Of a DNA stretch of 64,000 bases, positions 1-64,000 are shown one piece after another. The DNA is taken from NCBI GenBank assembly GCA_963734495.1, contig CAVTHK010000002.1, forward strand, positions 64,001-128,000, written 5' to 3'. Both the position numbers and the translations under genes were made by a program. The stretch comes from an uncultured Spirochaetota bacterium (GTDB lineage Bacteria; Spirochaetota; Spirochaetia; SZUA-6; CAVTHK01). How positions within the stretch are numbered: the stretch's first letter is position 1; each line of letters opens with the position of its first letter. A model generated the notes under the pieces. That model was not told where the DNA came from, ran no database searches, and worked only from the letters and a program-made list of their open reading frames with translations.

Positions 1-25
1 GGGCGGGCGGCAGCCTTCCTTCAAT

Positions 26-805
26 TTATTTTCCGGTGATCTCACCGATCGCCTTTTTCCAGGTCGACGCGAGGATGGCGACGTCGTGGCCGAGCTCGAC
101 CATGCGGAAGCCCATCTCGGTGTAGTGCTTGTACTCTTTGGCGAACGGCTCGCCGAGGGGGAGCGAGACCCACTTGCTGCGCTTCGCGGCGATCTCGCAG
201 ACGCGCTTCATCGCGTCCTGCACCTTGGCGTCGTTCTTGCGCGGCTCGCGATAACCGAGAGACATCGAGAAGTCCGACGGCCCGAAGAAGACGTAGTCGA
301 GGCCGTCCATGGCGCAGATCTTGTCGAGGTCCTCGACGACCTCCTGGTTCTCGACCATGATGCCGACCATGAGCTCCGAGTCGCACCAGTCGACCCAGCT
401 CTTGCCGCCTGACAGGCCCCAGCGGCCGGCCGGCGTGAACGTGTTGTAGCCGCGCACGCCCTTGGGGGCGAAGCGGGCGGCGCGCACGATGTCGCGCGCC
501 TCCTCGTAGCTCGTGACGTCGCAGACCAGGATCGCGTCGGCGCCCGCCTGCAAGGCCTTGGAGATCAGGTAGGGCTGGCCCTTCTCCACGCGCACGAGCG
601 CGGAGGTGCCGCCGATCTGGCAGCCGCGGATCATGTTCTCGAGCGCCTCATCGCGGCGCCACGAGTACTCCGTGTCGATGCGGACGAAATCCAGCCCGAC
701 GTAGCCCGCGACCTCGCAGACGGCCGGGCTGAACGTGTCGAGGCACGTGCCGATGGCCACGCGGCCTTCCTTCAGCGTCTTCCTCAGCTTGTTCTGGCGT
801 TCCAT
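26..805 (-). CDS. HpcH/HpaI class II aldolase family protein (2-keto-3-deoxy sugar-acid aldolase-like)
   Basis: Start MERQNKLRKTLKEG at 805; family motifs GLDFVRIDTEY, AARFAPKGVRG, MVE and DYVFFGPSDFSMSLG. Confidence 0.85.
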   Translation of the reverse strand: MERQNKLRKTLKEGRVAIGTCLDTFSPAVCEVAGYVGLDFVRIDTEYSWRRDEALENMIRGCQIGGTSALVRVEKGQPYLISKALQAGADAILVCDVTSYEEARDIVRAARFAPKGVRGYNTFTPAGRWGLSGGKSWVDWCDSELMVGIMVENQEVVEDLDKICAMDGLDYVFFGPSDFSMSLGYREPRKNDAKVQDAMKRVCEIAAKRSKWVSLPLGEPFAKEYKHYTEMGFRMVELGHDVAILASTWKKAIGEITGK

Positions 806-886
806 GCTCTCTCCTGGAAACTGCGAATTTTGCATCCGACGCTTCTTTCGCGCGCGCTCGGCTATGCAACGGTCGAGCCGCGAAAG

Positions 887-917
887 CGTTATAACACCCT
901 TGGATGGGATAATCAAG
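887..917 (-). promoter_or_regulatory. Putative sigma70 promoter of the aldolase gene with an overlapping operator-like GTGTTATAACG
   Basis: Minus strand reads TTGATT-17 nt-TATAAC; the same 11-mer recurs at 3375-3385. Confidence 0.45.
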
Positions 918-959
918 GTGAAGAAGGAAGGCTGCTGCCCATGGTCAGCTGCGTTTCCC

Positions 960-1110
960 GTGGGCCCGGACGGGCCCGCCCGTCCGCGGCTGAAGCGATC
1001 GTCCGGCATGAGGGCGTCCACGGCTGTCTCGCCCGGCCGCAGCCCTGGATGGCAGCCGCCAGCTCCTCTCGGCGAAAGAGGCGGTGGCGGGTCAGGAAGG
1101 CCTCGGTCAT
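960..1110 (-). pseudogene. Possible degraded N-terminal fragment of an AbiEi-like (type IV TA antitoxin) wHTH gene
   Basis: MTEAFLTRHRLFRREELAAA, then ETAVDALM in a shifted frame; resemblance from memory only; an inverted repeat lies directly upstream. Confidence 0.25.
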
Positions 1111-1114
1111 GGTG

Positions 1115-1160
1115 TCCGATCTCCGTAACCTGCAACTATTCACACGTTTCGGAGATCGGA
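1115..1160. repeat. 15-bp inverted repeat with a 16-nt spacer
   Basis: tccgatctccgtaac (1115-1129) versus gtttcggagatcgga (1146-1160), 14/15 complementary. Confidence 0.8.
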
Positions 1161-1211
1161 AGCAAGTGCCGCTCTTTGTCCTACGTGGCTGGCCGGACGC
1201 TTCCGCGGAAG

Positions 1212-3217
1212 GTGCGCCAGGCAAAGCCTGGGTAAGGAGGACGCCATGTGAGAACGTGACTGAAACCTTACGGAGGAACCCGGCGGGACAACCCCGCCCG
1301 GCAAAGGCTGGCGACCAGCCGGAACCGAGTGTTGCGTGGTACGGGGGTAACCCCGGCTGCGAAGCGTACACAGGGAGCGTGCAGGCCGTGTGATTGAGCC
1401 TCGAAATGAAACTGATTGCGGGGGCCGTCGTGGTTTTCTGAGCGGCGGCAGCACCGAGGTGCCGCAATCGCCTGGCACCGAGGCCCTACCGGGGTCGAAG
1501 AGCACGGCATACACGCACAGGGGTTCCCCAGGAACCTGGGAGGTCCTGTCGTCTCCATCGCTGGAGAGCGGGAAGGGCGCCCGCACAACAAAGAGCCCAG
1601 GCCCCACCTCGGCGCGCTCGACACGGTGGGGAGCGAAAGGGACGAGCGCGCGATGGTAAGCGCCGTGCGAAGGCAACGAAGCGCGGCGGGAAGGGCGGCA
1701 GGAAGTCGGAGCTCTCCACCGTACCTGTGAAGCAGGGGAACCAACCCGAGGGACCCTGTGGAGGGAGAGGGGAGCCGGGCTACGGAACCACTGGAGGGAA
1801 AGATGCAGGGAACACCGAGTCCCACAAGCGTCTCAACGAGACTACAGCGGGTAGCGGAACTGGCGAGGAAAGCACCGGAGATGGTGTTCACGACCCTGGC
1901 CCATCACATCGACCTGGAGCTGTTGCTGGAGGCCTATCGGAAGACCCGCAAGGACGGGGCGCCCGGCATCGACGGCCAGACGGCAACCGAGTACGCGGTG
2001 AAGCTGGAGGAGAACCTTCGGTCGCTGCTGGATCGGTTCAAGTCGGGCGCGTACCGAGCGCCGCCGGTGCGGCGGGTGTACATCCCCAAGGCGGACGGCA
2101 AGACGCTACGGCCCATCGGGATACCGACCTTCGAGGACAAAGTCCTGCAGAGGGCGGTGACGATGGTGCTGGAAGCGGTCTACGAGCAGGACTTTCTGGA
2201 CTGCTCGTACGGCTTCCGACCGAACCGGTCGGCCCACCAGGCGCTGGAAGCGCTATGGCAGGGACTGATGGACATGGGCGGTGGCGTGGTGATCGAAGTG
2301 GACATCAAAAGCTACTTCGACACGATTGGGCACCAGCACCTTCGGGAGTTCCTCGACAAGAGGGTGCGAGACGGAGTGCTCCGTCGAGCGATCGACAAGT
2401 GGCTGAAGGCAGGGGTGTTTGAAGACGGCAGCGTGCATCGCGCCGAGGAGGGAAGTCCCCAAGGAGGCGTGGTGTCGCCGCTGCTGGCGAACATCTACCT
2501 GCACGAAGTCTTGGACACGTGGTTCGCAGCGACCGTGGTGCCTCGCCTGCGGGCGAAGGCATTCATGGTCCGCTATGCGGACGACGCGGTCATCGTGCTT
2601 GCCTCCGAGGAGGACGCACGCAGAGTCATGGAAGTACTGGGCAAGCGGTTTGCTCGGTACGGCCTGACGCTGAATCCGACAAAGACCAGGATGGTGAACT
2701 TTCGCCGACCTGGAAGGGGCAAAGGTCCCTCTGGACCGCCGGTGGGAAGTTTCGACATGCTGGGCTTCACCTGGTTCTGGGGGAAGTCCCGCCAGGGGAA
2801 GCCCGTCGTCAAGCGCAAGACATCGTCCAGCCGTTTTCGCCGAGCGCTCGGCCGTATCGCTGACTGGTGCCGCCAACACCGGCACGAGCCCGTGGCCGCA
2901 CAGCACTTCGACCTGTGCCGGAAGCTTCAGGGGCACTACGCGTATTACGGTATCACTGGGAACGTGCGCGCCCTGAGTCGCTTTCTCCACGAGGTCGAGC
3001 GTGCATGGCGCTACTGGCTGAACCGTCGGTCAGCGCGAGCCAAGATGGTATGGGAACGCTTCCGTCGGCTGTTGCAGCATTACCCGCTGCCGCCGGTGAC
3101 GAATCGTGCACAGCGTCTACCGTATCGCAGCGAGCCCGTAGACTGAGGAGCCGGATGCGGGAAATCCGCACGTCCGGATCTGTGGGAGCCGCGGGGGGCA
3201 ACCCCCGCGGCCGCGAC
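1212..3217 (+). mobile_element. Group II intron (bacterial IIB-like, no endonuclease domain); 3' boundary uncertain
   Basis: 5' GTGCG at 1212; stem-loop 1424-1449 whose loop TTTCTG can pair with the upstream exon CGGAAG (EBS1/IBS1, 4 WC + 2 GU); domain V gagccggatgcgggaaatccgcacgtccggatct at about 3148-3181 with AGC triad; domain VI-like hairpin follows. Confidence 0.9.
1803..3146 (+). CDS. ltrA: Group II intron reverse transcriptase/maturase
   Basis: RT0 [65 protein letters not shown]; catalytic YADD; thumb domain LQGHYAYY; no HNH domain. Confidence 0.95.
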
Positions 3218-3330
3218 GAATAGGAACGATAACGCGAATCTTGCCGCCCCTCTGCGCGAGATAGCGACGCTTCCGCGGAAGCGCATGCGGCATCCACCTC
3301 CATCGGTCGGGCTGGTGCCGCGGCTTTGAG

Positions 3331-3385
3331 TTGACAGGCGACCGCGGAGGGGCTATAAGGACAGCCGCATCCGAGTGTTATAACG
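3331..3385 (+). promoter_or_regulatory. Putative sigma70 promoter with downstream operator-like GTGTTATAACG
   Basis: TTGACA (3331)-17 nt-TATAAG (3354); palindromic GTTATAAC core within 3375-3385. Confidence 0.55.
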
Positions 3386-3421
3386 GCCAGCGGGGGACCG
3401 TTCGATCGTGCAAGTCCCGGC

Positions 3422-4510
3422 ATGGGAGTGGGTTACATGGCAGACATGCTGCTGAAGGTGAAGCCGGCGCGCGAGTTCTGCGAGCGCGCGTTCGAGGCCG
3501 CGGGGCTTCCACGCGAGGACGCCGCGCTCGTGACCGACAACCTGATCCAGGCGGACCTCCGCGGGCTCGGGTCGCACGGCATCTCGCGGGTGCTGGTCTA
3601 CGTCAATCGCCTCCGGGGCGGCTGGGTCAACACCCGGCCGAACATCAAGGTCCTCCACGAAAAGCCGGGCCTGCTGCACCTCGACGGCGACAACGGGATG
3701 GGCGCCGTCGTCGGCGCCCGCGCCATGGACATGTGCATCGAGAAGGCGGCCCGGGCCGGGTCCGCGACCTGCTCCGTGCAGAAGGCGAACCACTTCGGCA
3801 TCGCCTGGTTCTACACGCAGCGGGCAGTGGCGCGTGACATGGTGGGCGTGGCCGCCTCCAACAACCCGCCGAACATGGCGCCGTGGGGCGGCATCACGCC
3901 GATGATCGGCACGAACCCCTTCAGCCTCGCCGTCCCGGCGGGAAAGCACAGGCCGATGGTGCTCGACATGTCGAGCAGCATCGTGGCGCGCGGCCGCATC
4001 AACGTGGCCGAGATCGAGAACAAGCCGATCCCGCTCGGGTGGGCGATCGACCGCGACGGCAGGCCGACGACCGACGCCGTCGAGGCGCTCAAGGGCTCGG
4101 TCCTGCCCTTCGGGCAGCACAAGGGCTACGGGATCGCGCTGATGGTCGACGTGTTCTGCGGCGTGCTCAGCGGCGCCGCGTTCAGCAATCACGTCGGGCA
4201 GCTCTGGGGCAACACGCAGAGCGTGCAGGACATCGGACTGTACTTCTTCGTCATGGACCCCGGGGCGACGATCGGAGCCGCGGGGTTCAAGGCGAGGATC
4301 GACCAGCTCATCGACGAGCTCAAGGGGTGCGAGCCGGCCGACGGCTTCAAGCAGGTGCTGGTGCCCGGCGAGATCGAGTTCGCCAACGAGGCGGCCAACG
4401 CGAAGCGCGGCATCGCCATCGGGCCGGGCGTGCTGCGGGACCTCAACAGCCTCAAGAAGGACTATCGCATCGACTTGAACCTCGAGGAGCACATCAGCGC
4501 GCCGGCCTGA
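3422..4510 (+). CDS. Ldh_2 family oxidoreductase (malate/L-sulfolactate/ureidoglycolate dehydrogenase-like)
   Basis: ADLRGLGSHG, NHFGIA, GTNPFSLAVP, LDMSSS, HKGYG and VLVPGE motifs. Confidence 0.9.
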   Translation: MGVGYMADMLLKVKPAREFCERAFEAAGLPREDAALVTDNLIQADLRGLGSHGISRVLVYVNRLRGGWVNTRPNIKVLHEKPGLLHLDGDNGMGAVVGARAMDMCIEKAARAGSATCSVQKANHFGIAWFYTQRAVARDMVGVAASNNPPNMAPWGGITPMIGTNPFSLAVPAGKHRPMVLDMSSSIVARGRINVAEIENKPIPLGWAIDRDGRPTTDAVEALKGSVLPFGQHKGYGIALMVDVFCGVLSGAAFSNHVGQLWGNTQSVQDIGLYFFVMDPGATIGAAGFKARIDQLIDELKGCEPADGFKQVLVPGEIEFANEAANAKRGIAIGPGVLRDLNSLKKDYRIDLNLEEHISAPA

Positions 4511-4554
4511 GCCGGCGCCAAGGCCCGCGGGGCGCTGCACGAAGAGGGGGAAAC

Positions 4555-5649
4555 ATGACTTCGCGCGAACGAGTGCTCAGCGCGCTCGCATTCGAGGAGC
4601 CGGACCGCGTCCCGGTCGACTACAAGGTACGGCGCGACGTGAGCGAGAAGCTCGCCGCCCACGTGGGGGCGGCCGACCAGGAGCAGCTCTACCGGCGGCT
4701 CGGCATCGACTTCCGCAGCGTGGGCGTGCGGGAGCATCACGCGGCCTTCGAGGCGCGCACGACCGGCGCCCTCGGCGGCAGCATGGAGAAGCGCGGCAAG
4801 CGGTTCGTGTTCCGCGCCGACGGCGCGTACGAGGACGCCTGGGGCATCGCGTTCCGGCCCGGCGCCGACGGGATCTACGAGCAGTGGGTCTCCGGCCCCT
4901 TCGTCGCCACCGACGACCTCGACAGCTTCGCCTGGCCGGGCATGGACGTCTTCGACTCCGTGGAGGCGGTGAAGCGCCGCGTGGCCGCCTGGGGCGGCGA
5001 ATACGCCATCGAGGCTTCGGTCAACTACCCCTTCAAGATCTGCTGGCAGATGAGGGGCCTCGAGAACTTCCTCTGCGACACGCTGCTCGAGCCCGATTTC
5101 GCCCGGGCCCTCTGGAAGAGGGTCGCCTCCTACGAGCAGGAAAAGGCCGTGCGCGCGGCCTCGGCCGGAGTCGACGTCGTGGCGTTCGTCGGCGACATCG
5201 CGATGCAGAACCGCATGATGCTCAGCGTCCCCGCATGGAGGGCGATCGACAAGCCGCTGTTCGCGGGCATGATCGCGGCGGTCAAACGGGCCAACCCCTC
5301 GGTCCGCATCATGTACCACAGCGACGGCGACCTGCGCGAGATCATCGACGACCTGATCGAGGTCGGCGTCGAGGTCCTCAACCCGATCCAGCCCGAATCC
5401 ATGAACCCGGGCGAGCTCAAGCGGCGCTACGGCCGGCGGCTGGTGCTCAACGGAGCGGTGTCGATCCAGAGGACGCTTCCGTTCGGCTCGGTCGCCGACG
5501 TGCGCGCGGAGATCCGCTCGCTGATCGACGAGTGCGCGCCCGGAGGGGGCTTCATCCTCGCGCCTTCGAACCACATCCAGGCCGACGTCCCGTTCGAGAA
5601 CACGCTCGAGGTCTACCGCGCCGCCGGGTCGATGCAGGGGCAGGGCTGA
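4555..5649 (+). CDS. Uroporphyrinogen decarboxylase/MtaA-like superfamily protein
   Basis: MTSRERVLSALAFEEPDRVPVD start; RGLENFL; YHSDG; LNPIQP; GGFILAPSNHI. Confidence 0.85.
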   Translation: MTSRERVLSALAFEEPDRVPVDYKVRRDVSEKLAAHVGAADQEQLYRRLGIDFRSVGVREHHAAFEARTTGALGGSMEKRGKRFVFRADGAYEDAWGIAFRPGADGIYEQWVSGPFVATDDLDSFAWPGMDVFDSVEAVKRRVAAWGGEYAIEASVNYPFKICWQMRGLENFLCDTLLEPDFARALWKRVASYEQEKAVRAASAGVDVVAFVGDIAMQNRMMLSVPAWRAIDKPLFAGMIAAVKRANPSVRIMYHSDGDLREIIDDLIEVGVEVLNPIQPESMNPGELKRRYGRRLVLNGAVSIQRTLPFGSVADVRAEIRSLIDECAPGGGFILAPSNHIQADVPFENTLEVYRAAGSMQGQG

Positions 5650-5747
5650 ACCGTGCCGCGCCCGGCGCTCGGGGCCGGACAACCCTCGACGACCGGGACG
5701 CCGTGATATAGTATGGGCACCCGAATGCGTTTCCCGTGGAGGCGTTC

Positions 5748-7181
5748 ATGAATTTCCCCTGGCGGATCTTCATCGATCTGGGGATCATCTCCGTCGCGCT
5801 CCTCATCTCCACGGTGATCCGCGCACGGGTGCGCTTTTTCCAGCGCTACCTGATCCCCAACTCGCTCACCGCGGGGTTTCTGCTGCTCTTCTTCTACAAC
5901 TACGGCGCCCCCCACTTCGGGCTCGACATGAACGGGCTCGGGGCGCTCGCCTACCACCTGCTGAACATTTCGTTCGTGGCGATGGTCTTGCGGCACCCCG
6001 CGCCTGCCGGCGGCCGCGTGCGTCGGCGCGCCTTTGGCATGGCGGTCGGCCTCATCTCGCAGTACGCGGTGCAGGCAACCCTCGGCCTGGTGCTGACGTT
6101 CGTGTTCATCTGGACCATCATGCCCAACCTTTTCCCCACGTTCGGGTTCTTCGTGCCGCTCGGCTTTTCGCTCGGGCCCGGCCAGGCGTACGCGATCGGC
6201 GCAGGATGGGAACGCTTCGGATTCAAAGGCGGCGGCAGCATCGGGCTCACGTTCGCGGCGCTCGGCTTTCTCTGGGCCTGCTTTGGCGGCGTGCCGCTGC
6301 TGAACATCGGCATCCGCAAGGGCTGGATCAGCGGAGAGCGGCTCAAGGGCGAGGTTGCCACAAGGGGCATCTATCCCCGCGGCGGCGAGTTCCCGGTCGG
6401 CTCGCGCCTGACGACCGAGAGCGAGGCCATCGACACGATGGGCATCAACCTCGCGGTGGCGCTGTTCGTCTACCTCCTGAGCTATCTGCTTCTACAGGGC
6501 ATCACCTGGCTGCTTTCGCTCGCCGGCAGGGCCGGGCAGGACCTCGCGGTGAGCCTGTGGGGCATCGCGTTCATCTTTGCCGCAATCGTCGCCATGGTGG
6601 TGCGGGCCATCATGACCGCCACGCGCACCGACCACGTGCTCGACGACGGCACCCTCACGCGCCTCTCCGGAGCGGCGGTCGACCTCATGGTGGCCGGCTC
6701 GCTCGGCGCGGTCTCGATAGTAGTCGTGATCGAGTACTGGCTCCCCATACTGGTGATGTCCACGCTCGCTGGATTTCTCGCCGTCGTGATGCTGCCTTGG
6801 ATGGGGTCGCGCATGTTCGACGACCACCATTTCGAGCGCATGATGATCATATACGGTTGCGCCACGGGCACCCTGGCGACGGGCCTGGCGCTGTTGCGCG
6901 TGGTGGATCCGGAGTTCGAGAGCCCCGTCGCGACCGACTACATGTACTCGTCGGCCCTCGTCTTTGTCCTTGTCATCCCGATGATCATCATGATCAACCT
7001 TCCCGCGTACGGCTACACCCAGCATCAGCCGATCTACTACTGGGTTTCCCTCGCGATCTGCGTCGCGTACATGATCTTCTCGGCGATCGGCTATCAGGTG
7101 CTTGCGCGCCGAAACGCCTACCGCGAGCCATCGAAGCTCTGGCTGGCCCGCGGCGCCCGCCGCCCGGGCAAGGAGGGCTGA
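5748..7181 (+). CDS. Sodium/glutamate symporter (GltS-like) membrane transporter
   Basis: About 12 hydrophobic segments; FFQRYLIPNSLTAG, GFSLGPG and YGCATGTLATGLALLRVVDPEF motifs. Confidence 0.75.
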   Translation: MNFPWRIFIDLGIISVALLISTVIRARVRFFQRYLIPNSLTAGFLLLFFYNYGAPHFGLDMNGLGALAYHLLNISFVAMVLRHPAPAGGRVRRRAFGMAVGLISQYAVQATLGLVLTFVFIWTIMPNLFPTFGFFVPLGFSLGPGQAYAIGAGWERFGFKGGGSIGLTFAALGFLWACFGGVPLLNIGIRKGWISGERLKGEVATRGIYPRGGEFPVGSRLTTESEAIDTMGINLAVALFVYLLSYLLLQGITWLLSLAGRAGQDLAVSLWGIAFIFAAIVAMVVRAIMTATRTDHVLDDGTLTRLSGAAVDLMVAGSLGAVSIVVVIEYWLPILVMSTLAGFLAVVMLPWMGSRMFDDHHFERMMIIYGCATGTLATGLALLRVVDPEFESPVATDYMYSSALVFVLVIPMIIMINLPAYGYTQHQPIYYWVSLAICVAYMIFSAIGYQVLARRNAYREPSKLWLARGARRPGKEG

Positions 7182-7184
7182 TCC

Positions 7185-8087
7185 ATGTCGCAGCCCCGCT
7201 CCCTGCCGCCGCCCACGGTCCTCACCCCGGCTGCCGGCGCCCCGACCGCCGCCGGCGCGGTCGCCGGCGCCGCGAAGCTCTACGTCCGCTGCGACGTCGA
7301 GGGAGCCAGCGGCGTCGTGAGCCCCGAGCAGGCCCGCGGGGCGGAGCAGGCCTTTGGCAGGCGCATGCTCATGGCGGACCTCAAGGCGCTCATCGAAGGT
7401 CTCCGCCAGGGCGGCGCCAGCGAGGTCCTTGTCTACGACGGTCACGACCAGGGCCTGAACGTGGACCCCGGCGAGCTGCCCCCCGGCGTGATGCTCATCA
7501 GCGGCCGGCCTCCCTATCGCCAGGACTGGAGCGGCGGGCTCGACGACACCTTTGCGGGCCTGATCCTCCTCGGCGCGCACGCGGCCGCCGGGACCGAGGT
7601 CGCGCTGCTCCCGCACACCTACGACGCGGACATCGTGGCGCTGCGGGCGAACGGCAGCGAGCTCGGCGAGATCGGGCTCGAGGCGGCGATCGCGGGCGAC
7701 CTCGGCGTGCCGCTGCTCATGATCACGGGCGACTCCGCGGCCGTGGCCGAGGGGTGCGCCGTCGCGCCCGAGGCGCTCGGCGTCGTCGTCAAGGAGGCCG
7801 TCGACCGCAGGGGCGCGCTCTGTTACGCGCTTGCGGTGACCACCGACCTGATCCGGAGGGCGGCGCAGCAGCTCGCCAAGGACCCCCCGCGCGCGACGCC
7901 GTTCAGGATCGAATCCCCGGTGACGCTCGAGGTCGAGCTCGCCCCGGGCCAGCTCCTCGACAGGATGCGCGAGCTCTTCCCGCGCGACGTCAAGGGGGAG
8001 CGCAAGGTCCGCATCAGGGGAAACACGGTGACCGAGGCCTGGGCCGGGTTCCAGGGCCGCTGGATGCGGGCGGTGCGTCGTACGTAA
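7185..8087 (+). CDS. M55 family D-aminopeptidase (DppA-like)
   Basis: LYVRCDVEGASG (DxE), YDGH, GAHA, PHT, GEIG and ITGD motifs. Confidence 0.8.
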   Translation: MSQPRSLPPPTVLTPAAGAPTAAGAVAGAAKLYVRCDVEGASGVVSPEQARGAEQAFGRRMLMADLKALIEGLRQGGASEVLVYDGHDQGLNVDPGELPPGVMLISGRPPYRQDWSGGLDDTFAGLILLGAHAAAGTEVALLPHTYDADIVALRANGSELGEIGLEAAIAGDLGVPLLMITGDSAAVAEGCAVAPEALGVVVKEAVDRRGALCYALAVTTDLIRRAAQQLAKDPPRATPFRIESPVTLEVELAPGQLLDRMRELFPRDVKGERKVRIRGNTVTEAWAGFQGRWMRAVRRT

Positions 8088-8096
8088 ACTCCAGGC

Positions 8097-9615
8097 ATGA
8101 CCCTGCCTGCTCTCCGCGGAGCGATCGGCTCCGACCCGTCGCTCATCGAACGCTGCAGCCGCGACATGAGCCGCTACCGCGTGCGGCCTCGCCTGGTCGC
8201 CTCCCCCGCGGACGAGGGGGACGTGCTGCGCCTCCTCGCCTACGCGGCGGAGGAGCGCGTGCCGGTGACCTGCCGCGGCGCCGGCTCGAACCTGTCGGGG
8301 TCCGCGGTCGGCCCCGGCATGGTGATGCTGACCGATCGCATGAGCGGCCTGCTGGCGATCGGCGCGAGCAGCGCGACCGCGCAGCCCGGCATCAAGTACG
8401 AGCAGCTCAACCGCCTCGCCGCGGCCAAAGGCCTCGCGCTTCGCTACGACGTGAGCTCGGGGCACTTTTCGACGATCGGCGGCAACATCTCGACCAAAGC
8501 GGGCGGCCTGCGCAGCGTCCGCTACGGGAACGTGGCGCGCTGGGTCCTCGGCGTCCGCTTCGTCTCGCCGGAGCTCGGCGTCGTGGACACGCGCGTTGGG
8601 GTCCCCGCGCCCCTGGCCGCCGCCCTGCAGGCGCTGCGCTCCGATCTCCTGGCCGACGCAGCCGGCGCGGACCGCGCTGGCGCGCCGCGGCTCGCTCAAG
8701 ACGGCAAGCGGCTACAACCTGCGCGGGCTGGTCGACGCCGCAACTCCCGAAGCCATGGTCGCGCAGCTGATGGTCGGCTCGGTGGGGACGCTGGGCGTGC
8801 TCACCGAGGTCGAGGTCGCGCTCCTCCCCGCGCCGCGCGCTCAGATCCTCCTCGCCGCGTTCTTCCAGCGGCTCGAGGACGCCTGCGGCCTGGCGGCCGA
8901 GCTCGCCGCGACGGGGCCCTCCGCGCTCGAGGCGATGGACGACGAAGGGACCCGGCTGCTCCTGGCCCTGGCGCCCGCCGGCGATCTGCCGGCGGCCGCC
9001 GATGCGGGCGCGGTCCTCCTGGTGGAGCACGAGGAGTCGGCCGCAGGATCGCCCGGCGCGGTCCCACCGGATGCCGAGGCTGCGCTGCGCATCCTCAACG
9101 CGCGCGCGCTTGCCGTCTGGCGGGTGCCGCCGTCCGCGGCCGAATCCGTCTGGAACGTGCGCTGGTCCATGCTCACCTCGATCCGCCGGGCGCACGAAAC
9201 CGACGACCGGCGCTTCCTCTCGTTCGTCGACGACCTCGCCGTTCCCATCGGGGCGCTCGGGTCCTTCCTCGAGGAGGTCACGAGGATCTTTGAGGCTGAA
9301 GGTATGCGCTCGGTCATCTACGGCCATCTCGGCGAGGGCAACCTTCACATGAGACCTCTGATCGAGAGGCAGGGCTGGCGCGAACGGGTCCACCGCGTGG
9401 CCGACCGCTGCTTCGAGGCCGCGCTCCGGCGGGGCGGCACGCTCACCGCCGAGCACGGCTCCGGCCGCAACCGCGCGCCCTTTCTGGCCCGCGAGTGGGG
9501 GGAGCGGCTGTACGGCTACTTCGGGAGGGTCAAGACGATCTTCGACCCCGGCGACCTGCTGAACCCGGGGGTCATGTTCTCGGATCGCGACTTCACGGAG
9601 GAGCTGGAGTTCTGA
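8097..9615 (+). CDS. FAD-binding oxidoreductase (GlcD/D-lactate dehydrogenase-like), frameshifted near 8660
   Basis: N-terminal RGAGSNLSG and TIGGNISTKAGG in one frame; KTASGYNL, GSVGTLG, GHLGEGNLH, TAEHGSG and FDPGDLLNPG in another. Confidence 0.85.
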
Positions 9616-9785
9616 CCCTGGCTGCCGCGCCGTGGATACGGGTCCGGCAGGGCGCGGGCTGATGCGCCGTGATGGACCGGCCGCCGCCTTCGAGGAGGCG
9701 GCTCCGGCAGCCCCTCGGGGGGCTGGGCAGAAAGGCCGCAGATGTCGATAATAGAAGGAACCACGAGTCGAAGGAGCTCTCACCT

Positions 9786-10379
9786 ATGAAGAAACTTGCG
9801 GTTCTCGCCGTGCTGGCCGTCGCGCTGGTCCTCACGGGGTGCGGAAACCCGCCGAAAGCCGACATCGACGCGGCCAAGGCGGCCTACAGCGCGGCCGTGG
9901 CGGCTCAGGCCGAAGCCTTTGCTCCCGACGCATTTGCGCGCGCCAAGGCCGCGATCGCCGCTCTCGATGCCGAGGTGGCAGCCCAGGCCCGTAAAATCTT
10001 CAAGGGCTACGACAAGGCGAAGAGTCTGGCCGCGGCCGCGCGCAAGGCCTCGGACGACGCCCGCGCCGCCGCGGAAACGCGCAAGACCGAGCTGAAGAAC
10101 GAGCTGCCCAGGACTCTCGCGTCGCTGCGGGACGGCGTGAGGACAACCCAGACCAAGCTCGCGGGCGCCCTCGCGATCCGGGGCATCAGCCTCGACGCCG
10201 CCGGGGCGAGGAACGACCTGGCCTCCGTCGCGCAGCTGCTGACCCAGGCGCAGAGCGACCTCGACGCGGGCCGGCTGGCCGACGCTTCAACGAAAGCGAA
10301 CCAGGCCCGTGACCTGCTCGCCCGCGTGAACAAGACCATCGACGACGCCCGCGCCGCCGCTACCGTAAAGAAGAGGTAG
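9786..10379 (+). CDS. Alanine-rich coiled-coil lipoprotein (DUF4398-like)
   Basis: Lipobox MKKLAVLAVLAVALVLTG-C; PPKADIDAAKAA..A.AFAP pattern. Confidence 0.7.
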   Translation: MKKLAVLAVLAVALVLTGCGNPPKADIDAAKAAYSAAVAAQAEAFAPDAFARAKAAIAALDAEVAAQARKIFKGYDKAKSLAAAARKASDDARAAAETRKTELKNELPRTLASLRDGVRTTQTKLAGALAIRGISLDAAGARNDLASVAQLLTQAQSDLDAGRLADASTKANQARDLLARVNKTIDDARAAATVKKR

Positions 10380-11595
10380 CAGGCCCCTGCCTTCGGGCGC
10401 AGTCGCCCCCCGCGAGGGCGCGGCCTTCCCGGGCGCGCTCTCGGGGGGCGCGCCCGGCGCGGGCGGCGCCGTTGCGGGCGCCTCAGCCGGAACCACGTTC
10501 TGATAGTACGTCGGGTCCGCGCGCAGGAGCGCCGCCTTGAGCAGGCGCAGCCTCACCACCACGCTGCCCTGGTCCGCCGGGTACCAGAAGAAGCGGTGCC
10601 CGTCGTTTCTCCAGTAGCGCGGCTCGACCTCCCCCCTGAACGGCGGCCTCACCTGCTGCAGCCACTTCAACGAGGGATCGCGCAGGGTCGCCTTCGGATT
10701 CTCGAACCGTATGACCGAGTCGTGGACCCCGCGCTCGTCCGCGGGCGCCCAGTCGGTCGACTGCACGTAGCGGATCGCGCCGGTTCCCAGGTCGATGGAC
10801 TGGATGACGGCCGAGTGCTTGAACGTACCGTCCGTGCCGCGGAACAGGATGATGTCGCCCGGCCTCAGGTCCTCTATCCGCTCGCTCGTGACCTCGGTGT
10901 ACCGGTTGCGGGGGTCGAGGAACGACAACCCGACGTACTGCGCGGCCCGCGACGGCGCCACGGCCCAGGCGCGCCCCAGCTCGACGTCCGCGTCGACCCC
11001 GTGCGCGAGCATCACCGCCTTCTCGATGTCGTAGACGAACCCCGCGCAATCGACCCCGAGGCCGGCGACCGCGTACAGGTAGTTGTAGACGTCGGTCTGG
11101 CTCACCGTGCCGCCGAAGCGCAGCACATGGACGCGCGTCTCCGTGCCGGGGTAGGGCCCCATCTCGAGCAGCCCGAGGAGCTTGGGGTCGTACGAGACGG
11201 TGTAGCCGCGCCGCTCGAGGTCGAAGATCACCGCCTGCTCCCGCGGCTCCATCAGCCGCGTCACGTACGCGCGGAACGCGTCGGAGGCCAGGACGGCGTC
11301 GATCAGGGGCCAGAGCTGCTCGGGGGCGCCTTTGGCTCCGAGCACGAACTCCTGCGTGTAGCCGGGCGTGCCTTCGCGCTCGCCGTTCATCCCGAAGGGC
11401 ATGCGCAGGGTCATCGCCTGGCCGCCGATGCGATAGAGCTTGAAGAACCTGCGATACGCGGTATCGATCAGCCGCTCGACGGTCGCCTCGACGGGCCCCT
11501 TGACCCGCGCGGGCGCCGGGGCGGCGGGGGCGTCGGCCTCCAGTCGAGCGAGCAGCAGCAGGCTCGAAAGCCAGCCTGCCGAAGGTGCGCAGCAT
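10287..11595 (-). CDS. Secreted protein with an NlpC/P60-like papain-fold domain; probable frameshift near the start
   Basis: GVDCAGFV, LRPGDIILF and KHSAVI (Cys-His dyad); signal-like start split between frames near 11565; both ends uncertain. Confidence 0.6.
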
Positions 11596-11867
11596 GCCTT
11601 CTCCCGTGGCGCGATTATGCCCGCCGCCGCCGCGCGCGTCCACAGGCCGGGACGGGCCGGAACGTTGCCGCCGGCGCCGCGAATGGTGTTGACCGCGCCT
11701 GACGGGCAAAGATACCTTACAAACCTGAGGGGAGAACGCCGGGCTGCGCCCGGGCCGGCCTGACAGGCGGCCCGGCCGGGGTATGCCCGGCGGAGCCCCT
11801 CGATACCAGCAGGCCTGGCCTCGACGGCCGGGCAGCCTCGCCCCGGGCGGCCAGGCAGGGAGGCACT

Positions 11868-12782
11868 ATGCCGGCACGATCCAGCTGGAAAGGATTCCTC
11901 AAGCTCAGCCTGGTCTCGGTCCCGGTCAAGGCTTACACCGCCAACGCCACCGGAAGCGAGATCACGCTGCACCAGCTTCACTCCAAGTCCCACACCCGGA
12001 TCCAGTACAAGAAGGTCGCGCCCGGGGTGGGGGAGGTGGGCGCCGAGGAGATCGTCAAGGGCTACGAGTACGCCAAGGGCCAGTACGTGGTCATCGACGA
12101 CGACGAGCTCGACAAGCTGCGCACGGAGAGCGACAAGTCCGTGCGCATCGACGGGTTCATCAAGCCGCAGCAGGTCGACGGCATCTACTACGGGGGCCGC
12201 ACCTACTACCTCACGCCGGACGGGGCGGTGGGGCAGAAGCCCTACACGCTCCTGCTGCGGAGCATGGAGGCCAACGGGGTCTGCGCGATCGCCGAAGTCG
12301 TGATCTCCCAGAGGGAGCAGGTGGTGCTGCTGCGGCCGGTGGACGGCGTGCTCGCCATGACGGTGCTGAACCGGCACGACCAGGTCAAGCTGGCGTCGGC
12401 CTTTAAGGATGAGATCCAGGAGAGCCCCGCCACCGAAGCCGAAGTGGCGCTCACAAACACGCTCATCAACGCTTCGATGATCCAGAGCTTCGACTTCGCG
12501 CGCTATCGCGACACCTACAAGGACAAGCTCACCAAGCTGATCCAGCTCAAGGTCGAAGGGCAGGAGATCGTGCAGGTGCACGATCCGGAGGAGCCCAAGA
12601 TCATCAACCTCATGGAGGCGCTCAAGCGCAGCGTCGCGGAGGCGCAGGCCGCGGGCGCGGCCCGGGAGGCCGGAGGCAACGGCAGCTCGAGCGAGGCGGA
12701 CAAGGCCGACCTCAAGCAGGCGCCCAGCGCAAAGGCGCGGAAGACCACGCAGACCACGCAGAAGAAGAGGAAAGTTGGATAG
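11868..12782 (+). CDS. ku: NHEJ DNA-end-binding protein Ku
   Basis: RSSWKGFLKLSLVSVPVKAY, EIVKGYEY, YRDTYKDKL, INLMEALKRSV and a basic C-terminal tail. Confidence 0.97.
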   Translation: MPARSSWKGFLKLSLVSVPVKAYTANATGSEITLHQLHSKSHTRIQYKKVAPGVGEVGAEEIVKGYEYAKGQYVVIDDDELDKLRTESDKSVRIDGFIKPQQVDGIYYGGRTYYLTPDGAVGQKPYTLLLRSMEANGVCAIAEVVISQREQVVLLRPVDGVLAMTVLNRHDQVKLASAFKDEIQESPATEAEVALTNTLINASMIQSFDFARYRDTYKDKLTKLIQLKVEGQEIVQVHDPEEPKIINLMEALKRSVAEAQAAGAAREAGGNGSSSEADKADLKQAPSAKARKTTQTTQKKRKVG

Positions 12783-13737
12783 AGCAGGCGGCGACCGGCT
12801 CCCGCGGTTCATCCCGCCGATGCTCGCCGTCCTCGGCGAGCCGTTCGATTCCGAGGAGCACCTGTACGAGGTCAAGTGGGACGGCATTCGCGCGCTCGCC
12901 CTGGTCGAGCGCGGCGGGCTGCGCCTGCTCAGCCGAAACGAGCAGCCCCTCGCGTCCCGCTACCCGGAGCTGGCGGAGCTGTCCGCGCTCCGCCCCGGGG
13001 TGGCGCTCGACGGCGAGATCGTGGCGCTCCGCGACGGCAAGCCCGACTTCAACGCGGTCCTGCGGCGCGGGGGCCTGGGCAGGGGCAAGCGATGGGGTCC
13101 GCCCGAGTCGTCCGGCCGGGATGCGGCCGGCGACGCCCCGGTGACGTACGTAGCCTTCGACATCCTCTACAAGGACCACGGGACGCTGATGCCGCTCCCG
13201 CTCGAGGAGCGGCGCAAGCACCTCGAGGAGCTGCTCGCGCCCGCGATCTCGCCGCGGCTCGTGCTCTCGGAGGGCGTGCGCGGGGCCGGGACCGCGCTCT
13301 ACCGCGAGGTCTGTGAAAAAGGGCTCGAAGGCGTCGTCGCCAAACGGCTTGCGAGCGCCTACGCGCCGGGCAAACGCAACGGCGCCTGGGTCAAGATCAA
13401 GCGCCGCCTCCGCGCGGTCTGCCTGGTCATCGGGTTCCTGGAGAAAGAAGGCCGCGACTTCCAGTGCCTCCTGGTGGCCACGAACCAGGTCCCGGGCGCC
13501 GATCCCGAGCCCGGCCCGCTGCGTTACGTGGGCCGGGTGGGCGGAGGGTTCAGCGAGGCCGTGCGGCGGCGGGTCAACGAGCTGATCTGGCCGCGGATCG
13601 TCCGCTCGCCGATCGTCCCCTGCCCCGAGCGGGGCGTGTGGATTGAAGCGGCCCTGTTTTGTACTGTAAGCTTCGCCGAGCTCACCGAGGCCGGCCTGCT
13701 GCGGGCCCCGGTGTTCGAAGGACTGGTCGAAGCGTAA
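12775..13737 (+). CDS. Stand-alone ATP-dependent DNA ligase (adenylation domain + OB fold; LigD-LIG/LigC-like)
   Basis: Intact motifs EVKWDGIR, LDGEIV, YVAFDIL, GLEGVVAKR and WVKIK; OB fold YVGRVGGGFS..LRAPVFEGL; overlaps the ku stop codon. Confidence 0.92.
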   Translation: MDRAGGDRLPRFIPPMLAVLGEPFDSEEHLYEVKWDGIRALALVERGGLRLLSRNEQPLASRYPELAELSALRPGVALDGEIVALRDGKPDFNAVLRRGGLGRGKRWGPPESSGRDAAGDAPVTYVAFDILYKDHGTLMPLPLEERRKHLEELLAPAISPRLVLSEGVRGAGTALYREVCEKGLEGVVAKRLASAYAPGKRNGAWVKIKRRLRAVCLVIGFLEKEGRDFQCLLVATNQVPGADPEPGPLRYVGRVGGGFSEAVRRRVNELIWPRIVRSPIVPCPERGVWIEAALFCTVSFAELTEAGLLRAPVFEGLVEA

Positions 13738-13740
13738 GCG

Positions 13741-14908
13741 ATGGAGGGCAACGATTCTCTTGCCGGCCGCGAGCTGGCGTTCACGGGTCGCCTCGTGTCC
13801 ATGACCCGGGCGGAGGCGATCGAGCGGCTCGCGCGAGCGGGGGCCCGGTGCGTCCGGACGCCCACCGAGTCGACCGACCTGCTGGTCGCCGGTCAGGCGA
13901 GGGGGCCGCTCCTCGAGGACGGCGGCCTCGCGGGCAACCTGGCCCGCTTCCGCGAGCTCAAGGAAGACGGAGCTTCGATCCGGCTCATCGAGGAGACCGA
14001 GCTCCTGCGGCTGCTCGGCGTCCCGGAGGAGATCGAGGACTTCACCCGGCTCTACACCACTGTGCAGGTCAGCCGCATCGTCGACGCGCCGCTCTCCGAA
14101 GTGCGCGGGTGGCTGCGCAACGGCCTGATCCAGCCCGCCCGCGTAGCCAAGCGCCTCGCGTGGTTCGAGTTCCGCGACATCGTCCACGCCCGCTCGCTCA
14201 GCCGCCTCGCGGCGTCGGGGATCCCGGCCGCGCGCATCCGGCGCAGCCTGGGCGAGATCTCGCGGTGGCTTCCCGACGCGGACCGGATGATCGGCCGCAT
14301 CGAGGCCTACGACCGGCGGCTGCGGGTGCGCCTGCAGGGCGGGGGCTGGGCGGAGCCGAGCGGCCAGATGCTGCTGGATTTCGCGGCCGAGCGCGGCGGC
14401 GAATCGCGCGTGGCCGTTTTCCCGCGCGGGCAACGCGGAAGCGCGGCTCGACACCGCGCCCTGGTTCTACCAGGGCGTCGCAGCCGAGGAGCGCGGCGAC
14501 CTGGAGGGCGCGGCCGAAGCGTACCGGCGCGCCGCCGGCGCCGTCCCGGAGCCCGAGACGTGCTTCAACCTCGGCAACGTTCTCTACGACCTCGGCCGCG
14601 AGGTCGAGGCCGCCGAGCGGTACCTGCAGGCGATCGAAGCGGACCGCGACTTCGCCGAGGCCTGGAACAACCTCGGCAACTCGATGGCCGCCCTGGGAAA
14701 GCTGGAGGACGCGGTGCACGCCTACGAGACGGCGCTGGCGCTCGAGCCCGCGTATGCGGACGCGCACTGCAACCTCGCGGCCGTGCTGGAGCGGCTCGGC
14801 CGGCCGGCGCAGGCGCTCGAGCACAGGGCCTCTTGCGAGAAAGCCTACCCGACGCGGCGGCACCTCGAGCTGCTGCACGGCGGAGCTGCGGACGAGGGCG
14901 AGGAGTAG
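13741..14908 (+). CDS. BRCT + MerR-type HTH + TPR protein; frameshift near 14430
   Basis: LAGRELAFTGRLVSMTRAEA..TDLLVAG (LigA-type BRCT); YTTVQVSRIV..VRGWLRNGLIQP..FEFRDI (MerR HTH); about 4 TPRs in the shifted frame (FNLGNVLYDLG, AEAWNNLG, ADAHCNLA). Confidence 0.85.
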
Positions 14909-14926
14909 GCGGCTCTTCCGGGGCGG

Positions 14927-16943
14927 CTACAGGTACCTGCTCAGCGCCGCAATGGCGGGCGCAAGGTCCTGCGGCTTCGAGAGCGAGGGCCGGAACAGGT
15001 CGCCCGTGCGCTCGACGCGGGCGGGCGCGTTGGCGAGCGTGAAGTCCGCGACGCGGAAGTCGCTTTCGAGCTCGTCCCACTGCAGCGGCATCGAGACGGA
15101 GGCTGCTTCCACCGGGCGCACCACGTAAGGCGGCACGACGGTCTGCTCCCGCCTGTTCTGCAGGAAATCGACGTAGACCTTGCCCTCGCGCCGGCCGATC
15201 ACGCGCTCGACCGTGGCGATGTCGCCGTGGTCGCGCACCAGCAGGCGCGCGACGGCTTCCGAGAACATGCGGCTCTGCTCGTACGTGTAGCCCGGCGCGA
15301 GCGGGATGAACACGTGAAGCCCCGATGAGCCCGACGTCTTCAGGAACGGCTCCAGCCCGAGCCCGCGCAGAAGCTTGCCCGCCTCCCGCGCGATCTTGAT
15401 CACGCTCGAAAAGGGAGCGTCCTTGGGGTCGAGGTCGAGGACGGCCCAGTCGGGCGAGTCGAGGCTTCCGCGACGGGAAAACCAGGGGTGAAGGTCGATG
15501 CTCCCCAGGTTGATCAGGTGCAGCAGGGTGCGCCGGTCGTTGCAGACGATGTAGCGCGCCGGCTCCTCTCCCTCGCGGGCCACGTCGGCCGTCTCGACCC
15601 AGTCGGGCAGGCCGTCGGGGAGCGCCTTCTGATAGAAGGACTTGCCGCGGATCCCGTCGGGCCAGCGGTACATGTGCAGCGGCCGCTCCCGCAGGTACGG
15701 CAGGATGTGGTCGGCGATCCGGTCGTAGTACGCGTACAGGTCCGCCTTGGTGTAGCCCTGCTCCGGCCAGTACACCTTTCGGGGATTCGTGAGGGGCGAC
15801 GGCGCGGGCGCTGCCGCCGCGCGGAGCGCGGCCTTTGTCCGCTTGCGTCCCGTGACGGCGATGAGCCGCCAGTCTTCGGAGCGTCCCGCGCGATACGGGC
15901 TTTCGGCGCGCTTGGCGACGATCGCCGGCAGCCCCGCTCCTGCGGCCGCTTCGGCGAGCTCCGCCCCTCGCTCGGCAATCGGGTCGACCGGCAGCACGTG
16001 AGGCAGCTCCGGAAGCAGGTTGCGCAGGGCGGCCTTTCGCTCCCGCAGCGGCAGCCCGCGCAGGTCCCACTCCTCGGCGTAGAGCACGTCGTAGAGGTAG
16101 AGCAGGATGCCCTGCCCGTCGCCCGCGAGCCTGGCGTCGAGGGCCTCGCGGGAGGGGCGGCCTTGGGCATCGAGGGCGACGAGGACGCCGTCGAGGAGCG
16201 CCGTCTCGGCCCGGACGGACTCGAGCTCCTTGACGATGCGCGGCAGGAGCGGCGCCAGGTCCTCCTTGTCCGCGCTGAGGCTCGGCGCTCGACCCTTCGA
16301 TCGCCGCGAGCACCCTCCTCCCGACAAAGCCGGGCTCGAACATCCAGGCGGGGTCGGAGAAGGGCTCGAAGCCCTCCGCCGGCTCCATCAAGCCGGGCTT
16401 GCGGGGGGCCGGCGCGCGCCGCGCCCGCGAGAGGTCGACGCCGGCGAACAGGTCGCTGCCCGAGCCCGCGTAGCGGTCGCGCGCCTTGAAGAGCAGCCAG
16501 TCCCGGCCGCCTTCGCGCTTCGTCTGCACGAGGTGCCACTCCCCGCGCAGCCGGCGGCCCTTGAGCACGAGCTTGAGCTCCCCTTCGGCAAGGGCCTGGG
16601 TGACGTCCTTGCTCCGGAGCAGCTCGTAGTCCCCCGTGTCCCAGATCTGCATGGTACCCGCGCCGTACTCGCCCGTGGGGATGACGCCGGAGAAGGTCTC
16701 GTACTCGAGGGGGTGGTCTTCGGTGCGGACCGCGAGCCGCTTGTCCGCGGGGTCGTACGAGAAGCCTTTGGGCACCGCGAACGAGGCGAGGGCTTCGCCC
16801 GCCACGAAGCGGAAATCGTAGTGAAGCCGGCGCGCCTCGTGGCGGTGCACGACGAAGACCGGCCGGAGCCGCTGCTCCGCGGCCGGCTCCGGCTCGGGCG
16901 TCCTCGAGAAATCGCGCTTGCGTTTGTATTCCGCGGTCCCCAT
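14927..16943 (-). CDS. ligD: LigD-like protein: phosphoesterase + inactivated ligase domain + primase-polymerase; frameshift near 16280
   Basis: PE: YKRKRDF, HEARRLHYDFR, EDHPLEY, GEYGAG. POL: LTNPRKVYWP, FYQK, DLDP, KTSGSSGLHV, YVDFLQN. Middle domain has EPGFVGRR in place of ExKxDGxR. Confidence 0.9.
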
Positions 16944-17035
16944 GGCCGCGGTCAATGTAACCGCCGGATGAGCGCGTTTCCAAGCGGGAACCCGGGCTTG
17001 ATCACCGCCCCGTCGCTGCGCTATCTTCTGAGGCG

Positions 17036-17284
17036 ATGCCGATCTACGAGTACATGTGCCGCGAGTGCGGCACTCGCAACGAGTTCCTCGAAGGCGTGAC
17101 CAGCGAGAAGGTGGACAAGGTCTGCTCCGAGTGCGGGAGCGGCGATCTCACCAAGCTGATTTCGATGGCGGCCTTTACCGTCGCCGGCGGCCATTCGTCG
17201 GCCGAGGGCGCCTGCGCCTGCGGCCACGAAGGCCACGGTCCCGAAGGCGGCTGCTGCGGCGGGGACTGCGCCTGCAACAACTGA
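17036..17284 (+). CDS. FmdB family zinc-ribbon protein
   Basis: MPIYEYMCRECG..CSECGS..KLIS with a Cys-rich tail. Confidence 0.9.
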   Translation: MPIYEYMCRECGTRNEFLEGVTSEKVDKVCSECGSGDLTKLISMAAFTVAGGHSSAEGACACGHEGHGPEGGCCGGDCACNN

Positions 17285-17301
17285 GGCTCGCGCCGGCGGG
17301 C

Positions 17302-18234
17302 CTACAGGTACTCCGCGAGCGCGGGGTCCATCTCTCCGTAGTCGCCGCGCGCGAGCAGCGTCTCGAGCGCGGCGGGACCTGTGGGCTGCGTCGCGCCGCG
17401 CTGGGCGGCCACCAGCGCCCCCATGGCGTTGCCGCGGCGGCAGGCTTCCTTCAAATTTCCATTCCTCAATAGCCCGTCGAGAAAGCCCGCGGTGAACGCG
17501 TCGCCGGAGCCCGTCGTGTCGACGAGCCTGACGCGGAACGCTGGGCAGTAGGTCTTCTCGCCCGCGCGCGCCGCGGCGTAAGCGCCGCCCGCCCCCATGG
17601 TCACGAGGCAGTACTCGAGGTCGCCCCGCTCCATCAGCGAGTCGACCCGCTCAGGGATCGATCGCCCGCGGAGGCCGAGCATCGTCGCGAGCGCGGCGAG
17701 CTCGTCGTGGTTGAGCTTGACCACATTGCTGCGGGCGAGCGACTCAACGATGACGGCGCGGCTGTAGCACTCTTTTCTCAGGTTCACATCATAGAGGGCG
17801 TAGCGGCCGCGAAAGCGCGAGAGCATGCCGGCGAGCGTCGCGCGCGAGCCCGGAGTGCGCTGCACCAGCGTCCCGAAGCAGAGGCAGTCGGCCTCAGCCG
17901 CGAGCTGCTCGAGCGCGGCGTCGAGGTCGATGTGGTCGTAGGCGGCCGGAGAATTGATGGTGAAGTCAGGGTTCCCGGCCGCATCGACGAAGACCTTCAC
18001 GGTGCCCGTGGGCCACGCGGGCTTCCGCTGGATGAACGTCGTGTCCATGCCGAGCGCCGTCATCTGCGCCAGGGCCCGGTCGCCGAGTGAGTCGGTGCCG
18101 AGCGCGCTCACCATCGCGGCCCGGTGCCCGAGAGAGCCGATGCGGTAGGCGAAGTTCAGCGGCGCGCCGCCGAGGACCGGGCCGTCCGGCAGCAGGTCCC
18201 AGAGAGCCTCGCCAAAGGCGACGACTTCGGCCAT
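17302..18234 (-). CDS. PfkB family carbohydrate kinase (fructokinase-like)
   Basis: FGEALWD, GGAPLNFA, DVNLR and DTTGSGDAFTAGF motifs. Confidence 0.92.
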   Translation of the reverse strand: MAEVVAFGEALWDLLPDGPVLGGAPLNFAYRIGSLGHRAAMVSALGTDSLGDRALAQMTALGMDTTFIQRKPAWPTGTVKVFVDAAGNPDFTINSPAAYDHIDLDAALEQLAAEADCLCFGTLVQRTPGSRATLAGMLSRFRGRYALYDVNLRKECYSRAVIVESLARSNVVKLNHDELAALATMLGLRGRSIPERVDSLMERGDLEYCLVTMGAGGAYAAARAGEKTYCPAFRVRLVDTTGSGDAFTAGFLDGLLRNGNLKEACRRGNAMGALVAAQRGATQPTGPAALETLLARGDYGEMDPALAEYL

Positions 18235-18248
18235 CGCGCGCCTCGGCC

Positions 18249-19196
18249 TCAGCCGCGGGCCGTCAGCCCGGCCGCGGCGAGGATCCCGCGGATCGCCTCT
18301 TTGTCCTTGTCCTCGGCCGGGAGCAGTGGACGGCGGGGGAAGCCTCCGCGGTAGCCGACCATGTCCATCGCGGCCTTCAGGCCGGGCACTCCGTAGGTCG
18401 CCGTGATCGCGTCGTTCAGGGCGAAGACGCGCAGCTGCAGCGCCCGCGCCTCGTCGTGCCTGCCCGCGGCGACCGCTTCGACGATGGCGACGCTCTCGTC
18501 GGGCGCCACGTTGGCGAGCGCCACGACGCCGCCGGTCGCGCCCAGCGCGCACCCGGCGTACAGGACGCTCGCGGTGCCGACGAGCACCGCGAAGTCGGGG
18601 CTCACGCGCCTGATGATGTCGGCGAGCTGCGGCACGTTGCCGCTCGAGTCCTTGATGCCCTTGATGTTCGGGTGGGTCGCGAGGCGCGCCACGAGGTCGG
18701 CGCTCATGTTGACGCCGGTGAACTTCGGGACGTTGTAGAGGAGGACCGGCACCGGGCTCGCGTCGGCGACCTCGCGGAAGTAGGTCTCCATCCTCTTGTC
18801 CGAGAGCTTGTAGTAGTGGGGCGTCACGACGAGGACCGCGTGCGCCCCGGCTTCGGCGGCGAGCCGGCTCAGGCGGATCGTCTCGCGCGTCGACTCGCAG
18901 CCCGTGCCGCCGATGACCTGCCTGCCTGGTTCACCAGGCCTGCCCGGGGCGCCGGCTCCGGGCTTGCCTGGCTGACCGGGCTTGCCGGGAGCCGCCGCCT
19001 CCACGACCGTGCGCAGCACGGCGATCTTTTCTCGTTCGTCCATAAAGACGTTCTCGCCGTTCGACCCGAAGACGACATAGCCGGCGAGCTTCGTGCGGTT
19101 CCAGCGCTCCACGTTGAACCGGAGGGCGGCGTGGTCGATCTCTCCGGCCGAGTCGAAGGGCGTGGCAATGGGGGGATAGACTCCAGCAAAACGCAT
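18249..19196 (-). CDS. Dihydrodipicolinate synthase family aldolase (HOGA-like)
   Basis: GVYPPIATPF, GSNGE, LYNVP and GIKDSSG (Schiff-base Lys). Confidence 0.9.
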   Translation of the reverse strand: MRFAGVYPPIATPFDSAGEIDHAALRFNVERWNRTKLAGYVVFGSNGENVFMDEREKIAVLRTVVEAAAPGKPGQPGKPGAGAPGRPGEPGRQVIGGTGCESTRETIRLSRLAAEAGAHAVLVVTPHYYKLSDKRMETYFREVADASPVPVLLYNVPKFTGVNMSADLVARLATHPNIKGIKDSSGNVPQLADIIRRVSPDFAVLVGTASVLYAGCALGATGGVVALANVAPDESVAIVEAVAAGRHDEARALQLRVFALNDAITATYGVPGLKAAMDMVGYRGGFPRRPLLPAEDKDKEAIRGILAAAGLTARG

Positions 19197-19294
19197 GATT
19201 GTTTATAGGCGCAGCGCCGCCGCCGCGTCAACCTGAATGCTTGCAGCGCCGCGGCCCTGCGACTACACTGCCCCCCGACGACAGGGGGGCAACA

Positions 19295-20245
19295 GTGGCT
19301 GTTCTGATCACGGGCGGTGCGGGATTCATCGGCGCGGCGCTCGCCGAGCGTTTTCTCGGCCAGGGCTACGAGGTCCTCGCGTTCGACGCCGTCGACCCGC
19401 GTGAGCCGGTCGCTCGCCGCTGGGGCGGCAAGGTGACATTCGTCAAGGGCGACATCCGCGACCGCAAGCTGATCGCCTCGCTCGTCGAGCGTTCGGGCCG
19501 GAAGGACCCGATCGTGCACCTGGCGGGGATGCTCACGGCCGGGTGCGACCGTGACCCCGAGGCGGCCATGGCGGTCAACGTCGGCGGCTGCTTCAACGTC
19601 CTCGAGGGCGCGCGCGAGAACGGGCTGCGCAGGGTCGTGCTGGCCAGCACGATCGGCGTGTACGGAAGGGGCCTGCCGCAGCCCATCGAGGAAACCATGG
19701 CGACCGAGCCGGACGGCTGGTACGGGCTGACCAAGGTCATGTGCGAGCAGCTCGGGCTGCTCTACAACCGGCGGCACGGGCTCGACTTCCGCGCCACGCG
19801 CTTTGCGGCCGTCACGGGCGCCGGGCGGGTCGCTGTCGGGTCCGCGAGCCTCTTCACGTCGCTGATCCCCGAGCGGGCCGCCCTCGGTCAGCCCTACGAC
19901 ATCGAGGTCTCCGAGGACACGAGCTACCCCGTCGTCTATCTCAAGGACGCAGTGGAGGCGCTGTACTGCCTCGCCACCGCCAGGGAGGCGCCGCGGCGCA
20001 TCTACAACGTGGCCTCGGGCAACGTCGTCGTTTCCGAGATGATCGCCTACATAAGAAGGTCATCCCCGGCGCGAAGCTTCACCTTCAAGCCAGACCCCGT
20101 GATCATGCAGGTGGTGAGCGGCTACAAGGAGTGGGAGATCAGCTGCAAGCGCATCGCGGAGGACCTGGGCTGGAAGCCGGCCTACGCCGTGCGCGCGATG
20201 GTCGACGACATCGTCGCCACCGCGCGCGCCGGCGCGGCGGGCTGA
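19295..20245 (+). CDS. NAD-dependent epimerase/dehydratase (extended SDR)
   Basis: LITGGAGFIG; YGLTK (YxxxK); probable compensating indel pair at about 20050-20080. Confidence 0.88.
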   Translation: MAVLITGGAGFIGAALAERFLGQGYEVLAFDAVDPREPVARRWGGKVTFVKGDIRDRKLIASLVERSGRKDPIVHLAGMLTAGCDRDPEAAMAVNVGGCFNVLEGARENGLRRVVLASTIGVYGRGLPQPIEETMATEPDGWYGLTKVMCEQLGLLYNRRHGLDFRATRFAAVTGAGRVAVGSASLFTSLIPERAALGQPYDIEVSEDTSYPVVYLKDAVEALYCLATAREAPRRIYNVASGNVVVSEMIAYIRRSSPARSFTFKPDPVIMQVVSGYKEWEISCKRIAEDLGWKPAYAVRAMVDDIVATARAGAAG

Positions 20246-20285
20246 AGCGGTCCGCGTGCGCACGCTCGCCGCGGCAGCCCGAGGC

Positions 20286-21023
20286 CTACGGTCTCCGGGC
20301 AAGCAGGTACAGCACTTCGCCCCTGCGGGTGAGCGGGATCACCGCCTCGCGGTAGTACCCCTGGACCGCGGCCGGGTCCACCTCGATCCTCACCGTCACG
20401 TTGACCCGCGCCTGCAGCGACGCGGCTTTCTCGCCGACGCGGTCGACGATCCTGAGCTCGACCTCCGGCCGCGTGAGGCGCGCTTCGAGCGCCGCGGTGT
20501 CGCGCGCAGCGATGAGCCGGCGGTAGCCCTGCGGGTCGGAGCGGTATTTCGCCTCGGCCACGTACATGGCGCCGAAATGGATCCTCCGGCCGATCGCCTG
20601 CAGGGCATGGACGTCGTGCTCGACGCTCGAGCCGTACTGCGCGTCGTCGCCGGCCGCGCAGATGCGCGGGATGAGCGCGAGGTAGCTGGCCCGGATGTCG
20701 GCGCTCAGGTTGACCGCCTCGAGGTCGTCGATGGCCAGCTCGTGCTCCGCGAGCACCACGCGCCGCCTGGCCGCCGGAAGGCCCGCGGTAAAGGGGCGCT
20801 CCTCCGGCACCCGGAAGCGGCCGAACACGGCATCCATCTCCTCGTGGTAGCGCAGCCGGAGCTCGAAGAGGCTCTCCTCGCCCGCGCCCTCGAAGCCGCT
20901 GCGTCCCCGCTCGTACACGACCCGGTTGGCTCGAAACTGAGCCCGGTCGATGAGGCGGAGGATGATGGTCTCCTCCAGCCCTTCGAGGCGCGCCGCGATC
21001 CGGTCGAGGTCCAGCGGAGTCAT
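20286..21023 (-). CDS. Chorismate mutase, eukaryotic (Aro7-like) AroQ type
   Basis: LEETIILRLIDRAQF, GRFRVPEERPF, QYGSS..D..ALQAIGRRIHFG..VAEAKY and VIPLT..EV.YLL match the yeast/plant chorismate mutase pattern. Confidence 0.85.
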   Translation of the reverse strand: MTPLDLDRIAARLEGLEETIILRLIDRAQFRANRVVYERGRSGFEGAGEESLFELRLRYHEEMDAVFGRFRVPEERPFTAGLPAARRRVVLAEHELAIDDLEAVNLSADIRASYLALIPRICAAGDDAQYGSSVEHDVHALQAIGRRIHFGAMYVAEAKYRSDPQGYRRLIAARDTAALEARLTRPEVELRIVDRVGEKAASLQARVNVTVRIEVDPAAVQGYYREAVIPLTRRGEVLYLLARRP

Positions 21024-21101
21024 GGCCGCATTCTACGTTCGGGGTGCCCGCTCTGCAATCGCTGCTTTCCGTCCCGGCCGCGCTCTCCGTATCTTGTCCG
21101 C

Positions 21102-21795
21102 ATGACGCTCCGCATCGGGACCAGCGGCTACAGCTACAAGGAATGGAAGGGGACCTTCTACCCCGAGTCCCTCAAGGCCAACGAGATGCTGGCGTTCTAC
21201 GCGCAGCGGCTCGGCACGGTGGAGATCAACAACACCTTCTACCGCATGCCGACGCGAGCCCTGCTCGAGGGCTGGAGCCTCCCGGGTTCCCGACGGGTTC
21301 CGCTTCGTTCTCAAGGTCGCGCAGAAGATCACGCACTTCAAGCGCCTGAAGGGAGCGGAGGAGGAGACCGCCTATCTCGTCGAGACCGCGGGCGTGATGG
21401 GCGCCAAGCTCGGCGCGCTGCTCGTGCAGCTGCCCCCCAATTTCGCCAGCGCCCCCGAGCGCCTGGAGGCGTTTCTCGGGCTGCTGCCGGCTGGAATGCG
21501 CGCCGCGCTCGAGGTGCGCCACGCTTCGTGGAAGAACCCCGAAGTGCTCGCCCTGCTCGAAAAGCGGGGCGTCGCCCTCGTCACCAGCGAGACGGACGAG
21601 GGTCCCGCCCCGGAGCTGACCCGGACCGCGCCCTGGGGCTACCTGCGGCTGCGGAGGTCTTCGTACACGCCCGAGGAGCTCAAGGAGTGGTCGAAGCGCA
21701 TCGCGGGCCAGGGCTGGGACGAGGCGTTCGTCTTTTTCAAGCACGAGCAGATCGCCCCCGACCTCGCGCAGAAGCTCGCCGGGGTCGCGGCCTGA
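21102..21795 (+). CDS. DUF72 (YecE-like) protein; frameshift near 21280
   Basis: IGTSGYSYKEWKGTFYP, VEINNTFY, LLVQLPPNF, YLRLR and FVFFKHE. Confidence 0.88.
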
Positions 21796-21814
21796 GGCGG
21801 GCGCCGCGCGCGCC

Positions 21815-22675
21815 CTACACGCCGCCGTACGCGGAAAAGCCGCCGTCCACGGGTATGATCGCCCCGGTCACGAAGGCGGATGCGTCCGAGACCAGCCACA
21901 GCAGCGTGCTGATCAGGTCCTCGGGCCTGCCGAAGCGGCCGAGCGGCGTGCCGTTGAGGATGCGCTGTCCGCGCGGCGTCATCTCCCCCGTCTTCTCGTC
22001 GGTCAGCAGGAAGCGGTTCTGATGGGTGAGGAAGAAGCCCGGCGAGATCGCGTTCACCCTGATGCCCATCTTCGCGAGGTAGACCGCGAGCCACTTGGTG
22101 AGGTTGTCGGTCGCCGCTTTGCCCGCCGAGTACGCGATGGACTTGGTCAACGGCCGCACGGCCCCCATCGACGAGATGTTGACGACGCAGCCGGCCTTCT
22201 TCTCGACCATGGGGCGCAGGAAGACCTGGGTTGGAATGAAGGCTCCCACGAAGTTGAGGTCGGTGATGCCGCGGAAGGCGTCGAGCGGGATGTCGAAGAT
22301 GCTGCGCACCCCTTTCTCGAGGTCGCCGGGCTCGAGGAACTCCTTGCCGGTCGAAGCCTGAGGCGATGCGCCGCCGGCGCCGTTGACCAGCACGTCGACG
22401 GTGCCGAAGGCTTCCAGCACGCGGCCGCAGGCCGCCTCCGCGGAGCCGCGGTCGAGCACGTCGCACACGACGGCCAGCGCCTCGCCTCCGCCGGCGCGGA
22501 TGGCGGAGGCCACCTCTTCGGTGTTCTGGATGCGGCGTCCGAGCACTGCGACGCGGGCGCCGGCTTCGCCCAGGGCGCGGGCCATGGCCCCGCAGAGCAC
22601 GCCGCCGCCGCCTGTGACGGCGCACACCTTGCCCTCGACGCCGAACATCTTTCCCGCAAAGTCGTTCCCTGCCAC
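21815..22675 (-). CDS. SDR oxidoreductase (D-mannonate oxidoreductase-like)
   Basis: TGGGGVLC, VNGAGG, YSAGK, NAISPGFFLTHQNRFLL and VDGGFSAYGGV. Confidence 0.85.
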   Translation of the reverse strand: MAGNDFAGKMFGVEGKVCAVTGGGGVLCGAMARALGEAGARVAVLGRRIQNTEEVASAIRAGGGEALAVVCDVLDRGSAEAACGRVLEAFGTVDVLVNGAGGASPQASTGKEFLEPGDLEKGVRSIFDIPLDAFRGITDLNFVGAFIPTQVFLRPMVEKKAGCVVNISSMGAVRPLTKSIAYSAGKAATDNLTKWLAVYLAKMGIRVNAISPGFFLTHQNRFLLTDEKTGEMTPRGQRILNGTPLGRFGRPEDLISTLLWLVSDASAFVTGAIIPVDGGFSAYGGV

Positions 22676-22688
22676 CCGTGTCTCCCTT

Positions 22689-23456
22689 TCAGAACCCTAT
22701 CGAGATGCCGCCGTCGACCACCAGGCAGGCGCCCGTGACGAAGCGCGCCGCGGGCGAGCACAGGTAGACCGCCGCCCAGCCGACGTCCTCCGGCTGCCCC
22801 ATGGCTTTCATGGGCGTGCGCGCGAGCACCTTGGCCTTGCGCTCCGGGTCCTTGTCGACGGTGAGCTGAAGCAGCTCCGTGCGGATCCAGCCCGGGGCGA
22901 TGGCGTTGACGCGCACCCCGCGGCCCGACCACTCCGTGGCCAGGGCCCGCACAAGGCCCAGGTAGGCGCTTTTGGCTGCAGTGTAGCCGGCCACGTAGGG
23001 GATGCCGAAGAGGGAAGCCATCGAGGCGATGAACACCATGGAGCCCTTGCCCCGTTCGAGCATCCCCCGCGCCGCCTGCCGGCTCACGGCAAAGGCGCCC
23101 ATCACGTGCACGTCCAGCACCTGCCGGAACTCGGCCTCCGTCATCTCTTCGGTGGGCTTCTTGATCGTCGACCCGGCATTGTTGACCAGGATCGCGATCG
23201 GGCCGTGCTCCGCCTCCACCGAGGCGACCAGGCCCTCGGCCGAAGCCGTGTCCGTCACATCGTGCAGGCGGTAAGCTGCCCGCGGCCCGAGCTCCGCGGC
23301 CGCTTTGCGCAGCACGTCCTCCCGCCGCGCGGCCAGCACGACCTTTTTCGCTCCTGCGGCCAGAAAGGCCTGCGCGATCGCTTTTCCGATCCCCGTGCCG
23401 CCGCCCGTGATGAGAGCGACTTCGCCCTCGAGAGAGAATGCTTCAGGGTAGTTCAT
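22689..23456 (-). CDS. SDR oxidoreductase (gluconate 5-dehydrogenase-like)
   Basis: TGGGTGIG, NNAG, YTAAK and NAIAPG. Confidence 0.88.
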   Translation of the reverse strand: MNYPEAFSLEGEVALITGGGTGIGKAIAQAFLAAGAKKVVLAARREDVLRKAAAELGPRAAYRLHDVTDTASAEGLVASVEAEHGPIAILVNNAGSTIKKPTEEMTEAEFRQVLDVHVMGAFAVSRQAARGMLERGKGSMVFIASMASLFGIPYVAGYTAAKSAYLGLVRALATEWSGRGVRVNAIAPGWIRTELLQLTVDKDPERKAKVLARTPMKAMGQPEDVGWAAVYLCSPAARFVTGACLVVDGGISIGF

Positions 23457-24029
23457 CCGAGGTACTGCATGATGCCGCGGCGCACCATCATCACGCCGAT
23501 GGCGCCGAGAAAAAGGTTCGTCACCTTGCTCAGCGCCCGGGTGCCCGGCTCGCCGAGGAGAGCGATCACCCAGCGGGAGGCAAAAAAGAGGCCGCCCGTG
23601 ATCAGGAGGTTCGCGACCACTGCGACCAGCGTGATCGCGAGCCCGTGCTGTTCGAACCAGAAGAAGGGTCGTCGTGAGCAGGGCCGGCCCCGCGACGAGC
23701 GGCGTCCCTAGAGGCACAATCCCCAAGGCGTCTCCGGGAAGACGGCCGGCCTTTTCCGTCGTGAGCAGGTCCATGATCGCGATGCAGAACAGGATCGCCC
23801 CGCCGGCCACGAGAAAATCGCCGACGCTGATGCCGAGGAAGGCGAAGATGGCCCGGCCCAGAAAGAGGAACCCGATCGCCAGGCCGGCCGCCGTCGTGAT
23901 CGACTGGACGATCACCCGCCGCCTGTCCTCCGCGCTCATGTCGTGCGTGAGGGAGATGTATATGGGAAGGACCCCGATCGGATCGACGGCCACGAAAACA
24001 GGGATGAAGGCGAGCAGAAGGTTCTTCAT
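23453..24029 (-). CDS. MarC family membrane protein; frameshift near 23655
   Basis: FVAVDPIG, FLVAGGAILF and VPLGTPLVAGPA; C-terminus NLFLGAIGVMMVRRG in another frame. Confidence 0.85.
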
Positions 24030-24035
24030 GGCAAC

Positions 24036-24068
24036 AAAAAAGGGAAGCCGGCCCACGGCCGACTTCCC
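24036..24068 (-). terminator. Intrinsic terminator after groEL
   Basis: gggaagtcggcc-gtg-ggccggcttccc followed by TTTTTT on the minus strand. Confidence 0.8.
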
Positions 24069-24089
24069 TTCACCTTAACCGTTTCCGGG

Positions 24090-25733
<1,644 letters not shown>

Positions 25734-26092
25734 TCAGGATGCTCTTGAGTTACGGCCCCCGACACGGGACCTTTCGTGGGAAGAAGATACAACGAGCGGG
25801 CCGAGACGATCAAGATGGCGCGTTGCCTCGCCAGGAGACGTCCTCCACGGGCGAATCCTTGACTCCTCTTCTGCCTATGGTACCGTGGAGGGGTGAAGCT
25901 GCGCCCTGATCCTCTGCAGGGAGGGCTCCAACGGGTGCCCTCATCCGACAGCACCATCTACCGGTCCACCGGTCTGGATGCAACACTCAATCGCCGAACC
26001 CTGTCACAGGACTTCCATGGCCTCCGCGGTGAGTCAGCCCGGCAGACTGATAGCCGGGGTTCGGATGACAGCGACATGAGGAGGGAAGATCA

Positions 26093-26545
26093 ATGAAGTA
26101 CCGTTTCCATATGATCGGGCTGGCGCTCGGCGTCCTCGTGCTCGGGCTGGGTTGCGCGGTCATGCCCAAGACGGCCTCCGGGCCGGCCTTCGCAGCCGCG
26201 CAGGTCCCTGAGGGGAAGGCAGTGGTCTACTTCTTTCGGACCCAGAAGTTCATGATGAGCGCGAATACCATCTTCATGTCCATCCCCAAAGCGGCAAACA
26301 ACTGCTTTGGCATGGTCCCTGGCGGATACTATCCCTACGTTACGGAGCCGGGAAGACTCACCGTGGGCTTTGCGGCGCGGGATGGGGAAAAGGACTTTAC
26401 GATCGACCTGAAGGCGGGCGATGCCCGGTATGTGCAGGTTGATTTCAGCGACGATCTGGTTCCTGCGTCGTTCTACAAAGAGATCCCGGAAGCCGAGGCC
26501 GCTCCGAAAATGAGCAAATACCGCACGGTCAGTCCTTGCAGGTAG
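26093..26545 (+). CDS. Lipoprotein, DUF2846-like
   Basis: Lipobox LGLG-C; ASGPAF..PEGKAVVYFFR; visibly lower-GC codon usage. Confidence 0.6.
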   Translation: MKYRFHMIGLALGVLVLGLGCAVMPKTASGPAFAAAQVPEGKAVVYFFRTQKFMMSANTIFMSIPKAANNCFGMVPGGYYPYVTEPGRLTVGFAARDGEKDFTIDLKAGDARYVQVDFSDDLVPASFYKEIPEAEAAPKMSKYRTVSPCR

Positions 26546-26718
26546 GCCTCGCTGCCCGGCACAACTGACCGTCGCGACGTTGCCCGACGTAAGCGTTGAC
26601 CGGGCTGCGGCGCGGGCGTAGACTGGGCCTCCGATCGCGGCGCTGCGCGACGCGCGATGCCTTTCGCGGGGGCGAGGCAGTCGGCGTATTCTCCGGCTCG
26701 ACGGGGGCACCGTAGTCC

Positions 26719-27921
26719 ATGGCCAAGCAAGACATGGGCCTGCTTCAGCGCAGCCTCACCGCCGGAAGGATCTTCGAGGCGGTCCTGCGCCGCGACTGCT
26801 TTCTCCTCCTGGGGCACCAGAACCCTGACGACGACTGCATCGCCGCGCTCGTGGCCGTCGGGCTGCTGCTCAAGAAGCTCCACAAGCAGGTGCACGTCTA
26901 CTTCGGCGGGGACGTGCACGAGCACTTCGACTACCTCCTCTCCATCTGCCGCTACAACCAGATCGGGCTCGCAGGCCCCGGCGCCGCCTCAGGAGCCGGC
27001 GGCGATGCGGGCTCGGCGCCGCCGGAGGACTGCAGGTTCGACACGGTGATCATCTGCGACACGCCGAAGCCCGAGATGATCGACGCGCCCGCATGGGCGC
27101 TCCCGCTGCTCTCCGACCCGGGCGTGCTCCGGATCGAGATCGACCACCACCTCGGCGCGGACAGCGACTACATCGGCGACCCCGGCTATCGCCTGGTCAC
27201 CGAGGCTTCGTCGGCCTCGGAGCTCGTCGGGCGCCTCGCGCTGGTCCTGCGCCGCAGGCGCGACGTCCTGCTGCGCTACCAGATCCAGGACCCGTTCTCG
27301 CGCAACTTCGTCCTGGCGGTGCTGACGGGCATCATCGGCGACTCGAGGATGGGGCAGTACCTGAAGTCGCGGAGGGAAAGGCGCTACTACCGGCGGTTCA
27401 GCAGGATGTTCAACCGCCTGCTCAGCCGGCAGACCGTCCAGGAGTCCAATCTCGCGGACATGGAGCAGGTCTTCCGCGAGCTGCAGAAGCTCTCCGCGGG
27501 CGAGCAGAAGTGCTTCGAGTTCTTCCTGAGCCACAAGCGGCGTTCCCCGTCGGTCTCCTGGGTCGCGCTGAGCGAAGCCGACATGGCGGGCTTCGACTGC
27601 GACGTCGATACGACCGTGCAGGTGGCGCGGGCCGTCACCGACGTCCTCGCCGAGGAAAGCGGGAAGCTCGGCCTGGTCGCCTACTACGACGGGCCGCACG
27701 AAGGGGGCCTGGCCCAATTCCGGCTGCGGCGGAGCAAGGACTACAAGCTGTACGACCTGCGCGAGGTGTTGTCGTTCTTCGGCATCCGCAACGGCGGCGG
27801 GCACGAGGGCGCCATCGGGTTCCGCTTCCCCGCCCGTGAGGTGCCCGACATCGAGGCGAAGACGCGCGAGCTCATCGAGGGGATCGAGCACGTCCTGCCG
27901 TCGGAGACCGTGACCGGCTGA
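26719..27921 (+). CDS. DHH/DHHA1 family phosphoesterase
   Basis: GHQNPDDDC, ICDT, IDHH, GIIGDS and GGGHEGAIG. Confidence 0.88.
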   Translation: MAKQDMGLLQRSLTAGRIFEAVLRRDCFLLLGHQNPDDDCIAALVAVGLLLKKLHKQVHVYFGGDVHEHFDYLLSICRYNQIGLAGPGAASGAGGDAGSAPPEDCRFDTVIICDTPKPEMIDAPAWALPLLSDPGVLRIEIDHHLGADSDYIGDPGYRLVTEASSASELVGRLALVLRRRRDVLLRYQIQDPFSRNFVLAVLTGIIGDSRMGQYLKSRRERRYYRRFSRMFNRLLSRQTVQESNLADMEQVFRELQKLSAGEQKCFEFFLSHKRRSPSVSWVALSEADMAGFDCDVDTTVQVARAVTDVLAEESGKLGLVAYYDGPHEGGLAQFRLRRSKDYKLYDLREVLSFFGIRNGGGHEGAIGFRFPAREVPDIEAKTRELIEGIEHVLPSETVTG

Positions 27922-27981
27922 ATCCCGCGAGCACGCGGGACCAGGACGCCTCCGCCGCTCGGGGCCTCGCCTCCCGTGAGG

Positions 27982-28629
27982 CTACTTCGGGAATGCTCCC
28001 TTGAGGTGCCCGTTGCCGCCGGCGAGCCTGCGGGCCTCGATCGTCCGCCGCACCTTCTGCAGGACCCGCTCCAGCGTCTCGACGCCGCGCTCCAGCCGCT
28101 CGCGGGTCGAGGTCGTCTCCAGCGCCTGCTGCCTTTCCTGCGCCGAGAAGCCCTCGGCCGCCGCGATCCGGAACGACAGCTCTTCCGGCGAAAGCCTCTG
28201 CAGGCCCGTGAGGTCCGCGGGCCTCCCCAGCATCCCGGCAAGCTGCACCAGCAGCGCGGTCCCCCGCGCCGCGAGGTCCGCCGGCGGCCCTTCGCCGCTC
28301 TCGGCGGAATCTTCCAGCGGCTCGGTGAGGGCCTCGATGTACGGCTTGCCTTCGCGCAGCTCGAGGATGCGGAAACGCTTCATCCCGACGGTGATGATGT
28401 CCATCCGGCCGTCGGGATAGCGGCGCAGCACCCGCCGAACAGCCGCGGTGCATCCCACGCTCTCCGTCCGCTCGCCATCGCTCAGCACCACGCCGAACTC
28501 GCTCTCACGTTCGACGCACTCGCCGATCATGAGCTTGTAGCGTTCCTCGAAGATATGAAGTGGAAGGCTCATGCCGGGCAGGAGCACGACGCTGAGGGGA
28601 AAGAGGGGAAGAGCGGCCTCGTCGGCCAT
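27982..28629 (-). CDS. LON peptidase substrate-binding domain protein
   Basis: LPLFPLSVVLLPGMSLPLHIFEERYKLMI and YPDGRMDI. Confidence 0.9.
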   Translation of the reverse strand: MADEAALPLFPLSVVLLPGMSLPLHIFEERYKLMIGECVERESEFGVVLSDGERTESVGCTAAVRRVLRRYPDGRMDIITVGMKRFRILELREGKPYIEALTEPLEDSAESGEGPPADLAARGTALLVQLAGMLGRPADLTGLQRLSPEELSFRIAAAEGFSAQERQQALETTSTRERLERGVETLERVLQKVRRTIEARRLAGGNGHLKGAFPK

Positions 28630-28738
28630 CTTCCCTCCAGTATAGCGGCCCCCCCGCGCGGTCGCCAACAGAGGGGATGGCGCCACATCGGGCGCCGCCA
28701 GGCGCCCTGGTCCCCGGAGGTCCCGCGTACTCGCGGGA

Positions 28739-28822
28739 GATGGCGCAGGCGCCACCCAAGCGACAGGATGTCACGGGGGTGGCGCCGCCAGGGATGGCGC
28801 AGGCGCCACCCAGGCGACAGGA
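28739..28822. repeat. Two 30-bp direct repeats (REP-like, internal palindrome)
   Basis: gatggcgcaggcgccaccca[a/g]gcgacagga at 28739-28768 and 28793-28822, 1 mismatch. Confidence 0.8.
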
Positions 28823-28823
28823 C

Positions 28824-29762
28824 CTACCGGCTGACCAGCGTGCCGGCTGCCGCGAGGTCCGCGAGCCACCGCTCGATGTCGGGCGGGAGAGGCCCCAGCG
28901 GGTTGCGCTGCAGGCGCAGCGTTTTGAGCGATGCGAGCGTGGTGATCGACGCCGGCAGGCCCGCGATCCGGTTCCCGTCCAGCACCAGGTACTCCAGGGC
29001 CTCGAGGCCGCCGATGCTCTCGGGTAAACGCTCGATGCGGTTGTTCTTGCACACCAGCTCGCGCAGCTTCGTGAGCCTGCCGATTTCGGCGGGCAGCCGC
29101 TCGAGCCTGTTCTCATACAGCGACAGCTCGTCCAGGGCGACCAGCGAAGCGATGCACTCCGGAATTTCAGTAAGAAGGTTGCCGCCAAGCGTGAGCTCGC
29201 GAAGCCCGGTGAGCTCGCAGACCCAGCCCGGGACGCGGACCATGCGGTTGCCGTACAGCACGAGCCTCGTGAGGCGGCGCAGGCCGCGCACCCAGGCGGG
29301 GACGTCGGTCAGCCCGAGGCGCGACAGGTAGAGCGCTTCCAGGCGCGAGAGCTCCCCGATCCATGGGGGAAGCTCGAGCCCCGGGTTCGCGGACAGGTCC
29401 AGGCTCCTGAGGTTGCGCAGGCCGCGGATGGCGGGCGGCACTTCGGCGAGCTCCGTGCCGCCGAGGCCGAGCTCCTCGAGGTCCGGGAGGGCCCCAAGCG
29501 AATCGTCCACGCTCCGCAGCGGGTTCCCGGTGATGCGCAGCCTGCGGAGGCTGCCGAGGGCCGTCAGGCCTGCGGGGAGTCCGGTCAGGCCGGCCCCGTG
29601 GAGCTCGATCTCGGTGATCGCGCCGTCGCGCACCCGGTAGCCGAAATGATGCCAGTCGAAGGCATCGACGCGCGGCACCGGCTTCCCGATGCGGCGGGCG
29701 AGGTCGTTGAGCGCCTCACGGTCCGCCGGCGCGAGTGTCCCGCCGGCGGGCCCGTCCGTCAC
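28824..29762 (-). CDS. Leucine-rich repeat protein
   Basis: About 10 repeats of 23 aa with the pattern LxxLxLxxNxLxxLPxxIxxL. Confidence 0.93.
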   Translation of the reverse strand: MTDGPAGGTLAPADREALNDLARRIGKPVPRVDAFDWHHFGYRVRDGAITEIELHGAGLTGLPAGLTALGSLRRLRITGNPLRSVDDSLGALPDLEELGLGGTELAEVPPAIRGLRNLRSLDLSANPGLELPPWIGELSRLEALYLSRLGLTDVPAWVRGLRRLTRLVLYGNRMVRVPGWVCELTGLRELTLGGNLLTEIPECIASLVALDELSLYENRLERLPAEIGRLTKLRELVCKNNRIERLPESIGGLEALEYLVLDGNRIAGLPASITTLASLKTLRLQRNPLGPLPPDIERWLADLAAAGTLVSR

Positions 29763-31219
29763 TGCTTGACCTCGAAGTGCTCCCCGTACTTGCGCCTGTA
29801 GTACTCGAGTCGGGCCTGCAGATCGCCCTTGCGGTCGGCGCGCGCCGCTTCGGCAGCGGCGGCCGCGGGCGCAGCGGCGACAGGGACCGCGGTTTCGGCT
29901 TCGGCCCGGCCCGCTTCGACCCGCGCGGCGCCCGCCCGGTCGCGGCCGCCCTCGCCGCCGCGTCCGCGCCGCTCGCCGCGATCGCCCCGCCGCGCGAGCC
30001 CGCCGCTGCGGCCGCGGCCGCCGCGGTCATCGCGGTCGCCGCGGCGCAGCCACGAGCCCATGCGGAGCCCGCGGCTCGAGTCTACGGCGATGAGCTCGTC
30101 GGTCACCGGGCGAACCGGGATCTTCGCGCCTATGAACTTCTCGATCGCTTCCAGCCCGTAGACGAAGCGCTCGCAAGCCAGGCTCACGGCCTTGCCCTGC
30201 TTGCCCTGCCGCGCGGTGCGGCCGATGCGGTGCACATACCCTTCGGCGTTTTCGGGCAGGTCGTAGTTGACGACGAGCTCCAGGTCGTTTATGTGCAGGC
30301 CTCGCGCGGCCACGTCCGTGGCGACGAGGTAGCGCAGCCGCCCGTCCTTGATCTCGTCGATGATCTTGAGGCGCTTCTTCTGGGTGAGGTCCCCCATGAT
30401 GAACTCGACCCTGTAGCCGTTGTGGCGCAGCCGCTCCGCGACCTCGACGGCTGCCTGCTTGGTGTTCGTGAAGATCAGCGCGTTTTCGGGGTTCTCTTTG
30501 GCAAGCAGGCCCAGCAGGAGACGCAGCTTCTCGCTGCCCGACACGTGGTAGAGCTCCTGCACGACCGTCTCGACCGTGACCTGATCGGGCTCGACGAGGA
30601 TCTCCGCAGGGTCGTTCATGTGCTCCCACGCGAGGTGCGCGACGTTGGTCGACAGCGTCGCGCTGAAGAGCATCGTCATCCGCTCCTTTGGCGGCCTCAT
30701 GCCGCGGAGGATGCGCCTGAGATCCGGGAGGAAGCCCATGTCGAAGAGCCGGTCCGCCTCGTCGATGACGAAGAAGCCGAAGTCCCGGAAGTCGATCCTG
30801 CGATTCCCGCGCGCGAAGTCGAGGAGCCGGCCCGGAGTCCCGATGACCAGCTCCACCTTGCGGGCGAGCGCCTCCTCCTGCGGCCCGTAACCGACGCCGC
30901 CGAAGACGACGACGGTGCCAAAGGGGAGATGCCCTCCGAGCAGGCGGGCCTCCTGCTCGATCTGCACCGCCAGCTCGCGCGTCGGTGCGATCACGAGCGC
31001 CCGGCGCGGGTAGGGGCAGTCGGGCCGCAGCAGGTGGTGGTAGATCGTGACGAGGAACGCGGCGGTCTTGCCGGTTCCCGTCTGCGACTGGACGAATACG
31101 TCGCGTCCCGTGAGGGAATGAGCGAACGTCTCGGCCTGGACCTGCGTGCACTCGGTGAACCCGGCATCCCGGGTACCGGCGAGCAGGTCAGGGTGGAGAT
31201 CAAGTTGTGTGAATTGCAT
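29759..31219 (-). CDS. DEAD-box RNA helicase (RhlB-like)
   Basis: SQTGTGKT, PTRELA, DEAD, SAT and HRIGRTAR. Confidence 0.95.
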   Translation of the reverse strand: MQFTQLDLHPDLLAGTRDAGFTECTQVQAETFAHSLTGRDVFVQSQTGTGKTAAFLVTIYHHLLRPDCPYPRRALVIAPTRELAVQIEQEARLLGGHLPFGTVVVFGGVGYGPQEEALARKVELVIGTPGRLLDFARGNRRIDFRDFGFFVIDEADRLFDMGFLPDLRRILRGMRPPKERMTMLFSATLSTNVAHLAWEHMNDPAEILVEPDQVTVETVVQELYHVSGSEKLRLLLGLLAKENPENALIFTNTKQAAVEVAERLRHNGYRVEFIMGDLTQKKRLKIIDEIKDGRLRYLVATDVAARGLHINDLELVVNYDLPENAEGYVHRIGRTARQGKQGKAVSLACERFVYGLEAIEKFIGAKIPVRPVTDELIAVDSSRGLRMGSWLRRGDRDDRGGRGRSGGLARRGDRGERRGRGGEGGRDRAGAARVEAGRAEAETAVPVAAAPAAAAAEAARADRKGDLQARLEYYRRKYGEHFEVKQ

Positions 31220-31339
31220 CTGTCTTGGAGGAGTGTCCTTAGCGAAGCGTGTTTCGACTAAGATAGCGCAAATGCGCGGCAGTGCCAACCGGCGCCCGCC
31301 CGCGGACCCGCCCGCCGACCCGCCGAATTGAGCGGGCCT

Positions 31340-32275
31340 TCAGCCGGTAAAGAAGAGCGCGGCGGCGCCGGCCACGGCGACCGCGGTGCCCGCCGCCGCG
31401 CGCGCGGTGATCCGCTCGCCGGTCACCAGGCGCGAGAGGGGCAGGAGCAGGATCGGCGAGGTCTGCATCAGGGTCGAAGCGACCCCGATCTCGACCCGCG
31501 CGATCGCGTAGAGCGAGAGGGCGACTCCGAGAAAGGGGCCCGCCAGGGTGCCGGCGAGGACGAGGACGGCCGTCCTCGGGACCGAGGCCGCGCGGAAGTC
31601 CGCCAGCGCGCGTCCGGATACGGCTGCCCAGAGCCCCATCCCGAAGGAGCCGGCAGTGAGCCGGACGAGGTTGGCAGCGACCGGCGACATCCCCTCCTGC
31701 AGGGCCAGCTTCGAAAGGAGCAGCCCGCCGGCCTGCCCGACGGCTCCACCGCAGGCGCAGGCCACGCCCCAGAGCCTGCGTCGCCGCGCGTGGGCGGCCT
31801 TCGCATCCGCGTCTGCGCCGGCATCGGCCGCCGGCTCGGTTCCCGCGGCGGGACCCGCCACCACCACCGCGATGCCGGCGAGCGTCACGGCGATCATCGC
31901 CGCCTTCCAGAGGCTCAGCCGCTCGCCGAGGACGACGAAGCCGAGGAACGCGCCGAAGATGGGCACCGAGGTCATGATCAGCATGGTCGTCCGCGCGCCG
32001 AGCTGCACGAACCCCTCGAAGAGGAAGGCGTCCCCGAGCACGTAGCCGATGAGCCCGGACGCGGCGAGAAAGGCGAGCTGGCGTGCGCCGGCCGCCTGCG
32101 GCAGGATGCGGCCGGTGAGCGCCAGGTGCGCGAGCGCGGTCAGCGACAGCGCGAGCCAGAGGCGCACGTGGTTCACGGCGCCGGAGCCGATGCGCCTTCC
32201 CGCAAAGGAGTAGCAGAGCGAGCTCACGGCCCACATCAACGCGACCGCGGCCGCAGCGAGGATCCCGGTGTTCAC
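31340..32275 (-). CDS. DMT/EamA family transporter
   Basis: About 10 TM helices in two repeats; SGLIGYVLGD, LGERLS and GERIT. Confidence 0.85.
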   Translation of the reverse strand: MNTGILAAAAVALMWAVSSLCYSFAGRRIGSGAVNHVRLWLALSLTALAHLALTGRILPQAAGARQLAFLAASGLIGYVLGDAFLFEGFVQLGARTTMLIMTSVPIFGAFLGFVVLGERLSLWKAAMIAVTLAGIAVVVAGPAAGTEPAADAGADADAKAAHARRRRLWGVACACGGAVGQAGGLLLSKLALQEGMSPVAANLVRLTAGSFGMGLWAAVSGRALADFRAASVPRTAVLVLAGTLAGPFLGVALSLYAIARVEIGVASTLMQTSPILLLPLSRLVTGERITARAAAGTAVAVAGAAALFFTG

Positions 32276-32351
32276 CGGCCGCAGAGCATAGATCGGCCGG
32301 CGGCCGGCACGCAAGGTGTGCAAAGGCGGCGCGCCGGTGCTAAGCTCGGGC

Positions 32352-32879
32352 ATGGACTTCTTCGAGGCGATCGCCAGGCGGCACAGCTATCGGGGCGCCT
32401 TTGAGCCGCAGCGGGTCCCGCGCGAGGACCTGCGCGCCATCGTGCAGGCGGGCATCCAGGCACCTTCGGGCTACAACGGCCAGTCGACCAGCTTCGTCGT
32501 GGTGGACAGCGAGCCGCTTGTCGCGCGCATCGCCGCGATCACGGAGAATACGACTGTCGCCGGGGCGCCCGCGTTGATCGCGGTGGTGATGGATCCCGGG
32601 GCCACGGCCGACAGAAAGTTCTGCTTCGGCGTCGAGGACTACGCCGCCGCGACGGAGAACATGCTGCTCGCCATCACGGCGCTGGGCTACGCGAGCGTGT
32701 GGCTCGACGGAGCCCTGCGGAGCGAGGGCCGCGCCGCGGCAGTCGGCGAGCTGCTCGGCGTGCCGCCAGACAGGGAGGTGCGCGTGATCCTCCCCGTCGG
32801 CGTCCCGGCGGAGGCGCATCGGCAGAAGGAGAAGAAGCCCTTCGCGGAGCGCGCCTCGTTCAACCGCTGGGAGCGTTAG
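32352..32879 (+). CDS. Nitroreductase family protein
   Basis: AIARRHSYR, APSGYNGQ and ENMLLAITALGYASVW. Confidence 0.9.
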   Translation: MDFFEAIARRHSYRGAFEPQRVPREDLRAIVQAGIQAPSGYNGQSTSFVVVDSEPLVARIAAITENTTVAGAPALIAVVMDPGATADRKFCFGVEDYAAATENMLLAITALGYASVWLDGALRSEGRAAAVGELLGVPPDREVRVILPVGVPAEAHRQKEKKPFAERASFNRWER

Positions 32880-33070
32880 GAGCGGCCGGCCGCCGCCGCC
32901 CTGCGCGGCGGCGGCGGAATATGCCTTCCTTCGCCAGTCTCATCCATTCGATGGAACAGCTGAAGTGATCCTCGTAGGTCTGGATCAGCGTGAGCGCGTC
33001 GGGCCCGGACTGGTGCGCGCGGCCGTCGGACCTCTCGTCCTCGGGCTCGCCAAAGTGAAAGCGCACGCGT

Positions 33071-33664
33071 TCAGGGCTGCGGCTGTCCGAGGATCGCAGG
33101 CGGCTTGCCCCCCTCGGGCACGAAGATCATGGCGGCCGAGTTCATGCAGTAGCGCAGGCCCGTCGGCGGCGGCCCGTCGTCGAAGACGTGGCCGAGGTGG
33201 GAGCCGCTCAGGCTGTCGACGACCTCGACGCGCGTCATGCCGTAGGAAGTGTCGACGATGTACTTGACCGCGTCGGGCTTGATCGGCTCGTAGAAGCTCG
33301 GCCACCCGGTGCCGGAGTCGAACTTGGTCTTCGAGCTGAACAGCGGCTCGCCGGTCGCGGCCGAGTAGTAGGTGCCGGCCCGGTGGTTCTGGTCATACTC
33401 GCCGGTAAAGGGCTGCTCGGTGCCCGCCTGCCGCAGCACCTCGTACTGGAACGGCGTCAACCGCTGGCGCCATTCCGTGTCCGTCAGGCGCACGGGGTAG
33501 GCGGTCTTGAGGGCCTCCGATTCGGGGATGGCCGCGGCGAGCACCTGCGCCATCGGGCTGCCGGTGTCGCTCGCGATGCGCGTCTTTTCCGCCGAAGGAG
33601 CCGCGAAAGCCTGGCCGAGCCCGAACAGCACGGCCGGAAATACGATCAACGTGCGGATGTGCAT
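33071..33664 (-). CDS. msrB: Peptide-methionine (R)-S-oxide reductase with signal peptide
   Basis: [29 protein letters not shown] and RYCMNS. Confidence 0.95.
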
Positions 33665-33799
33665 AGTTTACTCCTGCTGTCAGGAATATACTGAAGGGCG
33701 GCAAGCCGGGAGTAGCGCACCCGATCGGCGAGTCAGGGCTTGTCGCGGGCGTCGCCCAGCTCGTGACGCAGGCGGCGGACATCGTCGCCCATCGACAGG

Positions 33800-35035
33800 T
33801 CATGCCGTCCTCTCTCCTTTCGCAGTCCGTTCGCGAAACCATGGCAGGCTCGCCCGATACGCGTCGAATCGCTCGCCTTCGCGCTCGTCGCGGTCCGCCA
33901 GCTTGAGCCACATCGCCTGATCCTTGTCGCGGCCGCTGAGCTCGCGCCGGCTTGCCAGCCCCTCGGGGTCAGGCCCGGACCAGACCACCTCGCCCTTCTG
34001 CAGGTAGACGAAATTGCCGCCGTGGCGCGAGACGATCGCGGACCGGCGATCCTGGTAGACGAGCGCCTGCTCGCACGCGGTCTCGAGCCAGCTCGCGATC
34101 ACGCCGTGCGGGTCCTCGACCACCGAGTCGAAGACGCCGAGCGGACGGCTGACTTCACTTTCAAAGTCGATCTCTTCGAGGCGCACCGTGCCGTAGCCGG
34201 CCTCCGAAGCGGCCAGCAGGTGGTTGCGGTCGCGGCGGAAGGGTGGGGTGGGCCAGTCCGACGCGGGGTCGTGCCCCATGAGCCACGCGGCGCAGGCGTC
34301 GGTCGCGATGACGTGGTCGCCGGCCACCAGCGCGTCGCACACGCGGCCTTCGCCCCCCCACTCCATGCCCGACTGCCCGGTCAGGGCGTCGATGATCGCG
34401 AGGCACGGGTCGGCGATCCGGGCCAGGTCCGCGAGCACGTAGGGGAGGCGGACGAGATGGTGGAAATAGGACCGCGTCCGGCCTGCCGGCCGGCTGATCG
34501 GAGGCAGGCCGAAGAGGTTCTTTGTGGTGAGCGTCACGCCCATGAACTTGTGGTTCTTGAGCTTTGCGACCGAGACCACCTCGGCCCCCTCGAGGCAGGC
34601 GCTCAGGGTGTAGCGCTCGAAGATGCGGCCGCCGCCGGGCACGTCGTAGGTCTTGAAGGGAGGCAGGTTGGAATCGACGAACGAGACGCCAAAGTCGCGC
34701 AGGTGCTGCGCGTAGTTGAAGTCGCCGCCCATCAGGTGTTCGGGCGCGTACGGGTTGGTGTCGGTCGCCGTGATCGGGGCGCTCGTGCGCTCGCGCAGCA
34801 GGCGGAGCACGGCGCGGCAGACCGCGTCGTCGACCAGCTCGCGCCGCCTGCCTTCGAACCAGGCGATGCGTTCGGGGGGCTTCATCATGTTGAGCTTGAT
34901 CACGATGCGGTCGGCGCGGGCGAGGCGCTCCCAGGCGCGCTCGAGAGGGTCGGTCGCGGCGCGGAGAGCGTCGTAGATCTGCTGGTCGGACGCGCGATGG
35001 TCGCAGCGCACCGCGCGGACTGTGTGGGCTTTCAT
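33800..35035 (-). CDS. DUF362 domain protein
   Basis: IVIKLN, VSVAKLKNH..VTLTTKNLFG and DHVIATDA. Confidence 0.75.
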   Translation of the reverse strand: MKAHTVRAVRCDHRASDQQIYDALRAATDPLERAWERLARADRIVIKLNMMKPPERIAWFEGRRRELVDDAVCRAVLRLLRERTSAPITATDTNPYAPEHLMGGDFNYAQHLRDFGVSFVDSNLPPFKTYDVPGGGRIFERYTLSACLEGAEVVSVAKLKNHKFMGVTLTTKNLFGLPPISRPAGRTRSYFHHLVRLPYVLADLARIADPCLAIIDALTGQSGMEWGGEGRVCDALVAGDHVIATDACAAWLMGHDPASDWPTPPFRRDRNHLLAASEAGYGTVRLEEIDFESEVSRPLGVFDSVVEDPHGVIASWLETACEQALVYQDRRSAIVSRHGGNFVYLQKGEVVWSGPDPEGLASRRELSGRDKDQAMWLKLADRDEREGERFDAYRASLPWFRERTAKGERTA

Positions 35036-35281
35036 GCGGGTACCCGCGGCTGAGGATACCCTACCGCGAGCGCGGGGCAAAGCCTCGGGCCGGTCGGGAG
35101 GCCGTTTCCCGCGGGGGGTGTCTCCCCATCCAAAAAAACCGGAAGATCCGAATGCACGGGCACGAATTTCCGGTTCTTTTCAATGGGAAGGCACCTGCCT
35201 CGGCCGGCGCGTCAGGCGGGTGAGGTGTCAGCCCGGGGCCACGACATCCATGTCGGCCCCGGGCAGGCACGTCCCCTGTGC

Positions 35282-36346
35282 CTAGTAGTCGACGGAGCCT
35301 TTCCGCTCGACGAGCGCCCGCGTGGACAACAGCCCGCAAGCCGCCGCAATGTCCAGGCCGCGCGACTTGCGGATCGTGGTCATGACTCCGCTCGCCTTGA
35401 GGCGCGCCTGGAACTCCAGCACCCGCTCGGGGAGCGAAGGCTCGAGCGGCGTCCCCTCCACCGGGTGGAAGGGGATCAGGTTCACACGGCTGCGGATACC
35501 GTGGAGCAGCCGCACGAGCTCCCGCGCGTGGCGTTCGGTATCGTTCACGCCGCGGAACATGATGTACTCGAACGACACGCGCCGGCGCTTGGGAACCGCC
35601 GCCCGGCGCAGCGCAGCGAGCACCTCGGCGAGCGGGTAGACCGTCTCGACCGGCATGAGCCTTCGACGCTCCTCCTCGAAAGGCGAGTGCAGGCTCACGG
35701 CGAGATGGCAGGCGCTGCGCTCCAGGAACTCCTCCATTGCGGGGATGATGCCTACCGTCGACACGGTGATGCGGCGCGGCGCGAAGCCGTACCCCCAGTC
35801 GGCGGTGAACGCTTCGAGGCTGGCGAGCACCGCAGCCAGGTTGTCCATCGGCTCGCCCATGCCCATGTAGACGACGTTGGTGACGCTCTCGCGCTCGGGC
35901 AGGCTGCGGTACTGGTTGAGGATCTCGCCGGGGGAGAGGTTGCCCTGGAAGCCCTGCTTCCCGGTCATGCAGAAGAGGCAGCCCATCTTGCAGCCGACCT
36001 GCACGGAGAGGCAGAGGGTGGCCCGATCGCCTTCGGGGATATAGGCAGCCTCGACGAAGCGCCCCGCGTGACTCTCGAAGAGGTACTTGCGCGTCCCGTC
36101 GGCCGACTCGCTCACTCTCGCGGGAGGCCGGACGCCGAGGTCCGCGTCCCGCGCCAGGGCGCCTCGCGCGGCCAGGGACAGGTCGCTCATCGCGTCGACG
36201 CTGTCGGCCGCGCGCCGGTAAACCCAGCCGGCAATCTGGCGGCCGGCGTAGCGCGGGAGGCCGAGCCGGAGAGCCAGCCCGTCGATCTCGCCGAGGCTCA
36301 TGCCGAGGAGGGAGGGACGGTCGGAGGGGCTGCCTTGATTCTTCAT
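35282..36346 (-). CDS. rlmN: 23S rRNA A2503 C2-methyltransferase RlmN
   Basis: CLSVQVGCKMGCLFC, MGMGEP and RGLDIAAACG. Confidence 0.95.
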   Translation of the reverse strand: MKNQGSPSDRPSLLGMSLGEIDGLALRLGLPRYAGRQIAGWVYRRAADSVDAMSDLSLAARGALARDADLGVRPPARVSESADGTRKYLFESHAGRFVEAAYIPEGDRATLCLSVQVGCKMGCLFCMTGKQGFQGNLSPGEILNQYRSLPERESVTNVVYMGMGEPMDNLAAVLASLEAFTADWGYGFAPRRITVSTVGIIPAMEEFLERSACHLAVSLHSPFEEERRRLMPVETVYPLAEVLAALRRAAVPKRRRVSFEYIMFRGVNDTERHARELVRLLHGIRSRVNLIPFHPVEGTPLEPSLPERVLEFQARLKASGVMTTIRKSRGLDIAAACGLLSTRALVERKGSVDY

Positions 36347-36999
36347 CAGAAGTAGATCTCCGAGACGATGTGCTCGAACGGCACGCCGCGCGCGATCAGA
36401 AGGTCGCGCACGTCGACGACCATCGCCGGGCTCCCGCACAGCAGGTAATGCGCCTCAGGCTGAATTTCCGCCGAGAGCAGGTACGCGGTGAGCCGGCCCG
36501 GAAACACCGAGGGCTCCGCGGCCGCCGGGCAGCAGGGCACGTAGCTGGCGCCGAGAGCGGCGTGCAGGTCCTCCTGGTACAGCAGCCCTTCGAGCGTGCG
36601 GCTGCCCTGGATGAGCAGGCGCTCGCGCGTGCGGCCCGCGCGGACCATGGAGAGAAACGGCGCGACGCCGGTCCCGGCCGCGACCCAGACCGCTTTGCCG
36701 GCGGCGTCGCGGAAGCTCCCGGTCGGTTCGCCCACGAAGATCGCGTCCCCGGGCTCGAGTGTCGCCAGCCACGGCGTGAGCCTGCCGCCCTCGACCAGGT
36801 CGAACAGCAGCTCGACTTCGGGGTCCTGCGGGCCGCTCGCCACGCTGTAGCGCCGCGGCGTCATCCCGGCGTCCGCCGCCACCGGGACGCATTCTCCCGG
36901 GGCGAAGGAGAAGGAGCGCGGAAAGCGCAGGCTGAAGATACCTGGCGCGAGCTCCGCGAGCGCGCTGACGCGGGCCGCGGCGAGTCTTGCGTCGCCCAC
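36346..36999 (-). CDS. Ferredoxin-NADP reductase-like FAD/NAD-binding oxidoreductase
   Basis: RRYSVAS, GTGVAPF, LCGSPAMV and C-terminal EIYF. Confidence 0.88.
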   Translation of the reverse strand: MGDARLAAARVSALAELAPGIFSLRFPRSFSFAPGECVPVAADAGMTPRRYSVASGPQDPEVELLFDLVEGGRLTPWLATLEPGDAIFVGEPTGSFRDAAGKAVWVAAGTGVAPFLSMVRAGRTRERLLIQGSRTLEGLLYQEDLHAALGASYVPCCPAAAEPSVFPGRLTAYLLSAEIQPEAHYLLCGSPAMVVDVRDLLIARGVPFEHIVSEIYF

Positions 37000-37062
37000 G
37001 AGGCAACCTCCCCGATCGAATCTACGAGCGTGGCGCGAAAGCGGTCAAGGCACGAAAGCGGC

Positions 37063-37115
37063 GGCGGCCGAGGCGGCGGGCAGGCGGCCGAGGCGGTCCA
37101 GGGCGGCCGAGGCGG
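37063..37115. repeat. Three 14-bp direct repeats
   Basis: ggcggccgaggcgg at 37063, 37083 and 37102. Confidence 0.7.
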
Positions 37116-37137
37116 CGGAAGCGGACGCGCCTGCGCG

Positions 37138-37626
37138 TCAGCCCGCCTCGGCGAGCAACCCTTCGAGGTCGAGGGGCAGGGTGGTCATGGAAAGCTCCCC
37201 GCCGGCGCGCTTCGGCCATCGCTCTTTCGGCCGGTCGCAGTAGAGCTCGACGCCGTTGCCGTCGGGGTCGCGCAGGTAGATCGCCTCGGACACGCCGTGG
37301 TCCGAAGCGCCATCCAGGGGGTAGCCGGAGTCTACGAGGCGCTTGAGCGTCGTCGCGAGCTCGCTCCGGCTCGGGTAGAGGATCGCGAAGTGGTAGAGCC
37401 CCGTGTGCCCGTGGGGAGGTGGGCTCGCGCCCTTTCCCGCCCACGTGTTCAGCCCGATGTGGTGGTGGTAGCCGCCGGCGGAGAGGAACACCGCCGAGTC
37501 GCCGTACCACTGCATCACGGCGAAGCCGAGAAGGTCGCGGTAGAAGGCCAGCGCGCGGTCGAGGTCCGCCACCGTGAGGTGGACGTGGCCGATCCGGACG
37601 TCCGGATGGGTCGACGGCCCGGTCAT
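37138..37626 (-). CDS. VOC/glyoxalase family protein (CatE-like single domain)
   Basis: IGHVHL, GYHHHIGLNTW, GLYHFAIL and DHGVSEAIYLRDPDGNGVELY. Confidence 0.9.
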   Translation of the reverse strand: MTGPSTHPDVRIGHVHLTVADLDRALAFYRDLLGFAVMQWYGDSAVFLSAGGYHHHIGLNTWAGKGASPPPHGHTGLYHFAILYPSRSELATTLKRLVDSGYPLDGASDHGVSEAIYLRDPDGNGVELYCDRPKERWPKRAGGELSMTTLPLDLEGLLAEAG

Positions 37627-38622
37627 CCGAGGCGCTCCGTCATCGAGTGCCACGCCTTGAGCACCGCCTCGATCTCGTTGTCGATCGCCGCGTCGCTCAC
37701 CTTCTTCTCAGGGTGCGCCTCGTACCAGGCAACCGACATGCGTGCGCCTTCGTGGAACGGGATGCGCGGCGTGAACTCGGGCACCAGGCGCCTGATCTTG
37801 CTGTTGTCGAACACGAGGCAGTGCGCCTTGTCGCCGAGGAGCCCGGGGCCGCGCGACGGGACGATGCGGCCGATGATCTGCGAAGGGACGTGCACGAGCT
37901 TCGGCTCGACTCCGAGCGCCGCGCCGATGCTCCGGTGGATCTCGTTCCAGGTGTAGACGAAATCGGAGGTGATGTGGAACGTCTCGCCGACCGCCGCGGG
38001 ATTCCCCATCAGCCCGACGAAGCCGGTCGCGAAGTCCCTGCTGTGCGTGAGCGTCCACAGCGATTCGCCGTCGCCGTGCACGACGATCTCCTTGCCCGCG
38101 AGCATCCGCGCCGCGACGGTGTAGTCGCGCGACCCGAAGGTCGTCGGGAACCAGCCGTCGCTGTAGGTGTGCGAGGGCCGCACCACCGTCATCGGGAAGC
38201 CGCCTTCGGCGTAGGCCCGCGCGAGCCTCTGCTCGCAGGCGATCTTCTTTTGCGAGTATTCCCAGAATGGATTGAAGGCCGGCGTCGCCTCCGTGATGAC
38301 GTAGTGTGCGCAGGGGCTTGTGGTAGACGGATGCCGAGCTGATAAAGATGTACTGCCGCGTCTTTCCGCGGAACAGCTCGAGATCGGCCTCGATGTGCGC
38401 GGGTTCGTACGCGATGAACTCCGCGACCGCGTCCCAGGTGTGGCCGCGCAGCGCCTGCGCCGCGGCGGCCCTGTCCCGGATGTCGGCGCGGATCGACCGC
38501 GCGCCCTGGGGCACGGGGCTGTTGCCGCGGTTGAGGACAAAGACCTCCCACCCGCGCCGCAGCGCCTCCTTTGCCGCTTCGAGCGAGATGTTGCCGGTCC
38601 CGCCGATGAACAAGACTTTCAT
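37623..38622 (-). CDS. NAD-dependent epimerase/SDR protein; frameshift near 38305
   Basis: MKVLFIGGTGNIS and YIFISSASVY; then WEYSQKKIACE and VRPSHTY in another frame. Confidence 0.85.
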
Positions 38623-38742
38623 GCGATCGAAGCTATTGCCGCGGAGGCAAGCCGTCAACCCCCGCGACGGCGGACTGTCCGCGACGGCGGACGCGGGCGC
38701 GCCGCGCTGGCGGCGTCCGACCGCCCGTGCTACAGTGCGCGC

Positions 38743-39789
38743 ATGACATCGCGCGAGCGGGTGCTGGCCGCGCTGCGCCGCGAGCAGCCGGACCGCGTCC
38801 CGTGGGTCGAGCTTTCGGTCGACAGGCCCCTCGCTCAGCGGCTGCTGGGCTGGAGCGGGACCGCGGCGCCCGCCGCCGACCTCGAGCACAACGCGTACAC
38901 GCTGGCCGAGATCGCGGAGCTGGCCGGCCACCTCGGGCTCGACGATCTCTTCTACGTCCTGCGCGCGCCCGTGTACGTCAAACGGGTCGCCGGCAAGGAC
39001 GGCAGGGTCTTCTACGGCGACGGCCTCATCCGATCCGAAGCGGACCTCCCGATGATGCAGCTCCCCGATCCCCGCGACCCGCGCCTCTACGACGAGGCGC
39101 GCGCGTTCGTCGCGGCCAGGGGCGAGCGGGCCGCCGCGTTCATCACGCGGGCGGGCATCTTTTCCACGATCATGAGCATGGGCATCGAGGGCTTCTCGTA
39201 CGCGCTCTTCGAGAACCTGCCGTTCCTCGAGACGGTGCTCGACCGCTACTTCGACTGGTCGATCGCGGTGGCGGAACGCGTCTGCGGCATGGGGTTCGAT
39301 TTCTACGTGACCACCGACGACATGGCGCACAAGACCGGGCCGCTCTTCTCCCCGCGGGTCTTCCACGACCTCGTGATGCCCCGCTACCGAAAGCTCGCCT
39401 CGAAGGTCACCCTGCCGTGGGTGATCCACAGCGACGGGAACATCGAGCCGCTCCTCCCGGACCTGATGACGCTCGGCATCGCGGCGATCCACCCCGTGGA
39501 GAGGGGCGCCATGGACATCCGCGCGATCAAGGCCCGCTACGGCCGGCGCCTCTGCCTGCTGGGGAACGTGGACCTGAACATCCTCGGCGACGGCACGGTC
39601 GCGGAGACGGAGGACGAGGTGCGCGGCCTGATCCGCGACCTCGGCCCGGGGGGCGGCTACATCGTGTCGAGCGGGAACAGCCTCGCGAGCTACCTCAAGC
39701 CCGAGAACGTAGAGGCGATGGCCCGCGCGATCAGGGAGCACGGCGCTCTGGCCGCGCCCCGGAGTCGGGAAGGAGGAGGTAAAAAATGA
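38743..39789 (+). CDS. Uroporphyrinogen decarboxylase/MtaA-like superfamily protein (second paralogue)
   Basis: MTSRERVLAALRREQPDRVP, IHSDGN and GGGYIVSSGNS. Confidence 0.85.
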   Translation: MTSRERVLAALRREQPDRVPWVELSVDRPLAQRLLGWSGTAAPAADLEHNAYTLAEIAELAGHLGLDDLFYVLRAPVYVKRVAGKDGRVFYGDGLIRSEADLPMMQLPDPRDPRLYDEARAFVAARGERAAAFITRAGIFSTIMSMGIEGFSYALFENLPFLETVLDRYFDWSIAVAERVCGMGFDFYVTTDDMAHKTGPLFSPRVFHDLVMPRYRKLASKVTLPWVIHSDGNIEPLLPDLMTLGIAAIHPVERGAMDIRAIKARYGRRLCLLGNVDLNILGDGTVAETEDEVRGLIRDLGPGGGYIVSSGNSLASYLKPENVEAMARAIREHGALAAPRSREGGGKK

Positions 39790-40335
39790 AGGTCGTCTGC
39801 CTGTCGGGAAGCCGCAACCGCGAGGGCCAGACCGGCCGCGCGCTGGGCGCGCTCGTGCGCGGGCTCGAGGCCGCGGGGGCGAGCTGCGAGCAGCGCTGGC
39901 TCCCCGAGCTGCGACTGGAGCGGTGCCGGCAGTGCAACGCCGACGGCTGGGGCCTCTGCAGGAGCGAGGGCCGATGCATCATCGAGGACGATCTCGGCGG
40001 CCTCGTCGACAAGCTCGCGGCCGCCGACCTCTGCGTGTTCGCGACGCCCGTCTACTTCGGCGACCTCGCAGAGAGCCTGCGCGCGTTGCTCGACCGGCTG
40101 ACGGCGCACCACGCGGCACTCCGCGGGCCTCGCCCGCATCGAGGGCCGCCGCGCCGCGGGCCTGTGCGTCGCCGGCGGTGGGGGAGGCGGGGGGCCGAGC
40201 TGCCTCGCGAGCCTCGAAAAGGTACTGCGCACCTGCGGGTTCGAGCTGATCGACGTCGCAGCAGCGAGGCGCCAGAACCTGGAGCAGATCCTGCCGTTGC
40301 TGGAGCAGCGGGGCCGCAGCCTCGCGAAATCCTGA
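39786..40335 (+). CDS. Flavodoxin/iron-sulfur flavoprotein-like protein; frameshift near 40125
   Basis: SGSRNREGQT, CRQC..C..C and FATPVYFGD; GLCVAGGGGGG in another frame. Confidence 0.8.
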
Positions 40336-40415
40336 CCGCGGCGGCGGGCAAAAGGGGTAGCCATCCCGGGCGGAATCCGCTATGTTTCCGCCAGTCTGAA
40401 GCAGGAGGCAACAGG

Positions 40416-40808
40416 ATGCGTTTTACAAAGGGTGGCGGTCTCGTGCTGATGGTCGTGGTCATCGCCCTGTCGTCGTGCACCACGTTCCAGCTTTCGGGCA
40501 CGCAGGTCACGAAGCAGATCCCGAGCTACACCTCGGTGGGCACGTTCGACATCACGGTCGCCGTGCACGAGTTCCTGGGCGGGTCCGGCGGCCCCAACCT
40601 CCTGAACGTGACGGCGGATGCCATGGACACGGTGATCTACGACGCCATTCAGCGTGAGATCCAGAAGTACACCGCCGACGCGGCCGTGAACGTCACGGTG
40701 ACCTACCAGGCCACATTCGTCGACATCCTGCTGAACGCGATCACGCTGAACATCTATGCTCCGGCGCACGCGCACATCACGGGAACCATCGTCAAGTACA
40801 GCAAGTAG
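40416..40808 (+). CDS. Hypothetical lipoprotein
   Basis: AGGAGG ribosome-binding site; lipobox LSS-C; strong codon bias. Confidence 0.75.
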   Translation: MRFTKGGGLVLMVVVIALSSCTTFQLSGTQVTKQIPSYTSVGTFDITVAVHEFLGGSGGPNLLNVTADAMDTVIYDAIQREIQKYTADAAVNVTVTYQATFVDILLNAITLNIYAPAHAHITGTIVKYSK

Positions 40809-40811
40809 GTA

Positions 40812-41228
40812 GTGAAAGGAGGCGCCGCCTCCGTGAAGCTGTTGGTCGCAGGGCTCCTCGCGCTCGCTCTCGCGGGCTGCGGGGGGCCGCCCGAGCGCGA
40901 GATCGTCTCCACGTTCCGCTCCTTCGTGATCGCCGTCGAGATCGGCGACGCGGAGAAGCAGGAGACGATCGCGCCTTTTCTCCTGACGCTCGATCCCCCC
41001 CTGAGGGCTCAGGCCGTGAGCGCCCTGCGCGCGCTGGCCGCGGGAAATCCCGAGATGCGGGTGACGCGCGGAGCGGGCTCGACGTGGCTCCTCCAGGTCG
41101 CGCACGACGGGTCGACCCTGTCCGTCCCTTTCCGGCGCAACGAGCGGGGCCGCTGGGAGATGAGCCCGGTCCTCGAATCGACCTACCATTTCGACATTGT
41201 TCCAGGGAAGAGACAGGGCGCGCCCTGA
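40812..41228 (+). CDS. Hypothetical lipoprotein
   Basis: Lipobox LAG-C; directly follows the previous gene. Confidence 0.65.
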   Translation: MKGGAASVKLLVAGLLALALAGCGGPPEREIVSTFRSFVIAVEIGDAEKQETIAPFLLTLDPPLRAQAVSALRALAAGNPEMRVTRGAGSTWLLQVAHDGSTLSVPFRRNERGRWEMSPVLESTYHFDIVPGKRQGAP

Positions 41229-41252
41229 GCGAACCGTGTGACGGCGGCCGAC

Positions 41253-44410
<3,158 letters not shown>

Positions 44411-44556
44411 GTCTGTTCCTTTTGTTGTGTCTGGTGTTAAAGCCCGCAGCGTCGGTGGGTCACGGACTCGAACCCGGTTGGCCTCCAAGATACACGCCGA
44501 CGCATGTGATGGTCAACCGGCGGTCGCGTCGACGTCGCCCGTGCGCGCGCGGCTCC

Positions 44557-45471
44557 TCAACGCACCCGCGGGCGCGGGTCCAGCCGGTGGAGCCCGGCGG
44601 CCTTCGCGGCCGCCACGGCGGCGTCGTATTCCCGGGCCGTCGTCCTCGATCCGATCACGGCGTCGCCGCGCGCGCGGTACAACGGCCGGTACTGGTCCAT
44701 CAGGTTGACGTAAGTGTCGCGCGAGAGCGAGGCGAGGAAGCGCATGATGGCCCCGGTGTTCGACGCGCCGCCCGGCATCACGAGATGGCGCACCAGAAGC
44801 CCCCGCACGGCGAGGCCGCCCTCGATGACGAGGTCGCCCACCTGCCGGTGCATCTCGGCGATCGCGGCGGCGGCCGTCTCTCCGTAATCGTCGACGCCCG
44901 GGAGCCAGCGTGCGCCTTCACCCTTCCAGAACTTAAAGTCCGGCATGTAGATGTCGACCACCCCGTCGAGGAGCCGCAGCGTCTCCACGGAGTCGTAGCC
45001 GCCGCTGTTCCACACGAGCGGGAGCCGCAGGCCTTCGGCCGCCGCGATCGCCAGAGCCTCGAGGATCTGCGCGGCGACGTGCGTAGGGGTGACGAGGTTG
45101 ATGTTGGCGCAGCCCGTGGCCTGCAGAGCGAGCATGGCCCGCGCGAGCCTCCGCGGCGTCGCGTCGAAACCGGCGAGACGGTGGCTGATGTCGCAGTTCT
45201 GGCAGAAGGAGCACAGCAGGCTGCACCCGGCAAAGAAGATCGTGCCGGAGCCTCCCGAGCCGACGAGGGGCCGCTCTTCGCCGAAGTGGGGAGCGGCCGA
45301 GGCGACGCGCGCGAGCCTGCCGATTCGGCAGATGCCGCGGTCGCCGAGCAGCCGGTTCGCGCCGCAGCGCCGCGGGCAGAGACGGCAGTTCTCCAGCGAG
45401 GTGAGGGCCGAGCGGATCCTCTCCTCAAGGACCCCTTCCCGATAGAGGCGCAGGTACGAGGGCTCGGCCGT
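44557..45471 (-). CDS. Radical SAM protein (PflX-like) with apparent ACG start
   Basis: Open frame from 45471: AEPSYLRLY..CRLCPRRC..HFGEE..GSGTIFFAGCSLLCSFCQN..NINLVTPTH..DIYMPDFKF; GGAGG lies 6 nt before the ACG. Confidence 0.85.
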   Translation of the reverse strand, partial: TAEPSYLRLYREGVLEERIRSALTSLENCRLCPRRCGANRLLGDRGICRIGRLARVASAAPHFGEERPLVGSGGSGTIFFAGCSLLCSFCQNCDISHRLAGFDATPRRLARAMLALQATGCANINLVTPTHVAAQILEALAIAAAEGLRLPLVWNSGGYDSVETLRLLDGVVDIYMPDFKFWKGEGARWLPGVDDYGETAAAAIAEMHRQVGDLVIEGGLAVRGLLVRHLVMPGGASNTGAIMRFLASLSRDTYVNLMDQYRPLYRARGDAVIGSRTTAREYDAAVAAAKAAGLHRLDPRPRVR

Positions 45472-45483
45472 TCGGGACCTCCG

Positions 45484-45936
45484 CTATCGGTGGTAGCGGC
45501 CCATGAGCTGCGCTTCGGCGAGCACGCCCTTCGTGATCGCGCGCTCGACCTGCTTCTGCGTCTGGCCGGCGGGCAGGCCGAGCGTCCGATCGAGGGCGAG
45601 GAGCTTGAAGAAATAGCGGTGGGTGCCGCCCGGAGGGCAGGGGCCCCCGTAGCCCGTGCGGCGGAAGTCATTCGTGCCCTGGCGGCCACCCACCCGCGGC
45701 TGGCCGTCGGCGGGGACGTGCTCGGGCAGCTCGCGGAGCGCGGCCGGCAGGTCGTAGAGCACCCAGTGCACCCAGGGGCCCATCGGCGCGTCGGGGTCGT
45801 CGCAGATCAGGACGAAGCACTTCGTGCCGTCGGGCACGGCGCCCCACGACAGAGGCGGCGAGACGTCGGCCCCGTCGCACGTGTACTTCGAAGGTATCAT
45901 GCCGCCGTCGGCGAATGCGGAGCTCGTGAGCAGCAT
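45484..45936 (-). CDS. YbhB/YbcL (PEBP/RKIP-like) protein
   Basis: DDPDAP..WVHW and GYGGPCPPGGTHRYFF. Confidence 0.92.
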   Translation of the reverse strand: MLLTSSAFADGGMIPSKYTCDGADVSPPLSWGAVPDGTKCFVLICDDPDAPMGPWVHWVLYDLPAALRELPEHVPADGQPRVGGRQGTNDFRRTGYGGPCPPGGTHRYFFKLLALDRTLGLPAGQTQKQVERAITKGVLAEAQLMGRYHR

Positions 45937-45954
45937 GGCGATCCTCCTCTCGAT

Positions 45955-46539
45955 TCAATCGGTGCAGGTCCGCAGCAGAACGTCCTCAAGCCGCCGTTTG
46001 GGCACGTGGTGGGTCCCGTCGCGGTCTCGGTAGTACTTGAGGGAGCCTCCCGGCCCGGCCTCCTCGAGCACGATCTTCTCCACCGGCGCGCCGATCGCCA
46101 CCACCAGCACGATCTCCAGGTTGTCGGGAAGCTGCAGGATCTCGTGCAGCGCCGGGCGCTGGATCGCCCCGAACATGCACCCGGCCAGCCCCATCGAGAC
46201 GGCGGCGAGCAGCAGCGTGTGCGCCGCGATGCCGGCGTCGTGAGGCGCCGGCTCGCAGACGTCCCGGTCGTGGAGGATCACGACGTACGCCGTCGGCCGC
46301 TCCCGTTCCGCGGGCCCGGGCCAGTCGGGAAGAGCACCCGCCCAGGAGAGGGTCGCGAAGATCTTCGCGTTCATCGCGGGTCCGCACGACGCCACGTACC
46401 TGAGAGGCTGCCGGTTGGCCGCCGACGGGACGTGGCGAACCACGTCGACGAGGTCGCGCACGACGGCCGGGGTCACGGCGACCGTCGAGTCGAACCTGCG
46501 GCAGCTGCGCGTCTTGAGCACGAGCTCCCGGAAGTCCAT
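45955..46539 (-). CDS. Nitroreductase family protein
   Basis: RSCRRF, PSAANRQPL, DAGIAA and HHVPKR. Confidence 0.88.
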   Translation of the reverse strand: MDFRELVLKTRSCRRFDSTVAVTPAVVRDLVDVVRHVPSAANRQPLRYVASCGPAMNAKIFATLSWAGALPDWPGPAERERPTAYVVILHDRDVCEPAPHDAGIAAHTLLLAAVSMGLAGCMFGAIQRPALHEILQLPDNLEIVLVVAIGAPVEKIVLEEAGPGGSLKYYRDRDGTHHVPKRRLEDVLLRTCTD

Positions 46540-46567
46540 GGGTCGAGGATAGCACGGCCGCCGGCGC

Positions 46568-46627
46568 GGGTCGAACCCGCGTCGAGCGGGTCGAACGGGT
46601 CGAACCGGGTCGAACCGGTCGAACCGG
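46568..46627. repeat. Tandem 9-10 bp repeats (GGGTCGAACC-like, about 6 units) in a divergent promoter region
   Basis: gggtcgaacc cgcgtcgagc gggtcgaac gggtcgaacc gggtcgaacc ggtcgaacc. Confidence 0.85.
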
Positions 46628-46632
46628 AAAAC

Positions 46633-46662
46633 TTGACAACCCGCGGAGCCAGGTGCTAGAGT
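46633..46662 (+). promoter_or_regulatory. Putative sigma70 promoter
   Basis: TTGACA-18 nt-TAGAGT with TG extension; ATG 9 nt downstream. Confidence 0.55.
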
Positions 46663-46671
46663 CAGGACGCA

Positions 46672-47146
46672 ATGCCTGTCAAAGATCCCGACGTTTTCAA
46701 GCTGATCGAGCGGATCGGCGACCACTATCAGCGAAACATCAACAACCAGCATGTCCGAAAGACATTCCTGAACCTTCCGCTGTCGAACTCGGTCTGGGAC
46801 CTCATCGACAACCTCACGAACAAGAGCGACTACTTCAAGTACCAGGGCTACCAGTACCAGGAGCTCTATGACCAGATCGTCGCCGCCGCCAGCCTCGTCT
46901 ATCAGCTCCGCCAGCAGGTCGTCCCGATCCTCCGCAACCTGGTCACCCGGGCCCCTTCCGACGAGCAGGTGGTGCTCAAGATGGTAGCGGCCAACTTCCC
47001 GACGAACCTCTCGATCTTCGCGGACATGCTCAACGAGCTCTATCTCAAGGTCACCAATCTCGATCGCGCCGAGCACCGCGCGGGGAGCGTCGGTCTACGA
47101 GAAGAACCCCGAGCTCAGCCAGCTCGGGCGTTACCTGGTGGGGTGA
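46672..47146 (+). CDS. Conserved hypothetical protein (spirochaete-type); frameshift near 47085
   Basis: Strong codon bias; C-terminus VYEKNPELSQLGRYLVG in a shifted frame; resembles Treponema-type hypotheticals from memory. Confidence 0.65.
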
Positions 47147-47173
47147 AGGGCCGCCCGCTCTCCCGCCCGGGGC

Positions 47174-48157
47174 TCAGAGCAGCCCTTTGAGCTCCTCGAT
47201 CGCCTGGAAGTGACGCAGCTTGCCGAGCGCCTTTTCCTGGATCTGGCGCACCCTCTCCCGCGTGATGCCGAGAAGCTTGCCGGTCTGTTCCAGCGTGTGA
47301 GGGCCGCACCCCTCGAGACCGAACCGCAGCTTGATGATGCGCATCTCGCGCTCGGTCAGCCGCTCGAGAACCTTGCGGATGGTGTCCTGGAGGGTGAGGC
47401 TGAAGACGCTGTCAAAGGGGGCGCTGCTGGCCGAGTCCTGGATCAGGTCGGCCAGGCGCGTGAGGTTGTCCTCGTCGATCGTGGTGTCGAGGGACGCCGT
47501 CTCCTGCGAGAGCTTGATGATCTCCTTGATCTTGGAGGGCGAGACCCGCATGTGCTTGGCGAGCTCACCGCTCGTGGGGTCGCGGCCGAGCTCCTGCGTG
47601 AGCTGTTTGGCGGCGAAATAGCACTTCTTGATCGTGTTCAGCATGTGGATCGGGATGCGGATGACGCGCCCCTTGTCCGCGAGGGACTTGATGATCGCCT
47701 GACGGATCCACCAGGTCCCGTAGGTCGAGAAGCGGCACCCGCGACGGTAGTCGAACCGCTCGACGGCCTCGATGAGCCCGATGTTGCCTTCGTCGATGAG
47801 GTCGAGGAGGGAAAGCCCCCGGTGCTGGTACTTCTTCGCAATGGCGACGACCAGCCGCAGGTTCGCGTTGATCATCCGGTTCTTGAGCGCCACGAGGTCG
47901 CTCTCGACCGCGGCCCGCTCGGCGGCGGCCACGGTCTTGCGCGGGCGCGCGAGGGCCCCGCGGCGGCCGAGCCTCCGGCGGCGCGCCTTGAGAGCGGCGA
48001 CCCGACGCCCGATGCGCCGCTCGTCCTCGCCGGACAGCAGCGGGTACTGCGCTATCTGCTTGAGGTAGAGATAGAGTGGATCACTGTCGCGGATCGCCTG
48101 CGAATCCGTCCGCTCGCCGGTGAGGACTCGCAGACCTGGCTCGACCTCCCGACGCAT
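47174..48157 (-). CDS. RNA polymerase sigma-70 factor, RpoS/group 2-like
   Basis: [54 protein letters not shown] and TRERVRQIQ; no region 1.1. Confidence 0.92.
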
Positions 48158-48174
48158 GTCACCTCGGCGCCCCC

Positions 48175-48203
48175 AATCTACCCTATACCGGATAGGGGGT
48201 CAA
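48175..48203 (-). promoter_or_regulatory. sigma70 promoter of the sigma gene with a palindromic spacer
   Basis: TTGACC-ccctatccggtataggg (17 nt)-TAGATT. Confidence 0.6.
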
Positions 48204-48330
48204 CTTTGCGTTCGTACGGCCTAACACCTAACCCCTGGCCCCGGGCGCGGTCCGCCGTGCCCGGACCCGGCCGGCGCCTGGAACCGGCGCAGCCCCGCTG
48301 ATGACGGCGTTTCCGGAAGTCCGACAGGCT

Positions 48331-49116
48331 CTACGCGCGGGGCGCGCGCGCCGGGTCGAGCGGCTCGCTGCCGCGCGCCGCGAAGAAGATGACCTTGGCC
48401 ACTCCGTCGTGCGGGTGGACGCCGAGGGTCGCGAGGCGCGTTCCGGCGCTCACGTGGTCCCCCACGCGCACGAGAAGATCGCTCGCCCCCGCGTAGGCGA
48501 ACGTGACGCCGTTCTCGCACTTGACGAAAACGATCTGGCCGTAGCCGCGAAACGGGGCCGCCCAGGTGACGCGGCCGCTGGACACGGAGTAGACGGGGTC
48601 GCCGGGCGCGCCCTGGATCGCCACTCCCGGAGCGAGCTGCCCCTCGAGCGGGCGGATCTCGCCCGGGTGGGGCCAGAAGGGAAGCCCGCTCGGGACCTCC
48701 GGCGGCGGCGGCTGCGGCGCGGTCGTAGAGACCGTCTGCGTGCGGGCGTCCTGCTCCCAGGCCGCCTCCGGCACCCGCAGCAGGTCCCCGGCCTTGAGCA
48801 CGCGGTCGGCCGGGAACGAGTTGATCCTCCGGAGCTCGGTCACGGTGATCTCGAACCTGCGGGCGATGGAGTAGAGCGTGTCGCCCTTCTGCGCGCGATA
48901 CTCGCCGTAGGCTTCGGGGATCTCGATGCGGGTTCCGACCTTGAGGCTGCTGGGGTCCGTGATGTTGTTCGTTCGCAGCAGGTCGTCGAGCGGCACGCGG
49001 AACTTGCGGGAAACGCTGTAGAGGGTATCGCCCCTGCGCAGCGTGTAGCTCTCCGCCCACCCCCGCGGCGCAGCGGCAGCGAGGAGGAGCGCACACGCGA
49101 GCAGGGTCCATTTCAT
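48331..49116 (-). CDS. Two LysM domains + degenerate M23 domain (NlpD-like)
   Basis: Two GDTLYS LysM repeats; M23-like GYGQIVFV..VRVGDHVSAG lacking HxxxD and HxH. Confidence 0.85.
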   Translation of the reverse strand: MKWTLLACALLLAAAAPRGWAESYTLRRGDTLYSVSRKFRVPLDDLLRTNNITDPSSLKVGTRIEIPEAYGEYRAQKGDTLYSIARRFEITVTELRRINSFPADRVLKAGDLLRVPEAAWEQDARTQTVSTTAPQPPPPEVPSGLPFWPHPGEIRPLEGQLAPGVAIQGAPGDPVYSVSSGRVTWAAPFRGYGQIVFVKCENGVTFAYAGASDLLVRVGDHVSAGTRLATLGVHPHDGVAKVIFFAARGSEPLDPARAPRA

Positions 49117-49189
49117 GAACAGCCGTCCTACCTAGACTGTTCGGCGGCGGGTTCCTTAAATTCAAACGGCGGCGGGCGGGAAAAGGAAA

Positions 49190-49263
49190 TCGGGCTGGGC
49201 GGATTTGAACCGCCGACTTCTCGGTCCCGAACCGAGCGCGCTAAGCCCCTGCGCTACAGCCCG
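49190..49263 (-). tRNA. tRNA-Pro(CGG)
   Basis: CGGGCTG acceptor stem; anticodon arm CTCGG-TTCGGGA-CCGAG; T-loop GTTCAAATC; CCA not encoded. Confidence 0.95.
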
Positions 49264-49274
49264 ATATCGCGAAA

Positions 49275-49348
49275 CGGGAGCGACGGGACTTGAACCCGCG
49301 GCCTCCAGCTTGACAGGCTGGCGTGATAACCAGCTTCACTACGCCCCC
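49275..49348 (-). tRNA. tRNA-Asp(GTC)
   Basis: Anticodon arm CCAGC-CTGTCAA-GCTGG; T-loop GTTCAAGTC; CCA not encoded. Confidence 0.95.
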
Positions 49349-49363
49349 ACGACAACGAAGGCC

Positions 49364-49392
49364 AATATAGGCGGCGCCCCGCCGGTTGTCAA
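49364..49392 (-). promoter_or_regulatory. sigma70 promoter of the tRNA pair
   Basis: TTGACA-17 nt-TATATT. Confidence 0.7.
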
Positions 49393-49574
49393 GGTTCGCG
49401 GACGAACCCCGAAGGCCGCGCGCCTATCGCGCGGGTGGCCCGGCGCAGCCAGGCGCCCTTGTCCGGCGCGCCTTGGGCCGGCGTACTGGCGCGGGCGGGC
49501 GGGGCGGCGGCCGGCTCTCGACACGCCCGCTCTCGAATTGACATCCCGCCGGGTTCCTTGTTACGGTCTCTGCC

Positions 49575-51125
49575 ATGGCCATGTTTTCTCGAGCCGCCCG
49601 CAGACACATGCGGAAGACCAAGGACGAAGACGTCTCGCAGATCAAGAAACAGAACCGCAGCCCCCTGCTCTACGGCATGAGCATCGCGATCCTCGCGATC
49701 ATCACCGTGACCTTCATCGGCACGCCCGTCGTGACCCGGTGGCGTTCGGCTGCGCGCCTGGATTTCGGCACCTACGCGGGCAAGCACATCTCTTACGTCC
49801 AGGGCAACTACTTCGCTTCCCAGTACACAACGGCGGCCGAGAGCCTTCGCAGGTCCGCCCAGGATGCCAACCTCGAGAGCCAGCTCTACCAGGCCTGGCG
49901 CTACGCCTTTAACCAGACCGTGCTCCACATGGCGATTCTCCAGGAGATGGATCGGGCCGGCGCGTGGGTCTCGGACGAGCGGGTGAGCGACTCGCTGGTG
50001 GAATACGGCCCCTACGTCGTGGCGGGCACCTTTGACAGCGACCGTTACGCAAAGACACCCCAGGCCGAAAGGACCGCCAACCGGAAGCTCCGGCGGGAAG
50101 AGCTGCTGCACGACCAGTATTTGAGCGACATGTTCGCGACCTCGAAGGTCAGCGACCCCGAAAAGAAGTTCATCACGCAGATGGCCGCGACCGAGCGGCG
50201 CTACTCGTTCGTCGTCTACAAGTTCTCCAACCTCCCCGACAGCCGCGTCATCTCGTACGGGCTCGAGAACGAGAAGCGCTTCCGCAAGATGAAGCTGAGC
50301 AGGATCACGATCCGCGGCAGCAAGCGCGAGGCCGAGCAGGTCCGCGCCCGCGTCGGGGGCGCCAGCTTCGACGAGCTGGCCCGCTCCTACTCCAAAGACC
50401 CCTACGCGGAGAAGGGCGGCGACCTGGGCTGGCAGTACTACCACCAGGTCGAGGCCCTCTTCGGAAAGCAGGAGCCGGTCGACGCGATCTTCGCGCTCAA
50501 GGAGGGCGAAGTGAGCCCCGTGCTGGAGTCCGGCGGCTCGTTCGTCTTTTTCCGCGCCGATTCGGCGCCGGTCGCCCCCGACTTCAAGCAGGCGGACACG
50601 CTCAAGGCGGTCCACGACTACATCCTCAGCAGCGAGGTGGGAGTGGCCGAGACCTATTTCCTGGACGAGGGCAAGAAGCTGGCAGCCGCCGCGAAGGAAA
50701 AAGGGTTCAACCGGGCCCTCGCCGACGCCGGGCTGTTCCCGCCCCAGGAGACGGAGTTCTTCCCGGTCAACTACGGGAACGCTCTTCCGACGCGGCGCGT
50801 TGCGGTCAAGGGGAACGACCAGTCGGCGCTGGCCGGCGCGGCGTTCGACGAGGACTTCCTGCGGTCGCTTGCCGCGCTCCCCCAGGGGGGCGTGAGCGAC
50901 CCGCTCCTGGTGGGCGACCGCGTGATCGTCGCTTCGCTGCTCGAGGAGCGGCCGATGCCGCCCAAGGACCTCGACCTGGTCGCTTCGTCGATGGATTCCT
51001 TTGCGCTGCAGGCGCTGCAGCAGGAGCTCCCGCAGGACCTGATCGACAACAAGAAGCTGGACGACCGCTTCCAGGAGACCTTCTTCTCCAGGATCCTCGG
51101 GGGCAGGGGCGCCGCGGCCCAGTAG
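49575..51125 (+). CDS. Membrane-anchored SurA-N/PpiD-like parvulin peptidyl-prolyl isomerase
   Basis: N-terminal TM helix; SFDELARSYSKD..KGGDLGW..LKEGEVSPV. Confidence 0.8.
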   Translation: MAMFSRAARRHMRKTKDEDVSQIKKQNRSPLLYGMSIAILAIITVTFIGTPVVTRWRSAARLDFGTYAGKHISYVQGNYFASQYTTAAESLRRSAQDANLESQLYQAWRYAFNQTVLHMAILQEMDRAGAWVSDERVSDSLVEYGPYVVAGTFDSDRYAKTPQAERTANRKLRREELLHDQYLSDMFATSKVSDPEKKFITQMAATERRYSFVVYKFSNLPDSRVISYGLENEKRFRKMKLSRITIRGSKREAEQVRARVGGASFDELARSYSKDPYAEKGGDLGWQYYHQVEALFGKQEPVDAIFALKEGEVSPVLESGGSFVFFRADSAPVAPDFKQADTLKAVHDYILSSEVGVAETYFLDEGKKLAAAAKEKGFNRALADAGLFPPQETEFFPVNYGNALPTRRVAVKGNDQSALAGAAFDEDFLRSLAALPQGGVSDPLLVGDRVIVASLLEERPMPPKDLDLVASSMDSFALQALQQELPQDLIDNKKLDDRFQETFFSRILGGRGAAAQ

Positions 51126-51132
51126 CCCGCCC

Positions 51133-52782
51133 ATGGAACCGGAGCCGCCCCGCGTCTGGGAAACCGGACGGGGCCTCACGGTCAGATACGGCGGAAGGCT
51201 TCTCTACTCGAGCGTCGACCCGCTGCGCGGGGTCGTGCGGCGCATGGACGCCGCGGCGCCGCGCGCGGTCCCGCCGCGGAGCCTGGTGTTCGTGCCTTCC
51301 GTCGGCCTCGGTCACGGCCTCGCGGAGCTCTTGGCGCGCACGCCGCCGAGCAGCCACATCGTGTGCGTCGAGATCGATCAGCAGCTCTTCGCGACCGCCT
51401 GCGGCCTGCGGCCGCGGCTCTTCCCGGACGACCCGCGCCTGTCGGTCGTGCGGGGCGAAGACCCCGCGGCCGTCGCGCGCATGGCTCACGGGCTCGGCCT
51501 GGGGCGCTTCCGCCGCGTGCTCAGCGTCCCGCTGTGCGCGGGCTACGACGCGGAGCGGCAGCGCTACGACCGCATCGCGGACGCCCTGCGCGACGCGGTC
51601 CGCGTGCACTGGCAGAACAGGATGACGCTCATCCGCATGGGGCGGCTCTGGGTGCGCAATCTCATCGCCAACATCGCGGCACTCCCGCAGGCGGCGGACT
51701 GGACCGCGCTGCGCTGCGAAGGGCCGATCCTCGTCGTCGGCGCGGGCCCGTCGCTCGAACAGCGGCTGGACTGGATCGCCGCCCACCGCGATCGGCTGCG
51801 CGTGCTCGCGGTCGACACCGCGCTCCCGGTGCTCGCGGACGCGGGCCTGCGACCGGACATCGTGTTCGCCCTCGAGGCGCAGTGGCTGAACCTCGAGGAC
51901 TTCCTCGGCGCGAGCCTCGACGAGTGCAGCCTGGTCGCCGACATCACCGCGACGCCGTCGCTGCTGCGTCGAGCGCCGCGCCTCTACCTGTGCGCGTCGC
52001 GATTCGCTCCGATCGCGCTTCTCTCGCGGCTCGAGGCTGCGGGCCTGAGCCCCGGCGCGATCCCTCCGCTCGGCTCGGTGGGCGTGGCTGCGCTCCACCT
52101 GGCTCTCGGGCTCACCGCGGGCCCGGTGCTCGCGGCGGGCCTCGACTTCGCCTACAGCGGCGGGAGGACGCACGCGCGGGGGGCGCCGGCGATGCGGGCC
52201 GCTCTCGCCGCGGCCAGCCGCCTCGCGCCCGCGGATTCCACGGCCGCCGCGGCCCTGCTCGGCCGGCGTCTGCTGCGCGTAGCGGACAAGCGCGGCGAGC
52301 CGACGCTGAGCGACCTGGTGCTGCAGGGCTACGCGCGCGAGGCGTCCCGAGTCGCCGGCGCCGCGGACGGGCAGGCGGGGCGCGTGATCGATCTCGACGC
52401 CGCGGGCCTGGACAAGGGCGGGCATCCGTTGGACCAGGGGCTGCCCGCGGCCTGGCCCCGCCTCGCGCGTCCGGCGCGCCCCGCGCCCGCAGCGCCGCGC
52501 TGGGGCCGCGAGGCGGTGGCCCGCTTCGCCGCCGCGGAGCGCGAGCGGCTCGCCGCCGCTGCCGGCCTGCTCGAGCGGCTGCTCGCGTCGCCGGCCGCCG
52601 GCGCGCTCGACACGCAGGCGGGGAGCCTTCTTCGTGAAGTGGATTACCTGTACCTGGACTTCCCCGACACGTCGCCGCTTCCGAGCGCGGAGCCGCGCTT
52701 TCTCGAGCGCCTGGCGCGATCGGCGGGCGCTGCCGCGCGCTGGTGGGAGCAGAGCAGCGGGCTCATCGATCGGGAAGGGTAG
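51133..52782 (+). CDS. MptE-like/motility-associated factor (DUF115) protein
   Basis: VVGAGPSL, AVDTA, GSV..AL.LA and GLDFAY. Confidence 0.75.
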   Translation: MEPEPPRVWETGRGLTVRYGGRLLYSSVDPLRGVVRRMDAAAPRAVPPRSLVFVPSVGLGHGLAELLARTPPSSHIVCVEIDQQLFATACGLRPRLFPDDPRLSVVRGEDPAAVARMAHGLGLGRFRRVLSVPLCAGYDAERQRYDRIADALRDAVRVHWQNRMTLIRMGRLWVRNLIANIAALPQAADWTALRCEGPILVVGAGPSLEQRLDWIAAHRDRLRVLAVDTALPVLADAGLRPDIVFALEAQWLNLEDFLGASLDECSLVADITATPSLLRRAPRLYLCASRFAPIALLSRLEAAGLSPGAIPPLGSVGVAALHLALGLTAGPVLAAGLDFAYSGGRTHARGAPAMRAALAAASRLAPADSTAAAALLGRRLLRVADKRGEPTLSDLVLQGYAREASRVAGAADGQAGRVIDLDAAGLDKGGHPLDQGLPAAWPRLARPARPAPAAPRWGREAVARFAAAERERLAAAAGLLERLLASPAAGALDTQAGSLLREVDYLYLDFPDTSPLPSAEPRFLERLARSAGAAARWWEQSSGLIDREG

Positions 52783-52844
52783 GCGACGAGGGCGCGCTCT
52801 GCGGGCGGAGCGCGCGGATGACCGCGCCCGCCGCGCCTCCGCGC

Positions 52845-54647
52845 TCAGTCGTCCGTGGTCTTCAGCACCGAGAGAAAGGCGCTCTGCGGCAGCTCGACCG
52901 AGCCGACCATCTTGAGCCGCTTCTTGCCTTCCTTCTGCTTCTCGAGGAGCTTCTTCTTCCGCGTGATGTCGCCGCCGTAGCACTTGGCCGTGACGTCCTT
53001 GCGCACGGCGTTGACGGTCTCGCGGGCGATGATCTGGCCGCCGATGGCGCCCTGGATCGGGATCTTGAACTGGTGGCGCGGGATCTCGTCCCGGAGCTTC
53101 TCGCAGACGCGGCGCGCCCGGGCATAGGCGTTGCCCTTGAACAGGAGCATGGACAGGGCGTCGACCGGCTCGCTGTTGATCAGGATGTCCACCTTGACCA
53201 GCTCGGTCGCGCGGTAGTCGATCATTTCGTAGTCGAAGGACGCGTAGCCCCTGGAGATGCTCTTGAGGCGGTCGTAGAAGTCGAAGATCACATCGGCGAG
53301 CGGCATCGCGTAGACGAGCTCGACGCGCTTCTCGTCGAGGTAGGTGAGCGACGTCTGCGTGCCGCGCTTTTCCAGGCAGAGGTTGATGATGACGCCGACG
53401 TACTGGCTCGGCGTGATGATCGTGGCGCGGATGAAAGGCTCCTCGGTCTTCTCGATCTGGCCGGGGTCCGGGTAGGTGGACGGGTTGTCGATCTCGACGT
53501 TCGTGCCGTTCGACAGGAGGATGCGGTAGCGCACCGACGGCGAGGTGAACACGATGTTCAGGTCGAACTCGCGCTCGAGGCGCTCCTGCACGATCTCCAG
53601 GTGCAGCAGGCCGAGGAACCCGCAGCGGAAGCCGAACCCCAGCGCCGCCGACGAGTCCTTGTCGTAGACGAGCGAAGCGTCGTTGAGCTTGAGCTTCTCG
53701 AGCCCCGCGGCGAGCTCGTTGTAGTCGTTGGCGTCGACCGGGTAGATCGAGGAGAAGACGACGGGCTTGACGCGCTTGAAGCCGGGGAGCGCGGCGGCGC
53801 ACGGGCGGGCGTGGTCCGTGAGCGTGTCGCCGACGCTGACCTCCGAGATGGTCCTGAGGCCCGCGATGAGATAGCCCACCTGGCCCGCCTCGAGCTGCGG
53901 CTGGGGGGCGAGCCCGAGCCTGAAGATCCCCGTCTCCTCGACCTTGTGCGCCGCATTGCTCGACCAGAGGCGCACCTGCTGGCCCGGCTTGATCACGCCG
54001 TCGAAGACGCGCACGTGCACGACCACGCCCCGGTAGGCGTCGTACTGGGAGTCGAAGACGATCGCCCGCGTCGGCGCTTCGGCCGACCCTTTCGGCTGCG
54101 GGATGCGCTCGACCAGCGCCTCGAGCAGATCGTCGACGCCCTGGCCGGTCTTGCCGGAGACCAGCAGCGCGCCGTCGGGGTCGAGGCCGAGGTCGTGCTC
54201 GATCTGGTGCCTGACCCCGGGGATGTCGGCGCTCGGGAGGTCGATCTTGTTGATCACCGGTATGATCTCGAGGTTGTGCTCCATCGCGAGAAACAGGTTG
54301 GACAGCGTCTGCGCCTCGACGCCCTGGCTGGCGTCGATCAGCAGGATCGCCCCCTCGCAGGCCGCGAGCGCCCGGGAGACCTCATAGGTAAAGTCCACGT
54401 GGCCCGGCGTGTCGACCAGGTTCAGGCGGTAGCTCTTTCCCGCGCGGCTCGTGTAGGGGATGGTCACCGCCTGGCTCTTGATCGTGATGCCCCGCTCCCG
54501 CTCGATGTCCATGTTGTCGAGGAGCTGATCGTGGAAGTCGCGGTCCGAGATCAGGCCGCCCTTCTGGATAAAGCGGTCGGCAAGCGTCGACTTGCCGTGG
54601 TCGATGTGGGCGATGATGCAGAAGTTGCGGATGTCGTCGGATGCCAT
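52845..54647 (-). CDS. lepA: Elongation factor 4
   Basis: IAHIDHGKSTLADR, GFRCGFLGLLH and CYGGDITRKKKLLEKQKEGKKR. Confidence 0.98.
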   Translation of the reverse strand: MASDDIRNFCIIAHIDHGKSTLADRFIQKGGLISDRDFHDQLLDNMDIERERGITIKSQAVTIPYTSRAGKSYRLNLVDTPGHVDFTYEVSRALAACEGAILLIDASQGVEAQTLSNLFLAMEHNLEIIPVINKIDLPSADIPGVRHQIEHDLGLDPDGALLVSGKTGQGVDDLLEALVERIPQPKGSAEAPTRAIVFDSQYDAYRGVVVHVRVFDGVIKPGQQVRLWSSNAAHKVEETGIFRLGLAPQPQLEAGQVGYLIAGLRTISEVSVGDTLTDHARPCAAALPGFKRVKPVVFSSIYPVDANDYNELAAGLEKLKLNDASLVYDKDSSAALGFGFRCGFLGLLHLEIVQERLEREFDLNIVFTSPSVRYRILLSNGTNVEIDNPSTYPDPGQIEKTEEPFIRATIITPSQYVGVIINLCLEKRGTQTSLTYLDEKRVELVYAMPLADVIFDFYDRLKSISRGYASFDYEMIDYRATELVKVDILINSEPVDALSMLLFKGNAYARARRVCEKLRDEIPRHQFKIPIQGAIGGQIIARETVNAVRKDVTAKCYGGDITRKKKLLEKQKEGKKRLKMVGSVELPQSAFLSVLKTTDD

Positions 54648-54830
54648 GGGGGCCGGTCGCGCCGGCCGGGTGAATATACCCGGAAGCGACGGGAGCATCA
54701 ACGCGGCCGACCGGAACGACCGGAGCGCCGCGAAGAGAGCGGCGGCCCTGGATCCAGCCTGCAGCCGACGCGCTTGGTTGACACGCGCGCGGGCCTTTCC
54801 TATCAATGCCGCACGCTCAAGGAGGAGCCC

Positions 54831-57800
54831 GTGCAGGACTGGGAAGTCAAGCTGTATGAGCAGCGCGTCGCCAAGCTGATCGCCGCCCTCGAGCGGCTGT
54901 TCTACGAGGCGAGGAGCCCCTTCGACCTCCGCTTCCGTGTCTCCGACAAGCCGGTCCCGTTCGCCGAGCGGGAAAAGGGCGGGCTCGCGCCGATCCGCGC
55001 CGGGGACGCATGGGGACGCACCTGGCAGTCGGCGTGGTTCCACGCCCGCGGCCGCGTGCCCGCCGAATGGAAGGGCCGCCTGGTCGTCGCGCTCATCAAC
55101 CTGACGGGCGAGAGCTGCCTCTTCGACGGGAACGGGACGCCGCTCTACGGCCTGACTGGATTTTCCGTGCTGAAGAACGACTACTTCCGGGAGCGCTACG
55201 AGATCGCCCGCCCGGCGCGCGGGGGCGAAGAGGTCGAGCTCTGGATCGAGGCGTCGGCAAGCGGCCTCTTCGGTGTCACGCTGAACAAGGAGCCCGACCC
55301 CGCGGACCCGGCCCGCTTCGGCGTCTTCGAGGCGAAGGTCAAGGACGCGTCCCTCGCGGTCTTCCGCGAGGACATCTGGCACCTGTGGCTCGACTGCCGC
55401 GTGCTCGCCGACCAGATGGAGGCGCTGCCCGCCCGCTCCGTGCGCCGCGCCCGGATCCTCCGCGCGTTCTGCGACGTCGCCGACCGCTTCAGCCCCGACG
55501 ACCCGTCGCCCGACGCCGTGGCGTCGGCCCGGGCGCGCCTCGCCGCAGTGCTGGCCCTGCCGGCCTCCGCCTCGAGCCTGACGACGCGCGCCGTGGGCCA
55601 TGCCCACATCGACACCGCGTGGCTCTGGCCCCTCTCGGAGACGATCCGCAAGGTCGGCCGCACGTTTTCCACGCAGGTGGCGCTGACGCAGCGCTACCCC
55701 GGCTACGTCTTCGGCGCCTCGCAGCCTCAGCTCTACCAGTTCGCGAAGGACCACTACCCCGCCCTCTATGAGAAAGTGAAGGCGGCCGTCCGCGACAAGC
55801 GCTGGGAGCCGCAGGGCGCGATGTGGGTGGAGGCCGACGCGAACCTGATCAGCGGCGAGTCGATGGTGCGCCAGATCCTGCACGGCAAGAACTTCTACCT
55901 CGACGAGTTCGGCATCGAGGTCCGCAACCTGTGGCTGCCGGACGTCTTTGGCTACTCGGCCGCTCTGCCCCAGATCCTGCGCAAGGCGGGCGTCGACGTG
56001 TTCCTCACGCAGAAGATCTCGTGGAGCCAGGTCAACAAGTTCCCGCACCACACCTTCCGCTGGATCGGCATCGACGGCACGGACATCCTGGTGCACTTCC
56101 CGCCGGAGGACACCTACAACAGCATGATGCACGCCTCCGGCCTCATGATGGCGGCCGAGAACTTCATCGAGCGCGACTCGCTCGACGAGTTCATGACGCT
56201 CTTCGGCATCGGGGACGGCGGCGGCGGCCCGACCGAGGAGAACATCGAGATGGGCCTGCGGCAGAGCGACCTCGAAGGGTCGCCCAAGGTGACCTTCGGC
56301 CCGGCCCAGGAGGCGCTCGACCGCCTGCAGGCGCGAAAGGGCGAGCTCGCCGAGTGGGTGGGCGAGCTGTACCTCGAGCTGCACCGCGGGACCCTCACGA
56401 CGCAGGCGCGCAACAAGCGCATGAACCGCCTCATGGAGTACCGACTTCGCGACGTCGAGGTCCTCTGGTCCTGCCTCGCCATCGAGCGGTACCCGCGGGC
56501 CGAGCTCGAGAGGCTCTGGAAGCTGCTGCTGCTCAACCAGTTCCACGACATCATCCCCGGCTCGAGCATCAACCAGGTCTACGTCGACAGTCAGGCCCAG
56601 TACCGCGAGATCGACGCGCGCACGGCCGAGCTGCTGCGCGGCGCCGCCTCGTCGCTGTTCGCCGCGGACGGCGACGCCGTGACGATCGTCAACACGACCG
56701 GGGCCGCGTTCGACGGTCCCGTGCGGCTGCCGGACGGCTGGGCGGGCCGCGCGGTCACCGACGAGAGCGGCGCGGCCGTCGAGCTGCAGAGCGAGGGGGA
56801 GGCGGCCTGGGCGTCGCCGGGGGTGCCGCCGCGCGGCCTGCGCACGCTGCGTCGCGGTGCCGCCGCGCCGGCGCCGGCGGCCGGCGGCGGACCCGCGCGG
56901 TCCGGCGGCGGCCCGGTGCTGGAGAACGACCTCGTGCGGTACACCTTTGACGCTTCGGGCGTCCTCACCTCCGCGTGGGACAAGGAGGAGCAGCGCGAAG
57001 CCCTGGTCAAGCCCGTGGAGCTCCAGCTCTTCGAGGACGCGCCGGTCAACTGGGAAGCCTGGGACGTGGACATCTTCTACGAGAACCAGCTCCGCGAGGT
57101 GCTGCGGCCGGTCGCCTGCGAGCCGTTTGGCGGGCCGGTGAGGCAGGGGCTGCGCCTCGCCTACCGGTTCGGCCGCTCGACCCTCGAGCAGGAGGTCGTG
57201 CTCGCGCGGGGATCGAAAAGGCTCGACTTCGTGACCCGGGCCGACTGGCACGAGCGGCGGCGCATGCTGCGCGCGGCGTTCTTTACCGGCCTCGTCAACG
57301 GGAGCGCCCGCTTCGACATCCAGTTCGGCACGCTCGAGCGGCCGTCGCACCGCAACACGAGCTGGGACCGCGCGCGCTTCGAGGCCGCCGGGCACCGGTT
57401 CGCGGACCTCTCGTCCGGCGGCTGGGGCGTGGCGGTGCTCAATGACTGCAAGTACGGCTACAAGGTGGTGGGCGGCGAGATCAGCCTCAACCTTCTGCGG
57501 GGCACCGTGCATCCCGACCCGGACGCGGACCAGGGCAGCCACACCTTCACCTACAGCCTGCTCCCGCACGCGGGCGACCTCGGCGATTCCCGCGTGTTCG
57601 CCGAGGCGACGAACCTGAACCAGCCGCCCCTGGTCTTCGGAGGCCTAGCCGCGCGCGGCAAGGAGCTTCCCCTCCCGGTTTCCGTCGAGGGCGACGGCGT
57701 GGTCTTCGAGGTCCTCAAGAAGGCGGAGCGCGAGGAGGCGTGGGTGCTGCGCGCGTGGGAGTGCCGCGGCCGCCGCGCCGTGGCAAGGCTCGCCGTGACG

Positions 57801-57941
57801 GGAAAGGCCGCCTGCAAGGAGACCGACCTCATGGAGCGCGACCTGAACGAGATCCCGCTCGAAGGCGGCGGCGCGAGCGTCGCGCTGCGGCCCTTCGACG
57901 TGCGCACTTTCAAGATCACGGCGAGCCGGTCGCGGCGGTGA
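54831..57941 (+). CDS. Glycoside hydrolase family 38 alpha-mannosidase
   Basis: GHAHIDTAWLWP, WLPDVFGY, GDGGGGP, ELYLELHRG and NQFHDIIPGS. Confidence 0.95.
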   Translation: MQDWEVKLYEQRVAKLIAALERLFYEARSPFDLRFRVSDKPVPFAEREKGGLAPIRAGDAWGRTWQSAWFHARGRVPAEWKGRLVVALINLTGESCLFDGNGTPLYGLTGFSVLKNDYFRERYEIARPARGGEEVELWIEASASGLFGVTLNKEPDPADPARFGVFEAKVKDASLAVFREDIWHLWLDCRVLADQMEALPARSVRRARILRAFCDVADRFSPDDPSPDAVASARARLAAVLALPASASSLTTRAVGHAHIDTAWLWPLSETIRKVGRTFSTQVALTQRYPGYVFGASQPQLYQFAKDHYPALYEKVKAAVRDKRWEPQGAMWVEADANLISGESMVRQILHGKNFYLDEFGIEVRNLWLPDVFGYSAALPQILRKAGVDVFLTQKISWSQVNKFPHHTFRWIGIDGTDILVHFPPEDTYNSMMHASGLMMAAENFIERDSLDEFMTLFGIGDGGGGPTEENIEMGLRQSDLEGSPKVTFGPAQEALDRLQARKGELAEWVGELYLELHRGTLTTQARNKRMNRLMEYRLRDVEVLWSCLAIERYPRAELERLWKLLLLNQFHDIIPGSSINQVYVDSQAQYREIDARTAELLRGAASSLFAADGDAVTIVNTTGAAFDGPVRLPDGWAGRAVTDESGAAVELQSEGEAAWASPGVPPRGLRTLRRGAAAPAPAAGGGPARSGGGPVLENDLVRYTFDASGVLTSAWDKEEQREALVKPVELQLFEDAPVNWEAWDVDIFYENQLREVLRPVACEPFGGPVRQGLRLAYRFGRSTLEQEVVLARGSKRLDFVTRADWHERRRMLRAAFFTGLVNGSARFDIQFGTLERPSHRNTSWDRARFEAAGHRFADLSSGGWGVAVLNDCKYGYKVVGGEISLNLLRGTVHPDPDADQGSHTFTYSLLPHAGDLGDSRVFAEATNLNQPPLVFGGLAARGKELPLPVSVEGDGVVFEVLKKAEREEAWVLRAWECRGRRAVARLAVTGKAACKETDLMERDLNEIPLEGGGASVALRPFDVRTFKITASRSRR

Positions 57942-58421
57942 GCGGCGAGACGATCGCGCGCGCGGTGCTGGTCCTGGCCGCGGCCGCCTGCGCGGTCGTG
58001 GACGTGCGCGAGCGGCGGATCCCCGACGCGATCCTGGGGCCGGCGTTCGCCCTGGCCGCGGTCGCGCGGGTGGCCGCCGCGGCCCTGGGCGGCGGATGGA
58101 TGCCCCTCCTCGAGGGAATCGGCACCGGCGCCGCGGCGTTCGCCGTCCTGCGTGCTCGTGCGCCTCGTGAGCCGCGGGAGGCTCGGGCCCGGCGACGCAA
58201 AGCTCTCCGCCCTGATCGGCTTCGTGCTCGGCCTGAGAGGCTGGCTCGTCGCCATGCTGGCCGCCTCCTTCGCGGGCACCGCCGTCGCGCTGGCCCTCAT
58301 CGCCGCGGGCAGGCTGCGGCGCAGCGACCCCCTCGCGTTCGCGCCGTTCCTCGCCGCGGGTGTCGTGGTCGCGCTGCTGCTCGACGGCGCGCTGCGGACC
58401 GCGCTCCTTTCCTCGAGTTGA
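57938..58421 (+). CDS. A24 family prepilin peptidase-like protein; frameshift near 58150
   Basis: DVRERRIPD; LGPGDAKL and LAFAPFL in a second frame. Confidence 0.75.
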
Positions 58422-58457
58422 CCGGCCGCGGGGGGCCTCTTACACTGGCGGCGGAGG

Positions 58458-59402
58458 GTGACCTTGCCTGAAACTGCGACCGCCCTGACCGTGCCCGGAC
58501 CGTCCCGGCGCGCGGGACGCGGACTGAAGCAGCGGGCGCGCCGGGACGCGCTGACGTTTCTCGCGTTCGTGGCGCCGAACTTCGTTCTTCTCGGCGTCTT
58601 CACATTCTGGCCCGTTCTCTACAGCCTGTACCTGAGCTTCCTCAAGTGGAACATGGTGGCGAAGTCGCGTCCATTCATAGGGCTCGCCAACTACCGGACG
58701 CTGATCGGCGACCGGGTCTTCTGGCTGGTGACGCGCAACACCTTCCTGCTCGCCGCGGGCACCGTGTTCATCACGCTGGCGCTCGCTCTGGCCCTGGCGG
58801 TGGCGCTGAACCGCCGCATGGCGGGGCGCGACATCTACCGGGCGATCATCTTTTCCCCGACCTTCACGACGAGCGTCGCGGTCGCGATGGTCTGGAGCTG
58901 GATCCTCGACCCGAACTACGGGCTGCTGCGCGTCTTCCTGCACGCCGCGGGCATCGCCTCGCCCAACTGGCTGGGCGACGTGCGCTGGGCCCTGCCCGCG
59001 GTCATGATGGTCGTGATCTGGAGCGGGCTCGGGTACGACATGGTCATCTTCCTGGCGGGCCTGCAGGGGATCCCCGCCGAGCTCTACGAGGCGGCCCGCG
59101 TGGACGGCGCCTCGCCCGGGCAGGTGTTCCGGAAGATCACGTTCCCGCTGCTTTCGCCGACGACCTTCTTTCTCCTGGTCATCTCCGTGATCGGAGCGCT
59201 CAAGGCCTTCGACGTCGTGGCGGTGATGACCGGCGGGGGGCCGCTCGACAGCTCCAACGTCTACGTGCTGTACCTCTACCAGAACGCCTTCAAATGGTTC
59301 AAGGCCGGATACGCGTCGGCGCTCGCGGTGGTCCTCTTCGTCGTGATCCTCCTGATCACGGCCGGCCAGATGAAGCTGTCCAAAAGGTGGGTCCACTACT
59401 GA
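58458..59402 (+). CDS. CUT1 ABC permease (UgpA-like)
   Basis: FIGLANY, LAGLQGIPAELYEAARVDGA (EAA loop) and ITFPLLSPT. Confidence 0.92.
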   Translation: MTLPETATALTVPGPSRRAGRGLKQRARRDALTFLAFVAPNFVLLGVFTFWPVLYSLYLSFLKWNMVAKSRPFIGLANYRTLIGDRVFWLVTRNTFLLAAGTVFITLALALALAVALNRRMAGRDIYRAIIFSPTFTTSVAVAMVWSWILDPNYGLLRVFLHAAGIASPNWLGDVRWALPAVMMVVIWSGLGYDMVIFLAGLQGIPAELYEAARVDGASPGQVFRKITFPLLSPTTFFLLVISVIGALKAFDVVAVMTGGGPLDSSNVYVLYLYQNAFKWFKAGYASALAVVLFVVILLITAGQMKLSKRWVHY

Positions 59403-60259
59403 TGGATGCGCGGGGGCCTCACCGCCGAACGACAGCGCGGCGCGCCGCGGGGCGCGCGGTTTCTCACATCGTGCTCATCGCGGCGAGCGTGGCCATCGGG
59501 CTGCCCTTTGTCTGGATGGTCACGACGGCGTTCAAGGGGCCGACCGAGGTCTACATCTTTCCTCCGATCTGGTGGCCGGCCGAGCCGCGCCTGGAGAACT
59601 TTGTCGAAGCCTGGGGGATCGCCCCCTTCGGCCGCTTCTACGTCAACAGCATCATCACGACCGGGGCGGGCGTCGTGCTCGAGGTGCTCATCGCGGCGCT
59701 GTCGGCGTACGCCTTTGCCCGCATCCCGTTCCGGTTCCGCGACCAGCTGTTCGTCATCATGCTCGCGGCCCTGATGATCCCCGGCCAGGTGGCGCTGATC
59801 CCGAACTACGTGGTGCTCAAGCACCTGGGGTGGATCAACACGTACGCCGGCATCGTCGTCCCGCACGTCTCGAGCGTGTTCGGGGCCTTTCTGCTGCGGC
59901 AGGCGATCCTCTCGATGCCCGCGTCGCTGTTCGACGCGGCCGAGATCGACGGGCTCGGGCACCTGCGGTCGATGCTGAGCGTCGCCCTGCCGCTGGCGCG
60001 GCCGGTCGTGGCCACGCTCTCGCTCTACCTCTTTATTTCCAAGTGGAACAGCTACCTCTGGCCGCTCATCGTGACGAACACGGAGAGCATGCGCACGCTG
60101 CCCGTCGGGCTGTCGATGGTCGAGAAGGCCGAGTACATGATCGGGCCGGAGCACCTGATGGCCGCGTCGCTGTTCGTGCTCGTGCCGGTGCTGGTCGTGT
60201 TCTTCGCGGCGCAGAAGCAGCTGATCGAAGGGATTGCGGCAGGCGCGATCAAGGGCTGA
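59402..60259 (+). CDS. CUT1 ABC permease (UgpE-like)
   Basis: AYAFAR, FDAAEIDG and WNSYLWPL. Confidence 0.92.
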   Translation: MDARGPHRRTTARRAAGRAVSHIVLIAASVAIGLPFVWMVTTAFKGPTEVYIFPPIWWPAEPRLENFVEAWGIAPFGRFYVNSIITTGAGVVLEVLIAALSAYAFARIPFRFRDQLFVIMLAALMIPGQVALIPNYVVLKHLGWINTYAGIVVPHVSSVFGAFLLRQAILSMPASLFDAAEIDGLGHLRSMLSVALPLARPVVATLSLYLFISKWNSYLWPLIVTNTESMRTLPVGLSMVEKAEYMIGPEHLMAASLFVLVPVLVVFFAAQKQLIEGIAAGAIKG

Positions 60260-60318
60260 AACGCCGAGCGGGCGCCCGGGCGCTCCCGGCGGGAAAACGC
60301 GTTCGAGGAGGTGTTCGA

Positions 60319-61599
60319 ATGAAATCATACGTGGTTGCGGGACTGCTGCTGGCTCTCGCGCTGGCCGCGCCCGTGGTCTTCGCTTCGCCGCAGGGCGAGA
60401 CGGCGGCCGCCGGGCCGGTCAAGATCGTGTACTGGCGCTCCGGCACCGGAGCGCAGGCCGACGCGCAGGAGGAGCTGGTCAAGCGCTTCAACGCGTCGCA
60501 GTCGCGGGTGGTGGCGGAGGCCCAGTTCCAGGGCGCCTACGCCGAAATCCTGCAGAAGCTGATGGCGGGTCTGGCCGCCAAGAGCGTTCCCGACCTCGCG
60601 CTGCTGGACTCGCCCTTCGTCGTGCTGTTCGCCAAAGACGGCGCGCTCGTCGACCTCGGCAGGTTCGCGGCTGACGCCAGGAGCGGCATCGACCTCAAGG
60701 ACTTCGTCCCGGGGTTCCTGAATGACGGCACCTATAAGGGCAAGCTCTACGCGCTGCCGTTCCTGCGCAGCACCCCGCTCGTGTACTTCAATCGCGACAT
60801 GTTCGCCTCGGCCGGCTTGCCCGACAAAGTGCCGGACACCTGGGACGACACCGTCGAGTACTCCCGCAAGATGAGCAAGCCCGACCGCTTCGGCGTCGGG
60901 TTCACGCTCGGGACCACCACGGCCCACTGGTACCTGCAGGGCGCGATCTACTCCTACGGCGGCGAGGTCTCCGACGAAGACTTCAACCCGCTGCTCGAGA
61001 AGCCGGAAGCCGTGGCCGCGGCCCAGCTCTGGCAGGACATGGTCTTCAAGGACAAGATCGCGATCCCCGGCAATGTGAGCCAGGGCGACGCGCAGAACGA
61101 CCTGCTCAATTCGCGCGTCGGCATGGCCTTCGGCTCGACCGGCAGCATGGCCAACATCTATAGCCGCGCCAAGTTCCGCGCCGGCGCCGGCTTCATGCCC
61201 GCCAAGGTCAAGCACTCGGTGCCCGTCGGCGGGTCCGTGCTCGGCATGACCAGCACGGACAAGGCGCGGCAGGCGGCCTCGTGGGAGTTCATGAAGTTCG
61301 TCACCAGCCCCGCGAGCAACGCCCTCATCGTGGTCCAGACCGGGTACCTGCCGTACACCAAGGGCGCGATGGAGCACCCGGACACGGTCGCCTATTTCCA
61401 AAAGTACCCGGAGAGAAAGGTCGCCATGGACCAGCTGCAGTACGCGCGCCCCCAGGCGAGCGTGATCTCCCTCGGCAAGGGCACGGAGATCCTGCGCCAG
61501 GCGGTCGAAAAGCTCCTGGTCGGCAACGTCCCGGCGCCGCAGGTGATGAAGGAGACCTCCGCGGACCTCCGCAAGGAGTACACGGAGTCGTTCAAGTAG
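60319..61599 (+). CDS. ABC substrate-binding protein (UgpB-like)
   Basis: Signal peptide; FNASQ, LPFLRSTPLVYFNRD and TGYLP. Confidence 0.9.
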   Translation: MKSYVVAGLLLALALAAPVVFASPQGETAAAGPVKIVYWRSGTGAQADAQEELVKRFNASQSRVVAEAQFQGAYAEILQKLMAGLAAKSVPDLALLDSPFVVLFAKDGALVDLGRFAADARSGIDLKDFVPGFLNDGTYKGKLYALPFLRSTPLVYFNRDMFASAGLPDKVPDTWDDTVEYSRKMSKPDRFGVGFTLGTTTAHWYLQGAIYSYGGEVSDEDFNPLLEKPEAVAAAQLWQDMVFKDKIAIPGNVSQGDAQNDLLNSRVGMAFGSTGSMANIYSRAKFRAGAGFMPAKVKHSVPVGGSVLGMTSTDKARQAASWEFMKFVTSPASNALIVVQTGYLPYTKGAMEHPDTVAYFQKYPERKVAMDQLQYARPQASVISLGKGTEILRQAVEKLLVGNVPAPQVMKETSADLRKEYTESFK

Positions 61600-61672
61600 A
61601 AGCGAGGCAGCCGGCCGCGGGACCGGCCCGCAGGGTCGGGCGGTCCCGCGCGCCCGGCGCGCCCCGCTGCCC

Positions 61673-61804
61673 ATGCGCGTCATGACCTGCAACATCCGGG
61701 TCCTCGGCGCCGAGGTCGTCTCCGACGCGGTCGAGGGACGCTACCCCAGCGACCACTACTTCGTCGTCGCGGACCTCGAGGCCGCGCAGGAGCCGCGACC
61801 ATGA
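61673..61804 (+). pseudogene. Internally deleted endonuclease/exonuclease/phosphatase (EEP) gene, 43 aa
   Basis: MRVMTCNIR fused directly to VLGAEVVSDAVEGRYPSDHYFVVADLE, the first and last motifs of the EEP family. Confidence 0.75.
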
Positions 61805-62070
61805 CCCACCACCTTCACAAGGTACTCGACCTCCAGGACGGAGACGAGGTGCGGGTCGGGCTGACCGCCGCCGCAAACGTCTACCTCGTCGACGAAGCCA
61901 ACTACGCCCTCTATCTCGAGGATCAGGAGTTCGAGTACTACGGCGGAACCGCGAAGCAATCGCCGTACCGCATCCTGGCGCCCGGCGCGGGGGTCTGGCA
62001 CCTGGTGGTCGAGCAGATGGACAGCCGCGATTCGCTCAGCGTCGCCGTCCAGCTGATCAGAGCGCGTTGA
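61801..62070 (+). CDS. DUF1883-like small protein
   Basis: ANVYLVD..NY..F.YYGG..SP.RI..P..GVWHLVV. Confidence 0.7.
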   Translation: MTHHLHKVLDLQDGDEVRVGLTAAANVYLVDEANYALYLEDQEFEYYGGTAKQSPYRILAPGAGVWHLVVEQMDSRDSLSVAVQLIRAR

Positions 62071-63007
62071 GCCGGGCGCGGGCCGCAGCGAGCGCTTCCG
62101 GCCCCAGCAGCCGGCCGAGCGGACCCTCGAAAGATTCAGGGGGAGGAGCGACGAGCCGGCCGAAGCCGAGCCACGCGGCGTCCTCGTCGACCGTCAGGGC
62201 GAGGGCGTGCAGCAGGTAGCCGGCCGCGGCCGCCCCGAGGGCCCGGCCGCCGTACTTGCGGTCGCCGGCGAGGGGGTGCCCGCGCAAGCCGGCCTGCGCG
62301 CGGATCTGGTGCGTGCGGCCCGTCAGCGGGAAGCAGGCAAGCAGCGTGAGCGGCCCGCGGCAGGCGAGGGGGACGACGCGCGTGACCGCGGCCGAGCCGC
62401 CCCCCTCGGAGCGGCGGCTTTCGTGATCGTAGCCGATCGAGTCCTCCCAGGTCTCCTCGGCCGCGACCGCGCCTTCGACGACCGCGAGGTACTCCTTGGC
62501 CACCGCGCGCTCGCGGAAGAGCCGCGCCAGCGCCTGCGCTCCCGCCAGGCTGCAGGAGAACAGCAGCAGGCCCGAGGTGCCGCGGTCCAGCCTGTGCGCC
62601 GGGCCGGGCCTGAACGACAGGGACGCGGGGCGGCGGCTCTCGAGGTACGCGAGCACGAGATCGGCCGCGGAATCGGGGCCATGGGCGGGCATCCCGGCCG
62701 GCTTGTTCAGGGCGATCGCGTGCTCGCCTTCGAATAGAAGAAGGGCTTCGAGCCGCCGGGCCGCTTCGCCAGGCGCCGCGGGACGGCGCGGCCGCCCGGC
62801 CTCCGGCTCGAAGCCCGGCGCGGAGATCCGGTCGCCGGCCGCGACACGGGCGGCCGGCGAAGACTTCTGCCCGTTCAGGCGGATGGCGCCGGTCCTGATC
62901 GCGCGGAAGATGCGGCCGAGCGGCGCGCCCGGAAACAGCCTGCGCGCGACGCGGTCGAGCCTGCGGCCGGCGTCGTCGGCCGCGGCGGTGTACACCCGCT
63001 CTTCCAT
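62057..63007 (-). CDS. RluA family pseudouridine synthase with S4 domain
   Basis: GRRLDR, NKPAG, HRLDRGTSG, TGRTHQIRA and GDRKYG. Confidence 0.93.
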   Translation of the reverse strand: MEERVYTAAADDAGRRLDRVARRLFPGAPLGRIFRAIRTGAIRLNGQKSSPAARVAAGDRISAPGFEPEAGRPRRPAAPGEAARRLEALLLFEGEHAIALNKPAGMPAHGPDSAADLVLAYLESRRPASLSFRPGPAHRLDRGTSGLLLFSCSLAGAQALARLFRERAVAKEYLAVVEGAVAAEETWEDSIGYDHESRRSEGGGSAAVTRVVPLACRGPLTLLACFPLTGRTHQIRAQAGLRGHPLAGDRKYGGRALGAAAAGYLLHALALTVDEDAAWLGFGRLVAPPPESFEGPLGRLLGPEALAAARARLNAL

Positions 63008-63122
63008 GCGGCGAGCGTAGCGGCGCCGCGGCAGGCCGGTCAAACGCCGCTTGACATCTGCAAGGCGCCCGGCCACGATGCTGCGCGCCGCCTCCGGCGG
63101 CGCCCACGGCGGGAGCTCACGA

Positions 63123-64000
63123 TTGAACAAGGCGCAGGCTCTTTCCGACGCGCTCGTCGCTCTCGCGTGCGCCGCTCTCCTCGCGGGGCTCGCGGCAGCC
63201 GCGCACGCTTTCGACCCTGCCGCTCACGGGCTGTGGAGGGGCTACCTCACTCTGGTCGCACGCGAAGGCGTCGACACCCGCGAGGCCCTCGCGCGCGCCG
63301 GCGTGCGGACGTGGGTCGACGCGCGCGAGGCGGAGGCCGCCTTCACCGTGTTTCGGGGGCTGGAACAGGTGAGCGTGGCGGACCTGGAGGCGCGCTTCGA
63401 TCCCCTCGACCCCCGATTCGACCCGTACATGCGCTCGCTGGGGGCGTGGTTCGACGCGGGCGGCGGGTGGAGCGTCGTATACGCGCGGCTCGATCGCCCC
63501 GCGCCGCTTCTGGCGCTGCGCCTGCTCTTGAGTCTTCCGGGGTACGGGAGCCGATGGCGCATCGCAGACCGGGCCCCCGCGGCGGGGGTCGTGTCGCTGG
63601 TCGCCGCCGGGTTCCTCGTCGTCTGCTTCGGCATGAGCCGCAGAAGGGACCACGCCAGGACGGGTGCGATCGCGTTCGCGTTCGCGGCTTGGGCGCCGGC
63701 GCTCGCTCGTGGAGACCTGTCGGACCTGGCCGCGTTCCTGCTGCTGGCGACCGCCTGGACGCCAAGCCTGCCCGAGGCGCTCGACGCGGGCAGGGCGTCG
63801 CTGGCGCGAGGGGGCGCGGCGCGGATGCCGCCGCTGTCGCGCCTGGCCCCGTTCGCTGTCGTGCTGGGGCTCGTGGCTGCGGCCCGGCTCGCCGCGAACG
63901 CATCGCCCCTCGCGCTTCCTGCCCTCGCCTCGCTCGCCGCCCAGGCCGCCGTCTTTCCGGCGGCCGCGCTCCTCGCGGGGGCGGTCGAGCGCGCCGCGGC
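63123..64000 (+). CDS. Hypothetical membrane protein running off the window end
   Basis: Frame from TTG 63123 (NKAQALSDALVALACAA..DPLDPRFDPYM..) with several hydrophobic stretches; absent from the ORF track, consistent with no stop before 64000. Confidence 0.55.
   Translation, partial: MNKAQALSDALVALACAALLAGLAAAAHAFDPAAHGLWRGYLTLVAREGVDTREALARAGVRTWVDAREAEAAFTVFRGLEQVSVADLEARFDPLDPRFDPYMRSLGAWFDAGGGWSVVYARLDRPAPLLALRLLLSLPGYGSRWRIADRAPAAGVVSLVAAGFLVVCFGMSRRRDHARTGAIAFAFAAWAPALARGDLSDLAAFLLLATAWTPSLPEALDAGRASLARGGAARMPPLSRLAPFAVVLGLVAAARLAANASPLALPALASLAAQAAVFPAAALLAGAVERAA

Follow-up and report, generated by a model that had tools for sequence, protein, structure and literature searches.

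The window, a stretch of 64,000 nucleotides from an uncultured Spirochaetota bacterium, carries an end-joining module of four genes, namely ku, a gene for a stand-alone LigD-type ligase, a gene coding for a protein with BRCT, MerR-type winged helix-turn-helix (wHTH) and TPR domains (hereafter gene 3), and a LigD with PE and POL domains flanking a dead ligase (LIG) domain. With moderate confidence, we interpret these genes as a conserved variant of bacterial NHEJ with divided labor, in which gene 3 would act as an accessory factor and the two frameshifts encountered in the window would be artefacts. We found no published description of this four-gene module in the literature.

Organization and distribution of the module

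ku (11868-12782, plus strand) is intact and codes for a protein of 304 aa, whose full-length core scores above the curated cut-off for the family (TIGR02772, 256.2 bits against a cut-off of 150, over profile positions 1-259 of 259; PF02735, 150.4 bits). It is the sole Ku match in the window genome, which additionally holds a single LigD and one unrelated ATP ligase. The stand-alone ligase gene (12775-13737, plus strand) starts with TTG, codes for 320 aa and shares 8 nt with ku; it is followed, after a gap of 3 nt, by gene 3 (13741-14908, plus strand). LigD is encoded on the minus strand (16943-14927), convergent to the ku operon, with 18 nt between the converging stops of gene 3 (14908) and LigD (14927). 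Profile matches, together with these distances read from the sequence, bear out the content and spacing of the four genes given by the sequence-only reading, which had, however, silently read gene 3 and LigD as single frames; each of them has one frameshift in the window.

For a wider view we surveyed 77 unique loci, drawn from Planctomycetota and from MAGs labelled Spirochaetota; because gene 3 was the entry point for assembling this set and its members are related by phylogeny, counts over them do not represent independent events. ku and the ligase lie beside gene 3 in 42 of the 77, and the Ku-ligase-gene 3 set with a nearby LigD recurs both in the window's order, where at least four families have it, and among the Planctomycetota, many of which do. 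Conservation of the four-gene neighborhood had been set beforehand as the test on which the proposal could fall, and the outcome favors the proposal, as the module recurs in two phyla. Of 61 genomes of the order, 23 have both Ku and gene 3, 2 have Ku alone, 2 have gene 3 alone, and 34 have neither; i.e., gene 3 tracks ku, with both occurring in 23 of the 27 genomes having either. Among 20 loci fetched from the order, Ku is present in 17, a full-length ligase in 19 and LigD in 17, with the misses falling partly at contig ends. The window Ku is 57-75% identical to 17 orthologues, the Ku tree tracks the families of the order, and composition is uniform. Of the earlier suggestion that the module was possibly acquired horizontally, this leaves at most an ancient inter-phylum event.

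Reading-frame shifts in gene 3 and LigD

Gene 3 is read in the frame of 13741 up to ...RVAVFPR (to 14427) and thereafter in the +1 frame, with SRAGNAEARLD... from 14420, to the stop at 14906-14908; the shift (14415..14435, plus strand) lies within a variable, disordered linker. LigD, spanning 2017 nt (3n+1), likewise departs from one uninterrupted reading frame, with its PE domain in the frame of 16943 and the dead LIG and POL domains in that of the ORF 14927-16327. Its shift (16283..16300, minus strand) consists of one extra base relative to the orthologues, AAIEGS ending at 16290 and SLSADKEDL starting at 16282 in the next frame, within a stretch of 46 nt that compares with 15 codons in the orthologues. 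Each of the 20 gene 3 orthologues retrieved from the order is one ORF of 380-467 aa, and LigD is a single ORF in each of the 12 full-length orthologues aligned. The window assembly itself is rich in indels, with 4 of 22 conserved genes split over frames (7 junctions in 10,002 aligned aa). Given such an assembly and intact orthologues, both window frameshifts are probably assembly errors, and this, rather than decay, is the explanation that sequence comparison makes most likely.

The competing view would be that in the window genome, and perhaps in the genus, the module has become a cluster of decaying pseudogenes, nonfunctional there though maybe working in relatives. It could draw on the presence of two frameshifts inside 3.2 kb, and on a same-genus genome (G001) with one frame change in the ligase, three in LigD and a stretch of the PE region missing. 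In both these genomes ku and some 8 flanking genes stay colinear and keep their frames, and gene 3 of G001 is free of them while LigD of the same genome has its three. A further genome (G022), for which the search returned no Ku, keeps gene 3 beside a ligase remnant of a mere 32 aa. Nevertheless, the background in the window genome, about 0.23 frameshifts per kb of coding DNA, leads one to expect about 1.2 in the 5.1-kb module against the 2 observed; moreover, the single-base shifts aside, the genes show 54-80% identity to their orthologues and the correct frames are free of stop codons. We rate decay as improbable, and retain the reading of the frameshifts as assembly errors.

Catalytic domains of LigD and the separate ligase

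The POL (Prim-Pol) domain of LigD (14927..15790, minus strand, including the stop codon; PF21686, 288 bits; TIGR02778, 248 bits), when aligned to 5dmu and 5op0, keeps DLDP, SGSSGLH (SGxxGxH) and the Asp of YVDFLQN, i.e., the Asp-x-Asp and the third Asp on which catalysis by these domains depends. The PE domain (16470..16943, minus strand; PF13298, 132 bits; TIGR02777, 190 bits) aligns to that of Pseudomonas aeruginosa LigD (2lj6, E 4.4e-40) with HxxxxxHYDFR and EDHPLxY conserved; the catalytic residues, namely the His/His/Asp set in its usual numbering, Arg, His, and Tyr, are all present. The list of these residues comes partly from PMC8656161, from a portion of that paper. Between the two domains, and ending about 20 residues before POL begins, lies a remnant of the nucleotidyltransferase (NTase) (15854..16400, minus strand; PF01068, 27.4 bits; TIGR02779, 80.9 bits over positions 39-180 of 302), with no match to the OB model PF04679 anywhere in the window LigD. 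Its motif I remnant, read from the sequence as WMFEPGFVGRR (16346-16314, minus strand), has EPGFVGRR where ExKxDGxR is expected, so the motif I lysine is replaced, and the other catalytic motifs have LDGV for LDGE, LPAIVAK for LEGVVAK and WRLIAV for WVKIK, replacements that take the Glu out of LDGE and EG..AK and the two lysines out of WxKxK. All 12 full-length orthologues of the order likewise fall short of an NTase complete in its motif I lysine and in motifs III, IV, and V: that lysine, the OB domain and the other catalytic residues are missing from them too. The description of this LigD as ligase-dead therefore stands as regards the motif I lysine, with the complete loss of the OB domain, left unstated at the time, to be added to it.

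The stand-alone ligase combines NTase and OB domains (PF01068, 105.4 bits; PF04679, 48.5 bits), and has EVKWDGIR as its motif I, along with LDGEIV, LEGVVAKR, and WVKIKR. Residues 14-317 align to the ligase domain of Mycobacterium tuberculosis LigD (1vs0, E 2.5e-28), and the protein scores 217.7 bits with TIGR02779, just below the NCBIfam NHEJ-ligase cut-off of 227.75, versus 114.1 bits with NF006078, which we take to be the model for LigC-type ligases. We infer from these motifs that it is probably this enzyme that does the sealing. Across the survey, LigDs adjoining a stand-alone ligase have lost the motif I lysine in all 33 readable cases among the 77 loci, and the sole LigD without a stand-alone ligase (1 of 1; locus L079) keeps it in HEIKFDGYR, with a ligase match extending through the OB region. 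Five genomes with ku but no stand-alone ligase in the gene 3 locus (L079 and four others without LigD in that locus) have ligase-domain ORFs with ExKxDGxR; in three of the five, including the genome of L079 itself, these ORFs are large (860-902 aa). As death of the LigD ligase is thus coupled to the presence of a separate ligase, the division of labor proposed in the sequence-only reading is well supported at this level.

The same coupling, which is perfect in the loci examined, counts against the stand-alone ligase being a LigC-like enzyme of excision or single-strand-break repair, with LigD only processing ends, in a role apart from classical NHEJ, and with co-regulation rather than a shared machine behind the proximity to ku. 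Such an arrangement has precedent in mycobacteria, where a portion of PMC5663958 places stand-alone LigC ligases with Prim-Pol partners in base excision repair, and the unrelated ligase of the window genome provides a second ATP-dependent enzyme. The 8-nt overlap of the ligase gene with ku and the higher score of its product with the LigD ligase-domain model, however, join the coupling in making this scenario very improbable, and we continue to regard the ligase as the probable sealing component of an NHEJ system.

The dead ligase domain of LigD shows 38-66% identity among orthologues, compared with 47-60% for the presumably live stand-alone ligase; being conserved about as well, it appears to be under purifying selection, and has probably been retained as a structural or docking module. 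In M. tuberculosis, the C-terminus of Ku makes contact with POL as well as with LIG of LigD, according to a portion of PMC13717202, and contact of this kind could be the reason for a dead LIG domain to persist.

[quoted passage not shown] It departs from that system in the loss from LIG of the motif I Lys, other catalytic residues, and entire OB domain, and in the insertion after ku of two genes, one for a separate ligase and the other being gene 3. Sealing and end processing are likewise on different polypeptides in the split 'non-conventional' NHEJ (Methanocella-type Lig, Pol, and PE; 5dmu, 5dmp; Sharda et al., 2020, PMC7719229, in part), unlike which the window LigD retains a ligase-like domain and its PE and POL stay fused. 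The accessible part of that paper sorts NHEJ systems by the presence of domains, and the word 'lysine' is absent from this part of its main text. Since the window LigD keeps a ligase-like domain, domain-based surveys would class it as conventional.

Gene 3 and a proposed mechanism

The first frame of gene 3 (13741..14427, plus strand) codes for a BRCT domain (~13741-14028), a MerR-type wHTH (~14041-14260), and a conserved middle region, as delineated by PF13411, NCBIfam and an AF2 model (pLDDT 89.8, pTM 0.80). The second (14420..14908, plus strand), 53-83% identical to orthologues, codes for a linker, a TPR domain (~14462-14881; NCBIfam TPR matches), and an acidic tail that precedes the stop. 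The BRCT region is under the cut-off of the Pfam BRCT model; it has NCBIfam matches to the LigA and DnaQ BRCT domains and aligns to Escherichia coli LigA (2owo, phmmer E 2e-4) with FTGRL against LTGSL. In the model, residues 3-96 adopt the BRCT fold, with LigA and RFC1 BRCT domains as the best Foldseek and VIA matches (Foldseek: 9a6z_B of LigA, 3e-4; 2ebu and 2k7f of RFC1, 5-8e-4). The closest domains overall are those of LigA, RFC1 p140 and PARP1, and the TG...R.EA...G pattern is common with LigA; the gene 3 BRCT differs from these domains in being N-terminal in a non-enzymatic protein and fused to the wHTH and TPRs. The TPR fold is evident in the model of the G001 orthologue (VIA Z 17-21.6, with matches including the peptide-binding modules Hop TPR1, Sti1 TPR2B, and PP5), and several Pfam TPR models exceed their cut-offs in the orthologues, giving at least three repeats.

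This architecture is reminiscent of eukaryotic BRCT scaffolds (Lig4-XRCC4, the Pol mu/lambda BRCT, XRCC1-Lig3), which likewise have a BRCT-bearing non-catalytic protein with end-joining enzymes, and weak fold matches of the gene 3 BRCT include the Pol mu NHEJ gap-filling complex (9cq3), Lig4, and XRCC1. The analogy to eukaryotic scaffolding drawn earlier nevertheless fails on inspection: the BRCT is a single domain of the LigA/RFC1/PARP1-like type rather than a tandem phosphopeptide reader, and gene 3 is devoid of it in many lineages that keep all four genes, so it is not essential to the module. We see no evidence for homology of the whole system to eukaryotic BRCT-scaffolded NHEJ.

The wHTH scores above the cut-off of the Pfam MerR_1 model (PF13411, 25.1 bits against 21.6) in the window and in the four orthologues scanned (27.8-40.5 bits), with a phmmer match to GlnR (E 0.024) and VIA Z values of 6.4-7.3 to SoxR, TipAN, RacA, TnrA, and GlnR. 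Structurally it is nearest to DNA-bound MerR-family regulators (SoxR, TipAN, GlnR, TnrA, CvkR), which raises the alternative that gene 3 codes for a MerR-like transcription factor acting on the ku operon promoter or another one, sensing DNA ends or damage via the BRCT or a TPR-bound partner, and is not a repair subunit. A regulator could act in ku-less genomes too and would fit the orphan copies of gene 3: 21 of the 77 loci, some of them at contig ends, have neither ku nor ligase within ~7 kb, the orphan copies share no conserved neighbor, and in four of five genomes (of unknown completeness) with ku-less gene 3 loci no Ku was found. The association between gene 3 and NHEJ is not a strict one.

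It would also suit a regulator that a promoter and leader are conserved upstream of ku. The putative window promoter, read from the sequence as TTGACC and TACCTT with an 18-nt spacer (11689..11718, plus strand), resembles the TTGAC(T/A)-N17-TAGCTT present 5' of ku in most relatives; it is absent from the output of a consensus promoter scan. Comparison with relatives places after it a GC-rich leader of ~150 nt (11719..11867, plus strand) with a conserved GAGGGGAG box right behind the -10 element, and no Rfam family matched in 11400-17300. However, MerR-activated promoters have spacers of 19-20 nt, and those of the ku promoters, the ones inspected, are ordinary (17 nt in relatives, 18 nt in the window), with no conserved palindrome noticed in them by eye. 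Classical MerR regulators possess a long antiparallel coiled-coil dimerization helix and then an effector-binding region; the predicted structure of gene 3 has neither, its wHTH being followed by a helix of just 12 residues (180-191), short strands, and the disordered linker. Even minimal MerR regulators (GlnR, TnrA, RacA), with the same winged HTH fold, differ from gene 3, which has a BRCT in front and TPRs behind. Gene 3 is, furthermore, the last gene of a tightly coupled operon, with the 3-nt gap before it. A role purely in transcription thus seems unlikely to us.

We return to the reading of gene 3 as an accessory factor of an NHEJ system with divided labor and propose the following mechanism. 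Ku would thread onto broken DNA ends, and LigD would contribute end processing only, via its 3'-phosphoesterase and primase-polymerase, with its conserved but catalytically dead, OB-less ligase remnant probably playing a structural or docking role. Sealing would fall to the LigD-type ligase, encoded straight after ku and likely to be translationally coupled to it. The gene 3 product would most likely be a DNA-bound accessory factor, with its LigA/RFC1-type BRCT and MerR-type winged helix occupying DNA at the end or close to it, and its TPR unit of 3-4 repeats holding a peptide of a partner, be it the Ku tail, the ligase or LigD. A more specific version, which we offer tentatively as possible rather than probable, is that gene 3 provides a third structural component, a sensor of DNA ends or nicks formed by BRCT and wHTH, whose TPR captures a tail belonging to Ku, the ligase, or LigD and so builds up a multi-subunit complex, with the dead LIG domain docking the free ligase. 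If this were true, NHEJ of Planctomycetota and the Spirochaetota-labelled lineages would rely on a scaffolded machine with an evolutionary origin separate from that of the XRCC4/XRCC1-type scaffolds of eukaryotes.

Architecture of the locus and its LigD ligase domain

The four genes, between 11868 and 16943 of the window, are ku (11868-12782, + strand; TIGR02772, 256 bits against a cut-off of 150), a stand-alone ligase of 320 aa with a TTG start (12775-13737, + strand; PF01068 NTase domain at 105 bits, PF04679 OB domain at 48.5 bits), a third gene (hereafter gene 3; 13741-14908, + strand) coding for BRCT, MerR-type winged helix-turn-helix (wHTH), and TPR regions, and a convergent gene for LigD (16943-14927, - strand). 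The ligase start overlaps ku by 8 nt, gene 3 begins 3 nt past the ligase stop, and the LigD stop lies 18 nt from that of gene 3. These spacings agree exactly with the sequence-only reading, whose description of a four-component NHEJ module was right in substance but overlooked frameshifts in gene 3 and LigD. Over its full length, the stand-alone ligase can be aligned to the M. tuberculosis LigD ligase domain (1vs0, E = 2.5e-28), and its motif I reads EVKWDGIR. A genome search of the assembly (18 contigs, 5.38 Mb, 68% GC, 83% completeness) recovered one Ku and one LigD. The same genome codes for a further, unrelated ATP ligase (contig C1, 484596-485177, locus L133; PF01068 NTase at 172.8 bits, in a 776-codon open frame) that is unlinked to the module. 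PADLOC assigned none of the four module proteins to a defense-system family.

Upstream of ku is a putative promoter, TTGACC-N18-TACCTT (11689-11718), whose counterpart in relatives reads TTGAC(T/A)-N17-TAGCTT. More generally, the stretch 11689-11867 combines a promoter-like TTGACY-N17/18-TA(G/C)CTT element, a GGGAGGG-type box, and a GC-rich leader of ~100-150 nt before ku, an arrangement common to most relatives; in two of these (L022 and L023), the box doubles as the ribosome-binding site. A search with Rfam gave no family in 11400-17300 at E <= 1, and a consensus scan of the locus gave no + strand promoter and no terminator. Divergent from ku is a gene of ~400 aa (10290-11600, - strand) without a Pfam family, conserved in the same-genus genome G001 (74% identity over 377 aa). 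Further out, at 8097-9612, an FAD-linked oxidase is present as two ORFs that overlap but differ in frame (8097-9293 and 8455-9612), the C-terminal domain being on the second ORF only; the syntenic region of G001 showed no long match here.

When the LigD of the window is aligned with 12 full-length orthologs, the catalytic-lysine position of ligase motif I is occupied by G, S, A, or E in all 13 (EPGFVGRR, ETSFTGRR, ELEFDGLR, etc.). Elsewhere in this remnant, LDGV stands against LDGE of the stand-alone ligases, L-P/S/H-x-I/L-V-A-K against LEGVVAK, and WR-L/R-I/V against WVKIK, the roles of these motifs being those known from the nucleotidyltransferase literature. The OB domain is wholly missing, the POL domain comes after a short linker, and the remnant matches the NHEJ ligase model of NCBIfam at positions 39-180 of 302 only. 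The HxxxxxHYDFR and EDHPLEY motifs of the PE domain align to the P. aeruginosa LigD PE, and the DLDP, SGSSGLH, and Asp of YVDFLQN in POL align to solved NHEJ polymerases, so that both domains look active. As judged from their motifs, these comparisons show a LIG remnant that is dead yet conserved, with the catalytic motifs intact in PE, POL, and the free ligase. Identity among orthologs is 38-66% for the dead LigD domain and 47-60% for the live stand-alone ligase; as the former is about as conserved as the latter, this speaks for its being kept in a non-catalytic role.

Distribution, proposed division of labor, and ancestry of the module

We surveyed 61 genomes of the order with the N-terminal half of gene 3 and with Ku as queries. 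Each was found in 25/61 genomes, with both present in 23 and neither in 34; Ku occurs without gene 3 in two (G047, as a weak 53-bit fragment, and G054) and gene 3 without Ku in another two (G022 and G049). The 20 loci fetched around gene 3 contain Ku in 17, a full-length ligase in 19, and LigD in 17 cases, the misses lying partly at contig ends. In a one-genome-per-species scan, at least 536 stretches encode gene 3 relatives; the best 80 were kept, which carry labels of Spirochaetota/Spirochaetia MAGs and, in larger numbers, Planctomycetota (including Pirellulaceae, Gemmataceae, and Brocadiaceae). With 8 duplicates removed, the locus set held 77 unique loci. Among these, with the scan limited to the best 80 of at least 536, Ku is present in 50, the stand-alone ligase in 48, and both in 42, leaving 8 loci with Ku and no ligase, 6 with ligase and no Ku, and 21 with neither; LigD lies in 37, and its motif I is readable in 34. 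Since these loci were collected via gene 3 and are related, the counts describe lineages and not independent events. In L020, L056, and L059 (and, for LigD, in L016-L019), insertions of 2.5-7 kb lie between ku and the ligase or between gene 3 and LigD; judging from these arrangements, the module tolerates splitting into ku, ligase-gene 3, and ligD blocks.

Within the same 77 loci (best 80 of at least 536), the motif I lysine is absent from every LigD beside a stand-alone ligase (33/33). The only LigD in a locus devoid of a stand-alone ligase (L079, of the same 77 loci) has HEIKFDGYR, and its ligase match runs through the OB region. We further searched five genomes whose gene 3 locus has ku and no stand-alone ligase, namely four with Ku and gene 3 only and that of L079: all five code for ligase-domain ORFs with an intact ExKxDGxR, and three have such ORFs of LigD size (860-902 aa). 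L137 and L141 share one of these three genomes, L138 belongs to a second, and the third has L140, the LigD of L079 itself.

Canonical bacterial NHEJ consists of Ku and LigD, whereas here the LigD ligase is predicted to be dead and a separate ligase and gene 3 are added. We propose that Ku would bind the ends, LigD would trim and fill them, and the free ligase would seal, while the dead LIG domain may persist as a docking surface. This division of labor between LigD and the free ligase, already put forward in the sequence-only reading, is well supported by the comparative sequence evidence. According to the abstract of PMC13717202 (2026), the C-terminus of M. tuberculosis Ku makes contact with LigD at its POL domain as well as at its LIG domain.

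A Ku tree of 50 rows (hits of <240 aligned residues and 8 duplicates left out; midpoint-rooted only) places the 23 Spirochaetota-labeled rows on one side of a branch with support of 65/81 (not starred). This group lies inside a well-supported split (98/97) together with 9 Planctomycetota rows, the other 18 Planctomycetota rows being on the opposite side. The topology would fit a single old transfer from one phylum to the other, whose direction the midpoint root does not fix. Within the order, the tree follows families. The GC content is 0.69-0.72 across the locus, the same as its surroundings; the flanks are metabolic genes (M55 peptidase, FAD oxidase, PfkB, DHDPS, and epimerase), and no mobile-element families were found in them. 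On the flat composition, metabolic flanks, and family-wise Ku tree, we reject a recent horizontal acquisition in the window's genome; the possible horizontal acquisition raised in the sequence-only reading would apply at most to an ancient event between the phyla.

Frame interruptions in the copy of the window

Neither gene 3 nor LigD is a single open frame in the window. The frame of gene 3 that starts at 13741 holds to ...RVAVFPR, ending at 14427, and the +1 frame then takes over with SRAGNAEARLD... (from 14420), reaching its stop at 14906-14908; beyond the switch, the long ORF 13741-15042 continues as Arg/Pro-rich off-frame sequence. In LigD, the frame of 16943 encodes the PE domain and that of the ORF 14927-16327 encodes the dead ligase and POL, with the switch between 16290 and 16282. 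This stretch measures 46 nt against 15 codons in the orthologs, which points to one extra base.

To gauge the indel rate of the assembly, a set of 85 long, coding-like ORFs was taken from 400 kb of sequence in the related genome G009 and searched against it; 63 had no match of >=50% identity and were dropped. Four of the 22 conserved genes kept are split over two or three frames (e.g., C2:180533-183105, C7:223553-224705, C10:95235-96356, and C7:370077-371612); the 10,002 residues aligned contain 7 junctions. This corresponds to ~0.23 shifts per coding kb, at which rate the 5.1-kb module would be expected to contain ~1.2, versus 2 observed; the assembly being indel-rich, any single frameshift in it deserves distrust. 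Gene 3 is a single ORF in 20/20 orthologous loci fetched from the order, as is LigD in the 12/12 full-length orthologs aligned. Given this high rate and the unbroken orthologs, assembly error is the likelier source of both frameshifts.

They may alternatively reflect real decay in the genome or genus. In the G001 locus (L013, G001:C46:18000-36000, ~6480-10590), the frame changes once within the stand-alone ligase and three times within LigD, which also lacks a counterpart of PE residues 132-179, whereas ku and gene 3, like about eight neighboring genes, are colinear and shift-free in both G001 and the window (the tblastx synteny was noisy and only long HSPs of >120 bits were used). These changes in the enzyme genes of G001 may themselves be real decay in the genus or local assembly trouble. 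In public read runs, the share of the sampled words was at most 0.15, and contigs from four of these runs bridge neither site: the nearest pieces end at 16284 and start at 16312, with nothing usable at 14415-14435, so that these reads bear on neither frameshift. Assembly error remains our preferred account of the window's two shifts. Elsewhere in the order, L024 (G022:C54:7000-18609, ~8645-9905) has an intact gene 3 beside a 32-residue remnant of the stand-alone ligase; Ku was not found in that genome (91% complete), and the locus looks like a decayed module.

Gene 3 and the significance of the variant

Relatives of gene 3 are named in public records only as 'tetratricopeptide repeat protein' or 'hypothetical protein', and its N-terminal 220 residues alone retrieve 504 clusters (50% identity) at E <= 1e-10. 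As the full-length model gave fold matches to TPR proteins only, the N-terminal half was modeled alone with AlphaFold (pLDDT 89.8, pTM 0.80, 90-row alignment). Residues 3-96 form a predicted BRCT fold (Foldseek: LigA 9a6z_B, 3e-4; RFC1 p140 BRCT 2ebu and 2k7f, 5-8e-4; VIA Z 8.4-8.9) that matches the E. coli LigA BRCT by phmmer (E = 2e-4), with a common FTGRL/LTGSL pattern. Residues 103-172 form a MerR-type winged helix (VIA: SoxR Z 7.3, TipAN 7.2, also RacA, TnrA, and GlnR; Pfam MerR_1 25.1 bits), followed in the model by a short 12-residue helix and small strands. The model of the G001 ortholog (pLDDT 80) continues with a disordered, length-variable linker, in which the frameshift of the window's copy sits, and then a TPR domain resembling the peptide-binding modules Hop TPR1, Sti1 TPR2B, and PP5 (Z 17-21.6). 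In many Planctomycetota and one genus of the order, the wHTH is the first domain of gene 3 and lies only ~20-90 nt from the ligase stop, leaving no room for a BRCT; hence, the conserved core comprises the wHTH, the middle region, and the TPRs.

The winged helix raises the possibility of a transcription factor, which we consider less likely: the model is without the MerR dimerization helix, the ku promoters have ordinary spacers (N17 in relatives, N18 in the window), the BRCT belongs to a class that binds DNA in LigA and RFC1, and gene 3 stands at the end of the operon with tight coupling. For these reasons, we favor a DNA-bound accessory or scaffold factor, albeit at about even confidence. A role confined to NHEJ is disfavored, because gene 3 occurs with no ku or ligase within ~7 kb in 21 of the 77 unique loci (best 80 of at least 536 kept), Ku was not found anywhere in four of five such orphan genomes searched (completeness not established), and no conserved neighbor was found for the orphan copies. 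Orphans in Planctomycetota include L066, L067, L070-L072, L076-L078, L082, L087, L090, L094, L095, L098, L100, L109, and L110. The analogy to eukaryote-like BRCT scaffolding drawn in the sequence-only reading is weak. A predicted complex of two Ku chains and gene 3 (G009 orthologs, own alignments, run without controls) gave scores of 0.30 and 0.29, short of the 0.32 mark, and is evidence neither way.

In teaching and in genome engineering, bacterial NHEJ is treated as a system of two proteins, Ku and LigD. In open-access full text we found no description of the four-gene module or of a dead-ligase LigD beside a stand-alone ligase. The accessible portions of an S. meliloti NHEJ paper (PMC6379672) have no mention of BRCT, TPR, or MerR, those of a LigD structural review (PMC8656161) none of BRCT or stand-alone, and those of a preprint (10.1101/2023.09.30.560322) none of Spirochaetota or Planctomycetota; a survey (PMC7719229) sorts NHEJ by the presence of domains, the word 'lysine' being absent from its main text as available. 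The system is thus apparently a variant of a known one that is not in print. Our proposals on who seals, on the dead domain, and on gene 3 draw on sequence and genomic context. If they are true, 'LigD' genes of a widespread class would be incapable of ligation, and surveys that count domains would misjudge who seals; the pseudo-ligase domain would be kept for a non-catalytic job, offering a natural separation-of-function system for the Ku-LigD architecture; and the uncharacterized family that accompanies ku in two phyla or more would be a candidate for an extra NHEJ factor or regulator.

Follow-up and report, generated by a model that had tools for sequence, protein, structure and literature searches.

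In teaching and in models, bacterial end joining consists of two proteins, Ku and LigD. Passages of three papers describe bacterial NHEJ in the same way, as Ku and LigD only (PMC7969030, PMC6379672, PMC5124664), and in eukaryotic NHEJ, as a passage of a further paper has it, the BRCTs of Pol lambda, Pol mu, TdT and Lig4 mediate protein contacts (PMC9226535). In RFC, the BRCT of RFC1 is located at a 5'-DNA binding site, according to a part of PMC9293004.

Here, we consider a locus in a stretch of 64,000 nucleotides from an uncultured Spirochaetota bacterium (the whole stretch is called the window below), where Ku, a ligase and the polymerase and phosphoesterase domains of LigD are encoded together, as found with Pfam and NCBIfam, and where a further gene, called gene X, lies between lig and ligD. 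Our preferred reading, which we hold with moderate confidence, is that the product of gene X acts as an adaptor for the Ku/ligase machine while bound to DNA, and that it belongs, as an extra conserved part, to an end-joining module centred on Ku. A third gene that is conserved and encodes no enzyme alters the definition of a minimal end-joining system, and gene X joins a DNA-end-type BRCT, a predicted DNA-binding winged helix and a predicted peptide-binding TPR, and is kept beside ku from Spirochaetota to Proteobacteria.

The locus and the domains of gene X

The start of lig overlaps the stop of ku by 8 nt, and ligD is convergent to gene X, with a gap of 18 nt between them (Table 1). The lig product scores 217.7 bits against TIGR02779, slightly below the cut-off of 227.75, and its motif I, KWDG, is present. 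A sequence-only reading of this DNA had placed gene X directly after a ligase lacking a BRCT, and this holds, with Pfam finding in lig no BRCT and DNA_ligase_A_M and DNA_ligase_A_C alone.

Table 1. Features of the end-joining locus, with positions in the window.
Feature	Position	Strand	Evidence
ku, first operon gene	11868..12782	+	PF02735 7.4e-44; TIGR02772 256 bits vs cut-off 150
lig, stand-alone ATP-dependent DNA ligase (NTase + OB)	12775..13737	+	PF01068 4.2e-30, PF04679 1.2e-12
gene X, frame-1 part (BRCT, MerR-like wHTH, short helix and beta strands)	13741..14424	+	
gene X, BRCT of LigA/RFC1 type, residues about 4-95	13750..14025	+	
gene X, MerR-type wHTH, residues about 103-176	14047..14268	+	PF13411, GlnR profile match, VIA folds
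gene X, conserved short helix and beta strands, residues 177-215	14269..14385	+	
gene X, +1 frameshift site, in GTTTTCCCGCGCGGGC, inside poorly conserved linker	14419..14431	+	
gene X, frame-2 part (remaining linker, TPR domain, stop codon)	14426..14908	+	
gene X, TPR domain, about four repeats and capping helix	14453..14869	+	Pfam TPR_1/2/11; orthologue model
ligD (phosphoesterase, ligase-like domain without catalytic lysine, polymerase)	14927..16955	-	

In the window, gene X (13741-14908, plus strand) reads cleanly in frame 1 from the ATG at 13741 to about 14424, and frame 2 stays open from 14291 until its stop codon, at 14906-14908. The frameshift that had been noticed at 14430 is indeed in the assembly, as 1 base within 14419-14431, and by skipping one base at 14419 the two frames are fused into 389 residues. 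The break is probably a 1-base assembly error and not the mark of a dead gene, because the homologues are single open frames in 12/12 related genomes, the frame-2 half is undamaged (162 codons without a stop, with 83% identity to the same-genus orthologue), and the window has further split genes in ligD, at about 16293-16298, and a GlcD-like gene. It is unlikely, in our estimate, that gene X is a true pseudogene in this organism and that the whole end-joining locus is decaying along with the split ligD. This would account for the frameshifts in two of the four locus genes of this assembly, which, going by the reads, may be real; however, neither half of gene X carries further damage, the GlcD-like gene that is split alike is unrelated, several other window genes give partial Pfam matches only, and the genome has 18 contigs yet a marker completeness of 83%. 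Few contigs together with low marker completeness are the usual pattern of indel-rich long-read bins, to which this genome may belong. In the public sequencing runs searched for the stretch, the best share of words is 0.20 and no run contains it, and among contigs of four runs aligned at 85% likeness none spans 14419-14431. Programmed frameshifting was also considered and rejected, the homologues being single frames.

The product, of roughly 389 residues, consists of a BRCT, a MerR-type wHTH and four TPR pairs with a cap helix. Over 13 aligned homologues the mean column identity is 52%, and therefore this domain make-up, as judged from the alignment, is not due to chance. The conservation is about equal over all three domains, and the linker is poorly conserved, which counts in favour of the adaptor. 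The family carries no functional name. With PADLOC, gene X gives a weak HTH match alone (mad1, 1.1e-5), and there is therefore no defence-system sign for it.

The N-terminal BRCT of LigA type, the MerR-like HTH and the roughly four TPRs that the sequence-only reading had proposed are all confirmed. For the BRCT, the score against Pfam BRCT (PF00533) is 17.6 bits, under the cut-off of 21.3, and PF00533 is matched by 27/65 family members at E<=0.01, with the best at 1.4e-8; in NCBIfam only the BRCT ends of the LigA and PolIII-epsilon models are matched (E 7e-10 to 1e-3). The top solved-structure sequence match of residues 6-93 is the E. coli LigA BRCT (2owo residues 597-670, E 2.2e-5), of which the TG, R, TD and G positions are retained. 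Since Foldseek on the full-length model gave TPR matches only, the N-part was folded separately. The resulting AF2 model, with a pLDDT of 85.6 overall and above 90 over residues 10-95, has the BRCT alpha/beta fold, matching LigA (3.1e-4) and RFC1 (4.1e-4) in Foldseek and BRCTs in VIA (Z 9.1 for Rad4, 8.9, and 8.6 for RFC1), with the BRCTs of Lig4 and Pol mu complexes also among the fold matches. The folds closest to the model are those of two DNA-binding BRCTs, from LigA and RFC1, and together with the positions retained from LigA this speaks for the adaptor.

Over residues 105-170, the wHTH scores 26.9 bits against PF13411, over the cut-off of 21.6, and 63/65 family members match it. The family profile matches GlnR (5.7e-9) and TnrA (1.2e-5), and also CarH and MerR, and the fold matches in VIA, of middling Z values, are SoxR (7.3), TipAL (7.2) and TnrA (6.9), with CvkR as well. 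Neither model, that of an orthologue or that of the window's N-part, has the long C-terminal antiparallel coiled-coil dimerisation helix of MerR; in both, the wHTH is followed by an 11-residue helix (180-190) and then by short beta strands. Residues R197, G201, G208, Q209 and F214 are invariant or at least 90% conserved in the family, and a search for a known counterpart of residues 177-215 found none.

The TPR domain is matched in Pfam by TPR_2 (2.6e-24) and TPR_1 (1.6e-21), and in the orthologue model it has nine helices (237-382, pLDDT 95-98), that is, four pairs and a cap. The structure matches of this model include a consensus TPR (6.8e-9, rmsd 1.5) and the OGT TPR (about E 7e-9). A conserved NLGN in the TPR was considered as a sign of a peptide-binding ladder and was rejected, because it is the consensus TPR motif.

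Association of gene X with Ku

Gene X is tightly tied to Ku, and its strong association with end joining is conserved. In an order-level sample of 41 genomes, composed of the window's genome and 40 genomes of its order, gene X is present in 13 genomes and Ku in 12, with all 12 Ku genomes carrying gene X (Fisher p = 1.6e-9, the genomes being kin and not independent). At 12 loci of the order relatives, lig lies directly before gene X in 11/12, and 10/12 have Ku upstream with the strand shared. The whole family counts 169 clusters at E<=1e-30, and at E<=1e-10 it has 1,234 representatives. The 68 family loci whose neighbours were listed come from the query's closest kin, which biases them to its own type; among them ku is found upstream on the same strand in 44, lig in 43, the ligD polymerase in 38 and at least one of these in 49, and among the loci also scanned with Pfam, 3 more (L035, L065, L082) have part of a LigD or a ligase-like gene beside gene X. 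The homologues are thus mostly linked to the end-joining genes, whereas the sequence-only reading had named mostly unlinked homologues as a sign against its idea, and the co-occurrence with ku that it had proposed as a check is found both in the order and in Planctomycetota.

In the latter, an evenly drawn sample of 201 genomes has gene X in 31 and Ku in 28, with both in 19 vs 4.3 expected (odds ratio 28), and in 18 of the 19 co-carriers ku is upstream of gene X, on the same strand and within 4 kb. In 9/28 of the Ku-bearing Planctomycetota gene X is missing and canonical ku-ligD pairs are found, and therefore gene X is not required by Ku generally. No Ku match is found in 12/31 of the X-bearing ones, and five other unlinked carriers, of which the genome completeness is not known, have neither Ku nor the LigD polymerase. 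In Ku-less carriers gene X stands alone amid housekeeping genes, and the family therefore has, or can acquire, a Ku-independent role.

Many proteobacterial copies of gene X are plasmid-borne. At the proteobacterial plasmid loci Ku is immediately upstream of gene X in 6/7 examined (Paraburkholderia, Cupriavidus, Caballeronia, two Variovorax and Sinorhizobium medicae), the seventh being cut by the record start, and in Cupriavidus the gene order is ku, X, ligD. Of 43 pairs of lig and gene X, 33 have a spacing of -8 to +12 nt between the stop of lig and the start of X.

Based on these data, it might be asked whether gene X adjoins ku only because the two were transferred together on a mobile cassette, with no function in common, the product being a general DNA-binding or chromosome-associated protein. 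The patchy distribution would fit such a history, with gene X in none of 200 other Spirochaetota searched and the spirochaete clade nested among planctomycete sequences, as would the many plasmid copies and the carriers without Ku. However, the order ku, optional lig, X is kept in at least 4 phyla or classes, with 27-60% identity and with different flanking genes, the two genes stay within 4 kb of each other in 18 of the 19 co-carriers, and the translational coupling is not explained by hitch-hiking alone. We therefore consider this explanation quite improbable.

A tail motif of Ku, [KR]xAP[ST], occurs in 27/33 X-linked Ku proteins. As evidence of co-evolution of gene X and Ku it was rejected, because by eye it is also present in two Ku proteins not adjoining gene X (L118, L126).

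Adaptor, third subunit or regulator

The motif-I lysine of LigD is lost in the window and in all 13 of the ku-lig-X loci that were sampled, whereas it is kept in 5/5 canonical LigDs and in 6/6 stand-alone ligases. The ku-lig-X end-joining system therefore needs assembly in trans, and the module, as predicted from the genes, is ku, lig and X with a convergent ligD of which the ligase domain is dead. Where the ligase is a separate enzyme and LigD is ligase-dead, gene X may account for the way in which the parts come together. Moreover, because gene X travels with Ku in several bacterial phyla, bacterial end joining here probably has an extra conserved partner beyond the two proteins.

The sequence-only reading had proposed gene X as a candidate NHEJ accessory factor that provides the BRCT-less ligase with a BRCT in trans and bridges Ku, ligase and LigD, or else as a damage-responsive transcription regulator; bridging and regulation are both taken up below as candidate roles. 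The tie to end joining is borne out by its conservation; the provision of a BRCT in trans, in that form, lacks support, because the BRCT itself is missing in 16/68 family loci, about a quarter, 13/16 of them within ku-lig-X operons. In addition, at loci where a stand-alone ligase is missing (L040, L043, L044, L057, L059, L061), ku is directly followed by a gene X that does have the BRCT, and in the betaproteobacterial ku-X(-ligD) forms the match begins only at the MerR-like part. From these three kinds of loci, the constant core of gene X is, by sequence, the MerR-like wHTH and the TPR, and its constant neighbour is Ku.

Beside the observed domains, folds, operon position, Ku co-occurrence and tight gene spacing, we infer DNA-end binding, a partner and the adaptor role as a whole. 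The product of gene X would be on DNA at or near the break, with its MerR-like winged helix binding duplex DNA and the LigA/RFC1-type BRCT, where present, binding the nick or the 5'-phosphate end. The TPR groove would hold a partner peptide, most likely the flexible tail of Ku or of the ligase, and in this way the protein may help to bring Ku, the separate ligase and the end-processing LigD together at a single break or to keep them there. In the literature searched for a contact of gene X with Ku, Lig or LigD or for an NHEJ phenotype, no published experiment was found. It is also possible, and we put this forward only tentatively, that gene X encodes an obligate third subunit of a widespread end-joining variant, with the BRCT on the 5'-phosphate end, the wHTH on the duplex and the TPR on the basic C-terminal tail of Ku, recruiting or bridging the separate ligase and the ligase-dead LigD. 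If this is true, two components would not be the full set in Planctomycetota, some Spirochaetota and many Proteobacteria, and gene X would be a bacterial counterpart of the eukaryotic BRCT and XRCC4-type NHEJ scaffolds.

Note that the conserved DNA-contact positions in the MerR-type wHTH, together with the TPR, also make a plausible layout for a regulator, and that the dispensable BRCT (16/68 loci), the X carriers without Ku and the Ku carriers without X count against an adaptor.

By this alternative, the product would control transcription, either of the end-joining operon or of a broader damage regulon; the wHTH would sit on the operator, and the TPR, with the BRCT if present, would switch ku-lig expression in response to a signal such as broken DNA, a peptide or a protein tail. 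The match to PF13411 over its cut-off in nearly the whole family, the profile matches to GlnR, TnrA, CarH and MerR, the folds like those of SoxR, TipAL, TnrA and CvkR, and the retention of gene X as a stand-alone gene in Ku-less genomes are all consistent with it. The layout of HTH and TPR is also that of the RRNPP family of peptide-sensing regulators. Against it, the models have the 11-residue helix and beta strands in place of the long MerR dimerisation helix. MerR activation typically takes a promoter spacer of 19-20 bp, whereas the ku promoter spacers of the relatives, by eye, are 17-18 bp. Furthermore, the ku and ligD upstream regions of 32 loci share no 14-mer beyond shuffled controls, the single exception being L076, with a 14/14 GC-rich match between its ku and ligD upstream regions; no 8-mer is common to more than 3/8 upstream regions of stand-alone X genes; and gene X is the last or a middle gene of the operon, with gaps overlapping or near zero. 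These points are all weak negatives. In a promoter and terminator scan of 11300-17300, the only site resembling a promoter is a weak one on the minus strand, and neither a terminator nor the window's own promoter was identified. On balance, we regard the regulator as the main rival but as less probable than the adaptor; the tight gap between lig and gene X and the ku-X-ligD order in Cupriavidus fit a co-produced subunit better than a regulator. If gene X nevertheless controls the operon, bacterial NHEJ would gain its first dedicated regulator, and since little is known of the transcriptional control of bacterial NHEJ, as stated in a passage of PMC6379672, it would fill a gap noted there.

The family is present in the cultivable and genetically tractable Sinorhizobium, Cupriavidus metallidurans and Variovorax, and therefore the question is open to direct testing by existing end-joining assays.

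Comparison with known systems

The BRCT of gene X is like the C-terminal BRCT of E. coli LigA, the NAD+-dependent ligase (2owo), in sequence, in the positions retained and in fold, but it is N-terminal on a non-catalytic protein, has an insertion of about 14 residues and is missing in about a quarter of the family. It is also like the BRCT of RFC1 p140 (2ebu, 2k7f), with a Foldseek E of 4e-4 and, in VIA, a Z of 8.6 and 27% identity over 81 residues; by contrast, the sequence match is weak (E 0.6), and DNA-end binding by gene X would be by analogy. Chain B of the PR1 phage heterodimeric DNA ligase (9hu3) is matched over the BRCT with a VIA Z of 8.9. By its entry title alone, 9hu3 is a two-subunit ligase on nicked DNA, and a search of the literature for a paper on it found none.

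For the middle domain, the best profile match is to the minimal MerR-family proteins GlnR and TnrA, which it resembles in having no long MerR coiled coil. The DNA binding of GlnR and TnrA is governed by a protein partner. These are small stand-alone repressors of nitrogen genes, whereas gene X adds the BRCT, the conserved beta element, the TPR and the place in a repair operon.

The eukaryotic NHEJ BRCTs, those of Pol lambda, Pol mu and TdT and the tandem BRCT of Lig4 with XRCC4, share with gene X a BRCT that is outside the ligase core and is tied to Ku-dependent joining, but no common origin is detectable past the BRCT fold, and the functional parallel is putative. Finally, compared with canonical NHEJ by a Ku homodimer and LigD, the locus has Ku, a ligase and the polymerase and phosphoesterase domains of LigD in common, while it differs in that the ligation is on a separate enzyme, the ligase domain of LigD is without its catalytic lysine, and a conserved non-enzymatic gene is added.

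Domains and reading frame of gene X

Gene X, which encodes a BRCT, MerR-type winged helix-turn-helix and TPR protein, lies among end-joining genes, as listed in the table. In Pfam and NCBIfam searches, residues 105-170 match the MerR_1 helix-turn-helix (26.9 bits versus a cut-off of 21.6) and the second half gives three to four strong TPR matches; the N-terminal BRCT is sub-threshold in Pfam (17.6 versus 21.3 bits) and matches the BRCT ends of the LigA models of NCBIfam. The top sequence match of residues 6-93 to a solved structure is the E. coli LigA BRCT (2owo, E 2.2e-5), with which it has the TG, R, TD and G positions in common. Since X gives these matches and the ligase in front has nucleotidyltransferase and OB domains only (Pfam), every element noticed in the sequence-only reading, i.e., the N-terminal LigA-type BRCT, the MerR-like HTH, the TPRs and a preceding ligase that lacks a BRCT, is present.

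Features of the end-joining locus (window coordinates) and predicted folds of X (residues; AlphaFold2 models)
Feature	Position	Strand	Remark
ku	11868-12782	+	first of three tightly packed genes
stand-alone ATP-dependent ligase	12775-13737	+	overlaps ku stop
gene X	13741-14908	+	starts three bases after ligase
ligD	14927-16955	-	ends 18 nt past X
BRCT	X residues 10-95		AlphaFold2 models
winged helix	X residues 103-176		AlphaFold2 models
11-residue helix and short beta strands	after winged helix		AlphaFold2 models
disordered linker, then nine TPR helices	after helix/beta element		AlphaFold2 models

The models are those of a same-genus orthologue (pLDDT 84.5) and of the N-part of the window's own X (pLDDT 85.6, pTM 0.74). 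The folds nearest to the BRCT are LigA and RFC1 (Foldseek 3-4e-4; VIA Z 8.6-9.1), the winged helix matches SoxR, TipAL, RacA, CbpM and TnrA at middling values (VIA Z 6.9-7.3), and the TPR resembles consensus and OGT-type TPRs, while the long MerR dimerisation helix is absent from the models of X. GlnR is matched by the family profile at 5.7e-9. The helix/beta element bears R197, G201, G208, Q209 and F214, invariant or nearly so (at least 90%) in the family.

X is read in frame 1 to about 14424 and then in frame 2 to the stop, and with one base at 14419 left out the two parts join into a protein of 389 residues. The frameshift falls in GTTTTCCCGCGCGGGC, within the linker that joins the DNA-binding half to the TPR, which is the one poorly conserved stretch of X. 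In all 12 related genomes carrying the gene, the homologue is encoded in one uninterrupted frame of about 320-460 residues, so that conserved recoding at this site is ruled out. The window's X is undamaged in both halves, the frame-2 half being stop-free and 83% identical to the same-genus orthologue. The ligD gene is also frameshifted, at a GGG run at about 16293-16298 (-) between the phosphoesterase and ligase-like domains. A third split gene, for a GlcD-like oxidase (8097-9612, +) with FAD_binding_4 and FAD-oxidase_C in two frames, together with only partial Pfam matches of a nitroreductase, an epimerase and an FMN reductase (32292-32876, 37626-38618 and 39783-40805), suggests that the assembly, which has 18 contigs yet only 83% marker completeness, contains many indel errors. 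None of the public sequencing runs searched contains the stretch (best share 0.20), and none of the contigs assembled from public reads spans the frameshift site. It is quite likely that an indel-rich assembly, not a decaying locus, is behind the frameshift, and the window's X is an ordinary family member with what is probably an assembly frameshift.

Note also that the convergent X and ligD have stop codons 18 nt apart (14909-14926) with no terminator-like hairpin between them, so that their transcripts would overlap. At 18252-19202 (-), a DHDPS-family protein has a collagen-like insertion (PGKPGQPGKPGAGAPGRPGEPG) ahead of its Pfam-matching part.

The X family and its link to Ku

The X family is real, conserved and uncharacterised. 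A profile of the middle domain only, built from 65 sequences and searched against 1.84 billion, found 169 cluster representatives at E<=1e-30 (1,234 at E<=1e-10). Most of the top 150 belong to one of two classes: in proteins of 380-430 residues the domain lies at about 100-225, and in those of 280-320 residues it is N-terminal. A word-indexed search gave 324 family proteins at E<=1e-20, which, if named at all by their sources, are called "tetratricopeptide repeat protein", "hypothetical protein" or, twice, "MerR regulator". Among 65 aligned members, all match TPR families, 63 match MerR_1 and 27 match BRCT. In one MAG, two X paralogues lie on two contigs (L045 and L056), with a DHH-family phosphoesterase gene after each, and a Ku-less planctomycete genome has a tandem pair of X-family genes (L109, G319:C4).

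In an order-level sample of 41 genomes (the window's and 40 of its order), X is present in 13 and Ku in 12, with X in all 12 of the Ku genomes; in the sole X genome without Ku, the contig ends 1.8 kb upstream of X. The ku-lig-X arrangement (lig, the stand-alone ligase) with convergent ligD recurs in loci of 12 relatives, with lig immediately before X in 11 and ku upstream in 10. A scan of species-representative genomes gave 80 loci, from Spirochaetota bins (55-60% identity) and many Planctomycetota (31-47%). Two duplicates of loci already counted (L032, L075) were dropped, and 22 loci without an N-part match were not counted (20 TPR-only or unclear; L085 and L086, with ku-lig upstream, would have enlarged the linked class). 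The remaining 56 and the 12 relatives make 68 family loci, in which the co-occurrence with ku that the sequence-only reading had proposed to check is borne out: ku is upstream on the same strand in 44, lig in 43, a ligD polymerase in 38 and at least one of these in 49. Three of the other 19 have short flanks. Also among these 19, Pfam places a ligase-like ORF immediately upstream of X in two loci (L065, L082) and a LigD fragment downstream in one (L035); L066, outside the Pfam scan, is arranged like L065.

Because the 68 loci are the nearest relatives of the query, even samples were also taken. X is found in 0 of 200 other Spirochaetota. Among 201 Planctomycetota, X occurs in 31 genomes, Ku in 28 and both in 19, where 4.3 would be expected (odds ratio 28; Fisher 2.7e-12, a value exaggerated by kinship among the genomes), and in 18 of these 19 ku lies within 4 kb upstream on the same strand. 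On annotated plasmids of cultured Proteobacteria, Ku is followed by X in six of seven loci, the seventh being cut by the record origin: Ku then X, annotated "tetratricopeptide repeat protein", in Paraburkholderia caledonica and Caballeronia; Ku then X, with ligD upstream, in Variovorax boronicumulans; Ku, X, LigD in Cupriavidus metallidurans and Variovorax paradoxus; and ligD, ku, X in Sinorhizobium medicae.

Some further observations concern the neighbouring genes. By alignment, 27 of 33 Ku proteins encoded beside X (window 12650-12782) have a tail motif [KR]xAP[ST] before the basic end; two Ku proteins not adjoining X (L118, L126) have similar words, so the motif is not X-specific. In several Planctomycetota (L073, L074, L077, L078, L080, L083, L084), ku is immediately preceded by a gene that ends in ...FFKHEDSCAGPALARRFLDL. 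At L072:6102-6803 a DUF72 protein immediately precedes X, with no ku or lig between.

Of the 31 planctomycete X carriers, 12 are without a Ku match, and five more unlinked carriers have neither Ku nor LigD polymerase; any of these genomes may be incomplete. X in the Ku-less carriers still has the whole BRCT-wHTH-TPR layout, and its neighbours are housekeeping genes, SHMT among them. Conversely, nine Ku-bearing Planctomycetota are without X; their Ku shares only 27-35% identity with that of the window, and the ku loci that extend far enough have canonical ligD as partner. Three X-less Planctomycetota (L120, L121, L124) have tandem ku pairs; in L120 and L121 one copy per pair ends like ...SK.ELYERAK....PGRSKM.K..L.AAL, resembling a SAP/Rho-N-like motif. 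In a quick maximum-likelihood tree of 75 X-family proteins, with the short divergent rows L107 and L110 left out, all 24 spirochaete sequences form one clade (SH-aLRT 98) nested in a group of which most members (38 of 43) are Ku-linked, a second group combines 15 unlinked members with nine linked ones and three with ligase only, and at least seven changes of Ku-link state are forced. From the Ku-less carriers and these changes it follows that the link is old and dominant and was lost several times, and that X can persist without Ku.

Division of end joining and the role of X

In the window and in all 13 sampled ku-lig-X loci (L014, L016, L017, L020, L022, L036, L037, L041, L064, L067, L073, L077, L083; chosen across clades from the 38 with a ligD polymerase), the motif-I lysine is gone from the central domain of LigD, with, e.g., EPGFVG or ELEFDG in place of KxDG, and by tblastn this domain aligns to the nucleotidyltransferase half of a ligase only. 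K-x-D-G is kept in five canonical LigDs (L040, L117-119, L126) and six stand-alone ligases; in the stand-alone ligase beside ku the motif reads KWDG. With a lysine-less LigD and a separate ligase, ligation, end processing and end binding in the ku-lig-X variant are, judging from sequence, divided among separate proteins, and because of this division the need for an assembly factor is plausible.

The distance from the lig stop to the X start is -8 to +12 nt in 33 of 43 pairs, with X starts picked by alignment and not by gap. It was proposed in the sequence-only reading that X supplies a BRCT in trans for this ligase. The BRCT is missing from 13 ku-lig-X loci, and six ku-X loci that have no lig do carry it; since it thus does not go along with lig, supply in trans is not the organising principle.

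X is very probably tied functionally to end joining, in one of two ways. That X is a DNA-bound adaptor assembling Ku and ligase has, in our estimate, about an even chance; the operon position and coupling of X, its predicted DNA-binding type of BRCT, the equal conservation of its three domains and the make-up of the system from separate parts argue for it. That X instead controls transcription of the end-joining operon is consistent with its true MerR-type winged helix, its HTH and TPR layout and its survival in Ku-less genomes, but we consider such a regulator rather doubtful: the ku promoter spacers of relatives, read by eye, are 17-18 bp, no motif is common to ku and ligD in 32 loci, and no conserved word stands upstream of eight stand-alone X genes, each being a weak negative.

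No paper on a Ku-linked BRCT, MerR or TPR protein came up in a full-text literature search. In the portions of the papers available, that on Sinorhizobium meliloti NHEJ makes no mention of BRCT, TPR or tetratricopeptide and describes the control of NHEJ genes as little known (PMC6379672), and BRCT is mentioned for eukaryotic polymerases only (PMC9226535). As the family is carried by cultured bacteria, its function is open to direct testing there. Bacterial NHEJ itself is presented, in the portions available, as Ku plus LigD (PMC7969030, PMC6379672, PMC5124664).

Follow-up and report, generated by a model that had tools for sequence, protein, structure and literature searches.

The ligase domain of LigD has long been suspected of a non-catalytic, regulatory role. 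A LigD-like gene in the DNA analysed here, a stretch of 64,000 nucleotides from an uncultured Spirochaetota bacterium (the window), raises the question of what becomes of such a domain when its chemistry is gone. Between the 3′-phosphoesterase (PE) and primase-polymerase (POL) domains of its product lies a ligase NTase domain (NTase*) that was taken in the initial annotation for a pseudo-enzyme. We ask whether this domain is dead, whether it is kept by selection, which protein would then seal the break and what the domain might be kept for.

Layout of the gene and its outer domains

The positions of the gene, its domains and motif remnants, and its neighbours are collected in Table 1. An intact relative, P0001, has 672 residues and is 86% identical in the region.

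Table 1 Positions in the window of the LigD-like gene, its parts and the neighbouring Ku–ligase operon
Feature	Position	Strand	Remarks
Ku	11868–12782	plus	Pfam Ku 150 bits; NCBIfam Ku_bact 256 against a cut-off of 150; conserved C-terminal motif EEPKIINLMEALKRSVAEAQ
Stand-alone LigD-type ligase (NTase + OB), 320 residues	12775–13737	plus	Pfam A_M 105 and A_C 48.5 bits
BRCT-like/MerR HTH/TPR gene, third in the Ku–ligase operon	13741–14908	plus	frame-broken near 14356–14446
LigD-like gene, PE-NTase*-POL	14927–16943	minus	assembled in two frames; start MGTAEYKRK matches that of P0001
PE frame of the LigD-like gene	16943 to about 16296	minus	
NTase*/POL frame of the LigD-like gene	about 16294 to the TAG stop at 14927–14929	minus	
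PE domain	16527–16847	minus	Pfam LigD_N (PF13298) 132 bits, profile 1–106 of 107
Pseudo-ligase NTase domain (NTase*), ~180 residues	15854–16394	minus	Pfam DNA_ligase_A_M 27.4 bits; OB fold absent downstream
Motif I remnant EPGFVGRR	16314–16337	minus	Lys to Gly at 16329–16331, Asp to Val; Glu, Gly and Arg kept
One-base break between PE frame and NTase*/POL frame	16282–16296	minus	GC3 phase flip; placed to an interval, not to a base
Motif III remnant LDGVLV	16178–16195	minus	Glu to Val at 16184–16186
Motif IV remnant GLPAIVAKR	15908–15934	minus	Glu-Gly to Pro-Ala; Lys kept
Motif V remnant DWRLIAV	15854–15874	minus	both lysines gone; Trp kept
21-residue linker TGRKRTKAALRAAAAPAPSPL	15791–15853	minus	occupies the place of the OB domain; leads into POL
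POL domain	14993–15751	minus	Pfam LigD_Prim-Pol (PF21686) 288 bits, profile 1–254 of 254

The PE domain matches that of Pseudomonas aeruginosa LigD (2lj6) with E = 2.3e-40, and its catalytic residues are identical: His42, His48, Asp50, Arg52, His84 and Tyr88 of the P. aeruginosa protein, a PE site with His/His/Asp metal ligands, all align with the same residue in the window (roles as given in PMC8656161). P0001 scores 191 bits against the NCBIfam LigD_PE model TIGR02777 (cut-off 144). The window POL scores 248 bits against ligD_pol (TIGR02778, cut-off 214.7) and matches PDB 5dmu with E = 1.7e-50, and its DxD, SGxxGLH and third-Asp segments agree with those of solved NHEJ polymerases. The catalytic residues of both domains are kept, as had been proposed, and PE (end trimming) and POL (gap filling) look intact by this comparison.

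The middle of the protein is different. The window NTase* barely passes the Pfam model DNA_ligase_A_M (PF01068; 27.4 bits, cut-off 26.2), and its relatives score 29–50 bits. It fails the NCBIfam model NHEJ_ligase_lig (TIGR02779, cut-off 227.75), for which the window gives 80.9 and P0001 85.3 bits; the stretch of profile matched is 39–180 of 302 in the window and 9–180 of 302 over the window and P0001 together. The whole-protein LigD models fail as well (TIGR02776, 342–343 against 373.2; NF004628, 513 against 895 for P0001). The closest match to NTase* among PDB sequences found with phmmer is the ligase domain of M. tuberculosis LigD, at E = 5.7e-5. The OB domain of canonical LigD is roughly 100 residues long; here POL follows after the 21-residue linker. 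The initial annotation had noticed that no OB domain precedes POL, and Pfam finds no DNA_ligase_A_C (PF04679) match in the window gene or in any of the 10 family members scanned.

The break in the reading frame

As assembled, the LigD-like gene is not a single ORF. Motif I is read in the PE frame and motifs III–V in that of POL, the two frames being offset by one base, so that the break falls between motif I and motif III, and the phase of GC3 flips at about 16290–16315. Reading through with one base fewer gives 671 residues plus one X placeholder, which equals the length of P0001. This break had been overlooked in the initial annotation.

The most likely source of the break is an indel from sequencing or assembly, not a feature of the gene, since the source genome has an excess of frame changes and the relatives carry the gene as one ORF (11 of 11, and P0001). 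Frame changes without a stop number 439 in the source genome (8.2 per 100 kb), and the rate at 37 control loci is 0.6 per 100 kb. Four genes are frame-broken within the 64-kb window. Among those hit by frame changes in the assembly are a FAD oxidase, an epimerase and the MerR-TPR gene; of the five calls that the GC3 detector made in the window one was false, 59416–59491 being a true gene boundary. A programmed frameshift was considered and rejected, for the gene reads as one ORF in all 11 relatives, as it does for the 54 proteins aligned in A1.

It is very unlikely that the gene is instead a genuine pseudogene in a locus that is decaying, perhaps throughout the genus. The break is present in the assembled sequence and the PE frame stays open as far as 14565; in the same-genus genome G001, moreover, the LigD-like orthologue lies in at least four frames and the stand-alone ligase in two. 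Against decay, GC3 stays at 0.92–0.96 throughout the NTase*/POL frame, the PE and POL profile scores are those of full-length domains, P0001, with its 86% identity in the region, is intact, and the frame-change excess includes the oxidase, the epimerase and the MerR-TPR gene. One contig from sequencing run X3 (depth 3, from a strain roughly 91% identical) lacks a base at 16296, which also speaks against it. The contigs of four runs give patchy cover and come from related strains, the best run covering at most 18% of the sampled words of 14000–16700; at the second frame break, at about 14400, such contigs differ by +3 in X4 and by −1 then +1 in X3.

Loss of the ligase motifs

The motif I, III, IV and V remnants reported in the initial annotation were reproduced at the minus-strand positions of Table 1. 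The comparison set of 16 ligases (the stand-alone ligase of the window and 15 from databases) has K, D, E, E-G and the first motif V Lys throughout, and the second motif V position is Lys in 13. Given this retention, the losses in NTase* are not due to chance. Across 95 aligned sequences the motif I Lys, the residue adenylated in active ligases, is absent from 74, present in 16 and covered only in part in five, and every one of the 16 is an ordinary ligase that keeps LDGE and EG, namely the comparison set itself. Relatives of the window gene do not, therefore, keep KxDG; had they kept it, this would have spoken against the pseudo-enzyme reading.

In the 74 sequences without the Lys its place is taken by A (26), E (23), R (6), S (5), L (4), G (3), V (2), Q (2), D (2) or H (1), and the motif III Glu position holds V in 57 and I in 14. 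Other parts of the motifs are retained almost without exception: the motif I Glu (74 of 74), Gly (73 of 74) and Arg (74 of 74), and the motif IV Lys (73 of 74). When 25 pseudo-domains are set against 25 active LigD-type NTase domains, nine positions conserved in 88–100% of the active class are lost in the pseudo class. The phosphate- and metal-binding positions lost are the motif I Lys and Asp, the motif Ia Arg, the motif III Glu, the motif IV Glu, the Arg ahead of motif V and the two lysines within it. Conversely, fourteen positions, many of them charged, are conserved solely in the pseudo-domains. The net charge differs too: −7 for the window NTase* and a median of −2 for the pseudo-domains, against +2 and +6 for active domains, and this acidity speaks weakly against a docking site for DNA.

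Judged from these residues, proteins with the PE-NTase*-POL layout almost certainly cannot ligate, and NTase* would be inactive in vitro.

A pattern in which some pocket residues vanish and others are fixed could point to a domain that binds an adenine nucleotide (ATP, AMP or NAD) non-covalently and so senses it on behalf of PE or POL or switches them allosterically, or to nucleotidyl transfer from a relocated lysine. Several pocket positions that contact adenine or ribose in ligases (roles partly after PMC8656161) are invariant in the family: Glu and Arg of motif I, Asp of motif IIIa together with the aromatic residue beside it, and Lys of motif IV. Lysines K303 and K344 are invariant too, and the fold is predicted to be intact. 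The OB fold, which ligases require for adenylation, is nevertheless absent, and so is every phosphate- and metal-binding position. The position of the nucleophile varies freely over ten amino acids, so that nothing new is selected in its place. Positions common to both classes may, besides, be mere core residues. We regard a role in nucleotide binding or nucleotidyl transfer as quite unlikely.

Conservation and selection

The pseudo-domains form a single clade (SH-aLRT 99, stem 0.78) that nests within the radiation of LigD-type NTase domains, with terminal branches just as short as in the active stand-alone ligases of the same genomes. The layout is found in MAGs labelled Spirochaetia/Spirochaetota, Acidobacteriota and Planctomycetota. 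Among 26 close pairs from 36 genes, the median dN/dS (NG86) is 0.15 for PE, 0.25 for NTase* and 0.10 for POL, with a range of 0.09–0.38 for NTase*; the pairs are not independent, the method is crude and the dS medians of 0.37–0.49 are near saturation in these GC3-rich genes. Distant pairs were excluded, as NG86 dS reaches a plateau at ~0.6–0.8 and inflates omega in every domain, POL included. Different-species pairs computed in family f2 have NTase* identities of 57–62%, the closest pair (G038–G028) reaching 75%, and the window domain is 44% identical to that of one f7 genome. In the A1 alignment of 54 proteins, 10 positions are invariant and 29 nearly so.

These values bear on whether NTase* is a neutrally drifting relic that serves as a mere linker. 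The domain does evolve faster than PE and POL, and in three relatives there is room between its motifs III and IIIa for low-complexity inserts as long as ~80 residues. Neutral drift is nevertheless already contradicted by the data, and we hold it to be highly implausible: the dN/dS of all 26 close pairs, the identities within f2 and between the window and f7, the invariant and nearly invariant positions, the confidently predicted fold described below and branch lengths equal to those of an active ligase all stand against it. The initial annotation had named neutral evolution of the domain as grounds against its reading, and the dN/dS values show that evolution is not neutral. To judge from the alignments, the dead NTase* is an old, conserved family trait under purifying selection.

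Predicted fold

An AlphaFold2 model was made for the NTase* domain of a relative, G009, which is 60% identical to that of the window (pLDDT 91.5, pTM 0.86). Its best Foldseek match is chain B of 1vs0 (E = 3.2e-13, TMq 0.76, 25% identity), and all the matches listed are ATP-dependent DNA ligases, the top ones with TMq of 0.68–0.86. The TMt of 0.47–0.50 shows that the NTase half alone of the M. tuberculosis LigD ligase structure is matched. In a model of P0001 the residues equivalent to the linker, 366–379, have pLDDT below 50. NTase* is thus confidently predicted still to fold as a ligase NTase domain.

The pseudo-enzyme reading of the initial annotation is supported by the nine lost active-class positions, the missing OB fold, purifying selection, the single clade and the confident fold; lost catalytic residues in a domain held under selection would make it a predicted inactive but maintained module. 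A non-catalytic role for NTase* is well supported.

A separate ligase beside Ku

The window encodes the pair that marks a Ku-dependent NHEJ system: Ku, and a ligase with all its motifs and an OB domain. The start of this stand-alone ligase overlaps the Ku stop, its motifs are intact, with the motif I Lys34 at 12874–12876, and over its full length it scores 217.7 bits against NHEJ_ligase_lig, just below the cut-off of 227.75. The BRCT-MerR-TPR gene is one intact ORF in G009 and comes next after the ligase in the loci of 11 of 11 relatives; its stop is 18 nt from that of the convergent LigD-like gene.

Among 41 related genomes the PE-NTase*-POL gene occurs in 13, of which 12 have Ku with an adjacent short ligase, and in the other 28 both Ku and the LigD-like gene are absent. 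In a set of 80 loci, 15 of the 41 of pseudo type have a stand-alone ligase in the flank, against one of the 39 of active type, and in five of five complete genomes that lack this neighbour the Ku–ligase pair is encoded elsewhere. The expectation that motif I loss would go together with a stand-alone ligase is thereby borne out, and we infer that breaks are most likely sealed by the separate ligase encoded beside Ku.

The explanation that we consider probable is a split system, in which the dead NTase* is kept as a folded non-catalytic module while sealing takes place in trans. The LigD-like gene product would be the end-processing subunit of split Ku-dependent end joining: an N-terminal 3′-phosphoesterase and a C-terminal primase-polymerase, joined by an NTase* that should be unable to adenylate or seal, as it lacks the nucleophilic Lys, the motif III and IV Glu, the motif V lysines, the motif Ia Arg and the OB fold. 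The LigD-type ligase of 320 residues from the adjacent Ku operon would do the sealing. NTase* would hold PE and POL at a set spacing and geometry, and it would most likely serve a putative protein partner as a docking surface.

Candidate docking surfaces

One candidate partner is the stand-alone ligase itself. NTase* would dock this enzyme and not Ku, and one complex for processing and sealing would replace the covalent fusion of canonical LigD. The strict co-occurrence of the two genes, whose trees have matching shapes, fits such an arrangement, as do the 14 pseudo-only positions, many charged, and the contrast between an acidic NTase* and basic active NTase domains. The literature searched has, however, no precedent for NTase–NTase or NTase–OB heterodimers in LigD, and Ku by itself could recruit both proteins to an end; we think docking of this exclusive kind rather unlikely.

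The preferred docking site within the split system would be the helix LPLRERKAALRNLL and its surroundings, equivalent to the surface of M. tuberculosis LigD that is reported to touch the Ku C-terminus. Residues D522, R567, K579 and L580 of that protein are reported at the interface in PMC13717202, where they derive partly from an AlphaFold3 model. In an alignment of 25% identity they fall in the VRAE, EEW and RKAAL segments of the window protein, which contain R244, R295, K303 and R307, conserved in the pseudo-domains only. R302 and L306 of the RERK helix are conserved in both classes, and this helix, partly conserved as it is in active LigD ligases, may be structural. Prediction of a complex between NTase* (P0001 186–365, A1) and the C-terminal region of Ku (window Ku 212–303, A2), run without controls, gave 0.01 against a mark of 0.32, which counts neither for nor against such docking.

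A more specific proposal, which we put forward tentatively as the less probable outcome, is that NTase* is a dedicated adaptor whose pseudo-specific charged surface (R244, D258, R295, K303, R307 and D320 in P0001 numbering) binds the C-terminal motif of Ku or the stand-alone ligase. If this were so, processed ends would be handed directly to the sealing enzyme, and the regulatory role of the LigD ligase domain would have been split naturally from its chemistry in MAGs of at least three labelled phyla.

Relation to known systems

In source annotations these proteins appear as ‘bifunctional non-homologous end joining protein LigD’ or ‘non-homologous end-joining DNA ligase’, and NHEJ surveys based on domains could score them as conventional LigD. 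The literature searched yielded no description of a LigD whose ligase domain is dead; its matches to ‘pseudoligase’ are ubiquitin E3 proteins. The ligase domain of LigD has been argued, in PMC13717202, to contact Ku and to influence the polymerase. The PE-NTase*-POL family amounts to a construct made by nature: nothing but such non-catalytic roles of the domain can be left in it, so that they can be tested directly. The family also illustrates sub-functionalisation clearly: a stand-alone gene of the Ku operon would have taken over the ligase activity, and the internal copy has lost its OB fold and chemistry and yet been retained for long in several labelled lineages.

With canonical DNA ligase D (P. 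aeruginosa LigD; Agrobacterium LigD1 and LigD2; NF004628, TIGR02776) the window protein shares the PE-LIG-POL order, PE and POL domains that pass the NCBIfam cut-offs with catalytic residues kept, and the linkage to Ku. It differs in that its ligase module has neither catalytic residues nor OB domain and the ligase is a separate gene. The nearest solved structure by both sequence and fold, the ligase domain of M. tuberculosis LigD (PDB 1vs0, 6nhx, 6nhz), has, according to PMC8656161, Lys481, Glu530, Glu613, Lys635 and Lys637 and an OB sub-domain, all of which NTase* lacks. A LigD paralogue with one silent module of three is described in PMC1920237, but there POL is silent and the ligase works, whereas here the ligase module is silent, a sub-domain has been lost and the state is conserved over many lineages. 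The inactive C-terminal polymerase module of Pol epsilon, as described in PMC7308368, is likewise derived from an enzyme, non-catalytic and retained; fold and organisms are unrelated and the likeness is one of analogy only.

A parallel to the arrangement as a whole is offered by split NHEJ sets (Streptomyces LigDom/PolDom/NucDom; mycobacterial LigC/Prim-PolC), in which a minimal ligase of NTase and OB domains is likewise separate and processing resides on other polypeptides (PMC5124664, PMC5663958); LigDom, PolDom and NucDom are stand-alone genes. Those sets are described as cleanly split, whereas here PE and POL still have a folded remnant of the ligase fused between them, and the stand-alone ligase lies in an operon with Ku.

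Domains and motifs of the LigD-like gene

The initial annotation had read the ligase domain of the LigD-like gene as a pseudo-enzyme with substituted catalytic motifs, no OB fold, and intact 3'-phosphoesterase (PE) and primase-polymerase (POL) catalytic residues. Translation regained every motif with the substitutions it had given, and Pfam found no match to the OB domain (DNA_ligase_A_C) in the gene, where a 21-residue linker lies between the degenerate nucleotidyltransferase (pseudo-NTase) domain and POL. The PE catalytic residues are identical to His42, His48, Asp50, Arg52, His84 and Tyr88 of Pseudomonas aeruginosa LigD, whose active-site roles are given in passages of PMC8656161, and the metal and nucleotide motifs of POL agree with those of solved NHEJ polymerases. 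The NCBIfam models ligD_pol and LigD_PE were passed; NHEJ_ligase_lig failed (80.9–85.3 vs 227.75, matching just the first half of the profile), as did the whole-LigD models.

Features of the end-joining locus and frame-break sites in the window
Feature	Position	Strand	Remarks
Ku	11868-12782		First in gene order
Stand-alone ligase	12775-13737		Overlaps Ku; NTase + OB; motifs KWDG, LDGE, EG, KIK
BRCT-like/MerR/TPR gene	13741-14908	+	Third gene of Ku-ligase operon
PE-pseudo-NTase-POL gene	14927-16943	-	18 nt beyond BRCT-like/MerR/TPR gene; convergent
PE domain		-	One ORF; Pfam LigD_N, 132 bits
Ligase adenylation domain, weak		-	Second ORF, shared with POL; DNA_ligase_A_M 27.4 bits vs cut-off 26.2
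POL domain, full		-	Same ORF as adenylation domain; Pfam LigD_Prim-Pol, 288 bits
Motif I remnant EPGFVGRR	16314-16337	-	Translation; Gly at 16329-16331
Motif III remnant LDGVLV	16178-16195	-	Translation
Motif IV remnant GLPAIVAKR	15908-15934	-	Translation
Motif V remnant DWRLIAV	15854-15874	-	Translation
Linker	15791-15853	-	Then POL start TNPRKVYW
Frame-break site	about 8640	+	
Frame-break site	about 14400	+	
Frame-break site	about 16290	-	
Frame-break site	about 38300	-	

A frame break within the gene

A feature absent from the initial annotation is that motif I shares the frame of PE and motifs III–V that of POL, the two frames being offset by one base, with a flip of GC3 phase at about 16290–16315. 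If PE is translated as far as ...AAIE and the other frame is taken up at GRAPSLSADKEDL, the product has 671 residues and one X placeholder at the break, equal in length to the intact relative P0001 (672 aa, 86% identical in the region). The break is probably an assembly artefact. All 11 relatives have the gene as one ORF, and a depth-3 contig from a related strain is one base short at 16296. Three further genes in the same 64 kb are also broken, their Pfam halves falling in different frames: an FAD oxidase (split between FAD_binding_4 and FAD-oxidase_C), the MerR-TPR gene next door and an NAD epimerase. There is also a genome-wide excess: a GC3 detector, one of whose five calls in the window was false, put stop-less frame changes at 8.2 per 100 kb (439 in all), against 0.6 per 100 kb in high-GC loci of other assemblies (3 over 483 kb). 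The rival reading, that the gene is a real and recent pseudogene, draws on a genome of the same genus (G001), in which the LigD-like gene lies in at least four frames. As the present assembly is so rich in frame breaks, 'pseudogene' calls in it require read-level support. The G001 locus (L033, 1609-5548) also has its stand-alone ligase in two frames, an intact MerR-TPR gene with both parts in one frame, and Ku as a single full-length match with an internal gap; its state comes either from errors in this second assembly or from the genes decaying within the genus.

A family of degenerate LigD proteins

The LigD-like gene is present in 13 of 41 related genomes, and its 11 intact copies (families f2 and f7) have the same degenerate motifs and no OB fold. 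We assembled 95 sequences: 82 proteins from a word-based metagenome search, the window's LigD-like protein and stand-alone ligase, and the 11 relatives. Relatives do not keep KxDG, the motif I Lys being absent in 74, present in 16 and partial in 5. Ten different residues fill its position in the Lys-less sequences; motif I Glu, Gly and Arg and motif IV Lys are almost invariant in the set. The best 150 clusters of a profile search of 1.84 billion representatives comprised 25 Lys-less, 118 with Lys and 7 partial. All ten Lys-less members taken to Pfam gave PE, weak A_M and POL, with an OB domain in none, and two were more ligase-like (motif I Lys replaced by Gln or Arg, DG and LDGE present).

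The OB-less database proteins P0104 and P0195, of this architecture, read EVQWDG with LDGE and EPRYDG with VDGE, respectively (A_M 67–75 bits), and loci L054 and L055, from MAGs labelled Acidobacteriota / Vicinamibacteria, have the motif I Lys, no Asp and no motif III Glu; these may be less degenerate or independent branches. The 80 genome loci divide into 41 of pseudo-type and 39 with ordinary LigD. The MAGs behind the pseudo-type loci listed carry the labels Spirochaetia/Spirochaetota, Acidobacteriota and Planctomycetota, with no cultured organism among the sources. Three f7 loci (L016 in G007, L013 in G026, L014 in G020) have low-complexity Ala/Gly-rich inserts between motifs III and IIIa, adding up to about 80 residues over their neighbours' domains; this loop tolerates insertion. 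The f7 genomes (L019–L024) also have a second, stand-alone POL paralogue (36–39% identical), absent from the window's genome and, in G014 and G037, no more than about 6 kb from a further ligase adenylation domain; it may be a LigC/Prim-PolC-like second system.

Fold and selection

The AF2 model of P0001 has a mean pLDDT of 87.9, with 87–96 in the pseudo-NTase region and a disordered linker at 366–379; a domain-only model from G009, 60% identical to the window, gave pLDDT 91.5 and pTM 0.86. The best Foldseek matches are ATP-dependent DNA ligases, the first being the Mycobacterium tuberculosis LigD ligase domain (1vs0_B, E 3.2e-13, TMq 0.76, TMt 0.47), covered in its NTase half only.

In a tree of 51 NTase domains, the 25 pseudo-domains group as a single clade (SH-aLRT 99) with a long stem of 0.78 and nest within the LigD-type radiation; a second clade (99) holds the 11 stand-alone ligases, and the two are alike in internal shape and terminal branch lengths. 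Median NG86 dN/dS was 0.15 for PE, 0.25 for the pseudo-NTase (range 0.09–0.38) and 0.10 for POL in 26 close pairs from 36 genes, the pairs being non-independent, dS high and saturated distant pairs left out; the domain is selected, not neutral.

Comparing the columns of 25 pseudo and 25 active domains gave three classes of position. Nine are conserved in active domains only (motif I Lys and Asp, motif Ia Arg, motif III Glu, one aromatic, motif IV Glu-Gly, and Arg and two Lys around motif V), fifteen in both, and fourteen in pseudo-domains only, several of them charged (R244, D258, R295, K303, R307 and D320, P0001 numbering). The pseudo-domains are acidic, the net charge being −7 in the window's domain (pseudo median −2), compared with medians of +2 for stand-alone and +6 for database active domains. 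The pseudo-enzyme reading is supported: the domain is an NTase remnant that still folds and is under selection but lacks the catalytic residues and an OB fold.

Co-occurrence with Ku and a stand-alone ligase

Ku and an adjoining short ligase occur in 12 of the 13 relatives carrying the LigD-like gene, and both Ku and the LigD-like gene are absent from the other 28 genomes. In the exception, a genome 88% complete, the LigD-like copy sits on a contig of 3 kb. All 11 fetched loci have the order Ku, ligase, MerR/TPR, and the LigD-like gene adjoins this set in seven of them, as in the window's own genome. Loss of motif I is linked to a neighbouring stand-alone ligase, found within roughly 7-kb flanks at 15/41 pseudo-type vs 1/39 active-type loci; all five complete genomes without one have a Ku-ligase pair elsewhere. 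Ku lies within such flanks at 14 pseudo-type and 13 active-type loci of the 80. The genomes behind all these counts are interrelated, and the counts overstate independence. PE and POL are intact, and an intact ligase is co-inherited with Ku.

The window's genome encodes a single POL domain and three adenylation domains of ligases, of which the third is part of a longer ligase on contig C1. In this ATP-dependent enzyme (L001, G000:C1:484596-485177), the adenylation domain (A_M 172.8 bits) is preceded by an N-terminal extension, and every motif is intact; the enzyme is probably LigB/Lig1-like and unrelated to the LigD-like locus.

The third gene of the operon resembles, at its N-terminus, the BRCT domain of Escherichia coli LigA (2owo, E 2.2e-5; Pfam BRCT 20 bits vs cut-off 21.3), followed by a MerR HTH and TPR repeats. 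It lies in the flank of 18/41 pseudo-type vs 7/39 active-type loci. Its product may be an accessory factor or regulator of NHEJ, and could be a partner of the pseudo-NTase domain.

A possible docking role

We infer a docking role for the pseudo-NTase. Ku would recruit both the LigD-like protein and the stand-alone ligase; PE and POL would heal the ends, the stand-alone ligase would seal them in trans, and the remnant would serve as scaffold or docking module. We tentatively favour a Ku-facing surface on it, because M. tuberculosis LigD residues D522, R567, K579 and L580, which passages of PMC13717202 place at the Ku C-terminus interface and report to affect polymerase activity, align to the VRAE, EEW and RKAAL segments of the window, pseudo-only residues cluster in these same segments, and the Ku C-terminal motif is strongly conserved in these genomes. 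This step is a weak one, since the aligned sequences share 25% identity and active ligases also conserve part of the RKAAL helix. Alternatively, the remnant may dock the stand-alone ligase or the TPR protein, or may sense a nucleotide.

Comparison with known systems

Full-text literature searches turned up no account of a LigD whose ligase module is dead and OB-less, and the passages seen of an NHEJ architecture survey (10.1101/869602), whose classes are set by domain hits, do not mention one. Split NHEJ gene sets are on record in passages of PMC5124664, and a LigD paralogue whose POL domain is silent in PMC1920237; the PE-pseudo-NTase-POL protein, in which it is the ligase module that is predicted to be dead, is a new form of LigD-based end joining.
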